From Escherichia coli (lineage in GTDB: Bacteria > Pseudomonadota > Gammaproteobacteria > Enterobacterales > Enterobacteriaceae): a DNA stretch of 64,000 nucleotides. Location: NCBI RefSeq assembly GCF_003334815.1, contig NZ_QOWO01000001.1; one strand, written 5' to 3'. The notes beneath the pieces are model-generated. The model saw only the letters and a program-made list of their open reading frames with translations, ran no database searches and was not told the DNA's origin. The translations under genes and the position numbers were made by a program. Positions 1 to 64,000 of this stretch are shown here, one piece after another (within the stretch, counting starts at the first letter, position 1; each line of letters begins with the position of its first letter).

Positions 1-10682: not shown

Positions 10683-11963
10683 GTGAAACATCTGACAGAA
10701 ATGGTGAGACAGCACAAAGCGGGCAAAACAAATGGAATTTATGCCGTTTGTTCCGCACATCCGCTGGTGCTGGAGGCTGCAATCCGCTACGCCAGTGCAA
10801 ACCAAACGCCGTTACTGATTGAAGCAACCTCCAATCAGGTAGACCAGTTCGGCGGTTATACCGGAATGACGCCCGCCGATTTTCGCGGCTTTGTTTGTCA
10901 GCTCGCCGACTCGTTGAATTTCCCGCAGGATGCGTTGATTCTGGGTGGTGACCATCTGGGGCCAAACCGCTGGCAAAACCTGCCGGCCGCTCAGGCAATG
11001 GCCAATGCCGATGATTTGATTAAAAGCTACGTTGCGGCAGGATTCAAAAAAATCCACCTTGATTGCAGCATGTCCTGTCAGGACGATCCGATTCCCTTAA
11101 CTGATGACATCGTGGCTGAACGCGCCGCCCGTCTGGCGAAAGTGGCGGAAGAAACCTGTCTTGAACACTTTGGCGAAGCCGATCTGGAGTATGTCATTGG
11201 TACCGAAGTGCCGGTACCTGGCGGCGCGCATGAAACCTTAAGCGAGCTGGCGGTCACCACGCCGGATGCCGCCCGCGCCACGCTGGAAGCCCATCGTCAC
11301 GCCTTTGAAAAGCAAGGTTTGAATGCCATCTGGCCACGCATCATTGCCCTGGTGGTTCAACCCGGCGTCGAATTCGATCACACCAACGTTATTGATTATC
11401 AGCCCGCCAAAGCGAGCGCCTTAAGCCAGATGGTCGAAAACTACGAAACGCTGATTTTCGAAGCGCACTCTACCGATTATCAAACGCCGCAATCGCTGCG
11501 CCAGCTGGTGATTGACCACTTTGCCATTCTGAAAGTTGGCCCAGCGCTGACCTTCGCCCTGCGTGAAGCTCTGTTCTCTCTGGCGGCGATTGAAGAAGAA
11601 CTGGTGCCAGCGAAAGCCTGTTCTGGTCTGCGTCAGGTGCTGGAAGACGTGATGCTCGACCGCCCGGAATACTGGCAAAGCCACTACCACGGTGACGGCA
11701 ACGCGCGTCGTCTGGCGCGTGGTTATAGCTACTCGGATCGCGTGCGCTATTACTGGCCGGACAGCCAGATTGATGACGCTTTCGCTCATCTGGTACGTAA
11801 TCTGGCGGATTCACCAATTCCGCTGCCGCTGATCAGCCAGTATCTGCCGCTGCAGTACGTGAAAGTTCGCTCCGGCGAGCTGCAGCCAACGCCACGGGAA
11901 CTCATTATCAACCATATTCAGGACATCCTGGCGCAGTACCACACAGCCTGTGAAGGCCAATAA
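10683..11963 (+). CDS. kbaZ: Tagatose-bisphosphate aldolase non-catalytic subunit
   Basis: 426-aa ORF; apparent GTG start at 10683. Confidence 0.9.
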
Positions 11964-11985
11964 GCAAAACAAAGAGGAACACGCT

Positions 11986-12459
11986 ATGCCAAATATTGTT
12001 TTAAGCCGGATTGATGAACGCTTGATTCACGGTCAGGTCGGCGTTCAATGGGTCGGATTTGCGGGGGCAAATCTGGTGCTGGTAGCCAACGATGAGGTTG
12101 CCGAAGATCCGGTACAACAAAACCTGATGGAAATGGTACTGGCAGAAGGGATCGCCGTACGTTTCTGGACGCTGCAAAAAGTTATCGACAACATTCATCG
12201 CGCCGCCGATCGACAGAAAATCCTGCTGGTTTGTAAAACACCCGCCGATTTCCTGACGCTGGTGAAAGGTGGCGTTCCGGTGAATCGCATTAACGTTGGC
12301 AATATGCACTACGCCAATGGCAAACAACAAATCGCCAAAACGGTTTCTGTGGATGCGGGCGATATCGCAGCATTTAACGACCTGAAAACCGCTGGGGTGG
12401 AATGCTTCGTTCAGGGCGTCCCGACAGAGCCTGCTGTGGACCTCTTTAAATTACTTTGA
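11986..12459 (+). CDS. agaV: PTS N-acetylgalactosamine-specific IIB component
   Basis: ORF 11950..12459; start placed at MPNIVLSRIDERLIHGQVG, the conserved mannose-family IIB N-terminus. Confidence 0.85.
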   Translation: MPNIVLSRIDERLIHGQVGVQWVGFAGANLVLVANDEVAEDPVQQNLMEMVLAEGIAVRFWTLQKVIDNIHRAADRQKILLVCKTPADFLTLVKGGVPVNRINVGNMHYANGKQQIAKTVSVDAGDIAAFNDLKTAGVECFVQGVPTEPAVDLFKLL

Positions 12460-12469
12460 GGGATTCATC

Positions 12470-13249
12470 ATGGAAATCAGCCTGTTGCAGGCATTTGCGT
12501 TGGGCATTATCGCCTTTATCGCTGGCCTGGATATGTTTAACGGCCTAACCCATATGCACCGCCCGGTGGTCCTCGGCCCGTTGGTCGGGCTGGTACTTGG
12601 CGATCTGCATACCGGAATTTTAACCGGCGGTACGCTGGAACTGGTGTGGATGGGGCTGGCCCCGCTGGCGGGCGCACAGCCGCCTAACGTGATTATCGGT
12701 ACTATCGTCGGCACGGCGTTTGCCATTACTACTGGCGTGAAACCCGATGTCGCAGTAGGTGTCGCCGTACCTTTCGCTGTCGCAGTACAGATGGGGATTA
12801 CCTTCCTGTTCTCGGTGATGTCCGGCGTGATGTCTCGCTGCGACCGGATGGCGGAGAACGCCGATACTCGCGGCATTGAACGCGTGAACTATCTGGCACT
12901 GCTGGCACTCGGCATTTTCTATTTTCTCTGCGCTTTCCTGCCTATCTACTTCGGCGCGGAACATGCAAAAACCATCATTGATGTCCTGCCGCAACGATTA
13001 ATCGACGGCCTCGGCGTCGCGGGCGGCATCATGCCAGCAATCGGTTTTGCCGTGCTGCTGAAAATCATGATGAAAAACGTCTACATCCCCTACTTCATCC
13101 TGGGCTTTGTTGCCGCCGCCTGGCTCAAGTTACCAGTGCTGGCTATTGCTGCCGCTGCGCTGGCGATGGCGCTGATCGACTTGCTGCGTAAATCTCCTGA
13201 ACCGACTCAACCTGCGGCACAGAAAGAGGAATTTGAAGATGGCATCTAA
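12470..13249 (+). CDS. agaW: PTS N-acetylgalactosamine-specific IIC component, full length
   Basis: 259-aa polytopic membrane ORF of the mannose-family IIC type. Confidence 0.85.
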   Translation: MEISLLQAFALGIIAFIAGLDMFNGLTHMHRPVVLGPLVGLVLGDLHTGILTGGTLELVWMGLAPLAGAQPPNVIIGTIVGTAFAITTGVKPDVAVGVAVPFAVAVQMGITFLFSVMSGVMSRCDRMAENADTRGIERVNYLALLALGIFYFLCAFLPIYFGAEHAKTIIDVLPQRLIDGLGVAGGIMPAIGFAVLLKIMMKNVYIPYFILGFVAAAWLKLPVLAIAAAALAMALIDLLRKSPEPTQPAAQKEEFEDGI

Positions 13250-14117
13250 TCAAACCACCCTGCCGAACGTCAGTGAAAACGAAGAAACATTGCTGACTGG
13301 CGTCAATGAAAACGTGTATGAAGATCAGAGCATTGGCGCGGAGCTGACGAAAAAAGATATCAACCGCGTCGCCTGGCGTTCCATGCTGTTACAAGCGTCT
13401 TTTAACTACGAACGTATGCAGGCTTCTGGCTGGTTGTACGGTCTGCTGCCTGCTCTGAAAAAGATCCACACTAATAAACGCGACCTGGCGCGCGCCATGA
13501 AGGGGCATATGGGTTTCTTCAATACCCATCCGTTTCTGGTGACGTTTGTTATCGGCATTATCCTTGCGATGGAGCGTTCTAAGCAGGACGTTAACAGTAT
13601 TCAGAGCACCAAAATTGCCGTCGGTGCGCCGCTTGGCGGGATTGGCGATGCAATGTTCTGGCTAACGCTACTGCCGATTTGTGGCGGGATTGGAGCCAGT
13701 CTGGCATTGCAAGGCTCCATTCTTGGCGCAGTCGTCTTTATTGTGCTGTTCAACGTGGTACACCTGGGGCTGCGTTTTGGTCTGGCGCATTATGCTTACC
13801 GCATGGGCGTGGCGGCGATTCCACTGATTAAAGCGAATACCAAAAAAGTCGGCCATGCTGCGTCTATCGTTGGGATGACGGTAATCGGTGCGCTGGTGGC
13901 AACCTATGTTCGTTTAAGCACCACGCTGGAAATCACGGCGGGCGACGCAGTGGTTAAGTTACAGGCTGATGTTATCGACAAACTGATGCCGGCCTTCTTA
14001 CCGTTGGTCTACACCCTGACCATGTTTTGGTTGGTACGCCGCGGCTGGAGTCCGCTGCGTCTGATTGCAGTTACCGTGGTTCTCGGCATCGTCGGTAAAT
14101 TCTGCCATTTCCTTTAA
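13233..14117 (+). CDS. agaE: PTS N-acetylgalactosamine-specific IID component
   Basis: 294-aa ORF of the mannose-family IID type, overlapping the agaW 3' end; exact start uncertain. Confidence 0.8.
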   Translation: MKMASNQTTLPNVSENEETLLTGVNENVYEDQSIGAELTKKDINRVAWRSMLLQASFNYERMQASGWLYGLLPALKKIHTNKRDLARAMKGHMGFFNTHPFLVTFVIGIILAMERSKQDVNSIQSTKIAVGAPLGGIGDAMFWLTLLPICGGIGASLALQGSILGAVVFIVLFNVVHLGLRFGLAHYAYRMGVAAIPLIKANTKKVGHAASIVGMTVIGALVATYVRLSTTLEITAGDAVVKLQADVIDKLMPAFLPLVYTLTMFWLVRRGWSPLRLIAVTVVLGIVGKFCHFL

Positions 14118-14134
14118 ATACAATGAGGTATTAG

Positions 14135-14569
14135 ATGTTAAGTATTATTTTGACAGGGCATGGCGGGTTTGCCAGCGGCATGGAAAAAGCAATGAAGCAA
14201 ATTCTCGGTGAGCAATCGCAGTTTATCGCCATCGATTTTCCGGAAACCTCAAGCACCGCGCTGCTTACATCGCAGCTTGAAGAGGCCATCGCCCAACTGG
14301 ATTGTGAAGACGGCATTGTTTTTCTGACGGATTTGCTGGGCGGCACGCCGTTTCGCGTAGCTTCAACGCTGGCGATGCAAAAACCGGGCTGTGAAGTGAT
14401 CACCGGCACCAATTTGCAACTGCTACTGGAGATGGTGCTGGAGCGCGAAGGGTTAAGCGGTGAAGAATTCCGTGTACAGGCGCTGGAGTGTGGACACCGA
14501 GGGCTGACCAGTCTGGTGGACGAGTTAGGCCGCTGCCATGAAGAATGTCCGGTCGAGGAAGGAATATGA
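14135..14569 (+). CDS. agaF: PTS IIA component (mannose family)
   Basis: 144-aa ORF with the IIA-Man fold signature LTGHGGFASG. Confidence 0.85.
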   Translation: MLSIILTGHGGFASGMEKAMKQILGEQSQFIAIDFPETSSTALLTSQLEEAIAQLDCEDGIVFLTDLLGGTPFRVASTLAMQKPGCEVITGTNLQLLLEMVLEREGLSGEEFRVQALECGHRGLTSLVDELGRCHEECPVEEGI

Positions 14570-15699
14570 CACACGTTCTGCGCGCCAGAAGGCTGCTGAC
14601 TGAAGAGGGATGGCTCGATGACCATCAGTTGCGTATTGCTGACGGTGTCATCGCAGCAATCGAACCGATTCCAGCGGGCGTGACTGAACGCGATGCGGAA
14701 CTGCTCTGCCCTGCTTACATCGACACCCATGTACACGGTGGTGCGGGCGTTGATGTAATGGATGACGCGCCGGATGTACTCGACAAGCTGGCAATGCACA
14801 AGGCACGCGAAGGTGTCGGCAGTTGGTTACCGACCACCGTAACCACGCCGCTTAATACCATTCATGCGGCGCTGAAACGTATTGCTCAACGTTGCCAACG
14901 CGGCGGACCTGGTGCGCAAGTGCTGGGGAGTTATCTCGAAGGACCGTACTTCACGCCGCAGAATAAAGGCGCGCATCCGCCGGAGTTGTTTCGCGAGCTT
15001 GAAATTGCCGAGCTGGATCAGTTGATTGCCGTTTCTCAGCACACCTTACGTGTGGTAGCGCTGGCACCGGAAAAAGAAGGGGCATTGCAGGCCATCCGCC
15101 ATCTTAAACAGCAAAACGTAAGGGTGATGCTGGGGCATAGCGCGGCGACCTGGCAACAAACCCGCGCCGCATTTGATGCTGGTGCCGACGGCCTGGTGCA
15201 TTGCTATAACGGGATGACAGGTTTACATCACCGCGAACCGGGAATGGTTGGCGCGGGATTAACGGACAAGCGCGCCTGGCTGGAACTGATAGCCGATGGT
15301 CATCATGTGCATCCGGCGGCAATGTCGCTGTGTTGTTGCTGTGCGAAAGAGAGAATCGTACTGATCACCGACGCGATGCAGGCAGCTGGGATGCCGGATG
15401 GTCGCTATACGTTATGTGGTGAAGAAGTGCAGATGCACGGTGGCGTTGTCCGTACCGCGTCTGGTGGGCTGGCGGGCAGTACGCTGTCTGTTGATGCGGC
15501 AGTGCGCAATATGGTCGAGTTGACGGGCGTAACGCCTGCGGAAGCCATCCATATGGCGTCGCTGCATCCGGCGCGAATGCTGGGTGTTGATGGTGTTCTG
15601 GGATCGCTTAAACCGGGCAAACGCGCCAGCGTCGTTGCGCTGGATAGCGGGCTACATGTGCAACAAATCTGGATTCAGGGTCAATTAGCTTCGTTTTGA
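14566..15699 (+). CDS. agaA: N-acetylgalactosamine-6-phosphate deacetylase, full length
   Basis: ORF 14545..15699; start taken at MTHVLRARRL (377 aa); NagA-like amidohydrolase. Confidence 0.85.
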   Translation: MTHVLRARRLLTEEGWLDDHQLRIADGVIAAIEPIPAGVTERDAELLCPAYIDTHVHGGAGVDVMDDAPDVLDKLAMHKAREGVGSWLPTTVTTPLNTIHAALKRIAQRCQRGGPGAQVLGSYLEGPYFTPQNKGAHPPELFRELEIAELDQLIAVSQHTLRVVALAPEKEGALQAIRHLKQQNVRVMLGHSAATWQQTRAAFDAGADGLVHCYNGMTGLHHREPGMVGAGLTDKRAWLELIADGHHVHPAAMSLCCCCAKERIVLITDAMQAAGMPDGRYTLCGEEVQMHGGVVRTASGGLAGSTLSVDAAVRNMVELTGVTPAEAIHMASLHPARMLGVDGVLGSLKPGKRASVVALDSGLHVQQIWIQGQLASF

Positions 15700-15774
15700 T
15701 AGTTTGCTCCTTTATTGGGCCTTCACTTCCCCCGTAAGGCCTTTCTTTTTCTTTCGTTTTGATCTGTGCAGCGG

Positions 15775-15862
15775 TGTCGGATGCGACGCTAACGCGTCTT
15801 ATCCGACCTACAGTTGGTGACCGCAAGGCCGGATAAAGCGTTTGCGCCGCATCCAGCAATCC
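15775..15862. repeat. REP-type extragenic palindromic elements
   Basis: gcgacgctaacgcgtcttatccgacctac and ggccggataaagcgtttgcgccgcatcc motifs. Confidence 0.6.
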
Positions 15863-16049
15863 CTTTTGCTTCCTTTATCTTTTCTTTCAACGATCACAAA
15901 TTTCGTTTTATTTCTTTTTTCTCCATTGAACTTTCAGTTTCTTTTCTATAGATTTTAATCAACGAAAGACATCACCAAGTGAAATGAAACGAAAGGCAAG
16001 TGAAAGCGACAACGCCCGACGTCAAGTTCATCAGACTAAGGATTGAGTT
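15863..16049 (+). promoter_or_regulatory. agaS promoter region with TTTCGTTT / AAACGAAAG motif repeats (candidate AgaR operator)
   Basis: tttcgttttatttc, aacgaaagac and gaaatgaaacgaaagg upstream of agaS. Confidence 0.5.
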
Positions 16050-17204
16050 ATGCCAGAAAATTACACCCCTGCTGCCGCCGCAACCGGTACATGGACTGAA
16101 GAAGAGATCCGCCATCAGCCTCGCGCATGGATCCGTTCACTCACCAACATCGACGCGCTACGTTCCGCGCTCAATAACTTCCTTGAACCGTTACTGCGCA
16201 AAGAGAATCTGCGGATCATCCTGACCGGAGCCGGAACGTCGGCATTTATCGGTGACATCATCGCGCCGTGGCTCGCCAGCCATACCGGTAAAAACTTCAG
16301 CGCCGTACCGACCACCGATCTGGTCACCAATCCGATGGACTACCTGAACCCAGCTCATCCGCTGCTGTTGATCTCCTTCGGTCGATCCGGCAACAGCCCG
16401 GAAAGCGTCGCAGCCGTGGAACTGGCAAATCAATTTGTACCGGAATGCTATCACCTGCCGATCACCTGCAACGAAGCGGGCGCTCTTTACCAAAACGCGA
16501 TCAACAGCGATAACGCGTTTGCCCTGCTGATGCCCGCAGAAACGCACGATCGCGGCTTTGCGATGACCAGCAGCATTACCACCATGATGGCCAGCTGCCT
16601 CGCGGTTTTCGCACCTGAGACGATCAACAGCCAAACCTTCCGCGACGTGGCGGATCGTTGCCAGGCGATCCTGACCTCACTGGGCGATTTCAGCGAAGGT
16701 GTGTTTGGTTACGCACCGTGGAAACGGATCGTTTATCTCGGTAGCGGTGGCTTACAGGGCGCAGCACGCGAGTCGGCGCTGAAAGTGCTGGAACTGACGG
16801 CGGGTAAACTGGCGGCCTTTTATGATTCTCCAACCGGATTCCGTCATGGACCAAAATCGCTGGTCGATGACGAAACGCTGGTGGTGGTATTTGTCTCCAG
16901 CCACCCTTACACCCGTCAGTATGATCTTGATCTGCTGGCTGAACTTCGCCGTGACAACCAGGCAATGCGTGTAATCGCCATCGCCGCGGAAAGCAGCGAC
17001 ATCGTCGCTGCCGGTCCACATATCATCCTGCCACCGTCACGTCACTTTATCGACGTTGAGCAGGCATTTTGCTTCCTGATGTACGCCCAGACGTTTGCAC
17101 TGATGCAGTCGCTGCACATGGGCAATACGCCGGATACCCCATCAGCCAGTGGCACCGTTAACCGCGTGGTGCAAGGCGTAATCATTCATCCGTGGCAGGC
17201 ATAA
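16050..17204 (+). CDS. agaS: Sugar isomerase (SIS-domain) AgaS, putative galactosamine-6-phosphate deaminase/isomerase
   Basis: 384-aa ORF with SIS domains. Confidence 0.9.
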   Translation: MPENYTPAAAATGTWTEEEIRHQPRAWIRSLTNIDALRSALNNFLEPLLRKENLRIILTGAGTSAFIGDIIAPWLASHTGKNFSAVPTTDLVTNPMDYLNPAHPLLLISFGRSGNSPESVAAVELANQFVPECYHLPITCNEAGALYQNAINSDNAFALLMPAETHDRGFAMTSSITTMMASCLAVFAPETINSQTFRDVADRCQAILTSLGDFSEGVFGYAPWKRIVYLGSGGLQGAARESALKVLELTAGKLAAFYDSPTGFRHGPKSLVDDETLVVVFVSSHPYTRQYDLDLLAELRRDNQAMRVIAIAAESSDIVAAGPHIILPPSRHFIDVEQAFCFLMYAQTFALMQSLHMGNTPDTPSASGTVNRVVQGVIIHPWQA

Positions 17205-18077
<873 letters not shown>

Positions 18078-18243
18078 TCATTAGTTTTTTATGATTTATC
18101 CCAATGTACTTCCCGATTAATATCGGGGAGTGCCTTAATGGAAAAGGAGATAACTAAACCTTAATAAATACATCACTACAATATCGCAACAATAATATAT
18201 TTAAAAAAATTATATTATTCAACTTTATGGTGAGGATTACACA

Positions 18244-18720
18244 ATGACCAGTCCAAATATTCTCTTAACCCGTATTGATAACCGTCTGGTTCACGGTCAG
18301 GTTGGCGTGACCTGGACATCCACCATCGGTGCAAATCTGCTGGTAGTCGTGGATGATGTTGTCGCTAACGATGATATTCAACAGAAATTAATGGGTATTA
18401 CCGCGGAAACCTACGGCTTTGGCATTCGTTTCTTTACTATCGAAAAAACCATTAACGTCATCGGCAAAGCTGCACCACATCAGAAGATCTTCCTGATTTG
18501 CCGTACGCCACAAACGGTACGTAAATTGGTAGAAGGTGGTATTGACCTGAAAGATGTCAACGTCGGCAATATGCATTTCTCGGAAGGGAAAAAGCAAATC
18601 AGCAGTAAAGTTTATGTCGATGACCAGGATCTCACGGACTTACGTTTTATTAAACAACGTGGCGTGAATGTTTTCATTCAGGACGTCCCTGGCGATCAAA
18701 AAGAACAAATCCCTGACTAA
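18244..18720 (+). CDS. agaB: PTS galactosamine-specific IIB component
   Basis: 158-aa ORF paralogous to agaV (RIDNRLVHGQVG). Confidence 0.9.
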   Translation: MTSPNILLTRIDNRLVHGQVGVTWTSTIGANLLVVVDDVVANDDIQQKLMGITAETYGFGIRFFTIEKTINVIGKAAPHQKIFLICRTPQTVRKLVEGGIDLKDVNVGNMHFSEGKKQISSKVYVDDQDLTDLRFIKQRGVNVFIQDVPGDQKEQIPD

Positions 18721-18758
18721 ATCTAAAATCGCCTTAATATTGGTTTGAGGTAATAAAA

Positions 18759-19562
18759 ATGCATGAAATAACCCTACTTCAGGGATTATCCCTGGCGGCG
18801 TTAGTTTTTGTTCTGGGGATTGATTTTTGGCTGGAAGCCTTATTTTTATTCCGCCCGATAATCGTTTGTACCCTAACTGGCGCTATTCTCGGTGATATTC
18901 AGACTGGCTTAATTACCGGTGGTCTGACAGAGTTGGCTTTCGCCGGATTAACCCCTGCAGGTGGTGTTCAGCCGCCCAACCCGATTATGGCGGGTCTGAT
19001 GACCACCGTCATTGCATGGTCTACGGGCGTTGATGCCAAAACAGCAATTGGTCTTGGCCTGCCGTTTAGTTTGTTAATGCAGTACGTCATTCTGTTCTTC
19101 TATTCCGCTTTCTCATTATTTATGACCAATGCCGATAAATGCGCGAAAGAGGCGGATACGGCAGCGTTTTCCCGGCTTAACTGGACAACGATGCTCATCG
19201 TCGCTTCAGCGTATGCGGTGATTGCTTTCCTCTGTACTTACCTGGCACAGGGGGCGATGCAGGCGCTGGTGAAAGCGATGCCCGCCTGGCTGACCCACGG
19301 CTTTGAAGTGGCTGGCGGTATTCTGCCTGCCGTTGGTTTTGGCTTGCTGCTGCGCGTAATGTTCAAAGCGCAATATATCCCTTACCTGATCGCCGGTTTC
19401 CTGTTTGTTTGCTACATCCAGGTCAGCAACCTGTTGCCGGTTGCCGTACTGGGCGCAGGCTTTGCGGTGTATGAGTTTTTCAATGCGAAATCCCGGCAGC
19501 AAGCGCAACCGCAGCCCGTTGCCAGTAAAAATGAAGAAGAGGACTACAGCAATGGGATCTGA
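18759..19562 (+). CDS. agaC: PTS galactosamine-specific IIC component
   Basis: 267-aa membrane ORF paralogous to agaW. Confidence 0.9.
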   Translation: MHEITLLQGLSLAALVFVLGIDFWLEALFLFRPIIVCTLTGAILGDIQTGLITGGLTELAFAGLTPAGGVQPPNPIMAGLMTTVIAWSTGVDAKTAIGLGLPFSLLMQYVILFFYSAFSLFMTNADKCAKEADTAAFSRLNWTTMLIVASAYAVIAFLCTYLAQGAMQALVKAMPAWLTHGFEVAGGILPAVGFGLLLRVMFKAQYIPYLIAGFLFVCYIQVSNLLPVAVLGAGFAVYEFFNAKSRQQAQPQPVASKNEEEDYSNGI

Positions 19563-20343
19563 AATCAGTAAAAAAGATATCACCCGTCTGGGCTTTCGTT
19601 CGTCGCTGCTGCAAGCGAGCTTTAACTACGAAAGGATGCAGGCGGGCGGTTTTACCTGGGCGATGTTGCCGATCCTGAAAAAGATTTATAAGGACGACAA
19701 ACCGGGCTTAAGCGCGGCGATGAAAGATAACCTCGAATTTATTAATACCCACCCGAATCTGGTCGGATTCCTGATGGGGTTATTAATTTCGATGGAAGAA
19801 AAAGGAGAAAACCGCGACACCATTAAAGGCCTCAAAGTGGCACTGTTTGGCCCAATCGCCGGGATTGGCGATGCGATTTTCTGGTTTACTTTGTTGCCGA
19901 TTATGGCGGGAATTTGCTCATCATTTGCCAGCCAGGGAAACCTGCTGGGGCCGATTCTATTTTTCGCCGTTTACCTGCTTATCTTTTTCCTGCGCGTCGG
20001 CTGGACCCACGTCGGTTATTCAGTCGGCGTGAAGGCGATCGATAAAGTGCGAGAGAACTCGCAGATGATTGCCCGTTCGGCAACCATCCTCGGGATCACG
20101 GTAATCGGCGGGCTGATCGCTTCGTATGTGCATATTAACGTGGTGACATCGTTTGCCATCGACAATACCCACAGCGTTGCGCTGCAGCAGGATTTCTTCG
20201 ATAAAGTCTTCCCGAACATTTTACCGATGGCCTACACCCTGCTGATGTATTACTTCCTGCGGGTGAAAAAAGCGCATCCGGTGCTGTTAATCGGCGTGAC
20301 TTTTGTGCTCTCTATTGTTTGTTCCGCATTCGGCATTTTGTAA
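19552..20343 (+). CDS. agaD: PTS galactosamine-specific IID component
   Basis: ORF 19405..20343; start placed at MGSEISKKDITRLGF (263 aa), overlapping the agaC stop. Confidence 0.85.
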   Translation: MGSEISKKDITRLGFRSSLLQASFNYERMQAGGFTWAMLPILKKIYKDDKPGLSAAMKDNLEFINTHPNLVGFLMGLLISMEEKGENRDTIKGLKVALFGPIAGIGDAIFWFTLLPIMAGICSSFASQGNLLGPILFFAVYLLIFFLRVGWTHVGYSVGVKAIDKVRENSQMIARSATILGITVIGGLIASYVHINVVTSFAIDNTHSVALQQDFFDKVFPNILPMAYTLLMYYFLRVKKAHPVLLIGVTFVLSIVCSAFGIL

Positions 20344-21099
20344 ATGGAACGAGGCACTGCGTCTGGTGGTGCCTCTTTACTTAAGGAATTTCATCCTGTG
20401 CAAACCCTTCAGCAAGTTGAAAACTATACGGCGTTAAGTGAACGTGCCAGCGAATATTTATTGGCCGTGATCCGTAGCAAACCGAATGCCGTGATTTGCC
20501 TGGCGACCGGAGCCACGCCATTACTGACGTATCATTATCTGGTAGAAAAAATCCACCAGCAGCAGGTTGATGTCAGCCAGCTCACCTTCGTGAAGCTCGA
20601 CGAATGGGTGGATCTGCCATTAACGATGCCAGGCACCTGCGAAACTTTCCTGCAACAGCATATCGTGCAGCCGCTGGGGCTACGTGAAGACCAGCTCATC
20701 AGCTTTCGCTCCGAAGAGATAAATGAGACAGAGTGCGAACGGGTAACGAACCTGATTGCGCGCAAAGGCGGTCTGGATTTATGCGTTCTCGGATTGGGGA
20801 AAAACGGTCATCTTGGGCTGAACGAACCGGGAGAAAGCCTGCAACCGGCCTGCCATATCAGTCAACTTGATGCCAGAACACAGCAACATGAGATGTTAAA
20901 AACCGCGGGTCGCCCCGTGACTCGTGGGATCACCTTAGGCCTGAAGGATATTCTCAATGCCCGCGAAGTTTTGTTACTGGTGACTGGCGAAGGAAAGCAG
21001 GATGCGACAGATCGTTTTCTCACGGATAAAGTCTCTACCGCTATCCCGGCTTCATTTTTATGGCTGCACAGTAACTTTATTTGTTTAATTAACACCTAA
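20344..21099 (+). CDS. agaI: Galactosamine-6-phosphate isomerase/deaminase (NagB-like)
   Basis: 251-aa ORF starting directly after the agaD stop. Confidence 0.85.
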   Translation: MERGTASGGASLLKEFHPVQTLQQVENYTALSERASEYLLAVIRSKPNAVICLATGATPLLTYHYLVEKIHQQQVDVSQLTFVKLDEWVDLPLTMPGTCETFLQQHIVQPLGLREDQLISFRSEEINETECERVTNLIARKGGLDLCVLGLGKNGHLGLNEPGESLQPACHISQLDARTQQHEMLKTAGRPVTRGITLGLKDILNAREVLLLVTGEGKQDATDRFLTDKVSTAIPASFLWLHSNFICLINT

Positions 21100-21499
21100 C
21101 CAGATGAAAAATTTGCTCAAAATGTTTAAATTAACTTATGTAACAGTCACGCATTATATTAAATAACATTTGACTGGGTTGAACATAACGCCGATAGCAA
21201 AAGGAGTTATGTTCAACAATTTAATTTTAGATATACATATAACTTGTTCTATTAATAAATCACCTCGTATTCTGACTCGCCCCCTGGCGCAGCAAAGTCA
21301 GGCATTTATACTCTTTTGAATACATAGAAAATTGATATCAATATAATGAAAATATCAAATATTTGCATATAAATATAATCTTAAAGTTCAGTCTATTTAA
21401 TGTTCAATGAAATATTTCTGCCTGTATAATCTTTAAAGATGTTGAACATATATTCACATTAAATATGATTATGTACTTGTTACAAGGATAAGGTTATAT
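21100..21499 (+). promoter_or_regulatory. Strongly AT-rich upstream region of the yra fimbrial operon
   Basis: 400 bp of AT-rich non-coding DNA with A/T tracts upstream of yraH; typical of silenced chaperone-usher fimbrial promoters. Confidence 0.45.
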
Positions 21500-22084
21500 A
21501 TGAATAAAGTTACAAAAACAGCTATTGCGGGCTTACTTGCGCTTTTCGCAGGTAATGCCGCTGCAACCGATGGTGAAATAGTTTTTGATGGCGAGATTTT
21601 AAAATCCGCTTGTGAAATCAATGACTCTGATAAGAAAATTGAAGTTGCTCTTGGTCACTATAATGCCGAACAGTTTCGTAATATTGGCGAGCGTAGCCCA
21701 AAAATTCCATTCACTATTCCTTTAGTTAACTGCCCAATGACTGGGTGGGAGCACGATAACGGCAACGTTGAAGCGTCTTTCCGTCTATGGCTGGAAACGC
21801 GAGATAATGGCACCGTCCCTAACTTCCCTAATCTGGCAAAAGTAGGCTCTTTTGCTGGCATAGCGGCAACAGGTGTGGGTATCCGTATTGACGATGCGGA
21901 AAGCGGAAACATTATGCCACTGAATGCTATGGGCAATGATAACACGGTTTATCAGATCCCGGCGGAATCCAATGGTATTGTCAATGTTGACCTCATCGCT
22001 TACTACGTATCAACCGTAGTTCCATCAGAAATCACCCCAGGGGAAGCAGACGCTATCGTTAACGTAACGCTGGATTACCGTTAA
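21500..22084 (+). CDS. yraH: Fimbrial subunit-like protein
   Basis: 194-aa ORF with signal peptide and fimbrial subunit C-terminus. Confidence 0.85.
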   Translation: MNKVTKTAIAGLLALFAGNAAATDGEIVFDGEILKSACEINDSDKKIEVALGHYNAEQFRNIGERSPKIPFTIPLVNCPMTGWEHDNGNVEASFRLWLETRDNGTVPNFPNLAKVGSFAGIAATGVGIRIDDAESGNIMPLNAMGNDNTVYQIPAESNGIVNVDLIAYYVSTVVPSEITPGEADAIVNVTLDYR

Positions 22085-22090
22085 TACGTT

Positions 22091-22127
22091 AGGGCGTTAT
22101 CTGACCTGTCAGATAACGCCCTTTTCC
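22091..22127 (+). terminator. Hairpin after yraH (possible intra-operon attenuator/terminator)
   Basis: Inverted repeat ggcgttatctgacc / gtcagataacgcc followed by cttttcc. Confidence 0.5.
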
Positions 22128-22163
22128 TTCCTCTTTCTCGTTGTATCAGGTTGAAAAATAACT

Positions 22164-22859
22164 ATGTCAAAACGAACATTCGCGGTGATATTAACCTTGT
22201 TGTGTAGCTTCTGTATTGGCCAGGCGCTTGCAGGAGGAATCGTTTTACAGCGAACGCGAGTGATCTATGATGCCAGCCGCAAAGAGGCTGCGTTACCTGT
22301 CGCAAACAAAGGCGCAGAAACGCCTTATTTACTGCAATCATGGGTAGATAATATAGATGGTAAAAGCCGTGCCCCATTTATTATAACCCCACCGCTATTT
22401 CGTCTTGAGGCTGGCGATGACTCATCACTGCGAATTATTAAAACAGCTGATAACCTGCCTGAAAATAAAGAGTCGCTGTTCTACATTAATGTTCGTGCCA
22501 TTCCAGCAAAGAAAAAATCAGATGATGTTAATGCTAACGAGTTGACGCTGGTATTTAAAACACGGATCAAAATGTTTTATCGCCCCGCACACCTGAAGGG
22601 ACGGGTAAACGATGCGTGGAAATCACTGGAATTTAAACGTAGTGACCATTCACTCAATATATATAACCCAACTGAATATTACGTCGTATTTGCCGGACTG
22701 GCAGTCGATAAAACCGATCTCACAAGCAAAATTGAATATATCGCGCCCGGAGAACATAAACAGTTACCACTTCCTGCATCTGGCGGAAAGAACGTGAAAT
22801 GGGCTGCGATCAATGATTATGGCGGCAGTTCCGGGACAGAAACTCGTCCACTGCAATAA
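22164..22859 (+). CDS. yraI: Periplasmic fimbrial chaperone (PapD-like)
   Basis: 231-aa ORF with signal peptide and chaperone motifs. Confidence 0.85.
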
Positions 22860-22887
22860 AAAATATAAAAACACAGGTCATCAGGGA

Positions 22888-25413
22888 ATGCCACAACGAC
22901 ACCACCAGGGACATAAACGCACACCGAAACAGTTGGCGCTCATCATCAAACGTTGTTTGCCGATGGTGCTCACTGGCAGCGGCATGCTTTGCACTACCGC
23001 TAACGCCGAAGAGTATTATTTCGACCCCATTATGCTGGAAACCACAAAAAGTGGTATGCAAACAACCGATCTGTCGCGTTTTTCAAAAAAATATGCACAA
23101 CTACCAGGAACTTATCAGGTTGATATCTGGCTGAATAAAAAGAAGGTTTCACAGAAAAAAATTACATTTACCGCCAATGCAGAGCAACTTCTGCAGCCAC
23201 AGTTTACGGTAGAACAACTACGTGAGCTGGGTATTAAGGTGGATGAAATCCCGGCGCTGGCTGAAAAAGATGACGATAGCGTGATCAACTCGCTTGAACA
23301 AATCATTCCCGGTACAGCTGCTGAATTTGATTTCAATCATCAGCAACTTAATTTGAGCATTCCCCAAATTGCACTGTACCGTGATGCAAGAGGTTACGTC
23401 TCCCCTTCTCGTTGGGACGATGGTATACCAACGCTGTTTACCAACTACTCGTTTACAGGTTCTGATAACCGTTACCGCCAGGGCAATCGTAGCCAACGAC
23501 AGTACCTGAATATGCAAAATGGTGCTAATTTTGGCCCCTGGCGATTACGCAACTATTCCACATGGACACGCAACGATCAGACATCAAGCTGGAATACCAT
23601 CAGTAGTTATTTACAACGTGATATCAAGGCGTTGAAGTCTCAGTTGCTTCTGGGAGAAAGCGCCACCAGCGGCAGTATTTTTTCCAGCTACACCTTTACT
23701 GGCGTGCAACTCGCTTCCGACGATAATATGTTGCCAAACAGCCAGCGCGGATTTGCCCCAACGGTACGCGGTATCGCAAACAGTAGTGCAATCGTGACTA
23801 TCAGGCAAAATGGTTATGTGATCTATCAAAGCAACGTGTCAGCGGGTGCCTTTGAAATTAACGATCTCTACCCCTCTTCCAACAGCGGCGATTTAGAAGT
23901 CACGATTGAAGAAAGTGACGGTACACAACGTCGCTTTATCCAGCCTTATTCTTCATTACCCATGATGCAGCGACCTGGGCATCTAAAGTATAGCGCGACC
24001 GCTGGACGCTATCGCGCTGATGCAAACAGTGATAGCAAGGAACCCGAATTTGCTGAAGCCACGGCAATATATGGTTTGAATAATACTTTTACGCTGTATG
24101 GCGGCCTGCTCGGTTCTGAAGATTATTATGCGCTGGGGATCGGTATCGGCGGCACACTTGGCGCACTGGGCGCACTGGGCGCGTTGTCGATGGATATCAA
24201 CAGAGCTGACACCCAATTCGATAACCAGCACTCTTTTCATGGCTATCAATGGCGTACGCAGTACATCAAAGATATCCCGGAAACCAACACCAATATCGCT
24301 GTCAGCTACTATCGCTATACCAACGATGGCTATTTTAGTTTTAATGAAGCCAATACCCGCAATTGGGACTATAACAGTCGCCAAAAAAGTGAAATTCAAT
24401 TCAACATCAGCCAGACAATATTTGATGGGGTAAGTCTGTATGCCTCCGGTTCGCAGCAAGACTATTGGGGCAATAACGATAAAAACAGGAATATCTCTGT
24501 TGGGGTTTCCGGCCAGCAATGGGGAGTTGGTTACAGCCTGAATTATCAATACAGCCGCTACACTGATCAAAATAATGACCGCGCACTCTCTTTGAATCTC
24601 AGTATTCCGTTAGAACGCTGGTTACCGCGTAGCCGGGTTTCCTATCAGATGACCAGCCAGAAAGATCGCCCAACCCAACATGAAATGCGTCTTGATGGCT
24701 CACTGCTGGATGATGGTCGCCTGAGCTATAGCCTGGAACAAAGTCTGGATGACGATAACAACCATAACAGTAGCCTGAACGCCAGTTACCGTTCACCTTA
24801 TGGCACCTTCAGTGCCGGATACAGCTACGGTAATGACAGCAGCCAATACAATTACGGCGTTACCGGCGGCGTGGTTATCCATCCTCATGGCGTGACGCTC
24901 TCGCAATATCTGGGCAACGCTTTTGCGCTTATCGATGCTAACGGAGCATCTGGCGTGAGGATACAAAACTATCCGGGGATTGCTACCGATCCTTTTGGCT
25001 ATGCAGTGGTTCCTTATCTCACAACTTATCAGGAAAACCGTCTCTCGGTAGATACTACGCAGCTGCCCGATAACGTCGATCTTGAACAAACAACACAGTT
25101 TGTGGTGCCCAACAGAGGTGCAATGGTAGCGGCGCGTTTCAACGCCAATATCGGTTATCGCGTACTTGTTACAGTCAGCGATCGCAACGGTAAACCGTTG
25201 CCCTTTGGCGCTCTTGCCAGCAACGATGATACAGGGCAACAAAGTATCGTCGATGAGGGCGGCATACTATATCTCTCTGGGATATCGAGTAAATCACAAA
25301 GCTGGACTGTACGCTGGGGAAATCAGGCAGATCAACAATGTCAGTTTGCTTTCAGTACACCGGATTCAGAACCTACAACCTCTGTATTACAAGGCACAGC
25401 GCAGTGCCATTAA
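22888..25413 (+). CDS. yraJ: Outer membrane fimbrial usher
   Basis: ORF 22813..25413; start placed at the first internal ATG (MPQRHH...); exact start uncertain. Confidence 0.8.
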   Translation: MPQRHHQGHKRTPKQLALIIKRCLPMVLTGSGMLCTTANAEEYYFDPIMLETTKSGMQTTDLSRFSKKYAQLPGTYQVDIWLNKKKVSQKKITFTANAEQLLQPQFTVEQLRELGIKVDEIPALAEKDDDSVINSLEQIIPGTAAEFDFNHQQLNLSIPQIALYRDARGYVSPSRWDDGIPTLFTNYSFTGSDNRYRQGNRSQRQYLNMQNGANFGPWRLRNYSTWTRNDQTSSWNTISSYLQRDIKALKSQLLLGESATSGSIFSSYTFTGVQLASDDNMLPNSQRGFAPTVRGIANSSAIVTIRQNGYVIYQSNVSAGAFEINDLYPSSNSGDLEVTIEESDGTQRRFIQPYSSLPMMQRPGHLKYSATAGRYRADANSDSKEPEFAEATAIYGLNNTFTLYGGLLGSEDYYALGIGIGGTLGALGALGALSMDINRADTQFDNQHSFHGYQWRTQYIKDIPETNTNIAVSYYRYTNDGYFSFNEANTRNWDYNSRQKSEIQFNISQTIFDGVSLYASGSQQDYWGNNDKNRNISVGVSGQQWGVGYSLNYQYSRYTDQNNDRALSLNLSIPLERWLPRSRVSYQMTSQKDRPTQHEMRLDGSLLDDGRLSYSLEQSLDDDNNHNSSLNASYRSPYGTFSAGYSYGNDSSQYNYGVTGGVVIHPHGVTLSQYLGNAFALIDANGASGVRIQNYPGIATDPFGYAVVPYLTTYQENRLSVDTTQLPDNVDLEQTTQFVVPNRGAMVAARFNANIGYRVLVTVSDRNGKPLPFGALASNDDTGQQSIVDEGGILYLSGISSKSQSWTVRWGNQADQQCQFAFSTPDSEPTTSVLQGTAQCH

Positions 25414-25423
25414 GGATAAAAAA

Positions 25424-26515
25424 ATGAAAAGAGCGCCTCTTATAACAGGTCTTTTGTTGATATCCACATCCTGCGCTTATGCCTCCTCAGGAGGGTGTGG
25501 AGCCGACAGCACTAGCGGTGCGACAAATTACAGCAGTGTGGTTGATGATGTTACGGTGAACCAGACAGATAACGTGACAGGACGGGAGTTTACCTCTGCA
25601 ACGCTAAGTAGCACTAACTGGCAATACGCCTGTTCCTGCTCTGCGGGTAAGGCAGTTAAACTTGTCTATATGGTCAGCCCCGTACTTACCACCACTGGAC
25701 ATCAGACAGGATATTACAAACTCAATGACAGCCTGGATATTAAAACCACATTACAGGCAAACGACATTCCAGGACTCACAACCGACCAGGTTGTCTCTGT
25801 TAACACCCGATTCACACAGATAAAAAACAACACGGTATATTCTGCTGCAACCCAAACGGGTGTTTGCCAGGGTGATACGTCTCGTTATGGACCCGTTAAT
25901 ATTGGTGCGAACACCACCTTTACCCTGTATGTCACCAAGCCATTTCTCGGCTCGATGACCATTCCGAAAACGGATATTGCCGTCATTAAAGGCGCGTGGG
26001 TCGATGGAATGGGAAGCCCGTCTACAGGTGACTTCCATGATTTAGTCAAGTTATCGATTCAGGGAAATCTCACCGCCCCACAGTCGTGCAAAATTAATCA
26101 GGGCGATGTTATTAAGGTTAATTTTGGATTCATCAATGGTCAGAAGTTTACCACCCGCAATGCCATGCCAGACGGTTTTACTCCAGTAGACTTTGATATC
26201 ACTTATGACTGTGGTGATACTTCAAAGATTAAAAACTCGTTGCAAATGCGCATCGACGGTACAACTGGGGTAGTAGACCAGTACAACCTGGTCGCCAGGC
26301 GAAGAAGTTCAGACAATGTGCCCGATGTCGGTATTCGTATTGAAAATCTCGGCGGCGGAGTTGCAAATATTCCTTTTCAGAACGGTATCCTTCCCGTTGA
26401 TCCTTCCGGGCATGGCACCGTCAATATGCGCGCCTGGCCAGTTAATCTGGTCGGTGGTGAGCTGGAAACAGGAAAATTTCAGGGCACAGCCACCATTACC
26501 GTCATCGTGCGGTAA
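25424..26515 (+). CDS. yraK: Fimbrial adhesin-like protein
   Basis: ORF 25166..26515; start at MKRAPLITGLLLISTSCAYA (signal peptide), 363 aa. Confidence 0.8.
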   Translation: MKRAPLITGLLLISTSCAYASSGGCGADSTSGATNYSSVVDDVTVNQTDNVTGREFTSATLSSTNWQYACSCSAGKAVKLVYMVSPVLTTTGHQTGYYKLNDSLDIKTTLQANDIPGLTTDQVVSVNTRFTQIKNNTVYSAATQTGVCQGDTSRYGPVNIGANTTFTLYVTKPFLGSMTIPKTDIAVIKGAWVDGMGSPSTGDFHDLVKLSIQGNLTAPQSCKINQGDVIKVNFGFINGQKFTTRNAMPDGFTPVDFDITYDCGDTSKIKNSLQMRIDGTTGVVDQYNLVARRRSSDNVPDVGIRIENLGGGVANIPFQNGILPVDPSGHGTVNMRAWPVNLVGGELETGKFQGTATITVIVR

Positions 26516-26557
26516 AAGAAGACGTTGCGTTTTGATTAACGCAACGCTTCGGCACTG

Positions 26558-27418
26558 TTACCCCTGCTGCTCCAGCGCATACTTATACAGCGCATTTTTC
26601 TTCACGCCGTGAATTTCTGCGGCCAGCGCCGCCGCTTTTTTCAGCGGCAGTTCTGCCTGTAGCAGCGCCAGCGTGCGCAGGGCATCGGCGGGTAAGTCTT
26701 CTTCCTGTGCTTTATGACCTTCGACAATCAGCACCATTTCGCCTTTGCGACGGTTTTCATCTTCCTTTACCCACGCCAGCAGCTCGCCAACGGGCGCGCC
26801 GTGAATGGTTTCCCAGGTTTTGGTCAGCTCACGCGCCAGAACCACGTAGCGGGATTCGCCTAATACCGCAACGATATCTTCCAGGCTATCTAACAGACGG
26901 TGGGTAGATTCATAAAAAATCAGCGTGCGCGGCTCCGCTTCAATGGCTTTTAGCGCATCACGGCGGCCTTTTGATTTGGCAGGTAAAAAGCCTTCGTAAC
27001 AGAAACGGTCAGAGGGTAAACCCGCTGCGCTTAACGCAGTGATAGCAGCACACGGCCCGGGTAGCGGCACCACGCGGATCCCCGCTTCACGGCAGGTACG
27101 CACCAGATGGTAGCCAGGATCGTTAATTAGCGGCGTTCCGGCATCGGAAACCAGCGCAATGTTTTGCCCCTCTTGCAGCTTCGCCAGCAGCGTTTCAGCT
27201 TTTTGTTGTTCGTTATGGTCGTGCAGCGCAAACAACCGGGCATTAATCCCAAAATGTTGCAGCAATAAACCGGTGTGACGAGTATCCTCGGCGGCAATCA
27301 GATCAACGGCCTGTAATACCTCTAACGCACGCTGGGTGATATCCGCCAGATTGCCGATTGGCGTCGGTACAATGTAAAGCTGGCCCTGAGAATTATCCGC
27401 CGATTGGTGTTGTTTCAT
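26558..27418 (-). CDS. rsmI: 16S rRNA (cytidine1402-2'-O)-methyltransferase
   Basis: 286-aa ORF of the tetrapyrrole-methylase-like fold. Confidence 0.9.
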
Positions 27419-27482
27419 TGTGTCGTCCGTATTGCCGATTTAATATTGAGCATTGCGTAAAAAAAATATCACTGGATACATT

Positions 27483-29519
27483 ATGGTACCCTCAACATTT
27501 TCTCGTTTGAAAGCCGCGCGTTGTCTGCCTGTTGTTCTGGCAGCCCTGATTTTCGCCGGTTGTGGCACCCATACTCCCGATCAGTCCACTGCTTATATGC
27601 AGGGCACGGCGCAGGCTGATTCTGCCTTTTATCTTCAGCAGATGCAGCAAAGCTCTGATGATACCAGGATCAACTGGCAATTACTCGCCATTCGTGCACT
27701 GGTGAAAGAAGGTAAAACCGGGCAGGCGGTTGAGTTGTTTAACCAACTACCGCAAGAACTGAACGATGCTCAGCGTCGCGAGAAAACACTGCTGGCGGTA
27801 GAGATTAAACTGGCGCAGAAAGATTTTGCTGGCGCGCAAAACTTGCTGGCGAAAATCACACCTGCCGATTTAGAACAAAACCAGCAAGCGCGTTACTGGC
27901 AGGCAAAAATCGATGCCAGCCAGGGGCGTCCTTCCATTGATTTACTGCGCGCGTTAATTGCTCAGGAACCGCTGCTTGGCGCGAAAGAAAAACAGCAGAA
28001 TATTGATGCCACCTGGCAGGCGCTCTCCTCCATGACTCAGGAACAGGCGAATACGCTGGTGATCAACGCCGACGAAAATATTCTGCAAGGCTGGCTGGAT
28101 CTGCAGCGCGTCTGGTTTGATAACCGTAACGATCCCGACATGATGAAAGCCGGGATCGCCGACTGGCAGAAACGTTATCCGAACAATCCGGGCGCGAAAA
28201 TGCTGCCAACGCAGTTGGTTAACGTAAAAGCGTTTAAACCAGCCTCGACCAACAAAATCGCCCTGCTGTTGCCACTGAATGGCCAGGCAGCGGTATTTGG
28301 TCGCACTATTCAGCAAGGCTTTGAAGCGGCGAAAAATATCGGCACTCAGCCAGTGGCAGCTCAGGTAGCTGCCGCACCTGCCGCAGACGTAGCTGAACAA
28401 CCTCAGCCGCAAACCGTGGATGGCGTTGCCAGCCCGGCACAAGCCTCGGTTAGCGATCTGACCGGTGAACAGCCTGCAGCCCAGCCGGTGCCTGTAAGCG
28501 CCCCGGCGACAAGCACCGCAGCGGTAAGCGCACCCGCAAATCCATCCGCAGAGCTGAAAATCTACGATACCTCATCACAACCACTTAGCCAGATCTTAAG
28601 CCAGGTTCAGCAGGATGGCGCGAGTATTGTGGTCGGTCCGTTGCTGAAAAATAACGTTGAAGAGTTGCTGAAGAGCAACACTCCGCTGAACGTACTGGCA
28701 CTGAACCAGCCGGAGAATATCGAAAATCGCGTCAATATTTGTTACTTCGCGCTTTCACCGGAAGACGAAGCGCGCGATGCAGCGCGTCATATTCGTGACC
28801 AGGGTAAACAAGCGCCGCTGGTGCTGATCCCACGCAGTTCATTGGGCGATCGCGTAGCCAATGCGTTTGCGCAAGAGTGGCAGAAACTGGGCGGCGGCAC
28901 CGTTCTGCAACAAAAATTTGGTTCCACCAGCGAATTACGCGCGGGTGTTAACGGCGGTTCTGGTATTGCTTTAACGGGTAGCCCGATTACTCTCAGAGCG
29001 ACAACCGACTCCGGCATGACGACCAACAATCCAACGCTGCAAACCACGCCAACCGATGACCAGTTCACCAATAATGGCGGTCGTGTCGATGCGGTGTACA
29101 TTGTGGCAACGCCGGGTGAAATCGCTTTTATCAAACCGATGATCGCCATGCGTAACGGTAGCCAGAGCGGTGCAACGCTGTACGCCAGCTCCCGCAGTGC
29201 GCAAGGGACCGCTGGCCCGGATTTCCGACTGGAGATGGAAGGCTTGCAGTACAGCGAAATCCCGATGCTGGCAGGCGGTAATCTACCGTTAATGCAGCAG
29301 GCACTCAGCGCGGTGAATAACGATTATTCACTGGCTCGCATGTATGCGATGGGCGTCGATGCCTGGTCGCTGGCAAATCATTTCTCACAAATGCGCCAGG
29401 TTCAGGGTTTTGAAATCAACGGTAATACCGGAAGCCTGACGGCTAACCCGGATTGCGTGATTAACAGGAACTTATCATGGCTACAGTACCAACAAGGTCA
29501 GGTAGTCCCCGTCAGTTAA
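27483..29519 (+). CDS. lpoA: Outer membrane lipoprotein activator of PBP1A
   Basis: ORF 27453..29519; start at [10 protein letters not shown] (678 aa); lipobox LAALIFAGC; TPR-like N-domain and Ala/Pro/Gln-rich linker. Confidence 0.9.
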
Positions 29520-29872
29520 CCACCAAACAGACCGGCGATGCGTGGGAAGCACAAGCGCGTCGCTGGCTGGAAGGCAAAGGACTGCGGTTTATCGCCGCTA
29601 ACGTGAACGAGCGTGGCGGCGAGATCGATCTGATAATGCGTGAAGGCCGGACCACCATTTTTGTCGAGGTACGCTATCGCCGCTCTGCGCTTTATGGCGG
29701 CGCGGCAGCCAGTGTGACCCGCAGCAAACAACACAAATTATTACAGACTGCCCGCTTGTGGCTCGCGCGTCATAATGGGAGTTTTGATACTGTGGATTGC
29801 CGGTTCGATGTGGTAGCCTTCACCGGGAATGAGGTTGAGTGGATTAAGGATGCCTTTAATGACCACTCATAA
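29477..29872 (+). CDS. yraN: UPF0102 family protein YraN (predicted endonuclease fold)
   Basis: 131-aa ORF overlapping the lpoA 3' end by 43 nt. Confidence 0.85.
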
Positions 29873-29891
29873 TTAAGGTTTAAGGATTAGC

Positions 29892-30482
29892 GTGCAAGAA
29901 AGAATTAAAGCTTGCTTCACTGAAAGCATTCAAACTCAAATTGCGGCGGCAGAGGCGCTTCCGGATGCCATCTCCCGTGCAGCCATGACGCTGGTTCAGT
30001 CTCTGCTCAATGGCAACAAAATCCTCTGTTGTGGTAATGGAACTTCCGCTGCCAATGCACAGCATTTTGCTGCCAGCATGATCAACCGTTTCGAAACGGA
30101 GCGGCCCAGCTTACCTGCCATTGCACTAAATACTGATAATGTTGTCTTAACGGCGATTGCCAACGATCGCTTACATGATGAAGTGTATGCAAAACAGGTG
30201 CGGGCGCTGGGTCATGCGGGAGATGTATTGTTAGCCATTTCCACCCGTGGCAACAGCCGCGATATTGTTAAAGCAGTTGAAGCCGCCGTTACGCGTGATA
30301 TGACCATTGTGGCATTGACCGGCTATGACGGCGGCGAACTTGCAGGTTTGTTAGGGCCACAGGATGTGGAGATCCGCATTCCTTCGCATCGTAGTGCTCG
30401 CATTCAGGAAATGCATATGCTGACGGTAAATTGCCTGTGCGATCTGATCGATAACACGCTTTTCCCTCACCAGGATGATTAA
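29892..30482 (+). CDS. diaA: DnaA initiator-associating protein (SIS domain)
   Basis: 196-aa ORF with apparent GTG start. Confidence 0.9.
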
Positions 30483-30491
30483 GGAGAATAC

Positions 30492-31067
30492 ATGAAGGCA
30501 TTATCGCCAATCGCAGTCCTTATTTCCGCGCTGCTGTTGCAAGGTTGTGTTGCCGCTGCCGTAGTGGGTACCGCTGCTGTGGGTACCAAAGCCGCAACTG
30601 ACCCACGCAGTGTCGGCACCCAGGTGGACGATGGTACCCTGGAAGTGCGCGTGAACAGCGCATTGTCGAAAGACGAACAGATTAAGAAAGAAGCGCGCAT
30701 TAATGTAACGGCCTATCAGGGCAAAGTGCTGCTGGTTGGGCAGTCACCAAATGCTGAACTTTCGGCTCGCGCCAAACAGATTGCTATGGGCGTAGACGGT
30801 GCCAACGAAGTGTATAACGAGATTCGTCAGGGCCAGCCGATTGGTCTGGGCGAAGCATCTAACGATACGTGGATCACCACCAAAGTGCGTTCGCAGCTCT
30901 TAACCAGCGACCTGGTGAAATCGTCCAACGTGAAAGTGACCACCGAAAACGGTGAAGTGTTCCTGATGGGGCTGGTGACTGAACGTGAAGCGAAAGCGGC
31001 GGCAGATATTGCCAGCCGGGTGAGCGGCGTGAAGCGGGTAACTACGGCGTTTACGTTTATTAAATAG
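30492..31067 (+). CDS. dolP: Outer membrane lipoprotein DolP (YraP), dual BON domains
   Basis: 191-aa ORF with lipobox LLLQGC. Confidence 0.9.
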   Translation: MKALSPIAVLISALLLQGCVAAAVVGTAAVGTKAATDPRSVGTQVDDGTLEVRVNSALSKDEQIKKEARINVTAYQGKVLLVGQSPNAELSARAKQIAMGVDGANEVYNEIRQGQPIGLGEASNDTWITTKVRSQLLTSDLVKSSNVKVTTENGEVFLMGLVTEREAKAAADIASRVSGVKRVTTAFTFIK

Positions 31068-31079
31068 CAGCCCCTTGTA

Positions 31080-31168
31080 ATGCCTGATGCGACGCTTGCC
31101 GCGTCTTATCAGGCCTACAACGATACAAACCGTAGGTCAGATAAGGCGTTTACGCCGCATCCGACATG
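31080..31168. repeat. REP-type extragenic palindromic elements
   Basis: gcctgatgcgacgcttgccgcgtcttatcaggcctac and ggcgtttacgccgcatccgac motifs. Confidence 0.6.
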
Positions 31169-31180
31169 TTTTCCCTCAAA

Positions 31181-32221
31181 TCAGAACAACAGCGCCAGCC
31201 CGCCGACAATCACACCAGACACTGCCACCATCGCCCCTGTCAGCCATAAGGCTTTCGCCGGGAACGCTTTGCGCAGCATAATCAGTGACGGCAAACTCAC
31301 TGCCGGGAGCGTCATCAACAATGCCAGCGCCGGAGCGGTTCCCATACCTGCCAGCATCATCGTTTGTACAATCGGAATTTCTGCTGCCGTGGGAATGACA
31401 AACAAGCATCCTGCTACCGCCATCGCCACCACCCACATCAGGCTGTTATCGACAGCACCATCGGCATGGGGGAATAACCAGACGCGAGCGGCACCCAACA
31501 CCAGTACTGCAAGGATGTAAACCGGGATCGTACTCCAGAAAAGCGTCCATAGCGCCCTGCCCCAGCGGCTAAAAAACCCGCCCTGTGCTTCCGGTATGTC
31601 AATTTCGACCGGTGCCTGCGTTTGCGGTGTTTCACGCACCCATTTTTGCACCAGCGTCGCAATCAGCAACACCATCACCAGCCCGGCCACCAGACGAATC
31701 GCCGCAAAACCCCAGCCGAGGACAAAGCCCATAAACACCAGCGTCGCCGGGTTTAACACCGGATTGCCCATCCAGAATGCCAGCGCACCGCCCATCGACA
31801 CCTGTTGGCGACGCATTCCCGCCGCGACCGGAGCCGCACAGCAGGTACACATCATGCCCGGCAACGAAAACAGCGTTCCCAGCAGCGTGCCGCGAAAGCG
31901 CGATTGCCCAAGCGTACGCAACAACCAGTCACGCGGGATCAGCACCTGAATCAACGAACCGAGGATCACCCCCAGCACCGCCGCTTTCCATACCGCGAGG
32001 AAATAGATCATCGCGTAATCCAACGCCGCCTGCCATGGATTAGCATCCGCCTGCGCAAGGATAGATTTACCGATACTGTGGGTTTCGGCAGCAGTAAACG
32101 CTTTGCCGTAGTAAGGTTCCCATTTCACATACCAGAGACCGGCAATGACAACGAGAAAGAAAAGCGCGGGTTTCCACCACTGAATGGGCGTTGCCGCCTG
32201 AGATGAAGACTGACCAGTCAT
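31181..32221 (-). CDS. yraQ: Predicted permease YraQ
   Basis: 346-aa polytopic membrane ORF. Confidence 0.85.
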   Translation of the reverse strand: MTGQSSSQAATPIQWWKPALFFLVVIAGLWYVKWEPYYGKAFTAAETHSIGKSILAQADANPWQAALDYAMIYFLAVWKAAVLGVILGSLIQVLIPRDWLLRTLGQSRFRGTLLGTLFSLPGMMCTCCAAPVAAGMRRQQVSMGGALAFWMGNPVLNPATLVFMGFVLGWGFAAIRLVAGLVMVLLIATLVQKWVRETPQTQAPVEIDIPEAQGGFFSRWGRALWTLFWSTIPVYILAVLVLGAARVWLFPHADGAVDNSLMWVVAMAVAGCLFVIPTAAEIPIVQTMMLAGMGTAPALALLMTLPAVSLPSLIMLRKAFPAKALWLTGAMVAVSGVIVGGLALLF

Positions 32222-32293
32222 AGCATTCCCCAGGAATAAGTTATGATAATTGAGCGCGTGAATATTACGCTCACTATCAATTCTTGGGAATAA

Positions 32294-32981
<688 letters not shown>

Positions 32982-32982
32982 T

Positions 32983-33554
<572 letters not shown>

Positions 33555-33575
<21 letters not shown>

Positions 33576-33998
33576 GTCGCGTAGCCAAATCATTTTTTTA
33601 CCAAAGCCCAGCGTGTTGTCGGTGAATTTGATTTCATCGAGCCGGATTTCCCACACCGGGGCCGACAGCATTCTGGCAACCGGAAAGCGACGATTGTACG
33701 CCTTGCGCGCGAGGTCGCTTTCCTCACCTTCCAGCCTGCGGATCTCACCTTTAAACTGCACACCGCGAATTAACGCTACCGTTTTCGGCTGACCGTTTAC
33801 CGTTCCGGCAACCGCAGCCTGCGGCCCACTCATCTGCGCGTGGCGCGTTTTTTCTTCCGTCAAAATGTAGAAGGCGACTTTCTGCGCATCAAAAAGATAA
33901 AAGGCATTAGCGCACCAGAGTTCCCCTTCCTGCTGCACACACCAAGTGACAACATGTTGTTTTGCCAGCCAACGGCTGATGGCGATGAGTGTTTCCAT
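33555..33998 (-). CDS. yhbP: UPF0306 protein YhbP (pyridoxamine-phosphate-oxidase-like fold)
   Basis: 147-aa ORF. Confidence 0.8.
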
Positions 33999-34048
33999 TG
34001 CTGTTCTCTTTTATACTGTGGGCCTGACCTTAACATGCGACGCAGACG

Positions 34049-34351
34049 ATGACACCCTGGTTTCTTTACTTGATCCGTACCGCCGACAATAAGCTTTATA
34101 CCGGGATCACCACGGATGTCGAACGCCGCTATCAGCAGCACCAAAGCGGCAAAGGGGCGAAAGCACTGCGCGGGAAAGGAGAACTAACGCTGGTGTTTTC
34201 CGCGCCAGTGGGCGATCGTTCGCTGGCGTTACGGGCGGAATATCGCGTTAAGCAACTGACCAAACGGCAAAAAGAGCGTCTGGTAGCGGAAGGCGCAGGG
34301 TTTGCAGAGCTGTTAAGCAGTCTGCAAACCCCGGAGATTAAAAGCGATTGA
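34049..34351 (+). CDS. yhbQ: GIY-YIG domain nuclease YhbQ
   Basis: 100-aa ORF with LYTGITTD...RRYQQH GIY-YIG signature. Confidence 0.85.
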
Positions 34352-34841
34352 AATGCTCGTGATACTCAACCAGGCCGGTAACGCCATTCAGCGCGTCATC
34401 CGCTAAACGATGTACCTGGAAGGCGCTTTCAGTGCCCGGCCAGCGGCAACGCAGATCGTGATGCGCCGCCAGTTCAAAGCCGAAACGACTGTACAGCGCC
34501 GGATCGCCCAGCGTCACCACTGCGGCATAGCCGAACTCATTAAGCGAATCGAGTCCTTCATAGACCAGTTGGCGTGCCAGCCCCTGTCCACGGTATTTTT
34601 CATCAACCGCCAACGGTGCCATGCCGACCCATTGCAGGTCTTCGCCCTGCACATCAACCGGACTAAATGCCACATAGCCAATGACCTGACCTTCGTCATC
34701 TGTCGCCACCAGCCCCAGCGTCAGAAAGCCATCTTCACGCAGATCGTGAACCAGCTTCGCTTCCGCATCACTTTCGAATGAGCGACGCAGCAGGGCATCA
34801 ATACCCGGCGCATCAATGGGAATTTCTACTCGAATTAGCAT
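34338..34841 (-). CDS. yhbS: GNAT family N-acetyltransferase YhbS
   Basis: 167-aa ORF with GNAT motif [10 protein letters not shown]. Confidence 0.85.
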
Positions 34842-35359
34842 GGTTCACCTACCGATGTCTGTTTGGTTTCAGGCGCGGTTTTCATTCCCGCCTCAACAAA
34901 ATCCGCCAGTTGCAGCAGCATCATGCGTAAGGCTTTCGGCATTTGCTCCAGTTCAATGGCGTCCATCAGGTTTTTCACATACAGCCCCAGCTCCGTATCG
35001 CCTTCAATCACCAGCCGACGCTGGAAGAAGAGCGTATCCGGATCTTGTTTACGCGCCGCAATCATCAGCAGATCGCTGGCGTCGGCACTAAAACTCACAT
35101 CAGCTTGCGCGTTCTGGCTAACGACCAGTTTGCCATTCACCACCGAGGTAAACCATTGCAGGTCAATATCACGCACATGAATACTTAACCAGCGGCCTTC
35201 AAGAAACTCCAGCTCGCCATCATCCAGCGCCTGGCGGAATTGCCAGCTTAAGACCTGCTCAAGAACCTGGCGTTTTAGCGCAAATGGCGTCAGTTTTACC
35301 GGTACACTCAACAGAGATGGCCCCAAATGCACAATACGGGAACGCAGTTTATCCAACAC
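34835..35359 (-). CDS. ubiT: SCP2-domain protein UbiT (YhbT), O2-independent ubiquinone biosynthesis accessory factor
   Basis: ORF 34835..35383; start uncertain (ATG at 35383 or GTG at 35359); divergent from ubiUV. Confidence 0.8.
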   Translation of the reverse strand: MLDKLRSRIVHLGPSLLSVPVKLTPFALKRQVLEQVLSWQFRQALDDGELEFLEGRWLSIHVRDIDLQWFTSVVNGKLVVSQNAQADVSFSADASDLLMIAARKQDPDTLFFQRRLVIEGDTELGLYVKNLMDAIELEQMPKALRMMLLQLADFVEAGMKTAPETKQTSVGEPC

Positions 35360-47424: not shown

Positions 47425-50097
47425 TTAAGCAATGGTACGTTGGATCTCGATGATTTCGAATACTTCGATCACATCGCCAGTGCGGACGTCGTTGTAGTTC
47501 TTAACGCCGATACCACATTCCATACCGTTACGGACTTCGTTAACGTCATCTTTGAAGCGGCGCAGGGACTCCAGCTCGCCTTCGTAGATAACCACGTTGT
47601 CACGCAGAACGCGGATCGGGTTGTGACGTTTAACCACACCTTCGGTAACCATACAGCCTGCGATGGCACCAAATTTCGGCGATTTGAACACGTCACGAAC
47701 TTCCGCCAGACCGATAATCTGCTGTTTCAGTTCCGGAGACAGCATACCGCTCATCGCCGCTTTCACTTCGTCAATCAGGTTATAGATGACGGAGTAGTAA
47801 CGCAGATCCAGGCTTTCCGCTTCAATCACTTTACGTGCAGAGGCATCAGCACGTACGTTAAAGCCAACCAGGATGGCGTTGGACGCCGCAGCCAGGGTGG
47901 CGTCGGTTTCGGTGATACCACCTACGCCAGAACCGATGATCTTCACTTTAACTTCGTCAGTAGACAGTTTCAGCAAGGAGTCGGAGATCGCTTCGACAGA
48001 ACCCTGTACGTCTGCCTTCAGGACGATATTCACTTCGTGAACTTCGCCTTCGGTCATGTTGGCGAACATGTTCTCGAGTTTAGATTTCTGCTGACGCGCC
48101 AGTTTAACTTCGCGGAATTTACCCTGACGATAGAGTGCAACTTCACGCGCTTTCTTCTCGTCACGTACAACGGTAACTTCATCACCCGCAGCCGGTACGC
48201 CGGACAGGCCGAGGATTTCCACCGGAATGGACGGACCCGCTTCCAGCACTTCCTGACCCAGTTCGTTACGCATCGCACGAACACGACCGTATTCGAAGCC
48301 ACACAGAACGATATCGCCCTTGTGCAGAGTACCTTCACGTACCAGAACGGTAGCAACCGGACCACGACCTTTATCGAGGAAGGATTCGATAACCGCACCG
48401 CTCGCCATACCTTTACGTACCGCTTTCAGCTCCAGAACTTCCGCCTGCAGCAGGATAGCGTCCAGCAGTTCATCGATACCGGTACCCGCTTTCGCAGATA
48501 CGTGTACGAACTGGCTTTCACCGCCCCACTCTTCCGGCAGGATGCCGTACTGGGAGAGTTCGTTCTTAACGCGATCCGGATCAGCTTCTGGTTTATCGAT
48601 CTTGTTCACTGCAACCACCACCGGTACCTGCGCCGCTTTCGCGTGCTGGATTGCTTCGATGGTCTGCGGCATCACACCGTCGTCGGCAGCAACAACCAGG
48701 ACTACGATGTCCGTTGCCTGCGCACCACGAGCACGCATTGAAGTAAACGCGGCGTGCCCCGGGGTGTCCAGGAAGGTGATCATGCCGTTTTCAGTTTCAA
48801 CGTGGTATGCACCAATGTGCTGGGTAATGCCGCCCGCTTCGCCAGAGGCCACTTTCGTTGAACGAATGTAGTCCAGCAGAGAGGTTTTACCGTGGTCAAC
48901 GTGACCCATGATGGTCACAACCGGCGCGCGCGGTTCAGCCGCAGCACCCGTGTCACGGTCGCTCATTACCGCCTCTTCCAGCTCGTTTTCACGACGCAGG
49001 ATAACTTTATGGCCCATCTCTTCAGCAACCAGCTGTGCGGTTTCCTGATCGATAACCTGGTTGATGGTTGCCATTGCGCCCAGTTTCATCATCGCTTTGA
49101 TGACCTGAGAGCCTTTAACCGCCATCTTGTTCGCCAGTTCGCCAACGGTGATAGTTTCGCCGATCACAACGTCACGGTTAACGGCCTGAGCAGGCTTCTG
49201 GAAGCCTTGCTGCAGCGAAGAACCTTTACGTTTTCCGCCTTTACCGCCACGTACTGCTGCGCGTGCTTCTTCACGATCAGCTTTTGATTCAGCGTGTTTG
49301 TTGCCTTTCTTCGGACGCGCTGCTTTCGCGTTACGACCACGGCCACGGCCGCCTTCGACTTCACGATCGCTTTCGTCTTCTGCCTGGCGAGCATGTTGAG
49401 AAGTAGTGACGTGATAATCGCTGGAATCTTCAGTCGGTTCCGCGTTATCAGTCCATTTGTTTTCTTCCGCCATACGACGTGCTTCTTCAGCAACGCGACG
49501 TGCTTCTTCTTCGAGTTTACGACGCGCTTCTTCTTCAGCTTTACGCTTGAGCTCTGCAGCTTCCTGCTCACGGCGGGCTTTTTCAGCCTGGGCGTTTTTA
49601 GTCATATCGTCTTGTTGATTGCTCACTTTGTCTTTTTCCGCAGCTTCACGTTTCGCTTGTTCAGCAGCTTCACGCTTAGCTTGTTCTGCGGCCTCACGTT
49701 CAGCTTTTTGTTGCGCCTCGCGTTTAGCCGATTCTTCTGCCTCACGACGGGCTTGCTCTTCCGCTTCACGCTGCGCTTGCTCTTCCGCTGCAAGGCGTTC
49801 AGCCTCTTGCGGATCGCGTTTCACAAAGGTGCGTTTCTTGCGGACTTCGATTTGTACCGATTTGCTTTTTCCACCGGTACCAGGAATGTTAAGGGTGCTG
49901 CGTGTTTTACGTTGCAGCGTCAATTTGTCCGGGCCTGAATTTTTCTGATTCAGGTGGTCAATCAAAGTCTGTTTCTCTTGTGCAGACACAGAGTCGTCAG
50001 CAGACTTCCGGATACCTGCATCAGCAAATTGCTGTACCAGGCGTTCCACGGAGGTCTGTCGCTCTGCGGCCAGCGTTTTAATCGTTACATCTGTCAT
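47425..50097 (-). CDS. infB: Translation initiation factor IF-2
   Basis: 890-aa ORF; GTPase motifs GHVDHGKT and DTPGH; repetitive charged N-terminal region. Confidence 0.95.
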
Positions 50098-50121
50098 GCT
50101 GTTCCTTCCTGCTACAGTTTA

Positions 50122-51609
<1,488 letters not shown>

Positions 51610-51636
51610 CGCGGGCTTTTCACCTCATCCAGACTA

Positions 51637-52089
51637 TTAAAAGTGGGGAACCAGGTTCGCCTTCTGGATATTACTCAGCGCGAACACTTCATCTTTACCT
51701 TCGACGGTAACTGTGATCATTTCACCGTCTACCGCTTTGATAACGCCCTGCCATTTACGACGGTTTTGTACCGCCATACGGAGAACCAGAGTCACCTCTT
51801 CTCCGACAAAACGGGCGTAGTGTTCAGCCGTGAACAGTGGGCGATCGAGACCCGGTGAGGAGACTTCCAGGTTATAAGCAACGGTGATGGGATCTTCAAC
51901 ATCCAGCACAGCACTTACCTGGTGGCTCACATCAGCACAATCATCAACATTGATGCCATCTTCACTATCAATATAGATGCGCAGTGTGGATGTGCGACCG
52001 CGAATAAATTCGATGCCAACCAGTTCAAAACCCAGGGCCTCAACTGGCGCAGTAATCATCTCTGTTAATTTTTGCTCTAATGTGGACAA
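51637..52089 (-). CDS. rimP: Ribosome maturation factor RimP
   Basis: ORF 51637..52101; start assigned to TTG at 52089 (150 aa), consistent with remembered protein length; uncertain. Confidence 0.8.
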
Positions 52090-52104
52090 GCCCACCCCCA
52101 AGAC

Positions 52105-52175
52105 ATAAAAAAAGGGCCTAAAGCCCAGTTATTCTGTAGTCAGATAACAAAAAACCCCGATAAATCGGGGCTTTA
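52105..52175 (-). terminator. Two hairpin+T-run elements between metY and rimP (partial terminator/attenuator)
   Basis: Minus-strand gggctttaggccc + T-run and ccccgatttatcgggg + T-run. Confidence 0.55.
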
Positions 52176-52295
52176 TATAACTGAACCCTATAACCGCAAC
52201 TGCGGTCTGGAGCACTTTCCAGAAGGATTTTTTCAAATCCCACTACGAAGGCCGAAGTCTTCACAGTATATTTGAAAAAGGACTCTAAGGGAAAG

Positions 52296-52372
<77 letters not shown>

Positions 52373-52629
52373 CCTGAAACGTGGCAAATTCTACTCGTTT
52401 TGGGTAAAAAATGCAAATACTGCTGGGATTTGGTGTACCGAGACGGGACGTAAAATCTGCAGGCATTATAGTGATCCACGCCACATTTTGTCAACGTTTA
52501 TTGCTAATCATGTGAATGAATATCCAGTTCACTTTCATTTGTTGAATACTTTTGCCTTCTCCTGCTCTCCCTTAAGCGCATTATTTTACAAAAAACACAC
52601 TAAACTCTTCCTGTCTCCGATAAAAGATG

Positions 52630-52668
52630 ATTAAATGAAAACTCATTTATTTTGCATAAAAATTCAGT
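52630..52668 (+). promoter_or_regulatory. Tandem ARG boxes (ArgR operator) in the argG promoter
   Basis: tttgcataaaaattcagt matches the ARG-box consensus TNTGAATWWWWATTCANW at 17 of 18 positions; adjacent weaker box atgaaaactcatttat. Confidence 0.55.
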
Positions 52669-52704
52669 GAGAGCGGAAATCCAGGCTCATCATCAGTTAA
52701 TTAA

Positions 52705-54063
<1,359 letters not shown>

Positions 54064-54070
54064 TTCGACA

Positions 54071-55696
54071 TCAACCCTGCCCTTCAGGGGTGGGGTTACC
54101 TTGCTTATCCTCTGTAAACTCCTTTCTGAGCATCACATAATCGAAAACATCATGGTTTGCATCCACAACCCGTGAGTCTCCTTTATAGTGTGCAATCACT
54201 TCCTCAAGCGTTTGCGGCTGTTCCGGCTTTGTTACCCCCATCCACGCATTAATAAGGTAATTATTGTAAGCTGTCGAAAAGATGTTGTTTTCCGTTGTGC
54301 GATCCACGCCATCCCCAAGAACGGGGCTATACCAGATAAACATCGGGACATGATATGCCTGCTGGCTAGCCTCCCTGCCTCCATGAAAATAGACGTTCTT
54401 CTTCGTAGGGTCACGTTCCAGGCCGTGGTCGGCAAAATACATGACCGAGGCGCGGCGATCTTTTAATAATTCAAAAACCTGACCTAGCAAACTATCTGTG
54501 TAATGAATGGAGTTGTCATAGCAGGCATCCTGATCGTCCTGCGGTTGAAACACGGCGCTGGATTGCGGATAGGCGCTACAAGCCGGTTCATGGCTTCCAT
54601 TTAAATGAAGAACAATCAGTTTCTTTTGCTGCGTATTTTGCTGTAATGCTTGCGATAAATGCGGCAACAACAATTCATCAAATCCTCTGACATAAACTGT
54701 TTCCATGGCGCGCATGGCGATACTGGTAACTGCTGTACCATTCTGCCGAAAAGCGGATTGCGAGCTTAGCCAGAAAGTCTGAAATCCTGCTTGATTAGCC
54801 ATATTAATAATGTTGTCGGGGTAATTATGAATGTCATGACTCAAAACAGAATCAGCAGTTAAAGAAAGGGGAACCGACAGCGCAGTGTAAGGTGCGCCGC
54901 TTATTGCTTGATTAAACAGTTTGATCTGTTTTCTTTGTGCTTCAACTTGCGGTGTCGTAGAGCGTGTATATCCATACAAAGACATATTGTCGACACGTAC
55001 AGACTCCCCCACAATCAACACGTAGGTATCAATACCTGTATCCCTGACTGATAATTGAAAATACGGCACCGTGTTTGCAATTGAGAGTAATCTTTGATGC
55101 TCTTTCGCTGCTAAAGCAAAATAGTTGAGATTGAAAAACGGCGTATAGGTAGCAAATCGCGACGCTAGTATATATGGACTGAACGCTTTTTTATTTTTTG
55201 CATCTTTATAAGCAAATTGACAAGCGGAAAATAAACTGCCCGAAATGACAATCAGCAATAATATTCCTGTCACTTTTTTTGTCGGCAAGGAAACATCATA
55301 TTTTATTATTACTGCCAAAAAAAGAAGGGATAAAAAAGCAAAGGCACATAGATAAGGGATATACATCCCCAGCATTTTGACAACTTCATCCGGATCACTC
55401 TGGAGCACACTAATCGCAAATCCATCATTGAAAGTTGTACCAAAGGTACACCATGAATAGAGGCTAATACTCATGTCTGCCGCAGTCAGTAACACAAATG
55501 GTGCGGCAACAAGCAGGCGAAGCGGAAGGGATGATATACGTTTTACAACCAGGATGGTCAGAACGAAGAACAGCAAGCGCTGAACCATATGCGCTCCGGA
55601 AGAAGCGACTAAGTTCGTAATACCAAAAACAATAACACAAAGATACAACAACCAATGAGATTTAAAAGTTCTAGCAAATTTGTTGAATACTGTCAT
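54071..55696 (-). CDS. yhbX: Predicted phosphoethanolamine transferase-like membrane sulfatase-family protein YhbX
   Basis: ORF 54071..55729; start at MTVFNKFARTF (541 aa); N-terminal transmembrane helices plus sulfatase-like domain; AT-rich. Confidence 0.8.
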   Translation of the reverse strand: MTVFNKFARTFKSHWLLYLCVIVFGITNLVASSGAHMVQRLLFFVLTILVVKRISSLPLRLLVAAPFVLLTAADMSISLYSWCTFGTTFNDGFAISVLQSDPDEVVKMLGMYIPYLCAFAFLSLLFLAVIIKYDVSLPTKKVTGILLLIVISGSLFSACQFAYKDAKNKKAFSPYILASRFATYTPFFNLNYFALAAKEHQRLLSIANTVPYFQLSVRDTGIDTYVLIVGESVRVDNMSLYGYTRSTTPQVEAQRKQIKLFNQAISGAPYTALSVPLSLTADSVLSHDIHNYPDNIINMANQAGFQTFWLSSQSAFRQNGTAVTSIAMRAMETVYVRGFDELLLPHLSQALQQNTQQKKLIVLHLNGSHEPACSAYPQSSAVFQPQDDQDACYDNSIHYTDSLLGQVFELLKDRRASVMYFADHGLERDPTKKNVYFHGGREASQQAYHVPMFIWYSPVLGDGVDRTTENNIFSTAYNNYLINAWMGVTKPEQPQTLEEVIAHYKGDSRVVDANHDVFDYVMLRKEFTEDKQGNPTPEGQG

Positions 55697-56112
55697 CCAG
55701 AAATCCAAGTTCACAACCAATATAAACAATTATCAACAATGTTTAATTTTATATCAGACATGTTTTTCAACTCTGATCCATATCAGAACGAAACACTGTT
55801 AGTTTTTTCTTTTTAAATGATGCGGCCATTGCGTTCTCAGTAATTAAATAACATTATCAATGCGTCTCTAAACATTACGCAGAACGTAGCCATCAGTCGT
55901 TATACTGACAGGAGCAGGATGGTTTATCGAGAAGTAAACATATCCGTATTCGTACCGGAACTGGAGTTGACACAATAAAGTGCCAATTATGTCAGTAGAA
56001 GGGAAAAATTTATAACTAAGGCGTACCGGCACCATCGTTTCAAGGTACCAGCTACGAGTAAAGCAACTGGACGAGATACAGATACCTGACAACCATTCCT
56101 CAGACCAGGACC

Positions 56113-56145
56113 AAAACGAAAAAAGACGCTTTTCAGCGTCTCTTT
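56113..56145 (-). terminator. Rho-independent terminator after leuU
   Basis: Minus-strand hairpin agacgctgaaaagcgtct followed by a T-run. Confidence 0.7.
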
Positions 56146-56154
56146 TCTGGAATT

Positions 56155-56241
56155 TGGTACCGAGGACGGGACTTGAACCCGTAAGCCCTATTGGGCACTA
56201 CCACCTCAAGGTAGCGTGTCTACCAATTCCACCACCTCGGC
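56155..56241 (-). tRNA. leuU: tRNA-Leu (GAG anticodon)
   Basis: Minus strand reads GCCGAGGTGGTGGAATTGGTAGACACGCTACCTTGAGGTGGTAGTGCCCAATAGGGCTTACGGGTTCAAGTCCCGTCCTCGGTACCA; long variable arm. Confidence 0.95.
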
Positions 56242-56255
56242 ACGGATACTACTTT

Positions 56256-56588
56256 TTAGTTCGGGATATCGCTGGTCGGCTTAGCCGGAGCAGCTGGCTG
56301 AGTTTGTTCGGTTTTCGCCGGTGCACTCAGATTTTCCCATTCGCTACCTTTATTGGTTTTGTTGCTATTGATGTTACCCAGCACCAGACTGATGATGAAG
56401 AATAACGTTGCCAGCAGCGCCGTCATGCGGGTCATGAAGTTACCAGAACCACTTGAACCAAACAGCGTAGCGGAAGCGCCTGCTCCGAAGGAGGCTCCCA
56501 TATCAGCGCCTTTACCTTGCTGCAGCATGATCAGACCAACAAGGCCAATTGCCACAATAAGGAAAACTACTAAAAGAGCTTCATACAT
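56256..56588 (-). CDS. secG: Protein translocase subunit SecG
   Basis: ORF 56256..56636; start at MYEALLVVFLIVAIGLVGLIMLQQGKGA (110 aa). Confidence 0.9.
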   Translation of the reverse strand: MYEALLVVFLIVAIGLVGLIMLQQGKGADMGASFGAGASATLFGSSGSGNFMTRMTALLATLFFIISLVLGNINSNKTNKGSEWENLSAPAKTEQTQPAAPAKPTSDIPN

Positions 56589-56767
56589 AATCAACCTGTT
56601 CCTTGCGGAGTTGCCGCGTACCAATGCTTCAACCAATAAAGCGGGAGTTTTTAATCTTTCCCACTGAAGCGGGTGTGAATACTAACCAAAGCGAATGACC
56701 TTCGCAAGGGCAATTTTATCGCATTGTATCAACTGCGGAAAAAAACAGCAAAACCGATGTGTTCGCT

Positions 56768-56800
56768 GAGAAAAAAGGCGACAATCGCCGCCTTTTTAGC
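56768..56800 (-). terminator. Rho-independent terminator after glmM
   Basis: Minus-strand hairpin aaaggcggcgattgtcgccttt followed by a T-run. Confidence 0.6.
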
Positions 56801-56815
56801 CAGTTATCTAACGCT

Positions 56816-58153
56816 TTAAACGGCTTTTACTGCATCGGCGATGCGGTGTGCAAATTCAGTCACCTGCGCTTCGTCTTCGCCTTCCACCATCACGCGAATT
56901 AACGGTTCGGTGCCGGATTTACGCAGCAACACGCGTCCACGGTTGCCCAGCGCAGCTTCAACCTCTGCGGTCACGGCTTTAACTGACTCATGCTCAAGTG
57001 GATCGCCGCTACCTGCGGTGTAACGTACGTTAACCAGAATCTGCGGGAACATTTTCATGCCGCTGCAAAGGTCGTGCAGGCTCATATGGTTACGTGCCAT
57101 CGCCGCCAGCACCTGCAAGCCAGCAACGATGCCGTCACCGGTAGTAGTTTTATCCAGCAGGATCACATGACCGGAATTCTCTGCACCGATACGCCAGCCT
57201 TTCTCCTGCATTTTTTCCAGTACGTAGCGGTCACCCACTTTCGCGCGCGCAAATGGAATTCCTAACTGTTTCAGCGCCAGTTCAAGCCCCATGTTGCTCA
57301 TCAATGTACCCACAGCGCCACCACGCAGCTGGCCCTGACGAAGACCTTCACGCGCGATGATATACATGATCTGATCGCCATCGACTTTATTGCCTTCATG
57401 GTCAACCATAATCACGCGATCGCCATCGCCGTCGAAGGCAATACCGAGATCCGCTTTTTCAGCCAGCACACGAGCCTGGAGCGCGCGAACGTCGGTAGCC
57501 CCCACTTCGGCATTGATGTTTACACCGTTTGGCTCACAACCGATAGCGATAACGTTCGCCCCCAGTTCGCGCAGCACGTTCGGCGCGATGTGATAAGTCG
57601 CACCGTTTGCACAATCCACCACAATCTTCAGTTCACTGAGGCTAAGTTCGTTCGGGAACGTGGCTTTGCAAAACTCGATATAGCGACCCGCGGCATCAAC
57701 GATACGGCTGGCTTTACCCAGTTCTGCCGAATCAACGCAGCTGATCTCCTTTTCCATTTCCGCTTCGATGGCCTCTTCTACCGCATCCGGCAGTTTGGTG
57801 CCGTCGATAGAGAAGAATTTAATGCCATTATCGTAGAACGGGTTATGCGATGCAGATATCACAATTCCGGCCTCTGCGCGGAAGGTACGCGTCAGATAAG
57901 CCACGGCCGGTGTTGGCATCGGGCCAGTGAAGAGTGCGGAAAGGCCCGCTGCCGCCAGACCCGCTTCCAGTGCTGACTCCAGCATATAGCCAGAAATACG
58001 CGTGTCTTTACCAATAATAATCTTACGGGAGCCGTGGCGCGCCAGCACTTTACCCGCGGCCCAACCCAGCTTAAGCACAAAATCAGGTGTGATCGGCGCA
58101 TCCCCTACACGACCACGAATCCCATCGGTACCGAAATATTTACGATTACTCAT
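56816..58153 (-). CDS. glmM: Phosphoglucosamine mutase
   Basis: 445-aa ORF with active-site motif SASHNP. Confidence 0.95.
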
Positions 58154-58994
58154 AGCGTTTGTTTTCCTTTGCAGACAGAGTGGCTTCCACCACCCGCATC
58201 GCTTCTACGGTTTCTTTGACGTCATGAACACGAATGATGTGCGCGCCTTGCATTGCGGCAATGACCGCACAGGCCAGACTACCGCTCAGGCGCTCGGACG
58301 GCCCCACGTTCAGCAGCTGCCCAATCATCGATTTTCGTGACATACCCACCAACAGCGGCAGGTTGAAATGGTGAAATTCAGCCAGGCGCGCCAGTAATGA
58401 ATAGTTATGGGAGAGATTTTTACCGAAACCGAATCCGGGGTCGAGCAACAATTTCTCTTTTGCGATACCCGCCTGCTCGCAACGTGCTATTTGCTCAATA
58501 AAGTAGCGATTCACTTCTGCAAAGACATCGTCATACTTCGGAGCTTCCTGCATGGTTTTTGGATTTCCCTGCATATGCATCAGACAAACCGGTAAACCGG
58601 TTTCTGCAGCCGCCTCCAGAGCGCCAGGTTCGGAAAGGGAGCGGATATCATTAATAATGTGAGCGCCAACTTTCGCTGACTCACGGATGACTTCTGGTTT
58701 GGATGTATCGACTGAGATCCAGACTTCGAAGCGTTGAGCAATTGCCTCAACCACAGGAATAACACGTTGCAACTCTTCTTCAACGCTAACTTCCGCCGCC
58801 CCTGGGCGCGTGGACTCGCCACCAACGTCAATGATCGTCGCGCCAGCGTTGATCATCAGATTCGCATGTTTCACCGCATCTATCAGCGAGTTATGCGTGC
58901 CACCATCCGAAAAGGAATCAGGCGTGACGTTGAGGATCCCCATTACGTGAGGATGGCTAAGGTCCAGTGAAGTACCCTGGGCAAAGAGTTTCAT
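58146..58994 (-). CDS. folP: Dihydropteroate synthase
   Basis: ORF 58146..59060; start at [28 protein letters not shown] (282 aa); 8-nt overlap with glmM. Confidence 0.9.
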
Positions 58995-59030
58995 GATGTT
59001 ATCCCTGGTATGAATTGATAAGAAAAAACC

Positions 59031-59066
59031 CCGGAGCACGCCCCGGGGTTTTCGGTACAAATACAG
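59031..59066 (-). terminator. Hairpin + T-run between ftsH and folP
   Basis: Minus-strand ccccggggcgtgctccgggg followed by a T-run. Confidence 0.55.
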
Positions 59067-59083
59067 TCATCTGATGCGGGAAC

Positions 59084-61018
59084 TTACTTGTCGCCTAACT
59101 GCTCTGACATGGTGTTACCCGGGTTCGGCGTACGCGGTTCATCAACCGGACGAGGAGCCTTTGGACTACCATTGTCGCCAGAATTGTTAGAAGCGCCTGG
59201 TTCTTCCCAGCCCGCTGGCGGACGTACATCGCGACGTGCCATCAGGTCATCAATCTGCGGTGCGTCGATAGTCTCATATTTCATGAGAGCATCTTTCATC
59301 GCATGCAGAATATCCATATTGTCGGTCAGAAGCTGACGCGCACGATTATAGTTACGCTCAATCAGTGCTTTCACTTCCTGGTCGATGATACGTGCAGTTT
59401 CATCGGACATATGTTTCGCTTTCGCTACGCTACGGCCGAGGAACACTTCACCTTCTTCTTCCGCGTACAGCAGTGGACCCAATTTCTCAGAGAAGCCCCA
59501 CTGAGTCACCATGTTACGTGCCAGGTTGGTCGCAACTTTAATATCGTTGGACGCACCGGTAGATACATGTTCCGGCCCGTAGATGATCTCTTCTGCCAGA
59601 CGACCACCGTACAGCGTAGAAATCTGGCTTTCCAGTTTCTGACGGCTGGCGCTGATTGCGTCGCCCTCAGGCAAGAAGAAAGTCACACCCAGCGCACGAC
59701 CGCGTGGGATAATCGTCACTTTGTGCACCGGATCGTGTTCCGGCACCAGGCGACCGATAATCGCATGACCCGCTTCGTGGTAAGCCGTCGATTCTTTCTG
59801 CGCTTCCGTCATCACCATGGAGCGACGTTCCGCACCCATCATGATTTTGTCTTTCGCTTTCTCGAACTCAACCATCGACACAACGCGTTTGTTGCCACGA
59901 GCAGCGAACAGTGCCGCTTCGTTCACCAGGTTCGCCAGGTCAGCACCGGAGAAACCAGGAGTACCACGGGCAATGATTGCCGCGTCGATATCGGGTGCCA
60001 ATGGTACGCGACGCATGTGAACTTTCAGGATCTGCTCACGACCGCGAACATCTGGCAAGCCGACCACAACCTGACGGTCGAAACGGCCAGGACGCAGCAG
60101 GGCCGGGTCGAGAACGTCCGGACGGTTAGTCGCGGCGATAACGATGATACCTTCGTTACCTTCGAAGCCATCCATCTCAACCAGCATCTGGTTCAGAGTC
60201 TGTTCACGTTCATCGTGACCACCGCCCAGACCAGCGCCACGCTGGCGGCCTACGGCGTCGATTTCATCGATAAAGATGATGCACGGTGCCGCTTTCTTCG
60301 CCTGTTCGAACATGTCACGAACACGGGATGCACCCACACCGACGAACATTTCTACGAAGTCAGAACCGGAGATAGTAAAGAACGGAACTTTCGCTTCGCC
60401 TGCAATCGCTTTCGCCAGCAGCGTTTTACCGGTACCCGGAGGACCGACCATCAAGACGCCTTTCGGGATCTTACCGCCGAGTTTCTGGAAGCGGCTCGGC
60501 TCGCGCAGATACTCAACCAGTTCAGCAACTTCTTCTTTTGCTTCGTCGCAGCCCGCAACGTCAGCAAAGGTCGTTTTGATCTGATCTTCCGTCAGCATGC
60601 GCGCTTTGCTCTTACCAAACGACATGGCACCTTTGCCACCGCCGCCCTGCATTTGACGCATGAAGAAGATCCAGACACCAATCAGCAACAGCATCGGGAA
60701 CCAAGAGATGAAGATAGAAGCCAGCAGGCTTGGTTCTTCAGGCGGTTCACCGACAACCTTGACGTTCTTGGTCAACAGGTTATCCAGTAATTTCGGATCC
60801 TGAACCGGAATGTAAGTGGTATAACGGTTACTATCTTTCTTGGTAACGTTGATTTCACGTCCGTTGATACGCGCTTCACGAACCTGGTCGTTATTGACCT
60901 CTTGTAGGAAGGTAGAGTAATCCACCTTACGGCCATTAGACTCGCTGGGCCCAAAGCTCTGGAATACTGACATCAGCACAACGGCAATGACCAGCCAGAG
61001 TATTAGGTTTTTCGCCAT
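59084..61018 (-). CDS. ftsH: ATP-dependent zinc metalloprotease FtsH (HflB)
   Basis: ORF 59084..61027; start at [14 protein letters not shown] (644 aa); Walker [12 protein letters not shown] second region and zinc site HEAGH. Confidence 0.95.
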
Positions 61019-61117
61019 GTCACTCAAGGGATTAACCTCTTATTACAACTGTGTTAAAAACAGCGTCAGGATACTCTATATCCAGCATCTTTCAAACTTT
61101 CGTCTGAAATCTCCCGG

Positions 61118-61747
61118 TTAGGGTTTACGCCCGGTCGCTACAATATACACTTCCCGCGAACGTGCACGAGAAGAGTCCGGCTTACGAACTTTGACCTTCG
61201 TAAACAGGGAGCGAATTTCCCTTAGATACTCATCGAAACCTTCGCCCTGGAACACCTTCACTACAAAACTGCCACCTGGCGCTAATACATCACGACACAT
61301 TTCTAGCGCCAGTTCCACCAGATACATGGCACGGGGGATATCCACCGCCGGTGTTCCGCTCATGTTTGGTGCCATATCGGACATGACAACCTGGACTTTG
61401 CTGTCGCCAACGCGCTCCAGCAGTGCTTTCATCACCAGTTCATCACGAAAATCGCCCTGAAGAAAGTCCACACCAACGATAGGATCCATAGGTAAAAGAT
61501 CGCAAGCGATGATGCGGCCTTTGCCGCCAATTTGGGTGACCACATATTGTGACCAACCACCCGGAGCAGCACCAAGGTCGACAACCGTCATTCCCGGTTT
61601 AAAGAGTTTGTCACTTTGCTGTATTTCATCAAGTTTAAACCAGGCACGGGAACGTAACCCCTTTTTCTGTGCCTGTTGAACATATTTATCGCTAAAGTGT
61701 TCCTGAAGCCAGCGGCTGGAGCTGGCAGAACGCTTCTTACCTGTCAT
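61118..61747 (-). CDS. rlmE: 23S rRNA (uridine2552-2'-O)-methyltransferase (FtsJ/RrmJ)
   Basis: 209-aa ORF with SAM-binding [11 protein letters not shown] motif. Confidence 0.95.
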
Positions 61748-61872
61748 TTAACTTTCCCATGGGGATAACTCATCGTAACCAATTGCGTAAATTTTTACGC
61801 GCCTATTTGGTGATATATGGGAGATGGCGGTAGAATGACCCGTTTTCAATCCCAACGTAAGCAAAAAATACG

Positions 61873-62166
61873 ATGAATCTGAGTACTAAACAAAAACAGC
61901 ACCTGAAAGGTCTGGCACATCCGCTCAAGCCAGTTGTTCTGCTTGGCAGTAATGGTTTGACCGAAGGGGTGCTGGCCGAGATTGAACAAGCGTTAGAGCA
62001 CCATGAACTCATCAAGGTGAAAATCGCCACCGAAGATCGCGAAACTAAAACCTTGATCGTGGAAGCTATCGTGCGCGAAACCGGCGCCTGTAATGTACAG
62101 GTCATCGGTAAAACGCTGGTGCTTTATCGCCCAACTAAAGAACGTAAAATCTCGCTGCCACGCTAA
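61873..62166 (+). CDS. yhbY: CRS1/YhbY-domain RNA-binding protein
   Basis: 97-aa ORF with GxxG motif (LGSNGLTEG). Confidence 0.9.
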   Translation: MNLSTKQKQHLKGLAHPLKPVVLLGSNGLTEGVLAEIEQALEHHELIKVKIATEDRETKTLIVEAIVRETGACNVQVIGKTLVLYRPTKERKISLPR

Positions 62167-62246
62167 GATTATCCTAAAGTTACACACATTTGCTGTGTAA
62201 AACGAGGGGTTTTCCGCAGGCAGGAGAGCAAAATGCCACGCTCTGT

Positions 62247-62270
62247 TCGTTGATAAAAGGCCGCATAGCG
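62247..62270. terminator. Bidirectional rho-independent terminator between convergent yhbY and greA
   Basis: aaaaggccgcatagcggccttttt: symmetric hairpin with A-run on one side and T-run on the other. Confidence 0.7.

Positions 62271-64000: not shown

Follow-up and report, generated by a model that had tools for sequence, protein, structure and literature searches.

The mannose PTS, ManXYZ, is the type member of the mannose/fructose/sorbose family of transporters and has a four-domain IIA/IIB/IIC/IID architecture. The Aga system of Escherichia coli, which takes up N-acetylgalactosamine (GalNAc) and galactosamine (GalN), has the same architecture and is matched by the family-level TIGR models. 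It is unlike ManXYZ in its substrate, GalNAc or GalN, and in having one IIA for two transporters. Furthermore, ManX is a fusion of IIA and IIB, whereas the locus described here encodes the two as separate proteins, AgaF (IIA) and AgaV (IIB).

The pathway has been worked out through the genetics of E. coli C and O157:H7, and its application here rests on near-identical sequence. The pathway, its phenotypes and its loss in K-12 are covered in four papers (PMC3668189, PMC9628945, PMC3045373, PMC4809568), through which we also take, at second hand, the results of Brinkkötter (2000) and Mukherjee (2008). By this scheme, EI and HPr would phosphorylate AgaF, the phosphate would move on to AgaV, and AgaW and AgaE, as IIC and IID, would import GalNAc as GalNAc-6-P. 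The GalN transporter AgaBCD would also use AgaF. GalNAc-6-P would be deacetylated to GalN-6-P by AgaA, or by NagA in its place, followed by deamination and isomerisation by AgaS to tagatose-6-P, which would be phosphorylated by PfkA to give a product that KbaY/KbaZ would cleave. The promoters PR, PZ and PS would be under AgaR repression. AgaA itself is dispensable, since nagA can substitute for it (PMC3668189).

Several strains deviate from this scheme. According to PMC3668189, PMC3045373 and PMC9628945, K-12 has lost agaE and agaF through a 2.3-kb deletion and keeps only truncated forms of agaW and agaA. Isolates of O157:H7 from the 2006 spinach outbreak carry a Gly91Ser change in AgaF, which is reported to make them Aga⁻ (PMC3668189, PMC4809568).

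The window analysed here is a stretch of 64,000 nucleotides from an E. coli contig (NZ_QOWO01000001.1). It contains a complete 13-gene aga/gam cluster, from agaR to agaI, at 9625–21099, in which all 13 genes are intact. The features discussed below are the following:

9625–10434, minus strand: agaR, DeoR-family regulon repressor, intact and identical in K-12, B, C and O157.
10683–11963, plus strand: kbaZ, intact and identical to that of K-12.
11986–12459, plus strand: agaV, GalNAc PTS subunit IIB, intact and identical in K-12.
12470–13249, plus strand: agaW, subunit IIC of the PTS GalNAc transporter, 259 residues, intact (open reading frame list and NF040757).
12840–12845: left-hand GCGACC of the 6-bp microhomology that marks the K-12 deletion endpoint (direct alignment).
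12846–15150: segment of 2305 bp with no counterpart in K-12 MG1655 (blastn and base-by-base extension against NC_000913.3).
13239–14117, plus strand: agaE, subunit IID of the PTS GalNAc transporter, 292 residues, intact (NF040760).
14135–14569, plus strand: agaF, the PTS IIA common to the GalNAc and GalN transporters, 144 residues, intact (NF040761).
14405–14407, plus strand: codon 91 of agaF, GGC (Gly), the wild-type Aga⁺ form (scripted check).
14566–15699, plus strand: agaA, GalNAc-6-phosphate deacetylase of the NagA family, 377 residues, intact (TIGR00221).
15145–15150: right-hand GCGACC of the 6-bp K-12 deletion microhomology (direct alignment).
16050–21099, plus strand: remainder of the cluster, to agaI, bearing three rare missense variants (open reading frame list and profile models).

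The four genes at the centre of the cluster, agaW, agaE, agaF and agaA, are tightly packed on the plus strand, and the span 12470–15699 runs exactly from the start of agaW to the stop of agaA. A Shine–Dalgarno-like GAGGG lies upstream of agaW, agaW and agaE overlap by 11 nt, and the stop of agaF and the start of agaA overlap in an ATGA. The mechanical open reading frame of agaE opens at a TTG (13233), 6 nt upstream of its start at 13239. In the open reading frame list and a scripted check, each of the four has start and stop codons, a length that is a multiple of three and no internal stop. The products match curated NCBIfam equivalog models: AgaW scores 410.5 bits (cut-off 300) over positions 1–249 of the 249 in NF040757, AgaE 617.6 bits (cut-off 500) over all of positions 1–292 of 292 in NF040760, AgaF 219 bits (cut-off 130) over positions 1–144 of 144 in NF040761, and AgaA 290 bits over the full length of the nagA model TIGR00221 (cut-off 225.65). 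AgaV matches its own equivalog end to end with 319.7 bits (cut-off 180). The IIA, IIB, IIC and IID of a GalNAc-specific Enzyme II are thus all present as separate, full-length proteins that score above the curated cut-offs.

AgaA retains the HxH in THVHGG, the Glu in LEGPY, the His residues in LGHS and VHCYN and the Asp in ITDAM when compared with the structures 7NUT and 2VHL; we take these positions to be the metal and catalytic ligands of NagA. AgaF is recognisably related to IIA-Man (1PDO, E = 1.3e-16), with its His9 aligned to the His that is conserved in the GTHG motif and its Gly91 to the conserved Gly of viaGvN. From these features, GalNAc transport by AgaVWEF and deacetylation by AgaA are predicted to be functional.

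The block is also colinear with that of other strains. Its nucleotide sequence aligns without gaps to ML35 (100% identity), B strain REL606 (98.98%), ATCC 8739 (98.76%) and O157:H7 F6294 (98.45%), and neither these four ungapped alignments nor the end-to-end model coverage revealed a frameshift or premature stop in agaW, agaE, agaF or agaA. The preliminary description of the locus had read all four genes as full-length, and this is borne out. AgaW is identical to WP_000406209.1 of ML35, AgaE to WP_001295548.1 of REL606 and F6294, and AgaF to WP_000948824.1 of ML35, REL606, ATCC 8739 and F6294. AgaW and AgaA differ by one and four residues, respectively, from those of the B, C and O157 strains, and both alleles are common, the exact sequence of each occurring on at least 1000 public contigs. 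From 12000 to 16200, the window is 100% identical to many RefSeq genomes, such as ML35, in which all the genes are annotated as intact coding sequences.

The same description held that Gly at AgaF residue 91 is the functional form, and PMC3668189 and PMC4809568 agree; the GGC codon in the window encodes this residue, in contrast to the Ser91 of the spinach-outbreak isolates. The window likewise differs from F6294, in which agaVWEFA is intact but agaC and agaI are interrupted by amber codons, at codons 8 and 72 respectively: both codons are CAG (Gln) in the window, so that the Gam⁻ amber alleles of O157:H7 (EDL933/Sakai type) are absent. None of the known loss-of-function alleles sought in the window (AgaF G91S, agaC Q8* and agaI Q72*) was present.

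In the MG1655 annotation, agaW and agaA are pseudogenes and agaE and agaF are missing. Direct alignment showed that the 2305-bp segment absent from MG1655 covers the 3′ two-thirds of agaW, the whole of agaE and agaF and the 5′ half of agaA. It is bounded by the two GCGACC copies, part of a longer repeat, CGCkGCGACC, that is identical at 9 of 10 positions. The deletion is out of frame and leaves the agaW′ and agaA′ pseudogenes. Since MG1655 lacks 12846–15150, it has neither agaE nor agaF and is Aga⁻ Gam⁻ (PMC3668189). The agaW′–agaA′ junction of K-12 (…TCTCGCTGCGACC|TGGCAACAA…) does not occur in the window, where the full 2305 bp is present between both copies of the repeat. The preliminary description had given this account of the K-12 deletion, and annotation, alignment and literature all bear it out.

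It had also called the source strain unlike K-12 at this locus, which holds for the deletion but not for the flanks. About 17 kb of flanking sequence differs from MG1655 by only seven SNPs and one 9-bp indel (99.9% identity). AgaR, KbaZ, AgaV, AgaS, AgaB and AgaD are identical in the two, as are the N-terminal 125 residues of AgaW and the C-terminal 167 residues of AgaA that K-12 retains. Because of this identity in the flanks, the window is in effect the pre-deletion haplotype of K-12, and having the exact pre-deletion sequence on such a haplotype fixes the K-12 endpoints at the 6-bp microhomology.

The intact form is by no means rare. The 12846–15150 segment is found at a coverage of at least 80% in 4931 of 5426 complete E. 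coli genomes (about 91%), which rules out the intact allele as a rarity. The K-12 junction is found in 371 of the same 5426, and the five listed among these were all K-12-sized. The intact block is the common and ancestral state in E. coli, and the K-12 deletion is the exception. As the intact form is present in about nine of ten sequenced strains, the observation is correct but ordinary.

In gene number, order, orientation and length, the cluster is the same as that of E. coli C (Brinkkötter et al. 2000; Hu et al. 2013, PMC3668189), for which ATCC 8739 stands here, and its synteny is identical to that of ML35, REL606 and ATCC 8739. AgaF and AgaR of ATCC 8739 are identical to those of the window and its other proteins are one to four residues apart. 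The differences are point changes only; of the two, it is the window that has KbaY A173G, AgaC K124N and AgaI A228D. We consider it very probable that the window carries the ordinary, ancestral and complete E. coli aga/gam regulon, as undeleted sequence on a K-12-like haplotype with a predicted Aga⁺ Gam⁺ phenotype, and that the K-12 allele was derived from it by a 2305-bp out-of-frame deletion between the two GCGACC microhomologies.

The three missense variants lie outside the agaW–agaA span. Each protein variant is found on 5–18 public contigs. An origin as artefacts or private mutations was rejected, since more than one public assembly encodes the exact proteins, the accession numbers being close to one another. 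An enrichment of SNPs in the cluster relative to ML35 was likewise rejected (4 of 10 SNPs in 18% of the 64-kb window, P ~0.09, an estimate).

It is conceivable, but improbable, that these variants weaken or abolish the pathway while the four genes stay intact, in which case the use of both sugars would suffer from KbaY A173G and that of GalN alone from AgaC K124N. A173G is the sole difference between KbaY and the crystallised AgaY (1GVF); the residue is Ala in three other aligned homologues of solved structure and lies within a conserved motif, seven residues ahead of its His, which is presumably a zinc ligand. AgaC K124N and AgaI A228D are rare in public data and absent from K-12, ML35, B, C, O157 and 52F4. 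In addition, strain 52F4, to which the right flank is most closely related, has an independent deletion from kbaZ′ to agaA, consistent with relaxed selection in the lineage. However, replacing Ala by Gly alters little, the variant has been maintained in several assemblies (18 contigs), and the SNPs in the cluster show no significant excess. Tagatose-bisphosphate aldolase can, moreover, come from GatY/GatZ in many strains. AgaI is dispensable (PMC3668189).

A further rare variant, C>T at 10611, lies in the agaR–kbaZ intergenic control region and is absent from K-12, ML35 and 52F4. It directly follows a CTTTCGTTTTATTTTTA stretch that is similar to the CTTTCGTTT repeats in this region, which we assume to be AgaR operator-like, and a CRP-like site, TGTGA-N6-TCAGA, lies about 30–45 nt upstream. 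This placement would suit a change in the expression of the kbaZ–agaVWEFA operon that makes the locus cryptic or constitutive. However, only a single base is affected, the operator consensus is putative, and agaR itself has a wild-type coding sequence; we consider this explanation highly improbable. In the spacer between agaA and agaS (15600–16100), a simple and insensitive consensus scan found no sigma-70-like promoter or terminator, a result that is uninformative because the spacer is identical to that of K-12.

The complete, ancestral regulon remains our preferred reading. There is perhaps a slight chance that a small natural clade closely related to K-12, marked by the rare derived changes KbaY A173G (in an otherwise invariant aldolase motif), AgaC K124N, AgaI A228D and the substitution beside the operator-like repeat ahead of kbaZ, is retuning or starting to lose the aga/gam pathway. 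In the calf isolate 52F4 the deletion, from kbaZ′ to agaA, amounts to about 3.5 kb, and as part of this doubtful scenario the near relatives 52F4 and K-12 (2305 bp) would each have become unable to take up GalNAc by a separate deletion at a microhomology. If so, agaVWEFA would be prone to repeated loss in this lineage.

The intact agaWEFA block is confirmed, yet it was already known, and all the points made here are either known or derivable from published genomes; the finding has little import beyond annotation. It does rule out a laboratory derivative of K-12 as the source strain. A derepressed Aga PTS can also transport glucose, which matters for engineered strains (PMC9628945). Judging from its genes, the strain is predicted to use mucin-derived GalNAc and GalN, a trait that would be relevant to gut colonisation.

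The block at 12470-15699 on the plus strand runs exactly from the first base of the agaW start codon to the last base of the agaA stop codon. It contains four genes, taken from the ORF list and a scripted check:

agaW, 12470-13249, plus strand, 259 aa
agaE, 13239-14117, plus strand, 292 aa
agaF, 14135-14569, plus strand, 144 aa
agaA, 14566-15699, plus strand, 377 aa

All four start with ATG, end in a stop codon and are divisible by 3 in length, and the scripted check found no internal stops in any of the four ORFs. There is an 11-nt overlap between agaW and agaE and an ATGA overlap between agaF and agaA, and a GAGG-type Shine-Dalgarno-like sequence lies 5' of all four starts, a spacing that resembles that of a translationally coupled operon. 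The proteins match NCBIfam models from the first to the last profile position, far beyond chance: AgaW (410.5 bits, cut-off 300), AgaE (617.6, cut-off 500) and AgaF (219, cut-off 130) each match their own curated model, and AgaA (290, cut-off 225.65) matches the nagA model TIGR00221. The ORF list, the scripted check and these end-to-end matches bear out the preliminary description, which had claimed four full-length genes here.

K-12 carries a deletion allele of this locus. The MG1655 annotation (NC_000913.3) lists agaW (402 nt) and agaA (504 nt) as pseudogenes and contains neither agaE nor agaF. Direct alignment showed that K-12 is collinear with 6769-12845 and again with 15151-26083, and it therefore lacks 12846-15150, a segment of 2305 bp. 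Because this length is not a multiple of three, K-12 AgaW' consists of 125 native residues and an 8-residue out-of-frame tail, followed by a stop. The hexamer GCGACC is found at both endpoints (12840-12845 and 15145-15150), with 9/10 positions identical over CGCkGCGACC, a signature that points to microhomology-mediated deletion. The 2.3-kb deletion makes K-12 unable to use N-acetylgalactosamine (Aga-) or galactosamine (Gam-), and E. coli C, with the full 13-gene cluster, is Aga+ Gam+ (PMC3668189, PMC9628945, PMC3045373; each citing Brinkkotter et al. 2000). Annotation, alignment and literature thus all agree with the earlier statement that K-12 has truncated agaW and agaA and lost agaE and agaF.

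The further statement that the source strain is not K-12-like at this locus holds for the deletion only and fails for the flanks, as the 17 kb around the deletion differ from MG1655 by just 7 SNPs and one 9-bp indel. AgaR, KbaZ, AgaV, AgaS, AgaB and AgaD of K-12 are identical to those of the window, and the retained portions of AgaW and AgaA match at every residue. Over all 64 kb, the window and ML35 share 99.97% identity. In effect, the window represents the pre-deletion haplotype of K-12.

The aga locus was also taken from B REL606, ATCC 8739 (which serves as the wild-type C strain in the literature; PMC9628945), O157:H7 F6294 and ML35. Nucleotide identity over the agaWEFA block is 98.98%, 98.76%, 98.45% and 100%, respectively, with no gaps in any of the four alignments, so that in the comparison with K-12, B, C and O157 suggested earlier agaWEFA proved intact and ungapped relative to the last three. 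AgaF is the same protein in 4/4 strains and AgaE in B, O157 and ML35. AgaW is one residue (T149I) and AgaA four residues apart from B, C and O157; in exactly this form, both proteins are common alleles, present on at least 1000 public contigs each.

AgaF codon 91 (14405-14407) is GGC, encoding the Gly that had been read there. Gly91 aligns to a conserved Gly of IIA-Man (1PDO), and AgaF His9 to the conserved His in its GTHG motif. That Gly91 is the functional form is in keeping with the 2006 spinach-outbreak O157:H7 isolates, which are Aga- because of AgaF Gly91Ser (PMC3668189, PMC4809568). Alignments to solved NagA enzymes showed that AgaA keeps the HxH, Glu, His, His and Asp motifs. These we take, from NagA structures, to be the metal or catalytic ligands.

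The entire aga/gam regulon is intact (agaR, kbaZ, agaV, agaWEFA, agaS, kbaY, agaBCD and agaI), and its ends are:

agaR, 9625-10434, minus strand, intact
agaI, ending at 21099, intact, the last gene of the regulon

The amber mutations behind the Gam- phenotype of O157:H7 EDL933/Sakai are absent: the window has CAG at codon 8 of agaC and codon 72 of agaI, whereas both are stops in F6294. Published genetics (PMC3668189) found agaS and the transporters to be essential, agaI to be dispensable and agaA likewise, because nagA takes its place. From the intact regulon, the absence of the amber alleles and these gene requirements, the source strain is predicted to be Aga+ Gam+.

Four changes outside 12470-15699 occur in none of K-12, ML35, B, C and O157:

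C>T, nt 10611, in the agaR-kbaZ intergenic control region (10435-10682)
KbaY A173G, codon 173 at 17733-17735, SNP at nt 17734
AgaC K124N, agaC codon 124, nt 19130
AgaI A228D, agaI codon 228, nt 21026

These rare variants are a caveat to the predicted phenotype, but a real loss of function through them is quite improbable. A173G is the sole difference between KbaY and the crystallised AgaY (1GVF) and falls in a 12-residue motif where three other aligned homologues keep the Ala, and AgaC K124N could affect galactosamine uptake. The C>T change lies immediately 3' of CTTTCGTTTTATTTTTA, which is among several repeats of the CTTTCGTTT type in the control region, and has a TGTGA-N6-TCAGA CRP-like site upstream of it at about 10567-10582; it might affect the kbaZ promoter or the binding of AgaR. 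The exact KbaY variant protein occurs on 18 public contigs, from several assemblies with neighbouring accession numbers, and the AgaC and AgaI variants on 6 and 5 contigs of the same assemblies; all three are real, natural variants and not errors. KbaY A173G is shared with 52F4 (NZ_CM147848.1), a calf isolate related to the source strain, while AgaC K124N and AgaI A228D occur in none of the compared reference strains, 52F4 included.

Several other features of the window were recorded. The PrlF-YhaV toxin-antitoxin pair adjoining agaR (prlF-yhaV, 8771-9570) is intact; elsewhere, yhaV carries an annotated internal stop in REL606 and an annotated frameshift in 52F4. In yraJ (22888-25413), which encodes a fimbrial usher, an in-frame 9-bp tandem duplication lies at 24160-24168 (GGCGCACTG repeated) relative to K-12 and ML35, and the ORF stays open; 52F4 also carries the duplication, in a yraJ of 2526 nt. 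A 113-bp tandem repeat at 1615-2007 (3.5 copies, 96% matches) overlaps the 3' end of rnpB (1985-2361, minus strand; RNase P RNA) and presumably corresponds to the known E. coli repeat array downstream of that gene. Short imperfect in-gene repeats at 40147-40242 and 49632-49706 (periods 33 and 24 nt), which coordinate mapping to ML35 places in the deaD 3' and infB 5' regions, look ordinary. The following RNAs, the first five being Rfam gathering-level matches, are as expected for a conserved chromosomal region:

SraG, 45310-45481
S15 leader, 45711-45825
naRNA4, 47338-47408
rimP leader, 52107-52207
greA leader, 62894-63015
two tRNAs, 52299-52372 and 56158-56241

Of the 5426 complete E. coli genomes counted, 4931 (about 91%) have 80% or more of the 2305-bp segment and 4945 show any match to it, against 371 (about 7%) with the contiguous K-12 junction. 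The intact allele is therefore what E. coli normally carries, with the K-12 state a derived exception. The junction carriers among the matches listed are ER1709, JM83, AML003_ev01, DCM200-113 and CY34, all with K-12-sized genomes of 4.56-4.63 Mb. In about 110 further genomes the segment is missing for other reasons, and 79 of these match no part of a 4.2-kb query (12000-16200). The block thus shows a well-studied regulon in its textbook, majority form, and is already known.

52F4 has a deletion of its own, of about 3.5 kb (equivalent to 11764-15262 of the window, its junction showing a 6-bp overlap), that joins the kbaZ 3' end to the terminal part of agaA, with the loss of agaV, agaW, agaE and agaF. 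It is independent of that in K-12 and represents a second route to losing the same transporter. K-12 and 52F4 together hint, tentatively, that close relatives have lost agaVWEFA repeatedly and independently by microhomology-mediated deletion, alongside rare missense variants in the clade, and this is the only, mildly interesting, thread to emerge from the locus.

Follow-up and report, generated by a model that had tools for sequence, protein, structure and literature searches.

The segment at 15863-16049, directly 5′ of agaS, is very probably (probability about 0.93) the PS promoter-operator of the E. coli agaS-kbaY-agaBCDI operon, which is repressed by AgaR. It lies in a 64-kb chromosomal window of E. 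coli (the whole stretch of DNA that was analysed) carrying a complete aga/gam cluster, as defined by the list of open reading frames, a 100% match to annotated E. coli genomes, and NCBIfam models. The initial annotation had proposed an internal AgaR-controlled promoter for this half of the cluster. The proposal is borne out by the literature (PMC3668189, PMC4694137, PMC10101011), by the identity of the region with that of K-12, and by two inverted AgaR sites that bracket a conserved −35/−10 pair in 65-66 of 71 species. The AgaR-controlled PS is already known and was characterised in 2004; the finding is real but ordinary, and has little importance beyond correct annotation. It is the rediscovery, from sequence alone, of a promoter-operator described in 2004, which shows the first reading to have been sound. 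Comparison across species adds a precise predicted placement of the hexamers and operators, and shows that at least 65 species keep the operator pair with its spacing. It also marks one of three originally highlighted strings as probably non-functional.

The aga cluster and the characterised PS promoter

The gene of the cognate repressor, agaR (9625-10434, minus strand, from the RefSeq annotation of the identical locus), is located in the cluster itself, 5.5 kb upstream of PS. Its product is a DeoR/GlpR-family repressor and belongs to the NCBIfam equivalog NF040755, scoring 465 bits where the cut-off is 260. The prlF-yhaV toxin-antitoxin pair (8771-9570) directly adjoins agaR, an arrangement shared with annotated E. 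coli genomes. The first half of the cluster, kbaZ-agaV-agaW-agaE-agaF-agaA, ends at 15699. After a gap of 350 nt follows agaS (16050-17204, plus strand; RefSeq annotation), the first gene of the agaS-kbaY-agaBCDI operon, whose product matches TIGR02815 agaS_fam with 635 bits against a cut-off of 529. Open reading frames, RefSeq annotation and NCBIfam matches agree in placing the region under study within this agaA-agaS intergenic region, directly 5′ of the operon. The Shine-Dalgarno sequence of agaS, CTAAGGA (16036-16042, plus strand), is kept in an alignment of 21 genera.

The agaA-agaS intergenic region is identical to positions 3281626-3281978 of K-12 MG1655 (353/353 aligned positions), and because of this 100% identity the experiments performed in K-12 apply directly to the window. 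The two strains share the sequence over the whole intergenic region, the repressor gene, the downstream operon and the motif; the PS region shows no difference. They differ in the preceding genes, since the window strain has an intact agaW-agaE-agaF-agaA segment (12470-15699) that K-12 MG1655 has lost by deletion, its agaW and agaA being pseudogenes. The intergenic region thus has the K-12 sequence although the upstream segment is undeleted in the window strain.

Binding of AgaR upstream of agaS in K-12 has been reported (Ray & Larson 2004, Mol Microbiol 51:813, as cited in PMC3668189), as has a DNase I footprint of AgaR at agaS (Ray & Larson 2004, as cited in PMC3668189 and PMC4694137). PMC3668189 labels the promoters of the cluster PR, PZ and PS and puts agaS under “the second promoter, Ps”. 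According to the same source, citing Ray & Larson 2004, single-copy Ps-lacZ fusions are induced 20-fold by N-acetylgalactosamine. In the ΔagaR mutant of E. coli C, expression of agaS measured by qRT-PCR was constitutive and 175-fold higher (PMC3668189). The same model of two AgaR-repressed operons is given in PMC4694137 and PMC10101011, and the physiological inducer is described as not established (PMC4694137).

AgaR sites upstream of agaS

The three strings noticed at the outset are indeed present 5′ of agaS, at 15901-15914, 15961-15970 and 15981-15996, that is 54-149 nt before the ATG at 16050. They had been taken as a second cluster of one and the same motif. This holds for TTTCGTTTTATTTC and GAAATGAAACGAAAGG, which are full and conserved sites, and fails for AACGAAAGAC, which agrees with the 14-nt motif in its first 7 bases only. 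Site O1, TTTCGTTTTATTTC (15901-15914, plus strand), matches the motif exactly and covers about −60 to −47 relative to the predicted transcription start. Site O2, GAAATGAAACGAAAGG (15981-15996, minus strand; reverse complement CCTTTCGTTTCATTTC), carries an exact motif match at 15981-15994 and covers about +21 to +36. The two sites form an inverted repeat, 93% complementary, with a distance of 80 bp from centre to centre. On the K-12 map, O1 corresponds to 3281827-3281840, O2 to 3281907-3281920 and the predicted start to 3281887. The middle string AACGAAAGAC (15961-15970, minus strand) has the TTTCGTT core only, is conserved only in Escherichia, and is probably non-functional. A degenerate third AgaR-like repeat, CTTTCAGTTTCTTTTC (15931-15946, plus strand), belongs to a direct-repeat family and is situated in the spacer between the predicted −35 and −10 hexamers. 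A copy with a single mismatch to the motif, TTTCGTTTTCTTTT, occupies this position in Yersinia, Buttiauxella and several Kluyvera and Pluralibacter species.

Allowing at most one mismatch, the motif TTTCRTTTYRTTTY was found seven times in the 64-kb window against 0.61 matches expected, and none of 100 shuffles reached seven. All seven matches are located in the agaR-kbaZ or the agaA-agaS intergenic region. The divergent agaR-kbaZ promoter region (10435-10682) forms the first motif cluster, with five matches against a mean of 0.021 in local shuffles and with a CRP-like site at 10567-10582. Enrichment was weaker for the 9-mer CTTTCGTTT (five matches against 0.84 expected). Further upstream copies, CTTTCGTTT at 15751-15759 and TTCGTTTTGAT at 15690-15700 and 15753-15763, were considered as extra operators and are unsupported. 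They carry a G to T change in two of six E. coli, are not kept across genera, and fall in the T-run that follows a terminator-like hairpin.

Conservation was evaluated with one genome per species encoding AgaS, which gave 71 Enterobacterales loci whose AgaS proteins are 69-99% identical. Nearly all of them have agaS behind agaA or agaF, at a distance of roughly 260-440 nt. Summed over the 71 species, the 400-nt stretches preceding agaS amount to 28 kb and contain 190 motif matches, against 12 in the remaining 404 kb, corresponding to a 226-fold higher density. O1, with at most one mismatch, is found at about −150 from the ATG in nearly all 71 species, and O2 at about −70 in 69 of them. Both the forward and the inverted site are present in 65 of the 71, and in 62 of these 65 the distance between them is 79-81 bp. 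The alignment of 21 genera shows discrete conserved blocks within otherwise diverged sequence: GATCACA (15892-15898), O1, TTGAAC, CTTTCAGTTTCTTTTC, TATAGATTT containing TAGATT, O2 with its flanks (AAGTGAAAYGAAACGAAAG, 15977-15995), and CTAAGGA (16036-16042). Among six diverse E. coli, all of these blocks, including O1, O2 and the two hexamers, are invariant, and almost all variation is confined to one half of a repetitive element located further upstream.

Enterobacter sp. ENT03 (locus L072, 1684-2501) provides a natural control: its agaS begins about 60 nt after agaF, and no motif is found upstream of agaS. The cluster is rearranged in this genome, with agaR, agaF and agaS followed by agaBCD, and motif copies at −737 and −654 fall in the agaR-agaF gap. 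In Escherichia albertii (locus L071, 2300-2501), O1 is degenerate (TTTCACTTCATTTC) and the O2 region is displaced. The 2.5 kb upstream contain no homologue of agaA or agaF in this species, and the pattern suggests that its aga cluster is decayed or rearranged.

Probable end of the upstream transcript, predicted core promoter and transcription start

RNA folding predicted a terminator-like hairpin (15717-15742) directly after the stop codon of agaA, followed by a T-run, the whole extending over 15717-15759 on the plus strand. The stem pairs GGGCCTT with AAGGCCT and, in the simple stem reading, closes a loop of 12 nt; the terminator scanner missed it because this loop is longer than the program allows. 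From its predicted fold and its position, the hairpin probably forms the 3′ end of the kbaZ-agaVWEFA transcript.

The REP element which had been noted before the motif cluster is real and proved to be a two-unit BIME (15775-15858), recognised by its inverted repeats and by alignment of both units to a canonical REP copy at 1555-1588 of the window. REP1 (15775-15811, plus strand) has hairpin arms at 15776-15789 and 15794-15807 and is an imperfect palindrome matching the REP consensus. REP2 (15822-15858, minus strand) is in inverted orientation, and in the predicted fold it pairs with REP1 in a long helix. The same organisation is found in E. coli REP/BIME elements, which likewise consist of two inverted imperfect palindromes of about 37 nt with the REP consensus and lie between co-directional genes. 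A 97% match to REP1 occurs at an unrelated E. coli locus, and genomes gave matches in up to three places each by megablast with an exact 28-nt word, a search that undercounts REP copies. The BIME is the variable part of the intergenic region and not a regulatory site; the other aligned genera have unrelated sequence at its position. Two quite distinct alleles of the REP2 half (15814-15869) are found among E. coli, the flanking regulatory blocks being invariant, and at least 80% of the 98-nt REP2 version of the window is carried by only 1385 of 5426 genomes.

Between O1 and O2, a pair of the form TTGANN-17-TANNNT is kept in 66 of the 71 species. In the window it corresponds to a predicted −35 hexamer TTGAAC (15926-15931, plus strand) and a predicted −10 hexamer TAGATT (15949-15954, plus strand), separated by a spacer of 17 bp. 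The −10 hexamer was placed here because the TA...T positions of TAGATT are kept across genera while the overlapping TATAGA is not. Counting from this element, transcription would start at 15961 (± 2 nt, plus strand), giving a leader of about 89 nt. A generic promoter and terminator scan of 15600-16150 called nothing; PS was missed since its hexamers match just 8 of 12 positions. Two start-site data sets (PMC4782308, PMC3415461) hold no entry for agaS at the relevant coordinates or under the gene name; the operon is repressed in standard media.

Several other readings of the region were weighed. Chance resemblance in T-rich, low-complexity intergenic DNA would fit a region of 35% G+C with many T-runs, in which neither AACGAAAGAC nor the upstream CTTTCGTTT at 15751 is conserved. 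We give this explanation almost no credence. In dinucleotide shuffles of 15863-16049, the two motif matches observed compare with a mean of 0.042, and T-richness does not account for the matches because only 2 of 2000 such shuffles reached two. The position, orientation and spacing kept across 65 species refute it for O1 and O2. Equally hard to sustain is the idea that the conserved blocks belong to a structured leader RNA or a small RNA rather than to protein-binding DNA. O2 would indeed fall inside the predicted 5′ untranslated region; the fold of the leader, however, is no better than that of shuffled sequences (z = +0.55, with 144 of 200 shuffles at least as good), and the only Rfam matches are sub-threshold ones to the REP-derived naRNA4, within the BIME. 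Moreover, O2 repeats, in inverted form, a DNA motif that recurs upstream of the promoter and between agaR and kbaZ.

DeoR-family repressors use distant operators. The sites near agaS could by this token be auxiliary operators looping to those of the agaR-kbaZ region, with no separate promoter and with agaS expressed by read-through from PZ, and the scan did call no canonical intrinsic terminator between agaA and agaS. We consider this very unlikely in view of the conserved −35/−10 pair between the sites, the hairpin with its T-run and the BIME which separate the two genes, and the intact state of the region in K-12 despite the agaW-agaA deletion. Isolated Ps-lacZ fusions are, besides, active and inducible (PMC3668189 citing Ray & Larson). 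A promoter of its own for agaS being preferred, the main alternative concerns fine anatomy: all AgaR sites would be upstream of the core promoter and transcription would start near 16000-16040, where the initial annotation had expected it. The Ray and Larson abstract reportedly places the AgaR sites “upstream from the start sites”, a wording that, taken literally, does not fit with O2 at about +21 to +36. On the other side, 15997-16035 is the least conserved stretch, with indels, no shared −10/−35 elements and no TAnnnT in E. coli; transcripts begun beyond about 16035 would lack the conserved Shine-Dalgarno sequence at 16036-16042; and 66 of 71 species keep the hexamer pair at 15926-15954. Since the stretch offers no −10-like element, either in E. 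coli or shared between genera, the start near 16000-16040 is probably wrong. We regard it as unlikely, and it would leave the AgaR-controlled promoter itself unaffected.

Proposed mode of repression and related operators

According to the model that we favour, PS would be a sigma-70 promoter bracketed by two inverted 14-nt AgaR sites, with a degenerate third repeat in its spacer. AgaR, whose binding and repression at agaS are reported in the literature, would occupy the flanking sites O1 and O2 and probably the weak repeat between them as well, keeping the operon off; the bound repressor would prevent initiation or escape of RNA polymerase. Growth on N-acetylgalactosamine or galactosamine lifts this repression. 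The hairpin and the BIME would mark the end of the kbaZ-agaVWEFA transcript, and it is because this transcript is predicted to end there that the second half of the cluster would have its own promoter. The conserved inverted spacing of 79-81 bp suggests that O1 and O2 are bridged cooperatively by a single AgaR oligomer. A more elaborate version is tentative and somewhat doubtful: the bridging oligomer would wrap the promoter in a small loop, instead of plainly blocking it, and GATCACA would be an undescribed class I CRP half-site.

The GATCACA block (15892-15898), kept in most of the 21 genera, could be the right half-site of a CRP site of PS. It would form part of a 16-mer (15883-15898) whose centre, 15890.5, is at about −70.5 from the predicted start, the left half being poor and unconserved. 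A class I CRP promoter would have a 22-bp site resembling TGTGA-N6-TCACA at about −61.5 or −71.5, and of such a site the right half alone is seen here. A search with the CRP consensus at up to two mismatches gave no site upstream of agaS; the window as a whole contains 28 matches against 26.5 expected, which is no enrichment.

The PZ/PR region uses the same 14-nt motif and, like PS, combines a forward site (10594-10607, plus strand) with an inverted one (10634-10647, minus strand) near the start of the downstream gene. The paired sites are, however, 40 bp apart at PZ/PR and 80 bp apart at PS, and PZ/PR has additional sites near agaR. It also has a good CRP site (10567-10582, one mismatch), whereas PS has just the conserved half-site. 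The Ray and Larson abstract reportedly describes PZ as dependent on cAMP-CRP.

DeoR/GlpR-family repressors typically have several repeated sites at each promoter; AgaR belongs to this family, as do GlpR, DeoR, SrlR and TagR (the latter from E. coli Nissle). By comparison with the operators of these relatives, the recognition sequence is specific to AgaR, and the bridging of O1 and O2 is proposed for PS. In their layout, the CRP and TagR sites are similar to the aga cluster (PMC12226905). In the window, the CRP site 5′ of kbaZ at 10567-10582 is near-consensus, TGTGAATCAGATCAGA, with its one mismatch, and lies beside the AgaR sites at 10594-10607 and 10634-10647.

Follow-up and report, generated by a model that had tools for sequence, protein, structure and literature searches.

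The agaI–yraH spacer of Escherichia coli as a probable H-NS-silenced regulatory region of the cryptic yraHIJK fimbrial operon

Why does a complete fimbrial operon stay silent in laboratory cultures, and does the DNA in front of it account for this? The question is raised by the agaI–yraH intergenic region of Escherichia coli, which we analysed within a stretch of 64 kb (referred to as the window; all positions are those of the window unless stated otherwise). The gene order at this locus is agaS-kbaY-agaBCDI, yraHIJK, rsmI (convergent) and lpoA. The original prediction described about 400 bp of AT-rich DNA with phased A/T tracts ahead of an intact subunit–chaperone–usher–adhesin operon and likened the arrangement to nucleoid-protein-silenced cryptic fimbrial loci.

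Composition and architecture of the spacer

The region under study is the following.

21100..21499, + strand: agaI–yraH spacer, the 400 bp between the last base of the agaI stop codon (21099) and the yraH ATG (21500)

Alignment of positions 15141-30083 with E. coli MG1655 (NC_000913.3) revealed 99.9% identity, the differences being five substitutions and an in-frame insertion of 9 bp. The 400-bp spacer is the same as in MG1655 at every base and, therefore, data obtained with K-12 are directly applicable to it. Further upstream, 2.3 kb of the window (12846-15140) are missing from MG1655, where K-12 has agaW and agaA pseudogenes; the source strain thus probably carries intact agaW-agaA and is not K-12.

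The GC content of the spacer is 27.25%, compared with 50.8% for the whole 64-kb window. A GC content as low as this is reached by only 0.1% of all 400-bp windows, and the minimum (26.25%) starts at 21119, which bears out the predicted AT-rich stretch of about 400 bp in front of the operon. TpA steps occur at 12.8 per 100 bp in the spacer versus 4.5 for the window, and TATAAT-like hexamers at 20 versus 2.9 per 400 bp. Elsewhere in the 64 kb, GC values below 33% were found in one other block only, at 64-1459 (yhaB/yhaC). This second low-GC block, with a minimum of 27% GC, is another published H-NS-bound promoter island (PMC3661553 table). Tandem-like repeats with a period of ~113 bp and offset self-matches of 94-96% identity are located nearby, at 1615-2007 between yhaC and rnpB.

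Within the spacer, GC amounts to 26% at 21100-21260 and to 20.6% in the promoter-proximal part at 21306-21499, separated by a GC-rich patch. The features recognized in both halves are listed here.

21178..21217, + strand: 12-bp perfect hairpin, an inverted repeat GTTGAACATAAC ... GTTATGTTCAAC followed by AAUUUAAUUUUAG; dG -18.9 kcal/mol, z -5.1
21261..21305, + strand: GC-rich patch of 45 bp (60% GC) with a weak stem-loop, dividing the spacer into two AT-rich halves
21332..21360, + strand: distal sigma-70-like promoter from Shimada et al. (PMC3946193), predicted as TTGATA-17-TCAAAT
21442..21469, + strand: candidate proximal sigma-70-like promoter TTGAAC-16-TATGAT, 9/12 matches in a consensus scan
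21484..21493, + strand: putative Shine-Dalgarno region AAGGATAAGG, 6 nt upstream of the yraH ATG, read from the sequence

The left half (21100-21305) would form the end of the aga transcript, and the hairpin at 21178-21217 is probably the terminator of the agaS-kbaY-agaBCDI transcript. None of 200 shuffled sequences folded as well. Six E. coli haplotypes were aligned to follow variation within the species; the stem was unchanged in all of them and the sole change fell into the loop. The patch at 21261-21305 was also flagged as terminator-like and was discarded as such, its fold being no better than that of shuffled sequences (z -1.3).

For the right half (21306-21499), we propose from the sequence that it holds the yraH promoter or promoters together with the ribosome-binding site, and either of the two promoter-like sites may drive yraH. 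At the distal site, both hexamers are changed in three of the six haplotypes, to TTCATA and to TAAAAT or TAGAAT. The candidate proximal promoter would yield a leader of ~24 nt, for which no structure was predicted (z +0.34). It is located within a stretch of 78 bp (21421-21498) that is invariant in the six haplotypes, an observation that is not statistically remarkable by our estimate (p about 0.2). In a consensus scan of the 1.4-kb region, sigma-70-like matches were no more numerous than in shuffled sequences.

In contrast to the AT content, the predicted phasing of A/T tracts was not borne out. Just seven runs of at least four A or T bases are present in the spacer, the longest comprising five bases. 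Fourier analysis of AA/TT, AAA/TTT and WWW for periods of 10-11.5 bp, applied to the spacer as a whole and to its two halves separately, showed that 11-68% of dinucleotide-preserving shuffles had an equal or higher helical periodicity. Curvature, which had been named as a check of the prediction, was calculated as a wedge-model trajectory using Bolshoy/Trifonov parameters, for which a synthetic phased-A6 control gave 83 degrees. A single bend of 48 degrees was predicted at ~21113, at the agaI end; it corresponds to the 99.8th percentile of the window and was reached by 6% of the shuffles. The mean predicted curvature of the spacer was unexceptional (p = 0.24 against shuffles), and the last 70 promoter-proximal bp showed low values of 2-13 degrees. 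The reported high-affinity H-NS 10-mer TCGATAAATT, which is frequent at H-NS sites and not obligatory, had no match with up to two mismatches in 21100-21499. With neither a special geometry nor a match to this 10-mer, any affinity of H-NS for the spacer must come from its bulk AT and TpA content.

An intact operon on a strain-variable segment

The spacer is followed by four genes and two further hairpins, all of which belong to a segment that varies between strains.

21069..26561, no strand assigned: strain-variable yra segment of 5,493 bp (spacer, yraHIJK and terminators); homology to the yra-less strain L002 ends at 21068 and resumes at 26562
21500..22084, + strand: yraH, major fimbrial subunit, 194 aa, with full-length matches to fimbrial subunit models
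22091..22122, + strand: hairpin with a 14-bp stem and a U-rich tail directly 3' of yraH; dG -23.5 kcal/mol, z -7.8
22164..22859, + strand: yraI, 231 aa, a periplasmic chaperone matched over its entire length by the LpfB and FimC chaperone models
22888..25413, + strand: yraJ, outer-membrane usher, 841 aa, with PapC_N (44-190), Usher (206-751) and PapC_C (760-825)
25424..26515, + strand: yraK, two-domain tip adhesin, 363 aa, with a Fimbrial domain at 211-362 and an LpfD-like match over residues 3-360
26523..26546, no strand assigned: hairpin in the interval between yraK and rsmI, which are convergent; dG -20.9 kcal/mol, z -4.1

All four genes are uninterrupted, so that the predicted complete and intact subunit–chaperone–usher–adhesin operon is indeed present. 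This includes the domain check that had been suggested for yraJ and yraK: the three usher domains are each matched end to end, and YraK has the two-domain, LpfD-like organization. The hairpin at 22091-22122 likely acts as an attenuating terminator that separates the subunit gene from the chaperone gene, the usual position of attenuators in fimbrial operons, and the one at 26523-26546 probably terminates transcription from both sides at the segment's right end. While the lengths of the other operon genes equal those of MG1655, YraJ is 3 aa longer, because the 9-bp tandem unit GGCGCACTG is present in one additional in-frame copy at 24160-24168. This version of the repeat (at least 99% identity) was found in 2 of the 3466 genomes matching 24090-24240. 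The NCBIfam scores of the yra proteins are all under the equivalog cut-offs, indicating that yra is not lpf itself but a separate system of the gamma-1 type, with lpf and fim as relatives. The operon has been classed as gamma-1 in another published paper as well.

In yra-less E. coli, 99 bp between agaI and rsmI take the place of the 5,493-bp segment. The spacer occurs in 3,376 of 5,426 complete E. coli genomes (62%), with 95-100% identity and invariably at the same site; this occurrence of spacer and operon as one 5.5-kb segment in 62% of the complete genomes is new in this analysis. Three published predictors class the region as associated with foreign genes (PMC3661553). Its GC content (45.1%) is lower than that of agaI, rsmI and lpoA (50-55%). 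The yra coding DNA, with 44-48% GC, is only mildly AT-biased, and a long H-NS filament over the operon is therefore not predicted from composition.

At the left boundary, the DNA of the last ten agaI codons (21069-21099 versus 6170-6212 of L002) is nearly unalignable between yra-plus and yra-less strains. The C-terminal peptides of AgaI are still similar, LHSNFICLINT in yra-plus and LHNYFTCMIDEMCRR in yra-less strains, which indicates that these 31 nt are a very diverged allele and not unrelated DNA. In the O157:H7 strain ECP17-1298 (L006, positions 1-231), the annotation gives agaI as a pseudogene interrupted by an internal stop. Insertions were also seen within the spacer. Strain L9 carries a simple IS1 insertion at 21217-21226, just past the hairpin, and strains XH2172 and EC45 have IS1 together with a deletion of 21440-22990 and thus lack the candidate proximal promoter, both yraH and yraI, and the 5' part of yraJ.

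For the distribution beyond E. coli, GTDB species representatives were scanned with exact 8-residue YraH peptides. Two loci only were confirmed, an operon of Ewingella americana (44% identity) and a contaminant-like contig. The latter, a 2.2-kb contig labelled Xenorhabdus szentirmaii (NZ_NIBV01000010.1), encodes a YraH C-terminus 100% identical to that of E. coli and is most likely E. coli contamination in a Xenorhabdus assembly. The spacer upstream of the Ewingella operon comprises ~500 bp, is AT-rich as well (27-43% GC) and cannot be aligned with the E. coli spacer. Directly upstream of that operon (L005, positions 4263-6361) are two divergently oriented open reading frames of 246 and 453 aa, which may form a two-component pair.

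H-NS occupancy and alternative explanations

For the agaI–yraH sequence itself, published K-12 data are available. The spacer is one of the 78 promoter islands of K-12 described by Panyukov and Ozoline (2013), entry 3285165_325 (PMC3661553).

~21214..21538, + strand: promoter island, U00096.2 3285165-3285489 (PMC3661553); positions converted by us on the assumption of a 1975-bp offset, with an uncertainty of about 2 bp

By their authors' definition, promoter islands have dense predicted start points, are bound by RNA polymerase and are transcriptionally almost silent (PMC3661553). The region is listed by these authors according to their PlatProm criterion of extreme start-point density over at least 300 bp, for which the count of TATAAT-like hexamers given above served as our proxy. 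In Table 1 of the same study, agaI/yraH is marked 'K', which denotes H-NS binding in the data of Kahramanoglou et al. (MG1655) and of Oshima et al. (W3110), and not 'A', since no H-NS site was called here in the ChIP-chip data of Grainger et al. (PMC3661553). The upstream regions of sfmA, elfA, yadN, yehD, ybgD, yfcV and fimA are promoter islands, too, and every one of them carries an H-NS mark (PMC3661553). As the same table covers so many fimbrial upstream regions with this mark, H-NS binding is a class property of K-12 fimbrial operons. Furthermore, agaI is among 42 core genes that show an H-NS ChIP signal solely in strains having an adjacent insertion (Higashi 2016, PMC4720273). The insertion next to agaI is yraH-yraK, which K-12 and SE11 possess and SE15 lacks (PMC4720273 S6 Table).

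In genomic SELEX, the RpoD holoenzyme bound the agaI-yraH spacer in vitro, and the entry carries an HNS flag (Shimada 2014, PMC3946193). As far as the summaries of Korea 2010 report, yra is poorly expressed under laboratory conditions, several chaperone–usher operons are under H-NS control, and six of the seven operons studied were functional when expressed; these summaries are silent on whether yra was one of the six. Published conditions with altered expression are the overproduction of BolA, which induces yraH, and membership of yraK (2.7-fold up) in the RcsB-modulated set. Higher yraHIJ expression has been published for HUS-associated STEC.

Taken together, occupancy by H-NS, which the original prediction had named as its test, is present in published ChIP data for the identical K-12 sequence (PMC3661553, PMC4720273), Grainger et al. 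being the one data set without a call. Together with RNA polymerase binding, poor laboratory expression and the strain-variable nature of the DNA, it supports the predicted nucleoid-protein-silenced cryptic fimbrial locus. The spacer is in this respect already known; it is a documented H-NS-bound promoter island and probably an ordinary target of xenogeneic silencing. Our reading, to which we assign a probability of roughly three in four, is that these 400 bp serve as regulatory DNA for the cryptic yraHIJK operon and that H-NS causes the silence of yra by xenogeneic silencing. Owing to its extreme AT and TpA content, the spacer would be a substrate of H-NS, probably accompanied by StpA and Hha. 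H-NS would polymerise over the spacer and spill onto the end of agaI, while RNA polymerase would bind many promoter-like sequences and give little productive transcript. The intact operon would thus stay silent under laboratory conditions until it receives an anti-silencing input. Against this reading stand the missing call in the data of Grainger et al., the lack of a TCGATAAATT match, the unremarkable curvature and phasing, and the only mild AT bias of the coding DNA.

Some of these points also fit a passive spacer, in which DNA of foreign origin that has drifted towards AT holds no more than a terminator and a weak promoter. In this case the operon would be silent for want of its activator, and H-NS binding would be a by-product of composition that leaves regulation unaffected. 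The spacer indeed has neither a high-affinity H-NS motif nor special curvature or phasing, and its variability is similar to that of the neighbouring coding DNA, with 23 variable columns out of 400 in the six haplotypes compared with ~12 of 231 at the agaI 3' end and ~8 of 221 at the yraH 5' end (flanks counted by eye). However, the RNA polymerase holoenzyme binds the spacer in vitro without any added factor (PMC3946193), yet expression in vivo is poor as far as it has been summarized. Occupancy by H-NS was seen in independent ChIP studies (PMC3661553, PMC4720273), and deletion of hns raised the output of at least four tested promoter islands, which were not named (PMC3661553). We therefore regard a merely passive role as unlikely.

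Instead of H-NS, or along with it, a dedicated repressor or anti-silencer might act on the spacer. Such a regulator is suggested by the 8-mer TTGAACAT, of which four copies (at 21179, 21209, 21400 and 21442) are located in these 400 bp, out of seven in the entire 64 kb. They form two inverted pairs. The first pair makes up the arms of the hairpin at 21178-21217, and the second is situated in the right half.

21400..21449, no strand assigned: second inverted pair ATGTTCAA-N34-TTGAACAT, whose right-hand copy shares bases with the -35-like hexamer of the proximal site

Four-copy 8-mers with at least two G/C bases were obtained in 0 of 1000 shuffles, and the threefold occurrence of GTTGAACATA gave p about 0.014. 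All four copies of TTGAACAT are unchanged in the six E. coli haplotypes, an invariance with little power at such low divergence. On the other hand, the excess of the motif amounts merely to p about 0.04 when all 8-mers are counted in the shuffles, and two of the copies simply form the arms of a hairpin whose RNA-type structure is more readily accounted for by termination of the aga transcript. TTGAACAT was not found upstream of the homologous operon of Ewingella americana, and no regulator gene was found in the segment 21069-26561. To our knowledge, there is no E. coli factor with a TTGAACAT consensus. The motif may be the remnant of a duplication or a binding site. A dedicated regulator acting through these copies is improbable, and judging from the sequence it is still more doubtful that all four invariant copies would be operators of a sequence-specific factor that gates or counter-silences yra. 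If this were true, these operators would give the cryptic operon a dedicated input beyond generic coating with H-NS.

An overlooked gene for a small protein or a small RNA within the spacer is very improbable. It contains short open reading frames of 20 aa (21104-21166) and 49 aa (21170-21319), and its left half folds better than shuffled sequences (z -3.2). The 20-aa frame, however, is shifted by a 1-bp deletion in two of the six haplotypes, and the 49-aa frame starts with TTG and reads through the hairpin at 21178-21217. The folding signal was traced to this one hairpin, and the candidate 5' leader is unstructured. An Rfam search of 20000-23000 with E-values up to 1 gave no relevant match, since the sole hit, to a viral element within yraI, was spurious.

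Phase variation is common in fimbrial operons. A promoter on a fimS-like invertible element or a pap-like gate controlled by Dam methylation can essentially be excluded for yra: an 11-bp perfect inverted repeat (GTAACTTTATT / AATAAAGTTAC, at 21071-21081 and 21503-21513) does flank the spacer, but such a match is expected by chance at ~0.2 in 511 AT-rich bases (rough estimate), an inverted-junction query had hits of at least 80% coverage in 0 of 5426 complete genomes, no GATC site is present in 21100-21499, homopolymer runs do not exceed five bases, and neither a recombinase nor a PapB/PapI-like gene was found in the segment. Lacking GATC sites and inverted junctions, the locus shows no evident phase switch.

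Silencing by H-NS thus remains the reading that we favour, and it makes the yra spacer a textbook-style case of how E. coli would silence an intact, laterally variable adhesin operon. Beyond annotation this matters little. With 400 bp and no local regulator, the spacer could nevertheless serve as a clean small model for silencing and counter-silencing by H-NS.

Comparison with known systems

The closest counterparts are the K-12 promoter islands, among which the spacer itself is an entry. Like these, it is AT-rich, dense in promoter-like sites, bound by RNA polymerase, listed as H-NS-bound and linked to predicted foreign genes (PMC3661553). There is no substantial difference, and only the data of Grainger et al. 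are without an H-NS call.

The pef operon of Salmonella offers a parallel from another host. As far as the source describes it, H-NS represses the AT-rich promoter of pef, which is silent in vitro (PMC6844306), and a similar repression is proposed here for yra; pef belongs to a different operon family.

The fimS element of type 1 fimbriae is likewise AT-rich and H-NS-listed, fimE/fimA is also a promoter island, and the yra spacer is flanked by a short inverted repeat. In contrast to fimS, yra has no recombinase gene nearby, and its inverted configuration does not occur among the 5426 genomes.

By sequence, the nearest relative is lpf of E. coli O157:H7 and Salmonella, since the LpfB, LpfC and LpfD models give the highest or nearly the highest scores for YraI, YraJ and YraK. 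The scores, however, are below the equivalog cut-offs, and yra is a paralogous gamma-1 system. Reportedly, H-NS silences lpf1 and Ler lifts this silencing; we know of no Ler-like anti-silencer for yra. According to one paper, yra and the related UshC system are mutually exclusive.

Finally, the cryptic sfm, ycb/elf, yad, yeh, ybg and yfc operons of K-12 resemble yra in that, as far as the sources summarize them, each is an intact, poorly expressed operon behind an AT-rich, H-NS-listed spacer. Unlike this set, yra resides on a segment that is missing from 38% of the complete E. coli genomes.

Follow-up and report, generated by a model that had tools for sequence, protein, structure and literature searches.

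In Escherichia coli the genes argG and yhbX converge and their stop codons nearly touch, which raises the questions of where and how transcription of argG ends, how the tight spacing arose and whether the contact between the two transcripts has a function. The locus was analysed in a 64,000-nucleotide stretch of E. coli DNA (contig NZ_QOWO01000001.1), referred to below as the window; window coordinates equal MG1655 coordinates minus 3265917. The gene pair is made up of the following elements:

52642 (MG1655 3318559), + strand: argG transcription start site, from the SMRT-Cappable-seq unit 3318559-3320017, which covers b3172 alone
52720 to 54063, + strand: argG CDS (argininosuccinate synthase), stop codon TAA at 54061-54063; ORF list, RefSeq and NCBIfam equivalog
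54064 to 54070, no strand: gap between the stop codons, TTCGACA, 7 bp; sequence and annotation
54071 to 55696, − strand: yhbX CDS, 541 aa, phosphoethanolamine-transferase/sulfatase family, stop codon TGA read from 54073 to 54071; ORF list, RefSeq and Pfam PF00884

The sequence-only reading of the window had placed the two stop codons 7 bp apart, and this is borne out by the ORF list, the sequence and the MG1655 RefSeq annotation (argG 3318637..3319980, yhbX 3319988..3321613; identical 7-bp gap). The window is E. coli K-12 DNA. Over the 1.2 kb surrounding the junction it matches K-12-type genomes with 100% identity, and a search of 5426 complete E. coli genomes found this segment in every one. 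ArgG scored 920.9 bits against the NCBIfam equivalog NF003779 (cut-off 657). YhbX, a paralogue of the phosphoethanolamine-transferase family, stayed under every curated NCBIfam cut-off. The yhbX open frame continues for 11 codons upstream of the annotated ATG (55697-55729), to a TTG at 55729, and a 552-aa version of YhbX is used in some database entries (P0001, P0029). An Rfam search of 52000-56400 returned the rimP leader (52107-52207) and two tRNAs only, with no match at the junction. A perfect (12/12) sigma-70 consensus promoter, TTGACA-18-TATAAT, lies at 52465-52494 on the − strand upstream of the metY tRNA; it is presumably the promoter of the metY-rimP-nusA-infB operon.

The spacing itself is not unusual. 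The MG1655 annotation has eight convergent CDS pairs in the 64-kb window, with gaps of +54, +42, +113, −21, −14, +117, +7 and +155 bp. Because three of these eight pairs have gaps of 7 bp or less, and two overlap outright, so close a spacing of argG and yhbX is within what chance alone would produce. The overlapping pairs are yhbO/yhbP (21 nt, 33555-33575) and yhbQ/yhbS (14 nt, 34338-34351), both of which are also in the published excludon list.

Two independent published data sets locate the 3′ end of the argG mRNA inside yhbX, close to a stem-loop:

54100 (MG1655 3320017), + strand: mature argG mRNA 3′ end, 3 nt past the stem; Term-seq and SMRT-Cappable-seq
54073 to 54097, + strand: stem-loop in the argG 3′ UTR, AACCCUGCCCU-UCA-GGGGUGGGGUU, 11 bp including three G.U pairs; RNA fold

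In the Term-seq data of Adams et al. 2021 (Supplementary file 1, sheet M63 0.4) the curated 3′ end 3320017 (+) has 903 reads in M63 glucose, and is labelled 'primary' for argG and 'antisense' to yhbX. It was found in minimal medium only, where argG is derepressed (Adams et al. 2021). According to Supplementary Data 1 of Yan et al. 2018, SMRT-Cappable-seq gave a full-length unit extending from 3318559 to 3320017. Of 839 M9 reads that began at the argG start site, 504 (60%) ended at 3320017, 52 argG reads ended at most 50 bp downstream of it, and 39 reads (4.6%) passed the argG site with a median read-through of 34 nt; the site carries the flag 'novelTTS', that is, no known terminator (Yan et al. 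2018). The end at 54100 is 37 nt past the argG stop codon and 30 nt into yhbX, including the yhbX stop codon. The mature argG 3′ UTR is 37 nt long, and over its final 30 nt it reads as the reverse complement of the last nine yhbX codons plus the stop codon.

The proposal that the two transcripts must overlap is upheld by the end at 54100 found with both methods and by ExcludonFinder, in which argG-yhbX is named among 165 convergent overlapping MG1655 pairs, the criterion being that the transcripts overlap in 50% or more of the 58 RNA-seq datasets (Sanmartin et al. 2025, NAR; PMC12288877). Complete argG and yhbX mRNAs must share at least 30 complementary nucleotides, because a complete yhbX mRNA includes the stop codon at 54071-54073 and the argG mRNA reaches 54100.

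The stem-loop at 54073-54097 is written by the last eight yhbX codons (NPTPEGQG) and one base of the stop codon. On the + strand it folds with −17.1 kcal/mol (z = −2.5, equalled by 1 of 200 shuffles), whereas the version in the yhbX transcript reaches −11.9 kcal/mol (z = −0.7). The hairpin is weaker on the − strand because the three G.U pairs turn into C.A mismatches, and in view of this drop the structure is specific to the argG transcript. Across the window, 31 places on the + strand have a hairpin of this stability; from 47372 to 59637 the argG hairpin stands alone. Of 5179 E. coli genomes, 4980 (96%) share an identical copy of the 40-mer around it, an adjacent yhbX 40-mer is identical in 4600 of 5034 genomes (91%), and for another flanking 40-mer the value is 40%. 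Invariance within the species was considered as a sign of selection on the hairpin and set aside: the genomes are related, and the comparison (96% against 91% and 40%) discriminates unclearly.

The argG hairpin is not essential, since argG continues to serve as a selectable marker after insertion of an operon at argG-yhbX. In this system, EASY-edit, a synthetic operon with its own terminators was put into the argG-yhbX 'intergenic region'. The EASY-edit insertion site is inside the argG 3′ UTR, at most 9 nt upstream of the stem-loop that defines the 3′ end. A natural insertion was seen in strain ET565 (NZ_CP100944.1; L086 2624-3836), where an IS3-family element sits within the last ~30 yhbX codons; it corresponds to approximately 54112-54155 of the window, 10-55 nt beyond the argG 3′ end, and leaves the argG hairpin intact.

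The sequence-only reading had further stated that the junction has no room for terminators. The statement holds for the 7-bp gap, which contains none, but not for the junction as a whole, as a stem-loop inside the yhbX CDS defines the argG 3′ end. A consensus scan for intrinsic terminators called no site at the argG-yhbX junction, which excludes a canonical site only. Between 54073 and 54100 there is a stem, but it is not directly followed by a U-tract: ACCUUGCU, the 8-nt stretch past it, has only 3 U. Downstream of the 3′ end lies a tract of different composition:

54103 to 54180, + strand: C-rich, G-poor tract, candidate Rho-utilisation region, C/G = 2.09 (29% C, 14% G)

This is the highest C/G ratio downstream of argG. 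Adams et al. 2021 reported a bicyclomycin (BCM)-sensitive Rho termination region at 3320019 (+), with a Rho score of 3.76 and p = 1.4e-7. Without BCM, the 800 nt upstream and downstream of it had 50 and 44 reads, respectively; BCM raised these to 64 and 212 (Adams et al. 2021). These DirectRNA-seq counts are low and come from LB cultures, in which argG is repressed, and some of the signal may originate from + strand transcripts begun within yhbX. A second, 'orphan' + strand Rho region of Adams et al. 2021, 3321743 (approximately 55826 in the window), is located just upstream of the yhbX start, with 199 3′-end reads in the preceding 800 nt. The reads upstream of this region show that + strand (antisense) RNA arises inside yhbX independently of argG, and for this reason some of the BCM-sensitive signal may not come from argG. 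Promoter-like + strand sites inside yhbX were noted at 54162-54189, 54441-54470 and 55282-55309.

The stem-loop without a U-tract, the C-rich, G-poor tract after it and the bicyclomycin-sensitive region agree with release of polymerase by Rho, and termination of argG appears to be Rho-dependent and to take place further downstream, inside yhbX. For Rho-dependent transcripts Dar and Sorek 2018 (NAR; PMC6061677) described steady-state 3′ ends situated just past a protective stem-loop. They ascribed such ends, some of which are inside downstream coding regions, to exonuclease trimming (PMC6061677). Transcription of argG, having no ancestral terminator, runs into the 3′ end of yhbX; by analogy with this class, the polymerase would most likely be released by Rho some way inside the gene, and the RNA would then be trimmed in 3′-to-5′ direction to the protective hairpin, leaving the end at 54100.

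The hairpin could instead be a weak, U-poor intrinsic terminator at which the polymerase stops without Rho, and 54100 the true point of termination. Intrinsic terminators usually produce 3′ ends 7-9 nt into the U-tract. The argG 3′ end is just 3 nt after the stem, with only 3 U in ACCUUGCU and no call in the consensus scan. The concentration of ends is what such a terminator would give, 60% of the full-length argG reads ending exactly at the site and 4.6% passing it, and the low steady-state read-through equally fits a non-canonical intrinsic stop. The hairpin is stable enough (−17.1 kcal/mol). The significant bicyclomycin sensitivity of the site and the C>G tract after it form the signature of Rho-dependent ends (Dar and Sorek), although the low-count BCM signal could stem from antisense transcripts begun inside yhbX. 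Taking these points together, we find an intrinsic stop doubtful.

Ju et al. are said to have described, in 2019, overlapping bidirectional terminators. In the account of Wang et al. 2022 (bioRxiv 10.1101/2022.10.23.513370) overlapping bidirectional terminators are driven by polymerase collision and are Rho-independent. The junction can be read as such an element, in which head-on collisions between argG and yhbX polymerases, aided by the hairpin, end both transcripts. It resembles this class in being a convergent pair with a hairpin in the shared segment, no canonical terminator and a sharp + strand end. It differs in that the hairpin is strand-asymmetric, being weak on the yhbX strand (−11.9 kcal/mol, z = −0.7), where it precedes the stop codon; yhbX termination at the hairpin would yield mRNAs lacking a stop codon. 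A hairpin functioning in both directions downstream of both stop codons was not found at 54073-54097. The argG site is moreover reported as BCM-sensitive, unlike a Rho-independent class, and only the + strand end has been mapped; the absence of a yhbX 3′ end from the Term-seq and SMRT-Cappable-seq tables suggests too few colliding polymerases relative to argG. Termination of both transcripts by collision is, in our estimate, very unlikely at this locus.

Release by Rho followed by trimming leaves the question of why argG should have no terminator of its own. A scan of species genomes with the ArgG C-terminus (100,044 genomes) yielded 80 loci that were kept, no other Escherichia species being among them. 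None of these 80 loci from other species had a YhbX homologue within 3 kb downstream of argG. The 23 loci from Enterobacterales were inspected by eye, and in most of them, clearly in 15, argG is followed by a hairpin and a T-run. The Enterobacterales argG terminator typically lies ~15-50 nt past the argG stop codon (Citrobacter example, TAAGGCCGCGAAAGCGGCCTTTTTT); the canonical form, found in other Enterobacteriaceae and in yhbX-less E. coli, is AAGGCCGC-N4-GCGGCC-T7. In Enterobacter (L010, L015) the argG terminator is followed almost at once by the leuU terminator and leuU, ~60-110 nt past the argG stop codon.

The K-12 argG-yhbX junction was found in 5179 of the 5426 E. coli genomes; ~247 (about 5%) are without it. 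The alternative allele was read in two genomes of the 247, VG12A2 and JNE151685. Homology between these two and K-12 stops at 54064 and resumes at 56113, in the leuU terminator, delimiting an exchangeable segment:

54065 to 56112, no strand: variable yhbX cassette, ~2.05 kb, defined by the homology breaks; the alternative allele has a different segment of 1.17 kb
56113 to 56147, − strand: leuU intrinsic terminator, the right boundary common to both cassette alleles; terminator scan and resumption of homology

The alternative 1.17-kb segment (L090 3766-4933, NZ_CP128592.1; second sample, L091) has a terminator, AAAGGCCGCAAATGCGGCCTTTTTTT, 21 nt after the argG stop codon, and a co-directional gene for a 317-aa helix-turn-helix (HTH) protein, WP_001012978.1. 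The product had no NCBIfam match, and PADLOC gave weak matches to the HTH motif only. In the alignment the AAAGGCCGCAAATGCGGCCTTTTTTT terminator is orthologous to those of Citrobacter, Kluyvera, Superficieibacter and Pseudocitrobacter, and the K-12 allele contains nothing alignable to this ancestral argG terminator. The canonical terminator and the K-12 element occupy the same site after the stop codon and have the same role of setting the argG 3′ end. The former consists of a GC-rich stem, GGCCGC/GCGGCC, followed by 6-7 T, whereas the latter is unrelated in sequence, has no T-run and is inside a CDS.

The two alleles also differ in the last two argG codons, which are GGC CAG (Gly-Gln) in K-12 and GTT AAG (Val-Lys) in the alternative allele; elsewhere GCN or GGG is followed by AAG or AAA. 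At the protein level the ArgG C-terminus (54054-54063) is Gly-Gln together with yhbX, and, in the nearest of the other genera aligned, Ala-Lys or Gly-Lys. From the codon comparison we infer that the last two argG codons either travel with the cassette or were altered after its arrival, and because they differ between the alleles the left breakpoint of the cassette may be as early as 54057, two codons inside argG.

The GC content of yhbX is 0.375-0.475, compared with 0.47-0.555 for argG. From these comparisons a low-GC cassette of ~2 kb, carrying yhbX in the opposite orientation, would have been acquired horizontally, beginning at the argG stop codon or at most two codons before it, and would have displaced the canonical argG terminator in most E. 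coli. The compact, gene-free argG-leuU arrangement of Enterobacter is probably the ancestral one, and judged by the alleles compared the argG-leuU interval behaves as a replacement hotspot. The direction of the event, gain of yhbX rather than its loss elsewhere, is suggested solely by the outgroup terminators and the GC content. The 7-bp gap is thus probably a scar left where the yhbX cassette replaced the ancestral argG 3′ UTR and terminator, and not a designed regulatory module. The account as a whole, in which the cassette left a scar, Rho releases polymerase inside yhbX and the RNA is trimmed to the hairpin at 54100, is in our judgement likely to be right.

For the comparison of YhbX C-termini relatives were taken from 50%-identity representatives; an initial protein search, which returned near-identical E. 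coli clusters alone, was set aside. Beyond the E. coli cluster, no full-length relative of YhbX exceeds 46% identity. The aligned relatives, all but one, end 2-10 residues past the conserved L523, while YhbX runs 18 residues past it. On account of this difference the YhbX tail DKQGNPTPEGQG, which encodes the argG hairpin, is judged by the alignment not to be conserved as protein. Several further candidates were discarded or gave nothing. P0157 and P0129, two YhbX-like fragments, come from E. coli contigs with many errors or with frameshifts (one of them has 83.5% nucleotide identity, yet its ArgG has 64% protein identity), and hit H12 belongs to an assembly riddled with frameshifts; P0121, the nearest homologue, sits on a short metagenome contig whose context is uninformative. 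In the clinical isolate K-15KW01 (NZ_CP016358.1; L084) yhbX is annotated as a frameshifted pseudogene, which suggests that yhbX is dispensable. Papers that name yhbX in strain construction or in sigma-54 screens contained nothing on its regulation.

For yhbX itself, neither the Term-seq tables of Adams 2021 nor the SMRT-Cappable-seq tables of Yan 2018 list a 3′ end, and this fits a very low expression of the gene. Folding of the opposite strand pointed to one candidate:

53988 to 54061, − strand: candidate yhbX terminator inside the argG CDS, prediction only; long imperfect hairpin, 54061-53992, then UUUU at 53991-53988

Its predicted fold has −31.8 kcal/mol (z = −2.4, equalled by 8 of 500 shuffles). 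The outer 8-bp helix is built on GGC CAG, the two final argG codons, and the yhbX-less allele lacks it. Species that have no yhbX possess a homologous argG segment of comparable folding energy (−35.5 kcal/mol in Kluyvera, for example), and for this reason the candidate is kept as a prediction only. If it were real, the argG-yhbX overlap would be ~113 nt. On it one could build a scheme of mutual embedding, in which the hairpin of each 3′ end lies in the last codons of the other gene, an obligatory ~113-nt duplex lets arginine starvation shut off an envelope phosphoethanolamine transferase, and the argG Gly-Gln codons were selected to build the terminator. We consider this scheme very unlikely.

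A simpler functional proposal, in line with the transcriptional interference or RNase III-sensitive duplexes that the sequence-only reading had allowed for, is that the pair is a working excludon: arginine limitation would derepress argG, and read-through together with the duplex of at least 30 nt would lower yhbX through colliding polymerases or RNase III cleavage. Whenever both full-length mRNAs are present they necessarily overlap, the overlap would lengthen to ~113 nt with the candidate terminator inside argG, and the E. coli excludome includes the pair, its transcripts overlapping in 50% or more of the 58 transcriptomes. That coverage criterion is, however, easily satisfied with a 7-bp gap and one barely expressed gene. 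In a p19 dsRNA-capture study convergent 3′ overlaps gave ~38-fold less dsRNA signal than divergent 5′ overlaps, and neither argG nor yhbX appears in the ten supplementary files of that study, under its growth conditions. Self-folding of the argG 3′ end would compete with duplex formation, and steady-state read-through is short (median 34 nt). The arrangement is not conserved beyond E. coli, it is replaced in ~5% of strains, and natural and engineered disruptions of the locus exist. The literature searched yielded no anticorrelated expression and no RNase III data for argG and yhbX. A working excludon is therefore quite unlikely in our opinion. The overlap is probably tolerated rather than used, since yhbX is weakly expressed, and any interference would be one-way: derepressed and strongly expressed argG (839 start-site reads in M9) would lower the yield of full-length yhbX transcript.

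Convergent genes that lie close together or overlap are commonplace in E. coli, and taken alone the finding matters little. It is ordinary and already known, in that the pair is in a published overlap list and the argG 3′ end has been mapped twice; the present analysis adds the probable origin by cassette replacement and the strand-specific hairpin in the non-conserved tail of the neighbouring protein, and these only. The locus may serve as a worked example of how a horizontally acquired cassette can remove the terminator of a housekeeping gene, after which the cell would rely on Rho and a stem-loop, in this case one supplied by the non-conserved tail of the gene brought in. It also illustrates that an 'intergenic' neutral insertion site, the argG-yhbX locus of EASY-edit, can actually be within a 3′ UTR, that of argG. 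The two natural alleles, a yhbX cassette without terminator and an HTH cassette with the ancestral terminator, offer a ready comparison for the cost of terminator loss.

In summary, argG-yhbX joins two arrangements of known kinds: the genes converge with overlapping transcripts, and the argG 3′ end is probably a Rho-dependent one guarded by a stem-loop. [quoted passage not shown] Like them, argG and yhbX are adjacent, opposed and overlapping in their transcripts, with the argG end 30 nt inside yhbX; the definition adds mutually exclusive expression and RNase III processing, and argG-yhbX is placed in the class by overlap alone (PMC12288877). The likeness to the class of Dar and Sorek (PMC6061677) extends to more features: a sharp 3′ end 3 nt past a stable stem-loop, no U-tract, more C than G just downstream, an end inside a downstream CDS and, probably, bicyclomycin sensitivity. 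The argG junction differs from that class in that the downstream gene is convergent, and the hairpin at the argG 3′ end is the antisense of the last eight codons of yhbX.

Follow-up and report, generated by a model that had tools for sequence, protein, structure and literature searches.

In Escherichia coli K-12, the gene yhbX is separated from the tRNA gene leuU by a long stretch of DNA, and the question raised by this locus is whether that stretch holds a gene, a small RNA, the control region of yhbX or functionless filler. The interval was studied within a window of 64,000 nucleotides of an E. coli genome (NCBI RefSeq assembly GCF_003334815.1, contig NZ_QOWO01000001.1), in which positions 54071–56241, from yhbX through leuU, are identical to E. 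coli K-12 MG1655 (NC_000913.3), so that a window coordinate equals the NC_000913.3 coordinate minus 3265917. The start codon of yhbX was placed at 55696 on the minus strand, backed by the N-terminus of a 69%-identical ortholog of the E. fergusonii type, which begins at the aligned Met and disfavours an upstream TTG. ARAGORN and Rfam both located leuU at 56155–56241, also on the minus strand. Because yhbX starts at 55696 and leuU occupies 56155–56241, the gap is exactly 55697–56154, or 458 bp (NC_000913.3 3321614–3322071). A preliminary description of the window had called it unusually long and free of any assigned feature, and both statements hold: the RefSeq annotation of NC_000913.3 is empty at 55697–56154, and 458 bp is the longest gap between any of the 55 features over the final 50 kb of the window, followed by gaps of 400, 350 and 347 bp. 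That description had also found no known element in it, in agreement with the finding that no database family matches the interval. The GC content of the gap is 38%, compared with 51% for the whole window, and drops to 33% around 55650–55949. The evidence indicates that the gap is probably a composite non-coding spacer, made up of the leuU terminator, a Rho-sensitive untranslated buffer and a probable yhbX promoter with a short leader, and that it contains neither a gene nor a small RNA. The features considered are the following.

54071–55696, minus strand: yhbX, a phosphoethanolamine-transferase-family gene downstream of the spacer, with which it forms one replaceable cassette (54064–56112).
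55697 to about 55815, minus strand: AT-rich region adjoining yhbX, with −10-like elements and a palindrome that recur at the same spacing upstream of E. fergusonii yhbX.
55729–55757, minus strand: alternative sigma-70-like promoter, −35 CTGATA, 17-nt spacer, −10 GATAAT (9/12 match).
55746–55756, minus strand: extended −10-like element TGaTATAAAAT, from which yhbX transcription is predicted to start near 55741, leaving a 5' UTR of about 45 nt.
55773–55786, minus strand: palindrome CTGATATGGATCAG, containing GATC, a candidate operator whose centre lies about 38 nt before the predicted transcription start.
55795, minus strand, and 55826, plus strand: "orphan" Rho termination regions from the bicyclomycin data of Adams et al. 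2021.
About 55816 to 56112, minus strand: distal untranslated spacer, present in E. coli only according to homology searches, and described by its C and G counts and its variation.
55868–56092, minus strand: 74-aa ORF with a TTG start, a chance ORF by its variation and by homology searches.
56016–56044, minus strand: weak sigma-32-like site from a consensus scan, −35 CTTGAAA (7/7), 14-nt spacer, −10 CGCCTTAG (4/7).
56113–56154, minus strand: 3' trailer of leuU and Rho-independent terminator of the secG-leuU operon, placed by consensus scan, folding, literature and conservation.

The leuU terminator, which the preliminary description had recognised at the right end of the gap, was recovered by a consensus scan as a 13-bp stem (56147–56118) followed by a T-tract, the U-tract of the RNA, to 56113. 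It folds with −19.5 kcal/mol (z = −4.8 against shuffles), and the hairpin scores as a terminator on the plus strand too (56124–56141). The sequence AAUU at 56154–56151, just past the CCA, is the RNase E/G cleavage site at which the leuU trailer is removed, and the secG-leuU 3' ends past the terminator amounted to 60% in the wild type and 93% in the rne-1 strain (Mohanty and Kushner 2008, PMC2241853). By Term-seq, the processed end of leuU lies at 3322072, which is position 56155 of the window (Adams et al. 2021). The terminator is present in all three E. coli alleles of the locus described below and stands directly after leuU in E. fergusonii, Salmonella, Citrobacter, Kosakonia, Enterobacter, Raoultella and others, with compensatory changes in its stem across the Enterobacteriaceae (GACGCTG/CAGCGTC, GACATCG/CGATGTC, GACGTCG/CGACGTC). 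Judged from these comparisons, it is ancestral in the family.

The 74-aa ORF exists as the preliminary description reported, and its poor coding character was borne out by a stop codon in one lineage, by mostly amino-acid-changing variants and by the lack of homologs beyond sporadic calls. Its Trp15 codon is a stop in O145:H28, and its variants, about 10 amino-acid-changing against about 5 silent, are close to the neutral expectation. Among 5.8 billion proteins, matches were limited to five clusters (25 sequences), all of them sporadic calls of this E. coli ORF itself or of its variants; one runs through leuU and another is a chimera. Neither RefSeq nor any of 10 assemblies carries a call of the ORF, the six frames of the gap gave no match to Pfam or NCBIfam, and the available part of the ribosome-profiling supplement of Stringer 2021 has no entry at the gap coordinates. 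A cat (chloramphenicol) cassette inserted between 56006 and 56007 has been used as a neutral marker linked to ftsH. The idea that this ORF, or a shorter one in the spacer, encodes a small protein can draw on the frame being open in 23 of 24 E. coli sequences, on the only 6-bp deletion being in frame and on the label "hypothetical protein" given to it by a few annotation pipelines; against this stand the TTG start, the codon-15 stop in O145:H28, the near-neutral ratio of variants, the origin of all five clusters in the same E. coli ORF, the absence of a family match and of calls in the 10 assemblies and RefSeq, the absence of the ORF from the available part of the Stringer 2021 supplement and the marker, used as neutral, that splits it. 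A small protein is accordingly so improbable that it can be practically disregarded, and the ORF is a chance ORF, not a gene. An ORF of 74 aa in AT-rich DNA is within chance expectation.

An unannotated small RNA, which had been offered as one possible content of the gap, did not survive inspection: the gap has no Rfam match, no second intrinsic terminator, no Term-seq 3' end and no unusual folding. With Rfam at permissive E-values, leuU alone rose above its gathering score, the other matches being sub-threshold and lying on the terminator. The consensus scan found no intrinsic terminator in the gap besides that of leuU, and no Term-seq 3' end was recorded between 3320017 and 3322072 in three growth conditions (Adams et al. 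2021). The folding of the 416 nt outside the leuU trailer and terminator is unremarkable (z = −1.5 on the minus strand and −0.8 on the plus strand), as is that of 55870–56013 (z = −1.6). A small RNA in the gap is not supported. Several other origins of the DNA were considered and rejected. A decayed gene or pseudogene was discarded when six-frame Pfam and NCBIfam searches came back empty, and a plasmid or phage origin when a distant DNA search gave only mislabelled E. coli chromosomes. A degraded copy of leuU was discarded on finding that the 15/20 direct repeat is at chance level (123/500 shuffles), and a tRNA-targeted integrative island on the absence of an integrase from the cassette and of a duplicated leuU 3' end (att site). 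No significant repeats were found in the gap and none flank the cassette; the gap is single copy per genome.

Over the distal spacer, published data give a signal of Rho-dependent termination. In Supplementary file 2 of Adams et al. 2021 (eLife), a minus-strand Rho region is given at 3321712 (window 55795) with a Rho score of 5.0 (p = 6e-73), bicyclomycin raising the downstream read count from 114 to 552, and a plus-strand region at 3321743 (window 55826) with a Rho score of 2.9 (p = 2e-5). Both scores were reproduced when recomputed from the published read counts; they come from a single dataset and are calculated over 800-nt windows, which makes the positions approximate, and the minus-strand upstream read count behind the score at 55795 is dominated by leuU reads. 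Because of the 800-nt windows and the leuU-dominated counts, these data do not distinguish termination of read-through from silencing, by Rho or H-NS, of the transcription that yhbX itself would initiate. They show that Rho limits transcription entering yhbX, and transcript start points are not given by them. The yhbX-sense strand has more C than G between about 56029 and 55880 (13–14 C against 7–10 G per 50 nt), a modest bias, and the non-homologous spacer of E. fergusonii has a strong C-rich tract at the equivalent place (23 C against 3 G in 50 nt). From this it is inferred that 56029–55880 would serve as a Rho loading site for RNAs that have run past the leuU terminator or arisen from spurious initiation, and that the distal spacer as a whole may act as a zone of Rho loading and termination which backs up the leuU terminator and halts antisense transcripts from yhbX. 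A high-affinity H-NS motif in the gap was also sought and rejected, the matches of the scan being at chance level.

The same Rho region enters into a different explanation, according to which the spacer is a long regulatory leader of yhbX, or the source of a leader-derived small RNA. The transcript would start about 315 nt upstream, at a sigma-32-type promoter at 56044–56016, and be attenuated by Rho at about 55800 unless signalled otherwise, and it would be comparable to the 5' UTR of the paralog eptB, where reporter fusions were used to test for Rho-dependent premature termination (Adams et al.). This explanation gains from the perfect CTTGAAA at 56044–56038, correctly spaced from a weak −10 (the consensus applied was CTTGAAA, a 13–15 nt spacer and CCCCATnT), from a weak RpoH peak in genomic SELEX that Shimada 2017 attributed to the yhbX-leuU spacer, from the Rho termination region some 215 nt downstream of the sigma-32-like site on the same strand, from the constraint on the distal spacer and from the eptB 5' UTR itself, which was studied as a lacZ fusion in the wild type and a rho mutant and has a Rho score of 2.3 at its 3' end (Adams et al.). 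However, the SELEX value of 3.2 is barely above the floor of 3.0 set by the weakest listed values, and its coordinate system is uncertain; the 4/7 match of the −10 is equalled at 3 of the 6 CTTGAAA sites in the window, and position 56044 is polymorphic. Furthermore, no Term-seq 3' end was found in the spacer in the three conditions or within 200 nt upstream of yhbX, the folding is unremarkable (z = −1.5), the distal region is missing from E. fergusonii and the cassette inserted at 56006/56007 was treated as neutral. The sigma-32 promoter at 56044–56016 was rejected on its 4/7 −10 and the weak SELEX peak, and the long leader is considered unlikely. A related possibility, that the distal 300 nt is a selected insulator or leader, with a dedicated Rho loading zone shielding yhbX and perhaps a sigma-32-type promoter upstream, is regarded as rather unlikely. 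If it were true, a horizontally acquired, envelope-modifying yhbX would be shielded from transcription running on out of the very highly expressed secG-leuU operon, and a stress-responsive promoter of the sigma-32 type would restrict yhbX expression to conditions that lift Rho termination in the leader. Both the threefold shortage of variable sites in the distal segment and the independent C-rich tract of E. fergusonii are compatible with an insulator or leader of this kind.

For the composite non-coding spacer, the remaining part is the proximal region of about 120 nt, which probably holds a predicted core promoter of yhbX, a candidate operator palindrome and a short 5' UTR. The −10-like elements and the palindrome lie 50–90 nt upstream of the yhbX start codon, with equal spacing in E. 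fergusonii. The form of the palindrome shared by K-12 and E. fergusonii, TGATAT(G/A)GATCAG (55785–55773), has 12 of 13 bases identical and lies at an equal distance from the ATG, and the element TATAAAAT (55753–55746) recurs without change in E. fergusonii, the palindrome lying 19 nt upstream of it in each species. In K-12, this element is preceded by TGa, giving an extended −10 (TGaTATAAA at 55756–55748), and TATAAAAT is invariant in 24 E. coli sequences. The alternative sigma-70-like site is partly kept in E. fergusonii as GTCGATA, which makes a third shared block, GTYGATA. In a shuffle test in which the alignment of the K-12 and E. fergusonii upstream regions was held to within 6 nt relative to the start codon, the observed score was attained by 3 of 1000 shuffles, and the match becomes marginal once this restriction is lifted. 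A promoter scan of 55400–56400 called one site (55757–55729) against a shuffle mean of 2.0, which is no more than chance, and the same scan applied to the region upstream of E. fergusonii yhbX called none. A C to T change at 55775, present in 5 of the 24 E. coli sequences (B2-like strains), disrupts the palindrome, which is also absent upstream of YhbX homologs at 43–46% identity. The suggestion made from the window that the gap may hold the promoter and regulator sites of yhbX is plausible rather than proven, given the −10-like elements, the palindrome and their spacing in E. fergusonii. The available Cappable-seq and Kim 2012 entries include no transcription start site for yhbX, which is possibly silent in those conditions.

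The variation of the gap among E. coli strains bears on the simplest alternative, that the spacer beyond the terminator and a minimal promoter is functionless, neutrally drifting filler, left over from the element that delivered yhbX or from a decayed upstream gene. In 24 E. coli sequences, 6.0% of the spacer sites are variable, compared with 20.2% of the fourfold sites of yhbX and 3.0% of its codon positions 1 and 2 (Fisher p = 7e-8), and the low variation of the spacer is not explained by base composition. The proximal and distal parts have 5.0% and 6.4% variable sites, respectively. The secG-glmM intergenic region has a diversity similar to that of the spacer. Such constraint is usual for E. 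coli intergenic DNA, as known from population genomics, and that of the spacer is judged typical of it, with nothing unusual indicated. Filler would fit with the lineage-specific nature of the spacer, which has no counterpart in E. fergusonii or other genera, with the tolerance of length-changing indels (1, 2 and 6 bp) and of the marker insertion, and with the replacement of the whole cassette in about 4.5% of E. coli genomes. It is opposed by the distal sites, 6.4% of which are variable against 20.2% of the fourfold sites in the same cassette (p = 2e-6), by the absence of any decayed-gene trace in six frames and by the absence of a repeat, a tRNA-end copy or mobile-element similarity, and it is held to be unlikely. 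The preliminary description had named neutral conservation, together with the absence of any transcription or translation signal, as the outcome that would speak against a function of the gap. Because the spacer varies less than synonymous sites and transcription-related signals are present in the form of the Rho regions, that outcome was not the one observed. Low variation together with transcription-related signals is what an ordinary E. coli intergenic region shows. As a separate observation, no identified element accounts for the approximately threefold shortage of variable sites across the distal 300 bp.

The distribution of the gap sets it in a wider context. It was found in 5168 of 5426 complete E. 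coli genomes as a single copy with 96.5–100% identity, and three E. coli records match at 80–90% identity. In 237 E. coli genomes, an unrelated cassette with a 317-aa helix-turn-helix gene replaces yhbX and the spacer, and nine others have a yhbX allele whose protein is 69% identical and whose upstream region measures 273 bp (231 bp without trailer and terminator). This allele is the E. fergusonii ortholog, which occupies the same position in that species. Between K-12 and E. fergusonii, the DNA identity of yhbX is 68.5%, compared with 93–98.5% for the flanking folP, glmM, secG and argG, and the distal spacers of the two do not align. Homology between the three E. coli alleles breaks off precisely at two points, 56113 and the stop codon of argG, and that of the E. 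coli alleles with other genera also ends at 56113. In Salmonella, Citrobacter, Kosakonia and Enterobacter, the argG-leuU spacing is 148–307 bp, and in Raoultella, Trabulsiella and Pluralibacter the gap is occupied by unrelated accessory genes. The spacer and YhbX were undetected among the 120 Enterobacterales leuU loci listed, and no other Escherichia species occurs among the matches listed. The nearest relatives of YhbX outside Escherichia are at most 48% identical. No confirmed YhbX locus was found in the species-representative genomes searched, a homologous-protein search with YhbX gave near-identical E. coli proteins only among the matches listed, and a contig look-up based on SecG gave E. 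coli only. Because alternative cassettes exist, the gaps elsewhere are short and yhbX is divergent, 54064–56112 is an exchangeable insertion into a convergent gap that was short in the ancestor, and yhbX with its spacer appears to be an Escherichia-specific accessory cassette between the convergent core units argG and secG-leuU. yhbX appears to be a foreign, poorly expressed and normally silent gene.

Taken along the minus strand, the composite spacer would work in three steps. In the first, 56154–56113 ends the heavily transcribed secG-leuU RNA, which is trimmed by RNase E/G, a step that has been experimentally shown (PMC2241853). In the second, Rho would halt transcripts that escape the terminator or run antisense to yhbX within the next 300 nt or so, which are untranslated and mildly richer in C than in G, and yhbX would thereby be insulated from its neighbours; of this step, the Rho-sensitive signal is documented in one genome-wide dataset and the insulating role is a proposal. 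In the third, the last 120 nt or so, very AT-rich, would carry the predicted core promoter of yhbX, the possible operator palindrome and the short 5' UTR. Partial conservation in E. fergusonii lends support to this promoter and operator step. The result fills a blank in the K-12 map and matters little beyond annotation: the 74-aa ORF should remain unannotated, the probable whereabouts of the promoter and possible operator of the uncharacterised yhbX are indicated, and two published "orphan" Rho regions receive a concrete context, lying as they do where a strong tRNA operon is separated from a foreign gene. On a larger scale, the locus illustrates in a small way a replaceable accessory cassette with sharp boundaries within a conserved core region, and may be of interest for research on yhbX or phosphoethanolamine transferases.

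Among known systems, 3'ETS-leuZ is a tRNA trailer functioning as a sponge for small RNAs. The leuU trailer shares with it the release by RNase E and a terminator hairpin with U-tail at the end, but the single-stranded part of the leuU trailer is only about 10 nt long. The right-hand 42 bp of the gap are the very secG-leuU terminator and trailer described earlier (PMC2241853), which covers 9% of the gap and leaves the other 416 bp outside the element. The distal spacer resembles cases of Rho-dependent termination in untranslated RNA, such as the 5' UTRs of eptB, mdtJ and sugE (Adams et al. 2021) and back-up termination, in that its RNA is untranslated over at least 300 nt, its read-through is bicyclomycin-sensitive on both strands and its sense strand has more C than G; in the case of eptB, the gene downstream of the gap also belongs to the same enzyme family. 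It differs from them in lacking a defined 3' end or a mapped rut site, the signal coming from 800-nt windows dominated by leuU. H-NS together with Rho silences AT-rich, horizontally acquired genes. The yhbX cassette is similar in being AT-rich (33–38% GC near the yhbX 5' end compared with 51% for the window), lineage-specific and replaceable, in the increase of its transcription when Rho is inhibited and in the lack of a yhbX start site among the available Cappable-seq and Kim 2012 entries. With respect to tRNA-adjacent hot spots of accessory genes (genomic islets), the yhbX cassette differs in having no integrase, duplicated tRNA 3' end or flanking direct repeat and in a boundary that lies past the terminator and not inside the tRNA. 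Nevertheless, the locus is like them in that unrelated genes occupy the argG-leuU position in Raoultella, Trabulsiella and Pluralibacter and that three alternative cassettes segregate there within E. coli.

The gap between argG and leuU was found to segregate as three alleles in E. coli (5426 genomes). The K-12-type yhbX cassette was the most frequent (5168/5426), followed by an alternative cassette with a 317-aa helix-turn-helix gene (237/5426), and the remaining type, a yhbX of the E. fergusonii type, occurred in nine of the 5426. The break points are the same for all three: on one side the stop codon of argG, on the other the point where the leuU terminator ends. The 317-aa protein presented only weak N-terminal matches in NCBIfam and PADLOC. 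Some other Enterobacteriaceae have unrelated accessory genes in the argG-leuU gap. From translated ORFs alone, those of Raoultella seem to encode a regulator-like, an outer-membrane-like and a lipoprotein-like protein, and the products in Trabulsiella resemble a LacI-type regulator, an enolase-superfamily enzyme and an MFS transporter.

Contents of the argG-leuU gap in the loci compared
Window 54064-56112: E. coli gap allele, yhbX cassette (yhbX on the minus strand)
Locus L002, 6832-8000: E. coli gap allele
Locus L003, 6131-8000: E. coli gap allele
Locus L105, 3317-5947: accessory genes, Raoultella
Locus L075, 1335-5522: accessory genes, Trabulsiella

The DNA identity of yhbX between E. coli and E. 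fergusonii was 68.5% (window 54071-55696 against 4001-5596 of the E. fergusonii locus, L147), whereas its neighbours folP, glmM, secG and argG were 93-98.5% identical between the same species. No intermediate yhbX alleles were found among the 120 best protein matches listed. A divergence far above that of the flanks, together with the lack of listed intermediates, suggests that this envelope enzyme may have been acquired separately, had its allele replaced or been evolving very fast. Frameshifted yhbX, annotated as a pseudogene, was recorded in two strains, 16003 (E. coli O145:H28) and 2014C-3599, and yhbX is dispensable in some lineages.

Frameshifted yhbX, from annotation
Locus L009, 1376-3000: frameshifted yhbX
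Locus L015, 1374-3000: frameshifted yhbX

Genome contigs, one genome per species, were also searched for YhbX with six exact 8-residue peptides of the K-12 protein, and the 74 pattern matches yielded no confirmed relatives, the E. coli representative included. This empty result contrasts with the presence of yhbX in 95% of complete E. coli genomes, and it could reflect either the allele of the representative strain or a limit of the search. In a distant search of complete E. coli genomes, the best match to the 416-bp spacer upstream of yhbX was only 80-90% identical in three records; these may represent divergent orthologs, which would help footprinting, or no more than short, partial matches. 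Within the spacer, the 74-aa ORF (window 55868..56092, minus strand) is matched by the database protein P0237 as far as YGYVYF, after which P0237 continues with unrelated sequence. This switch suggests that some sample carried an insertion, or an engineered junction, near window 55935; no contig encoding P0237 is on record.

At the other end of the cassette, only 7 bp separate the convergent stop codons of argG and yhbX (window 54064-54102 region), and the 3' end mapped for argG (3320017-3320019; window 54100-54102) falls within the 3' end of yhbX, which is encoded on the other strand. The argG-yhbX pair was named as an excludon candidate in a 2025 paper. At the leuU end, the leuU trailer (window 56113-56154) is freed by RNase E/G and terminates in a hairpin and U-tail, the same build as that of the 3'ETS-leuZ sponge RNA.
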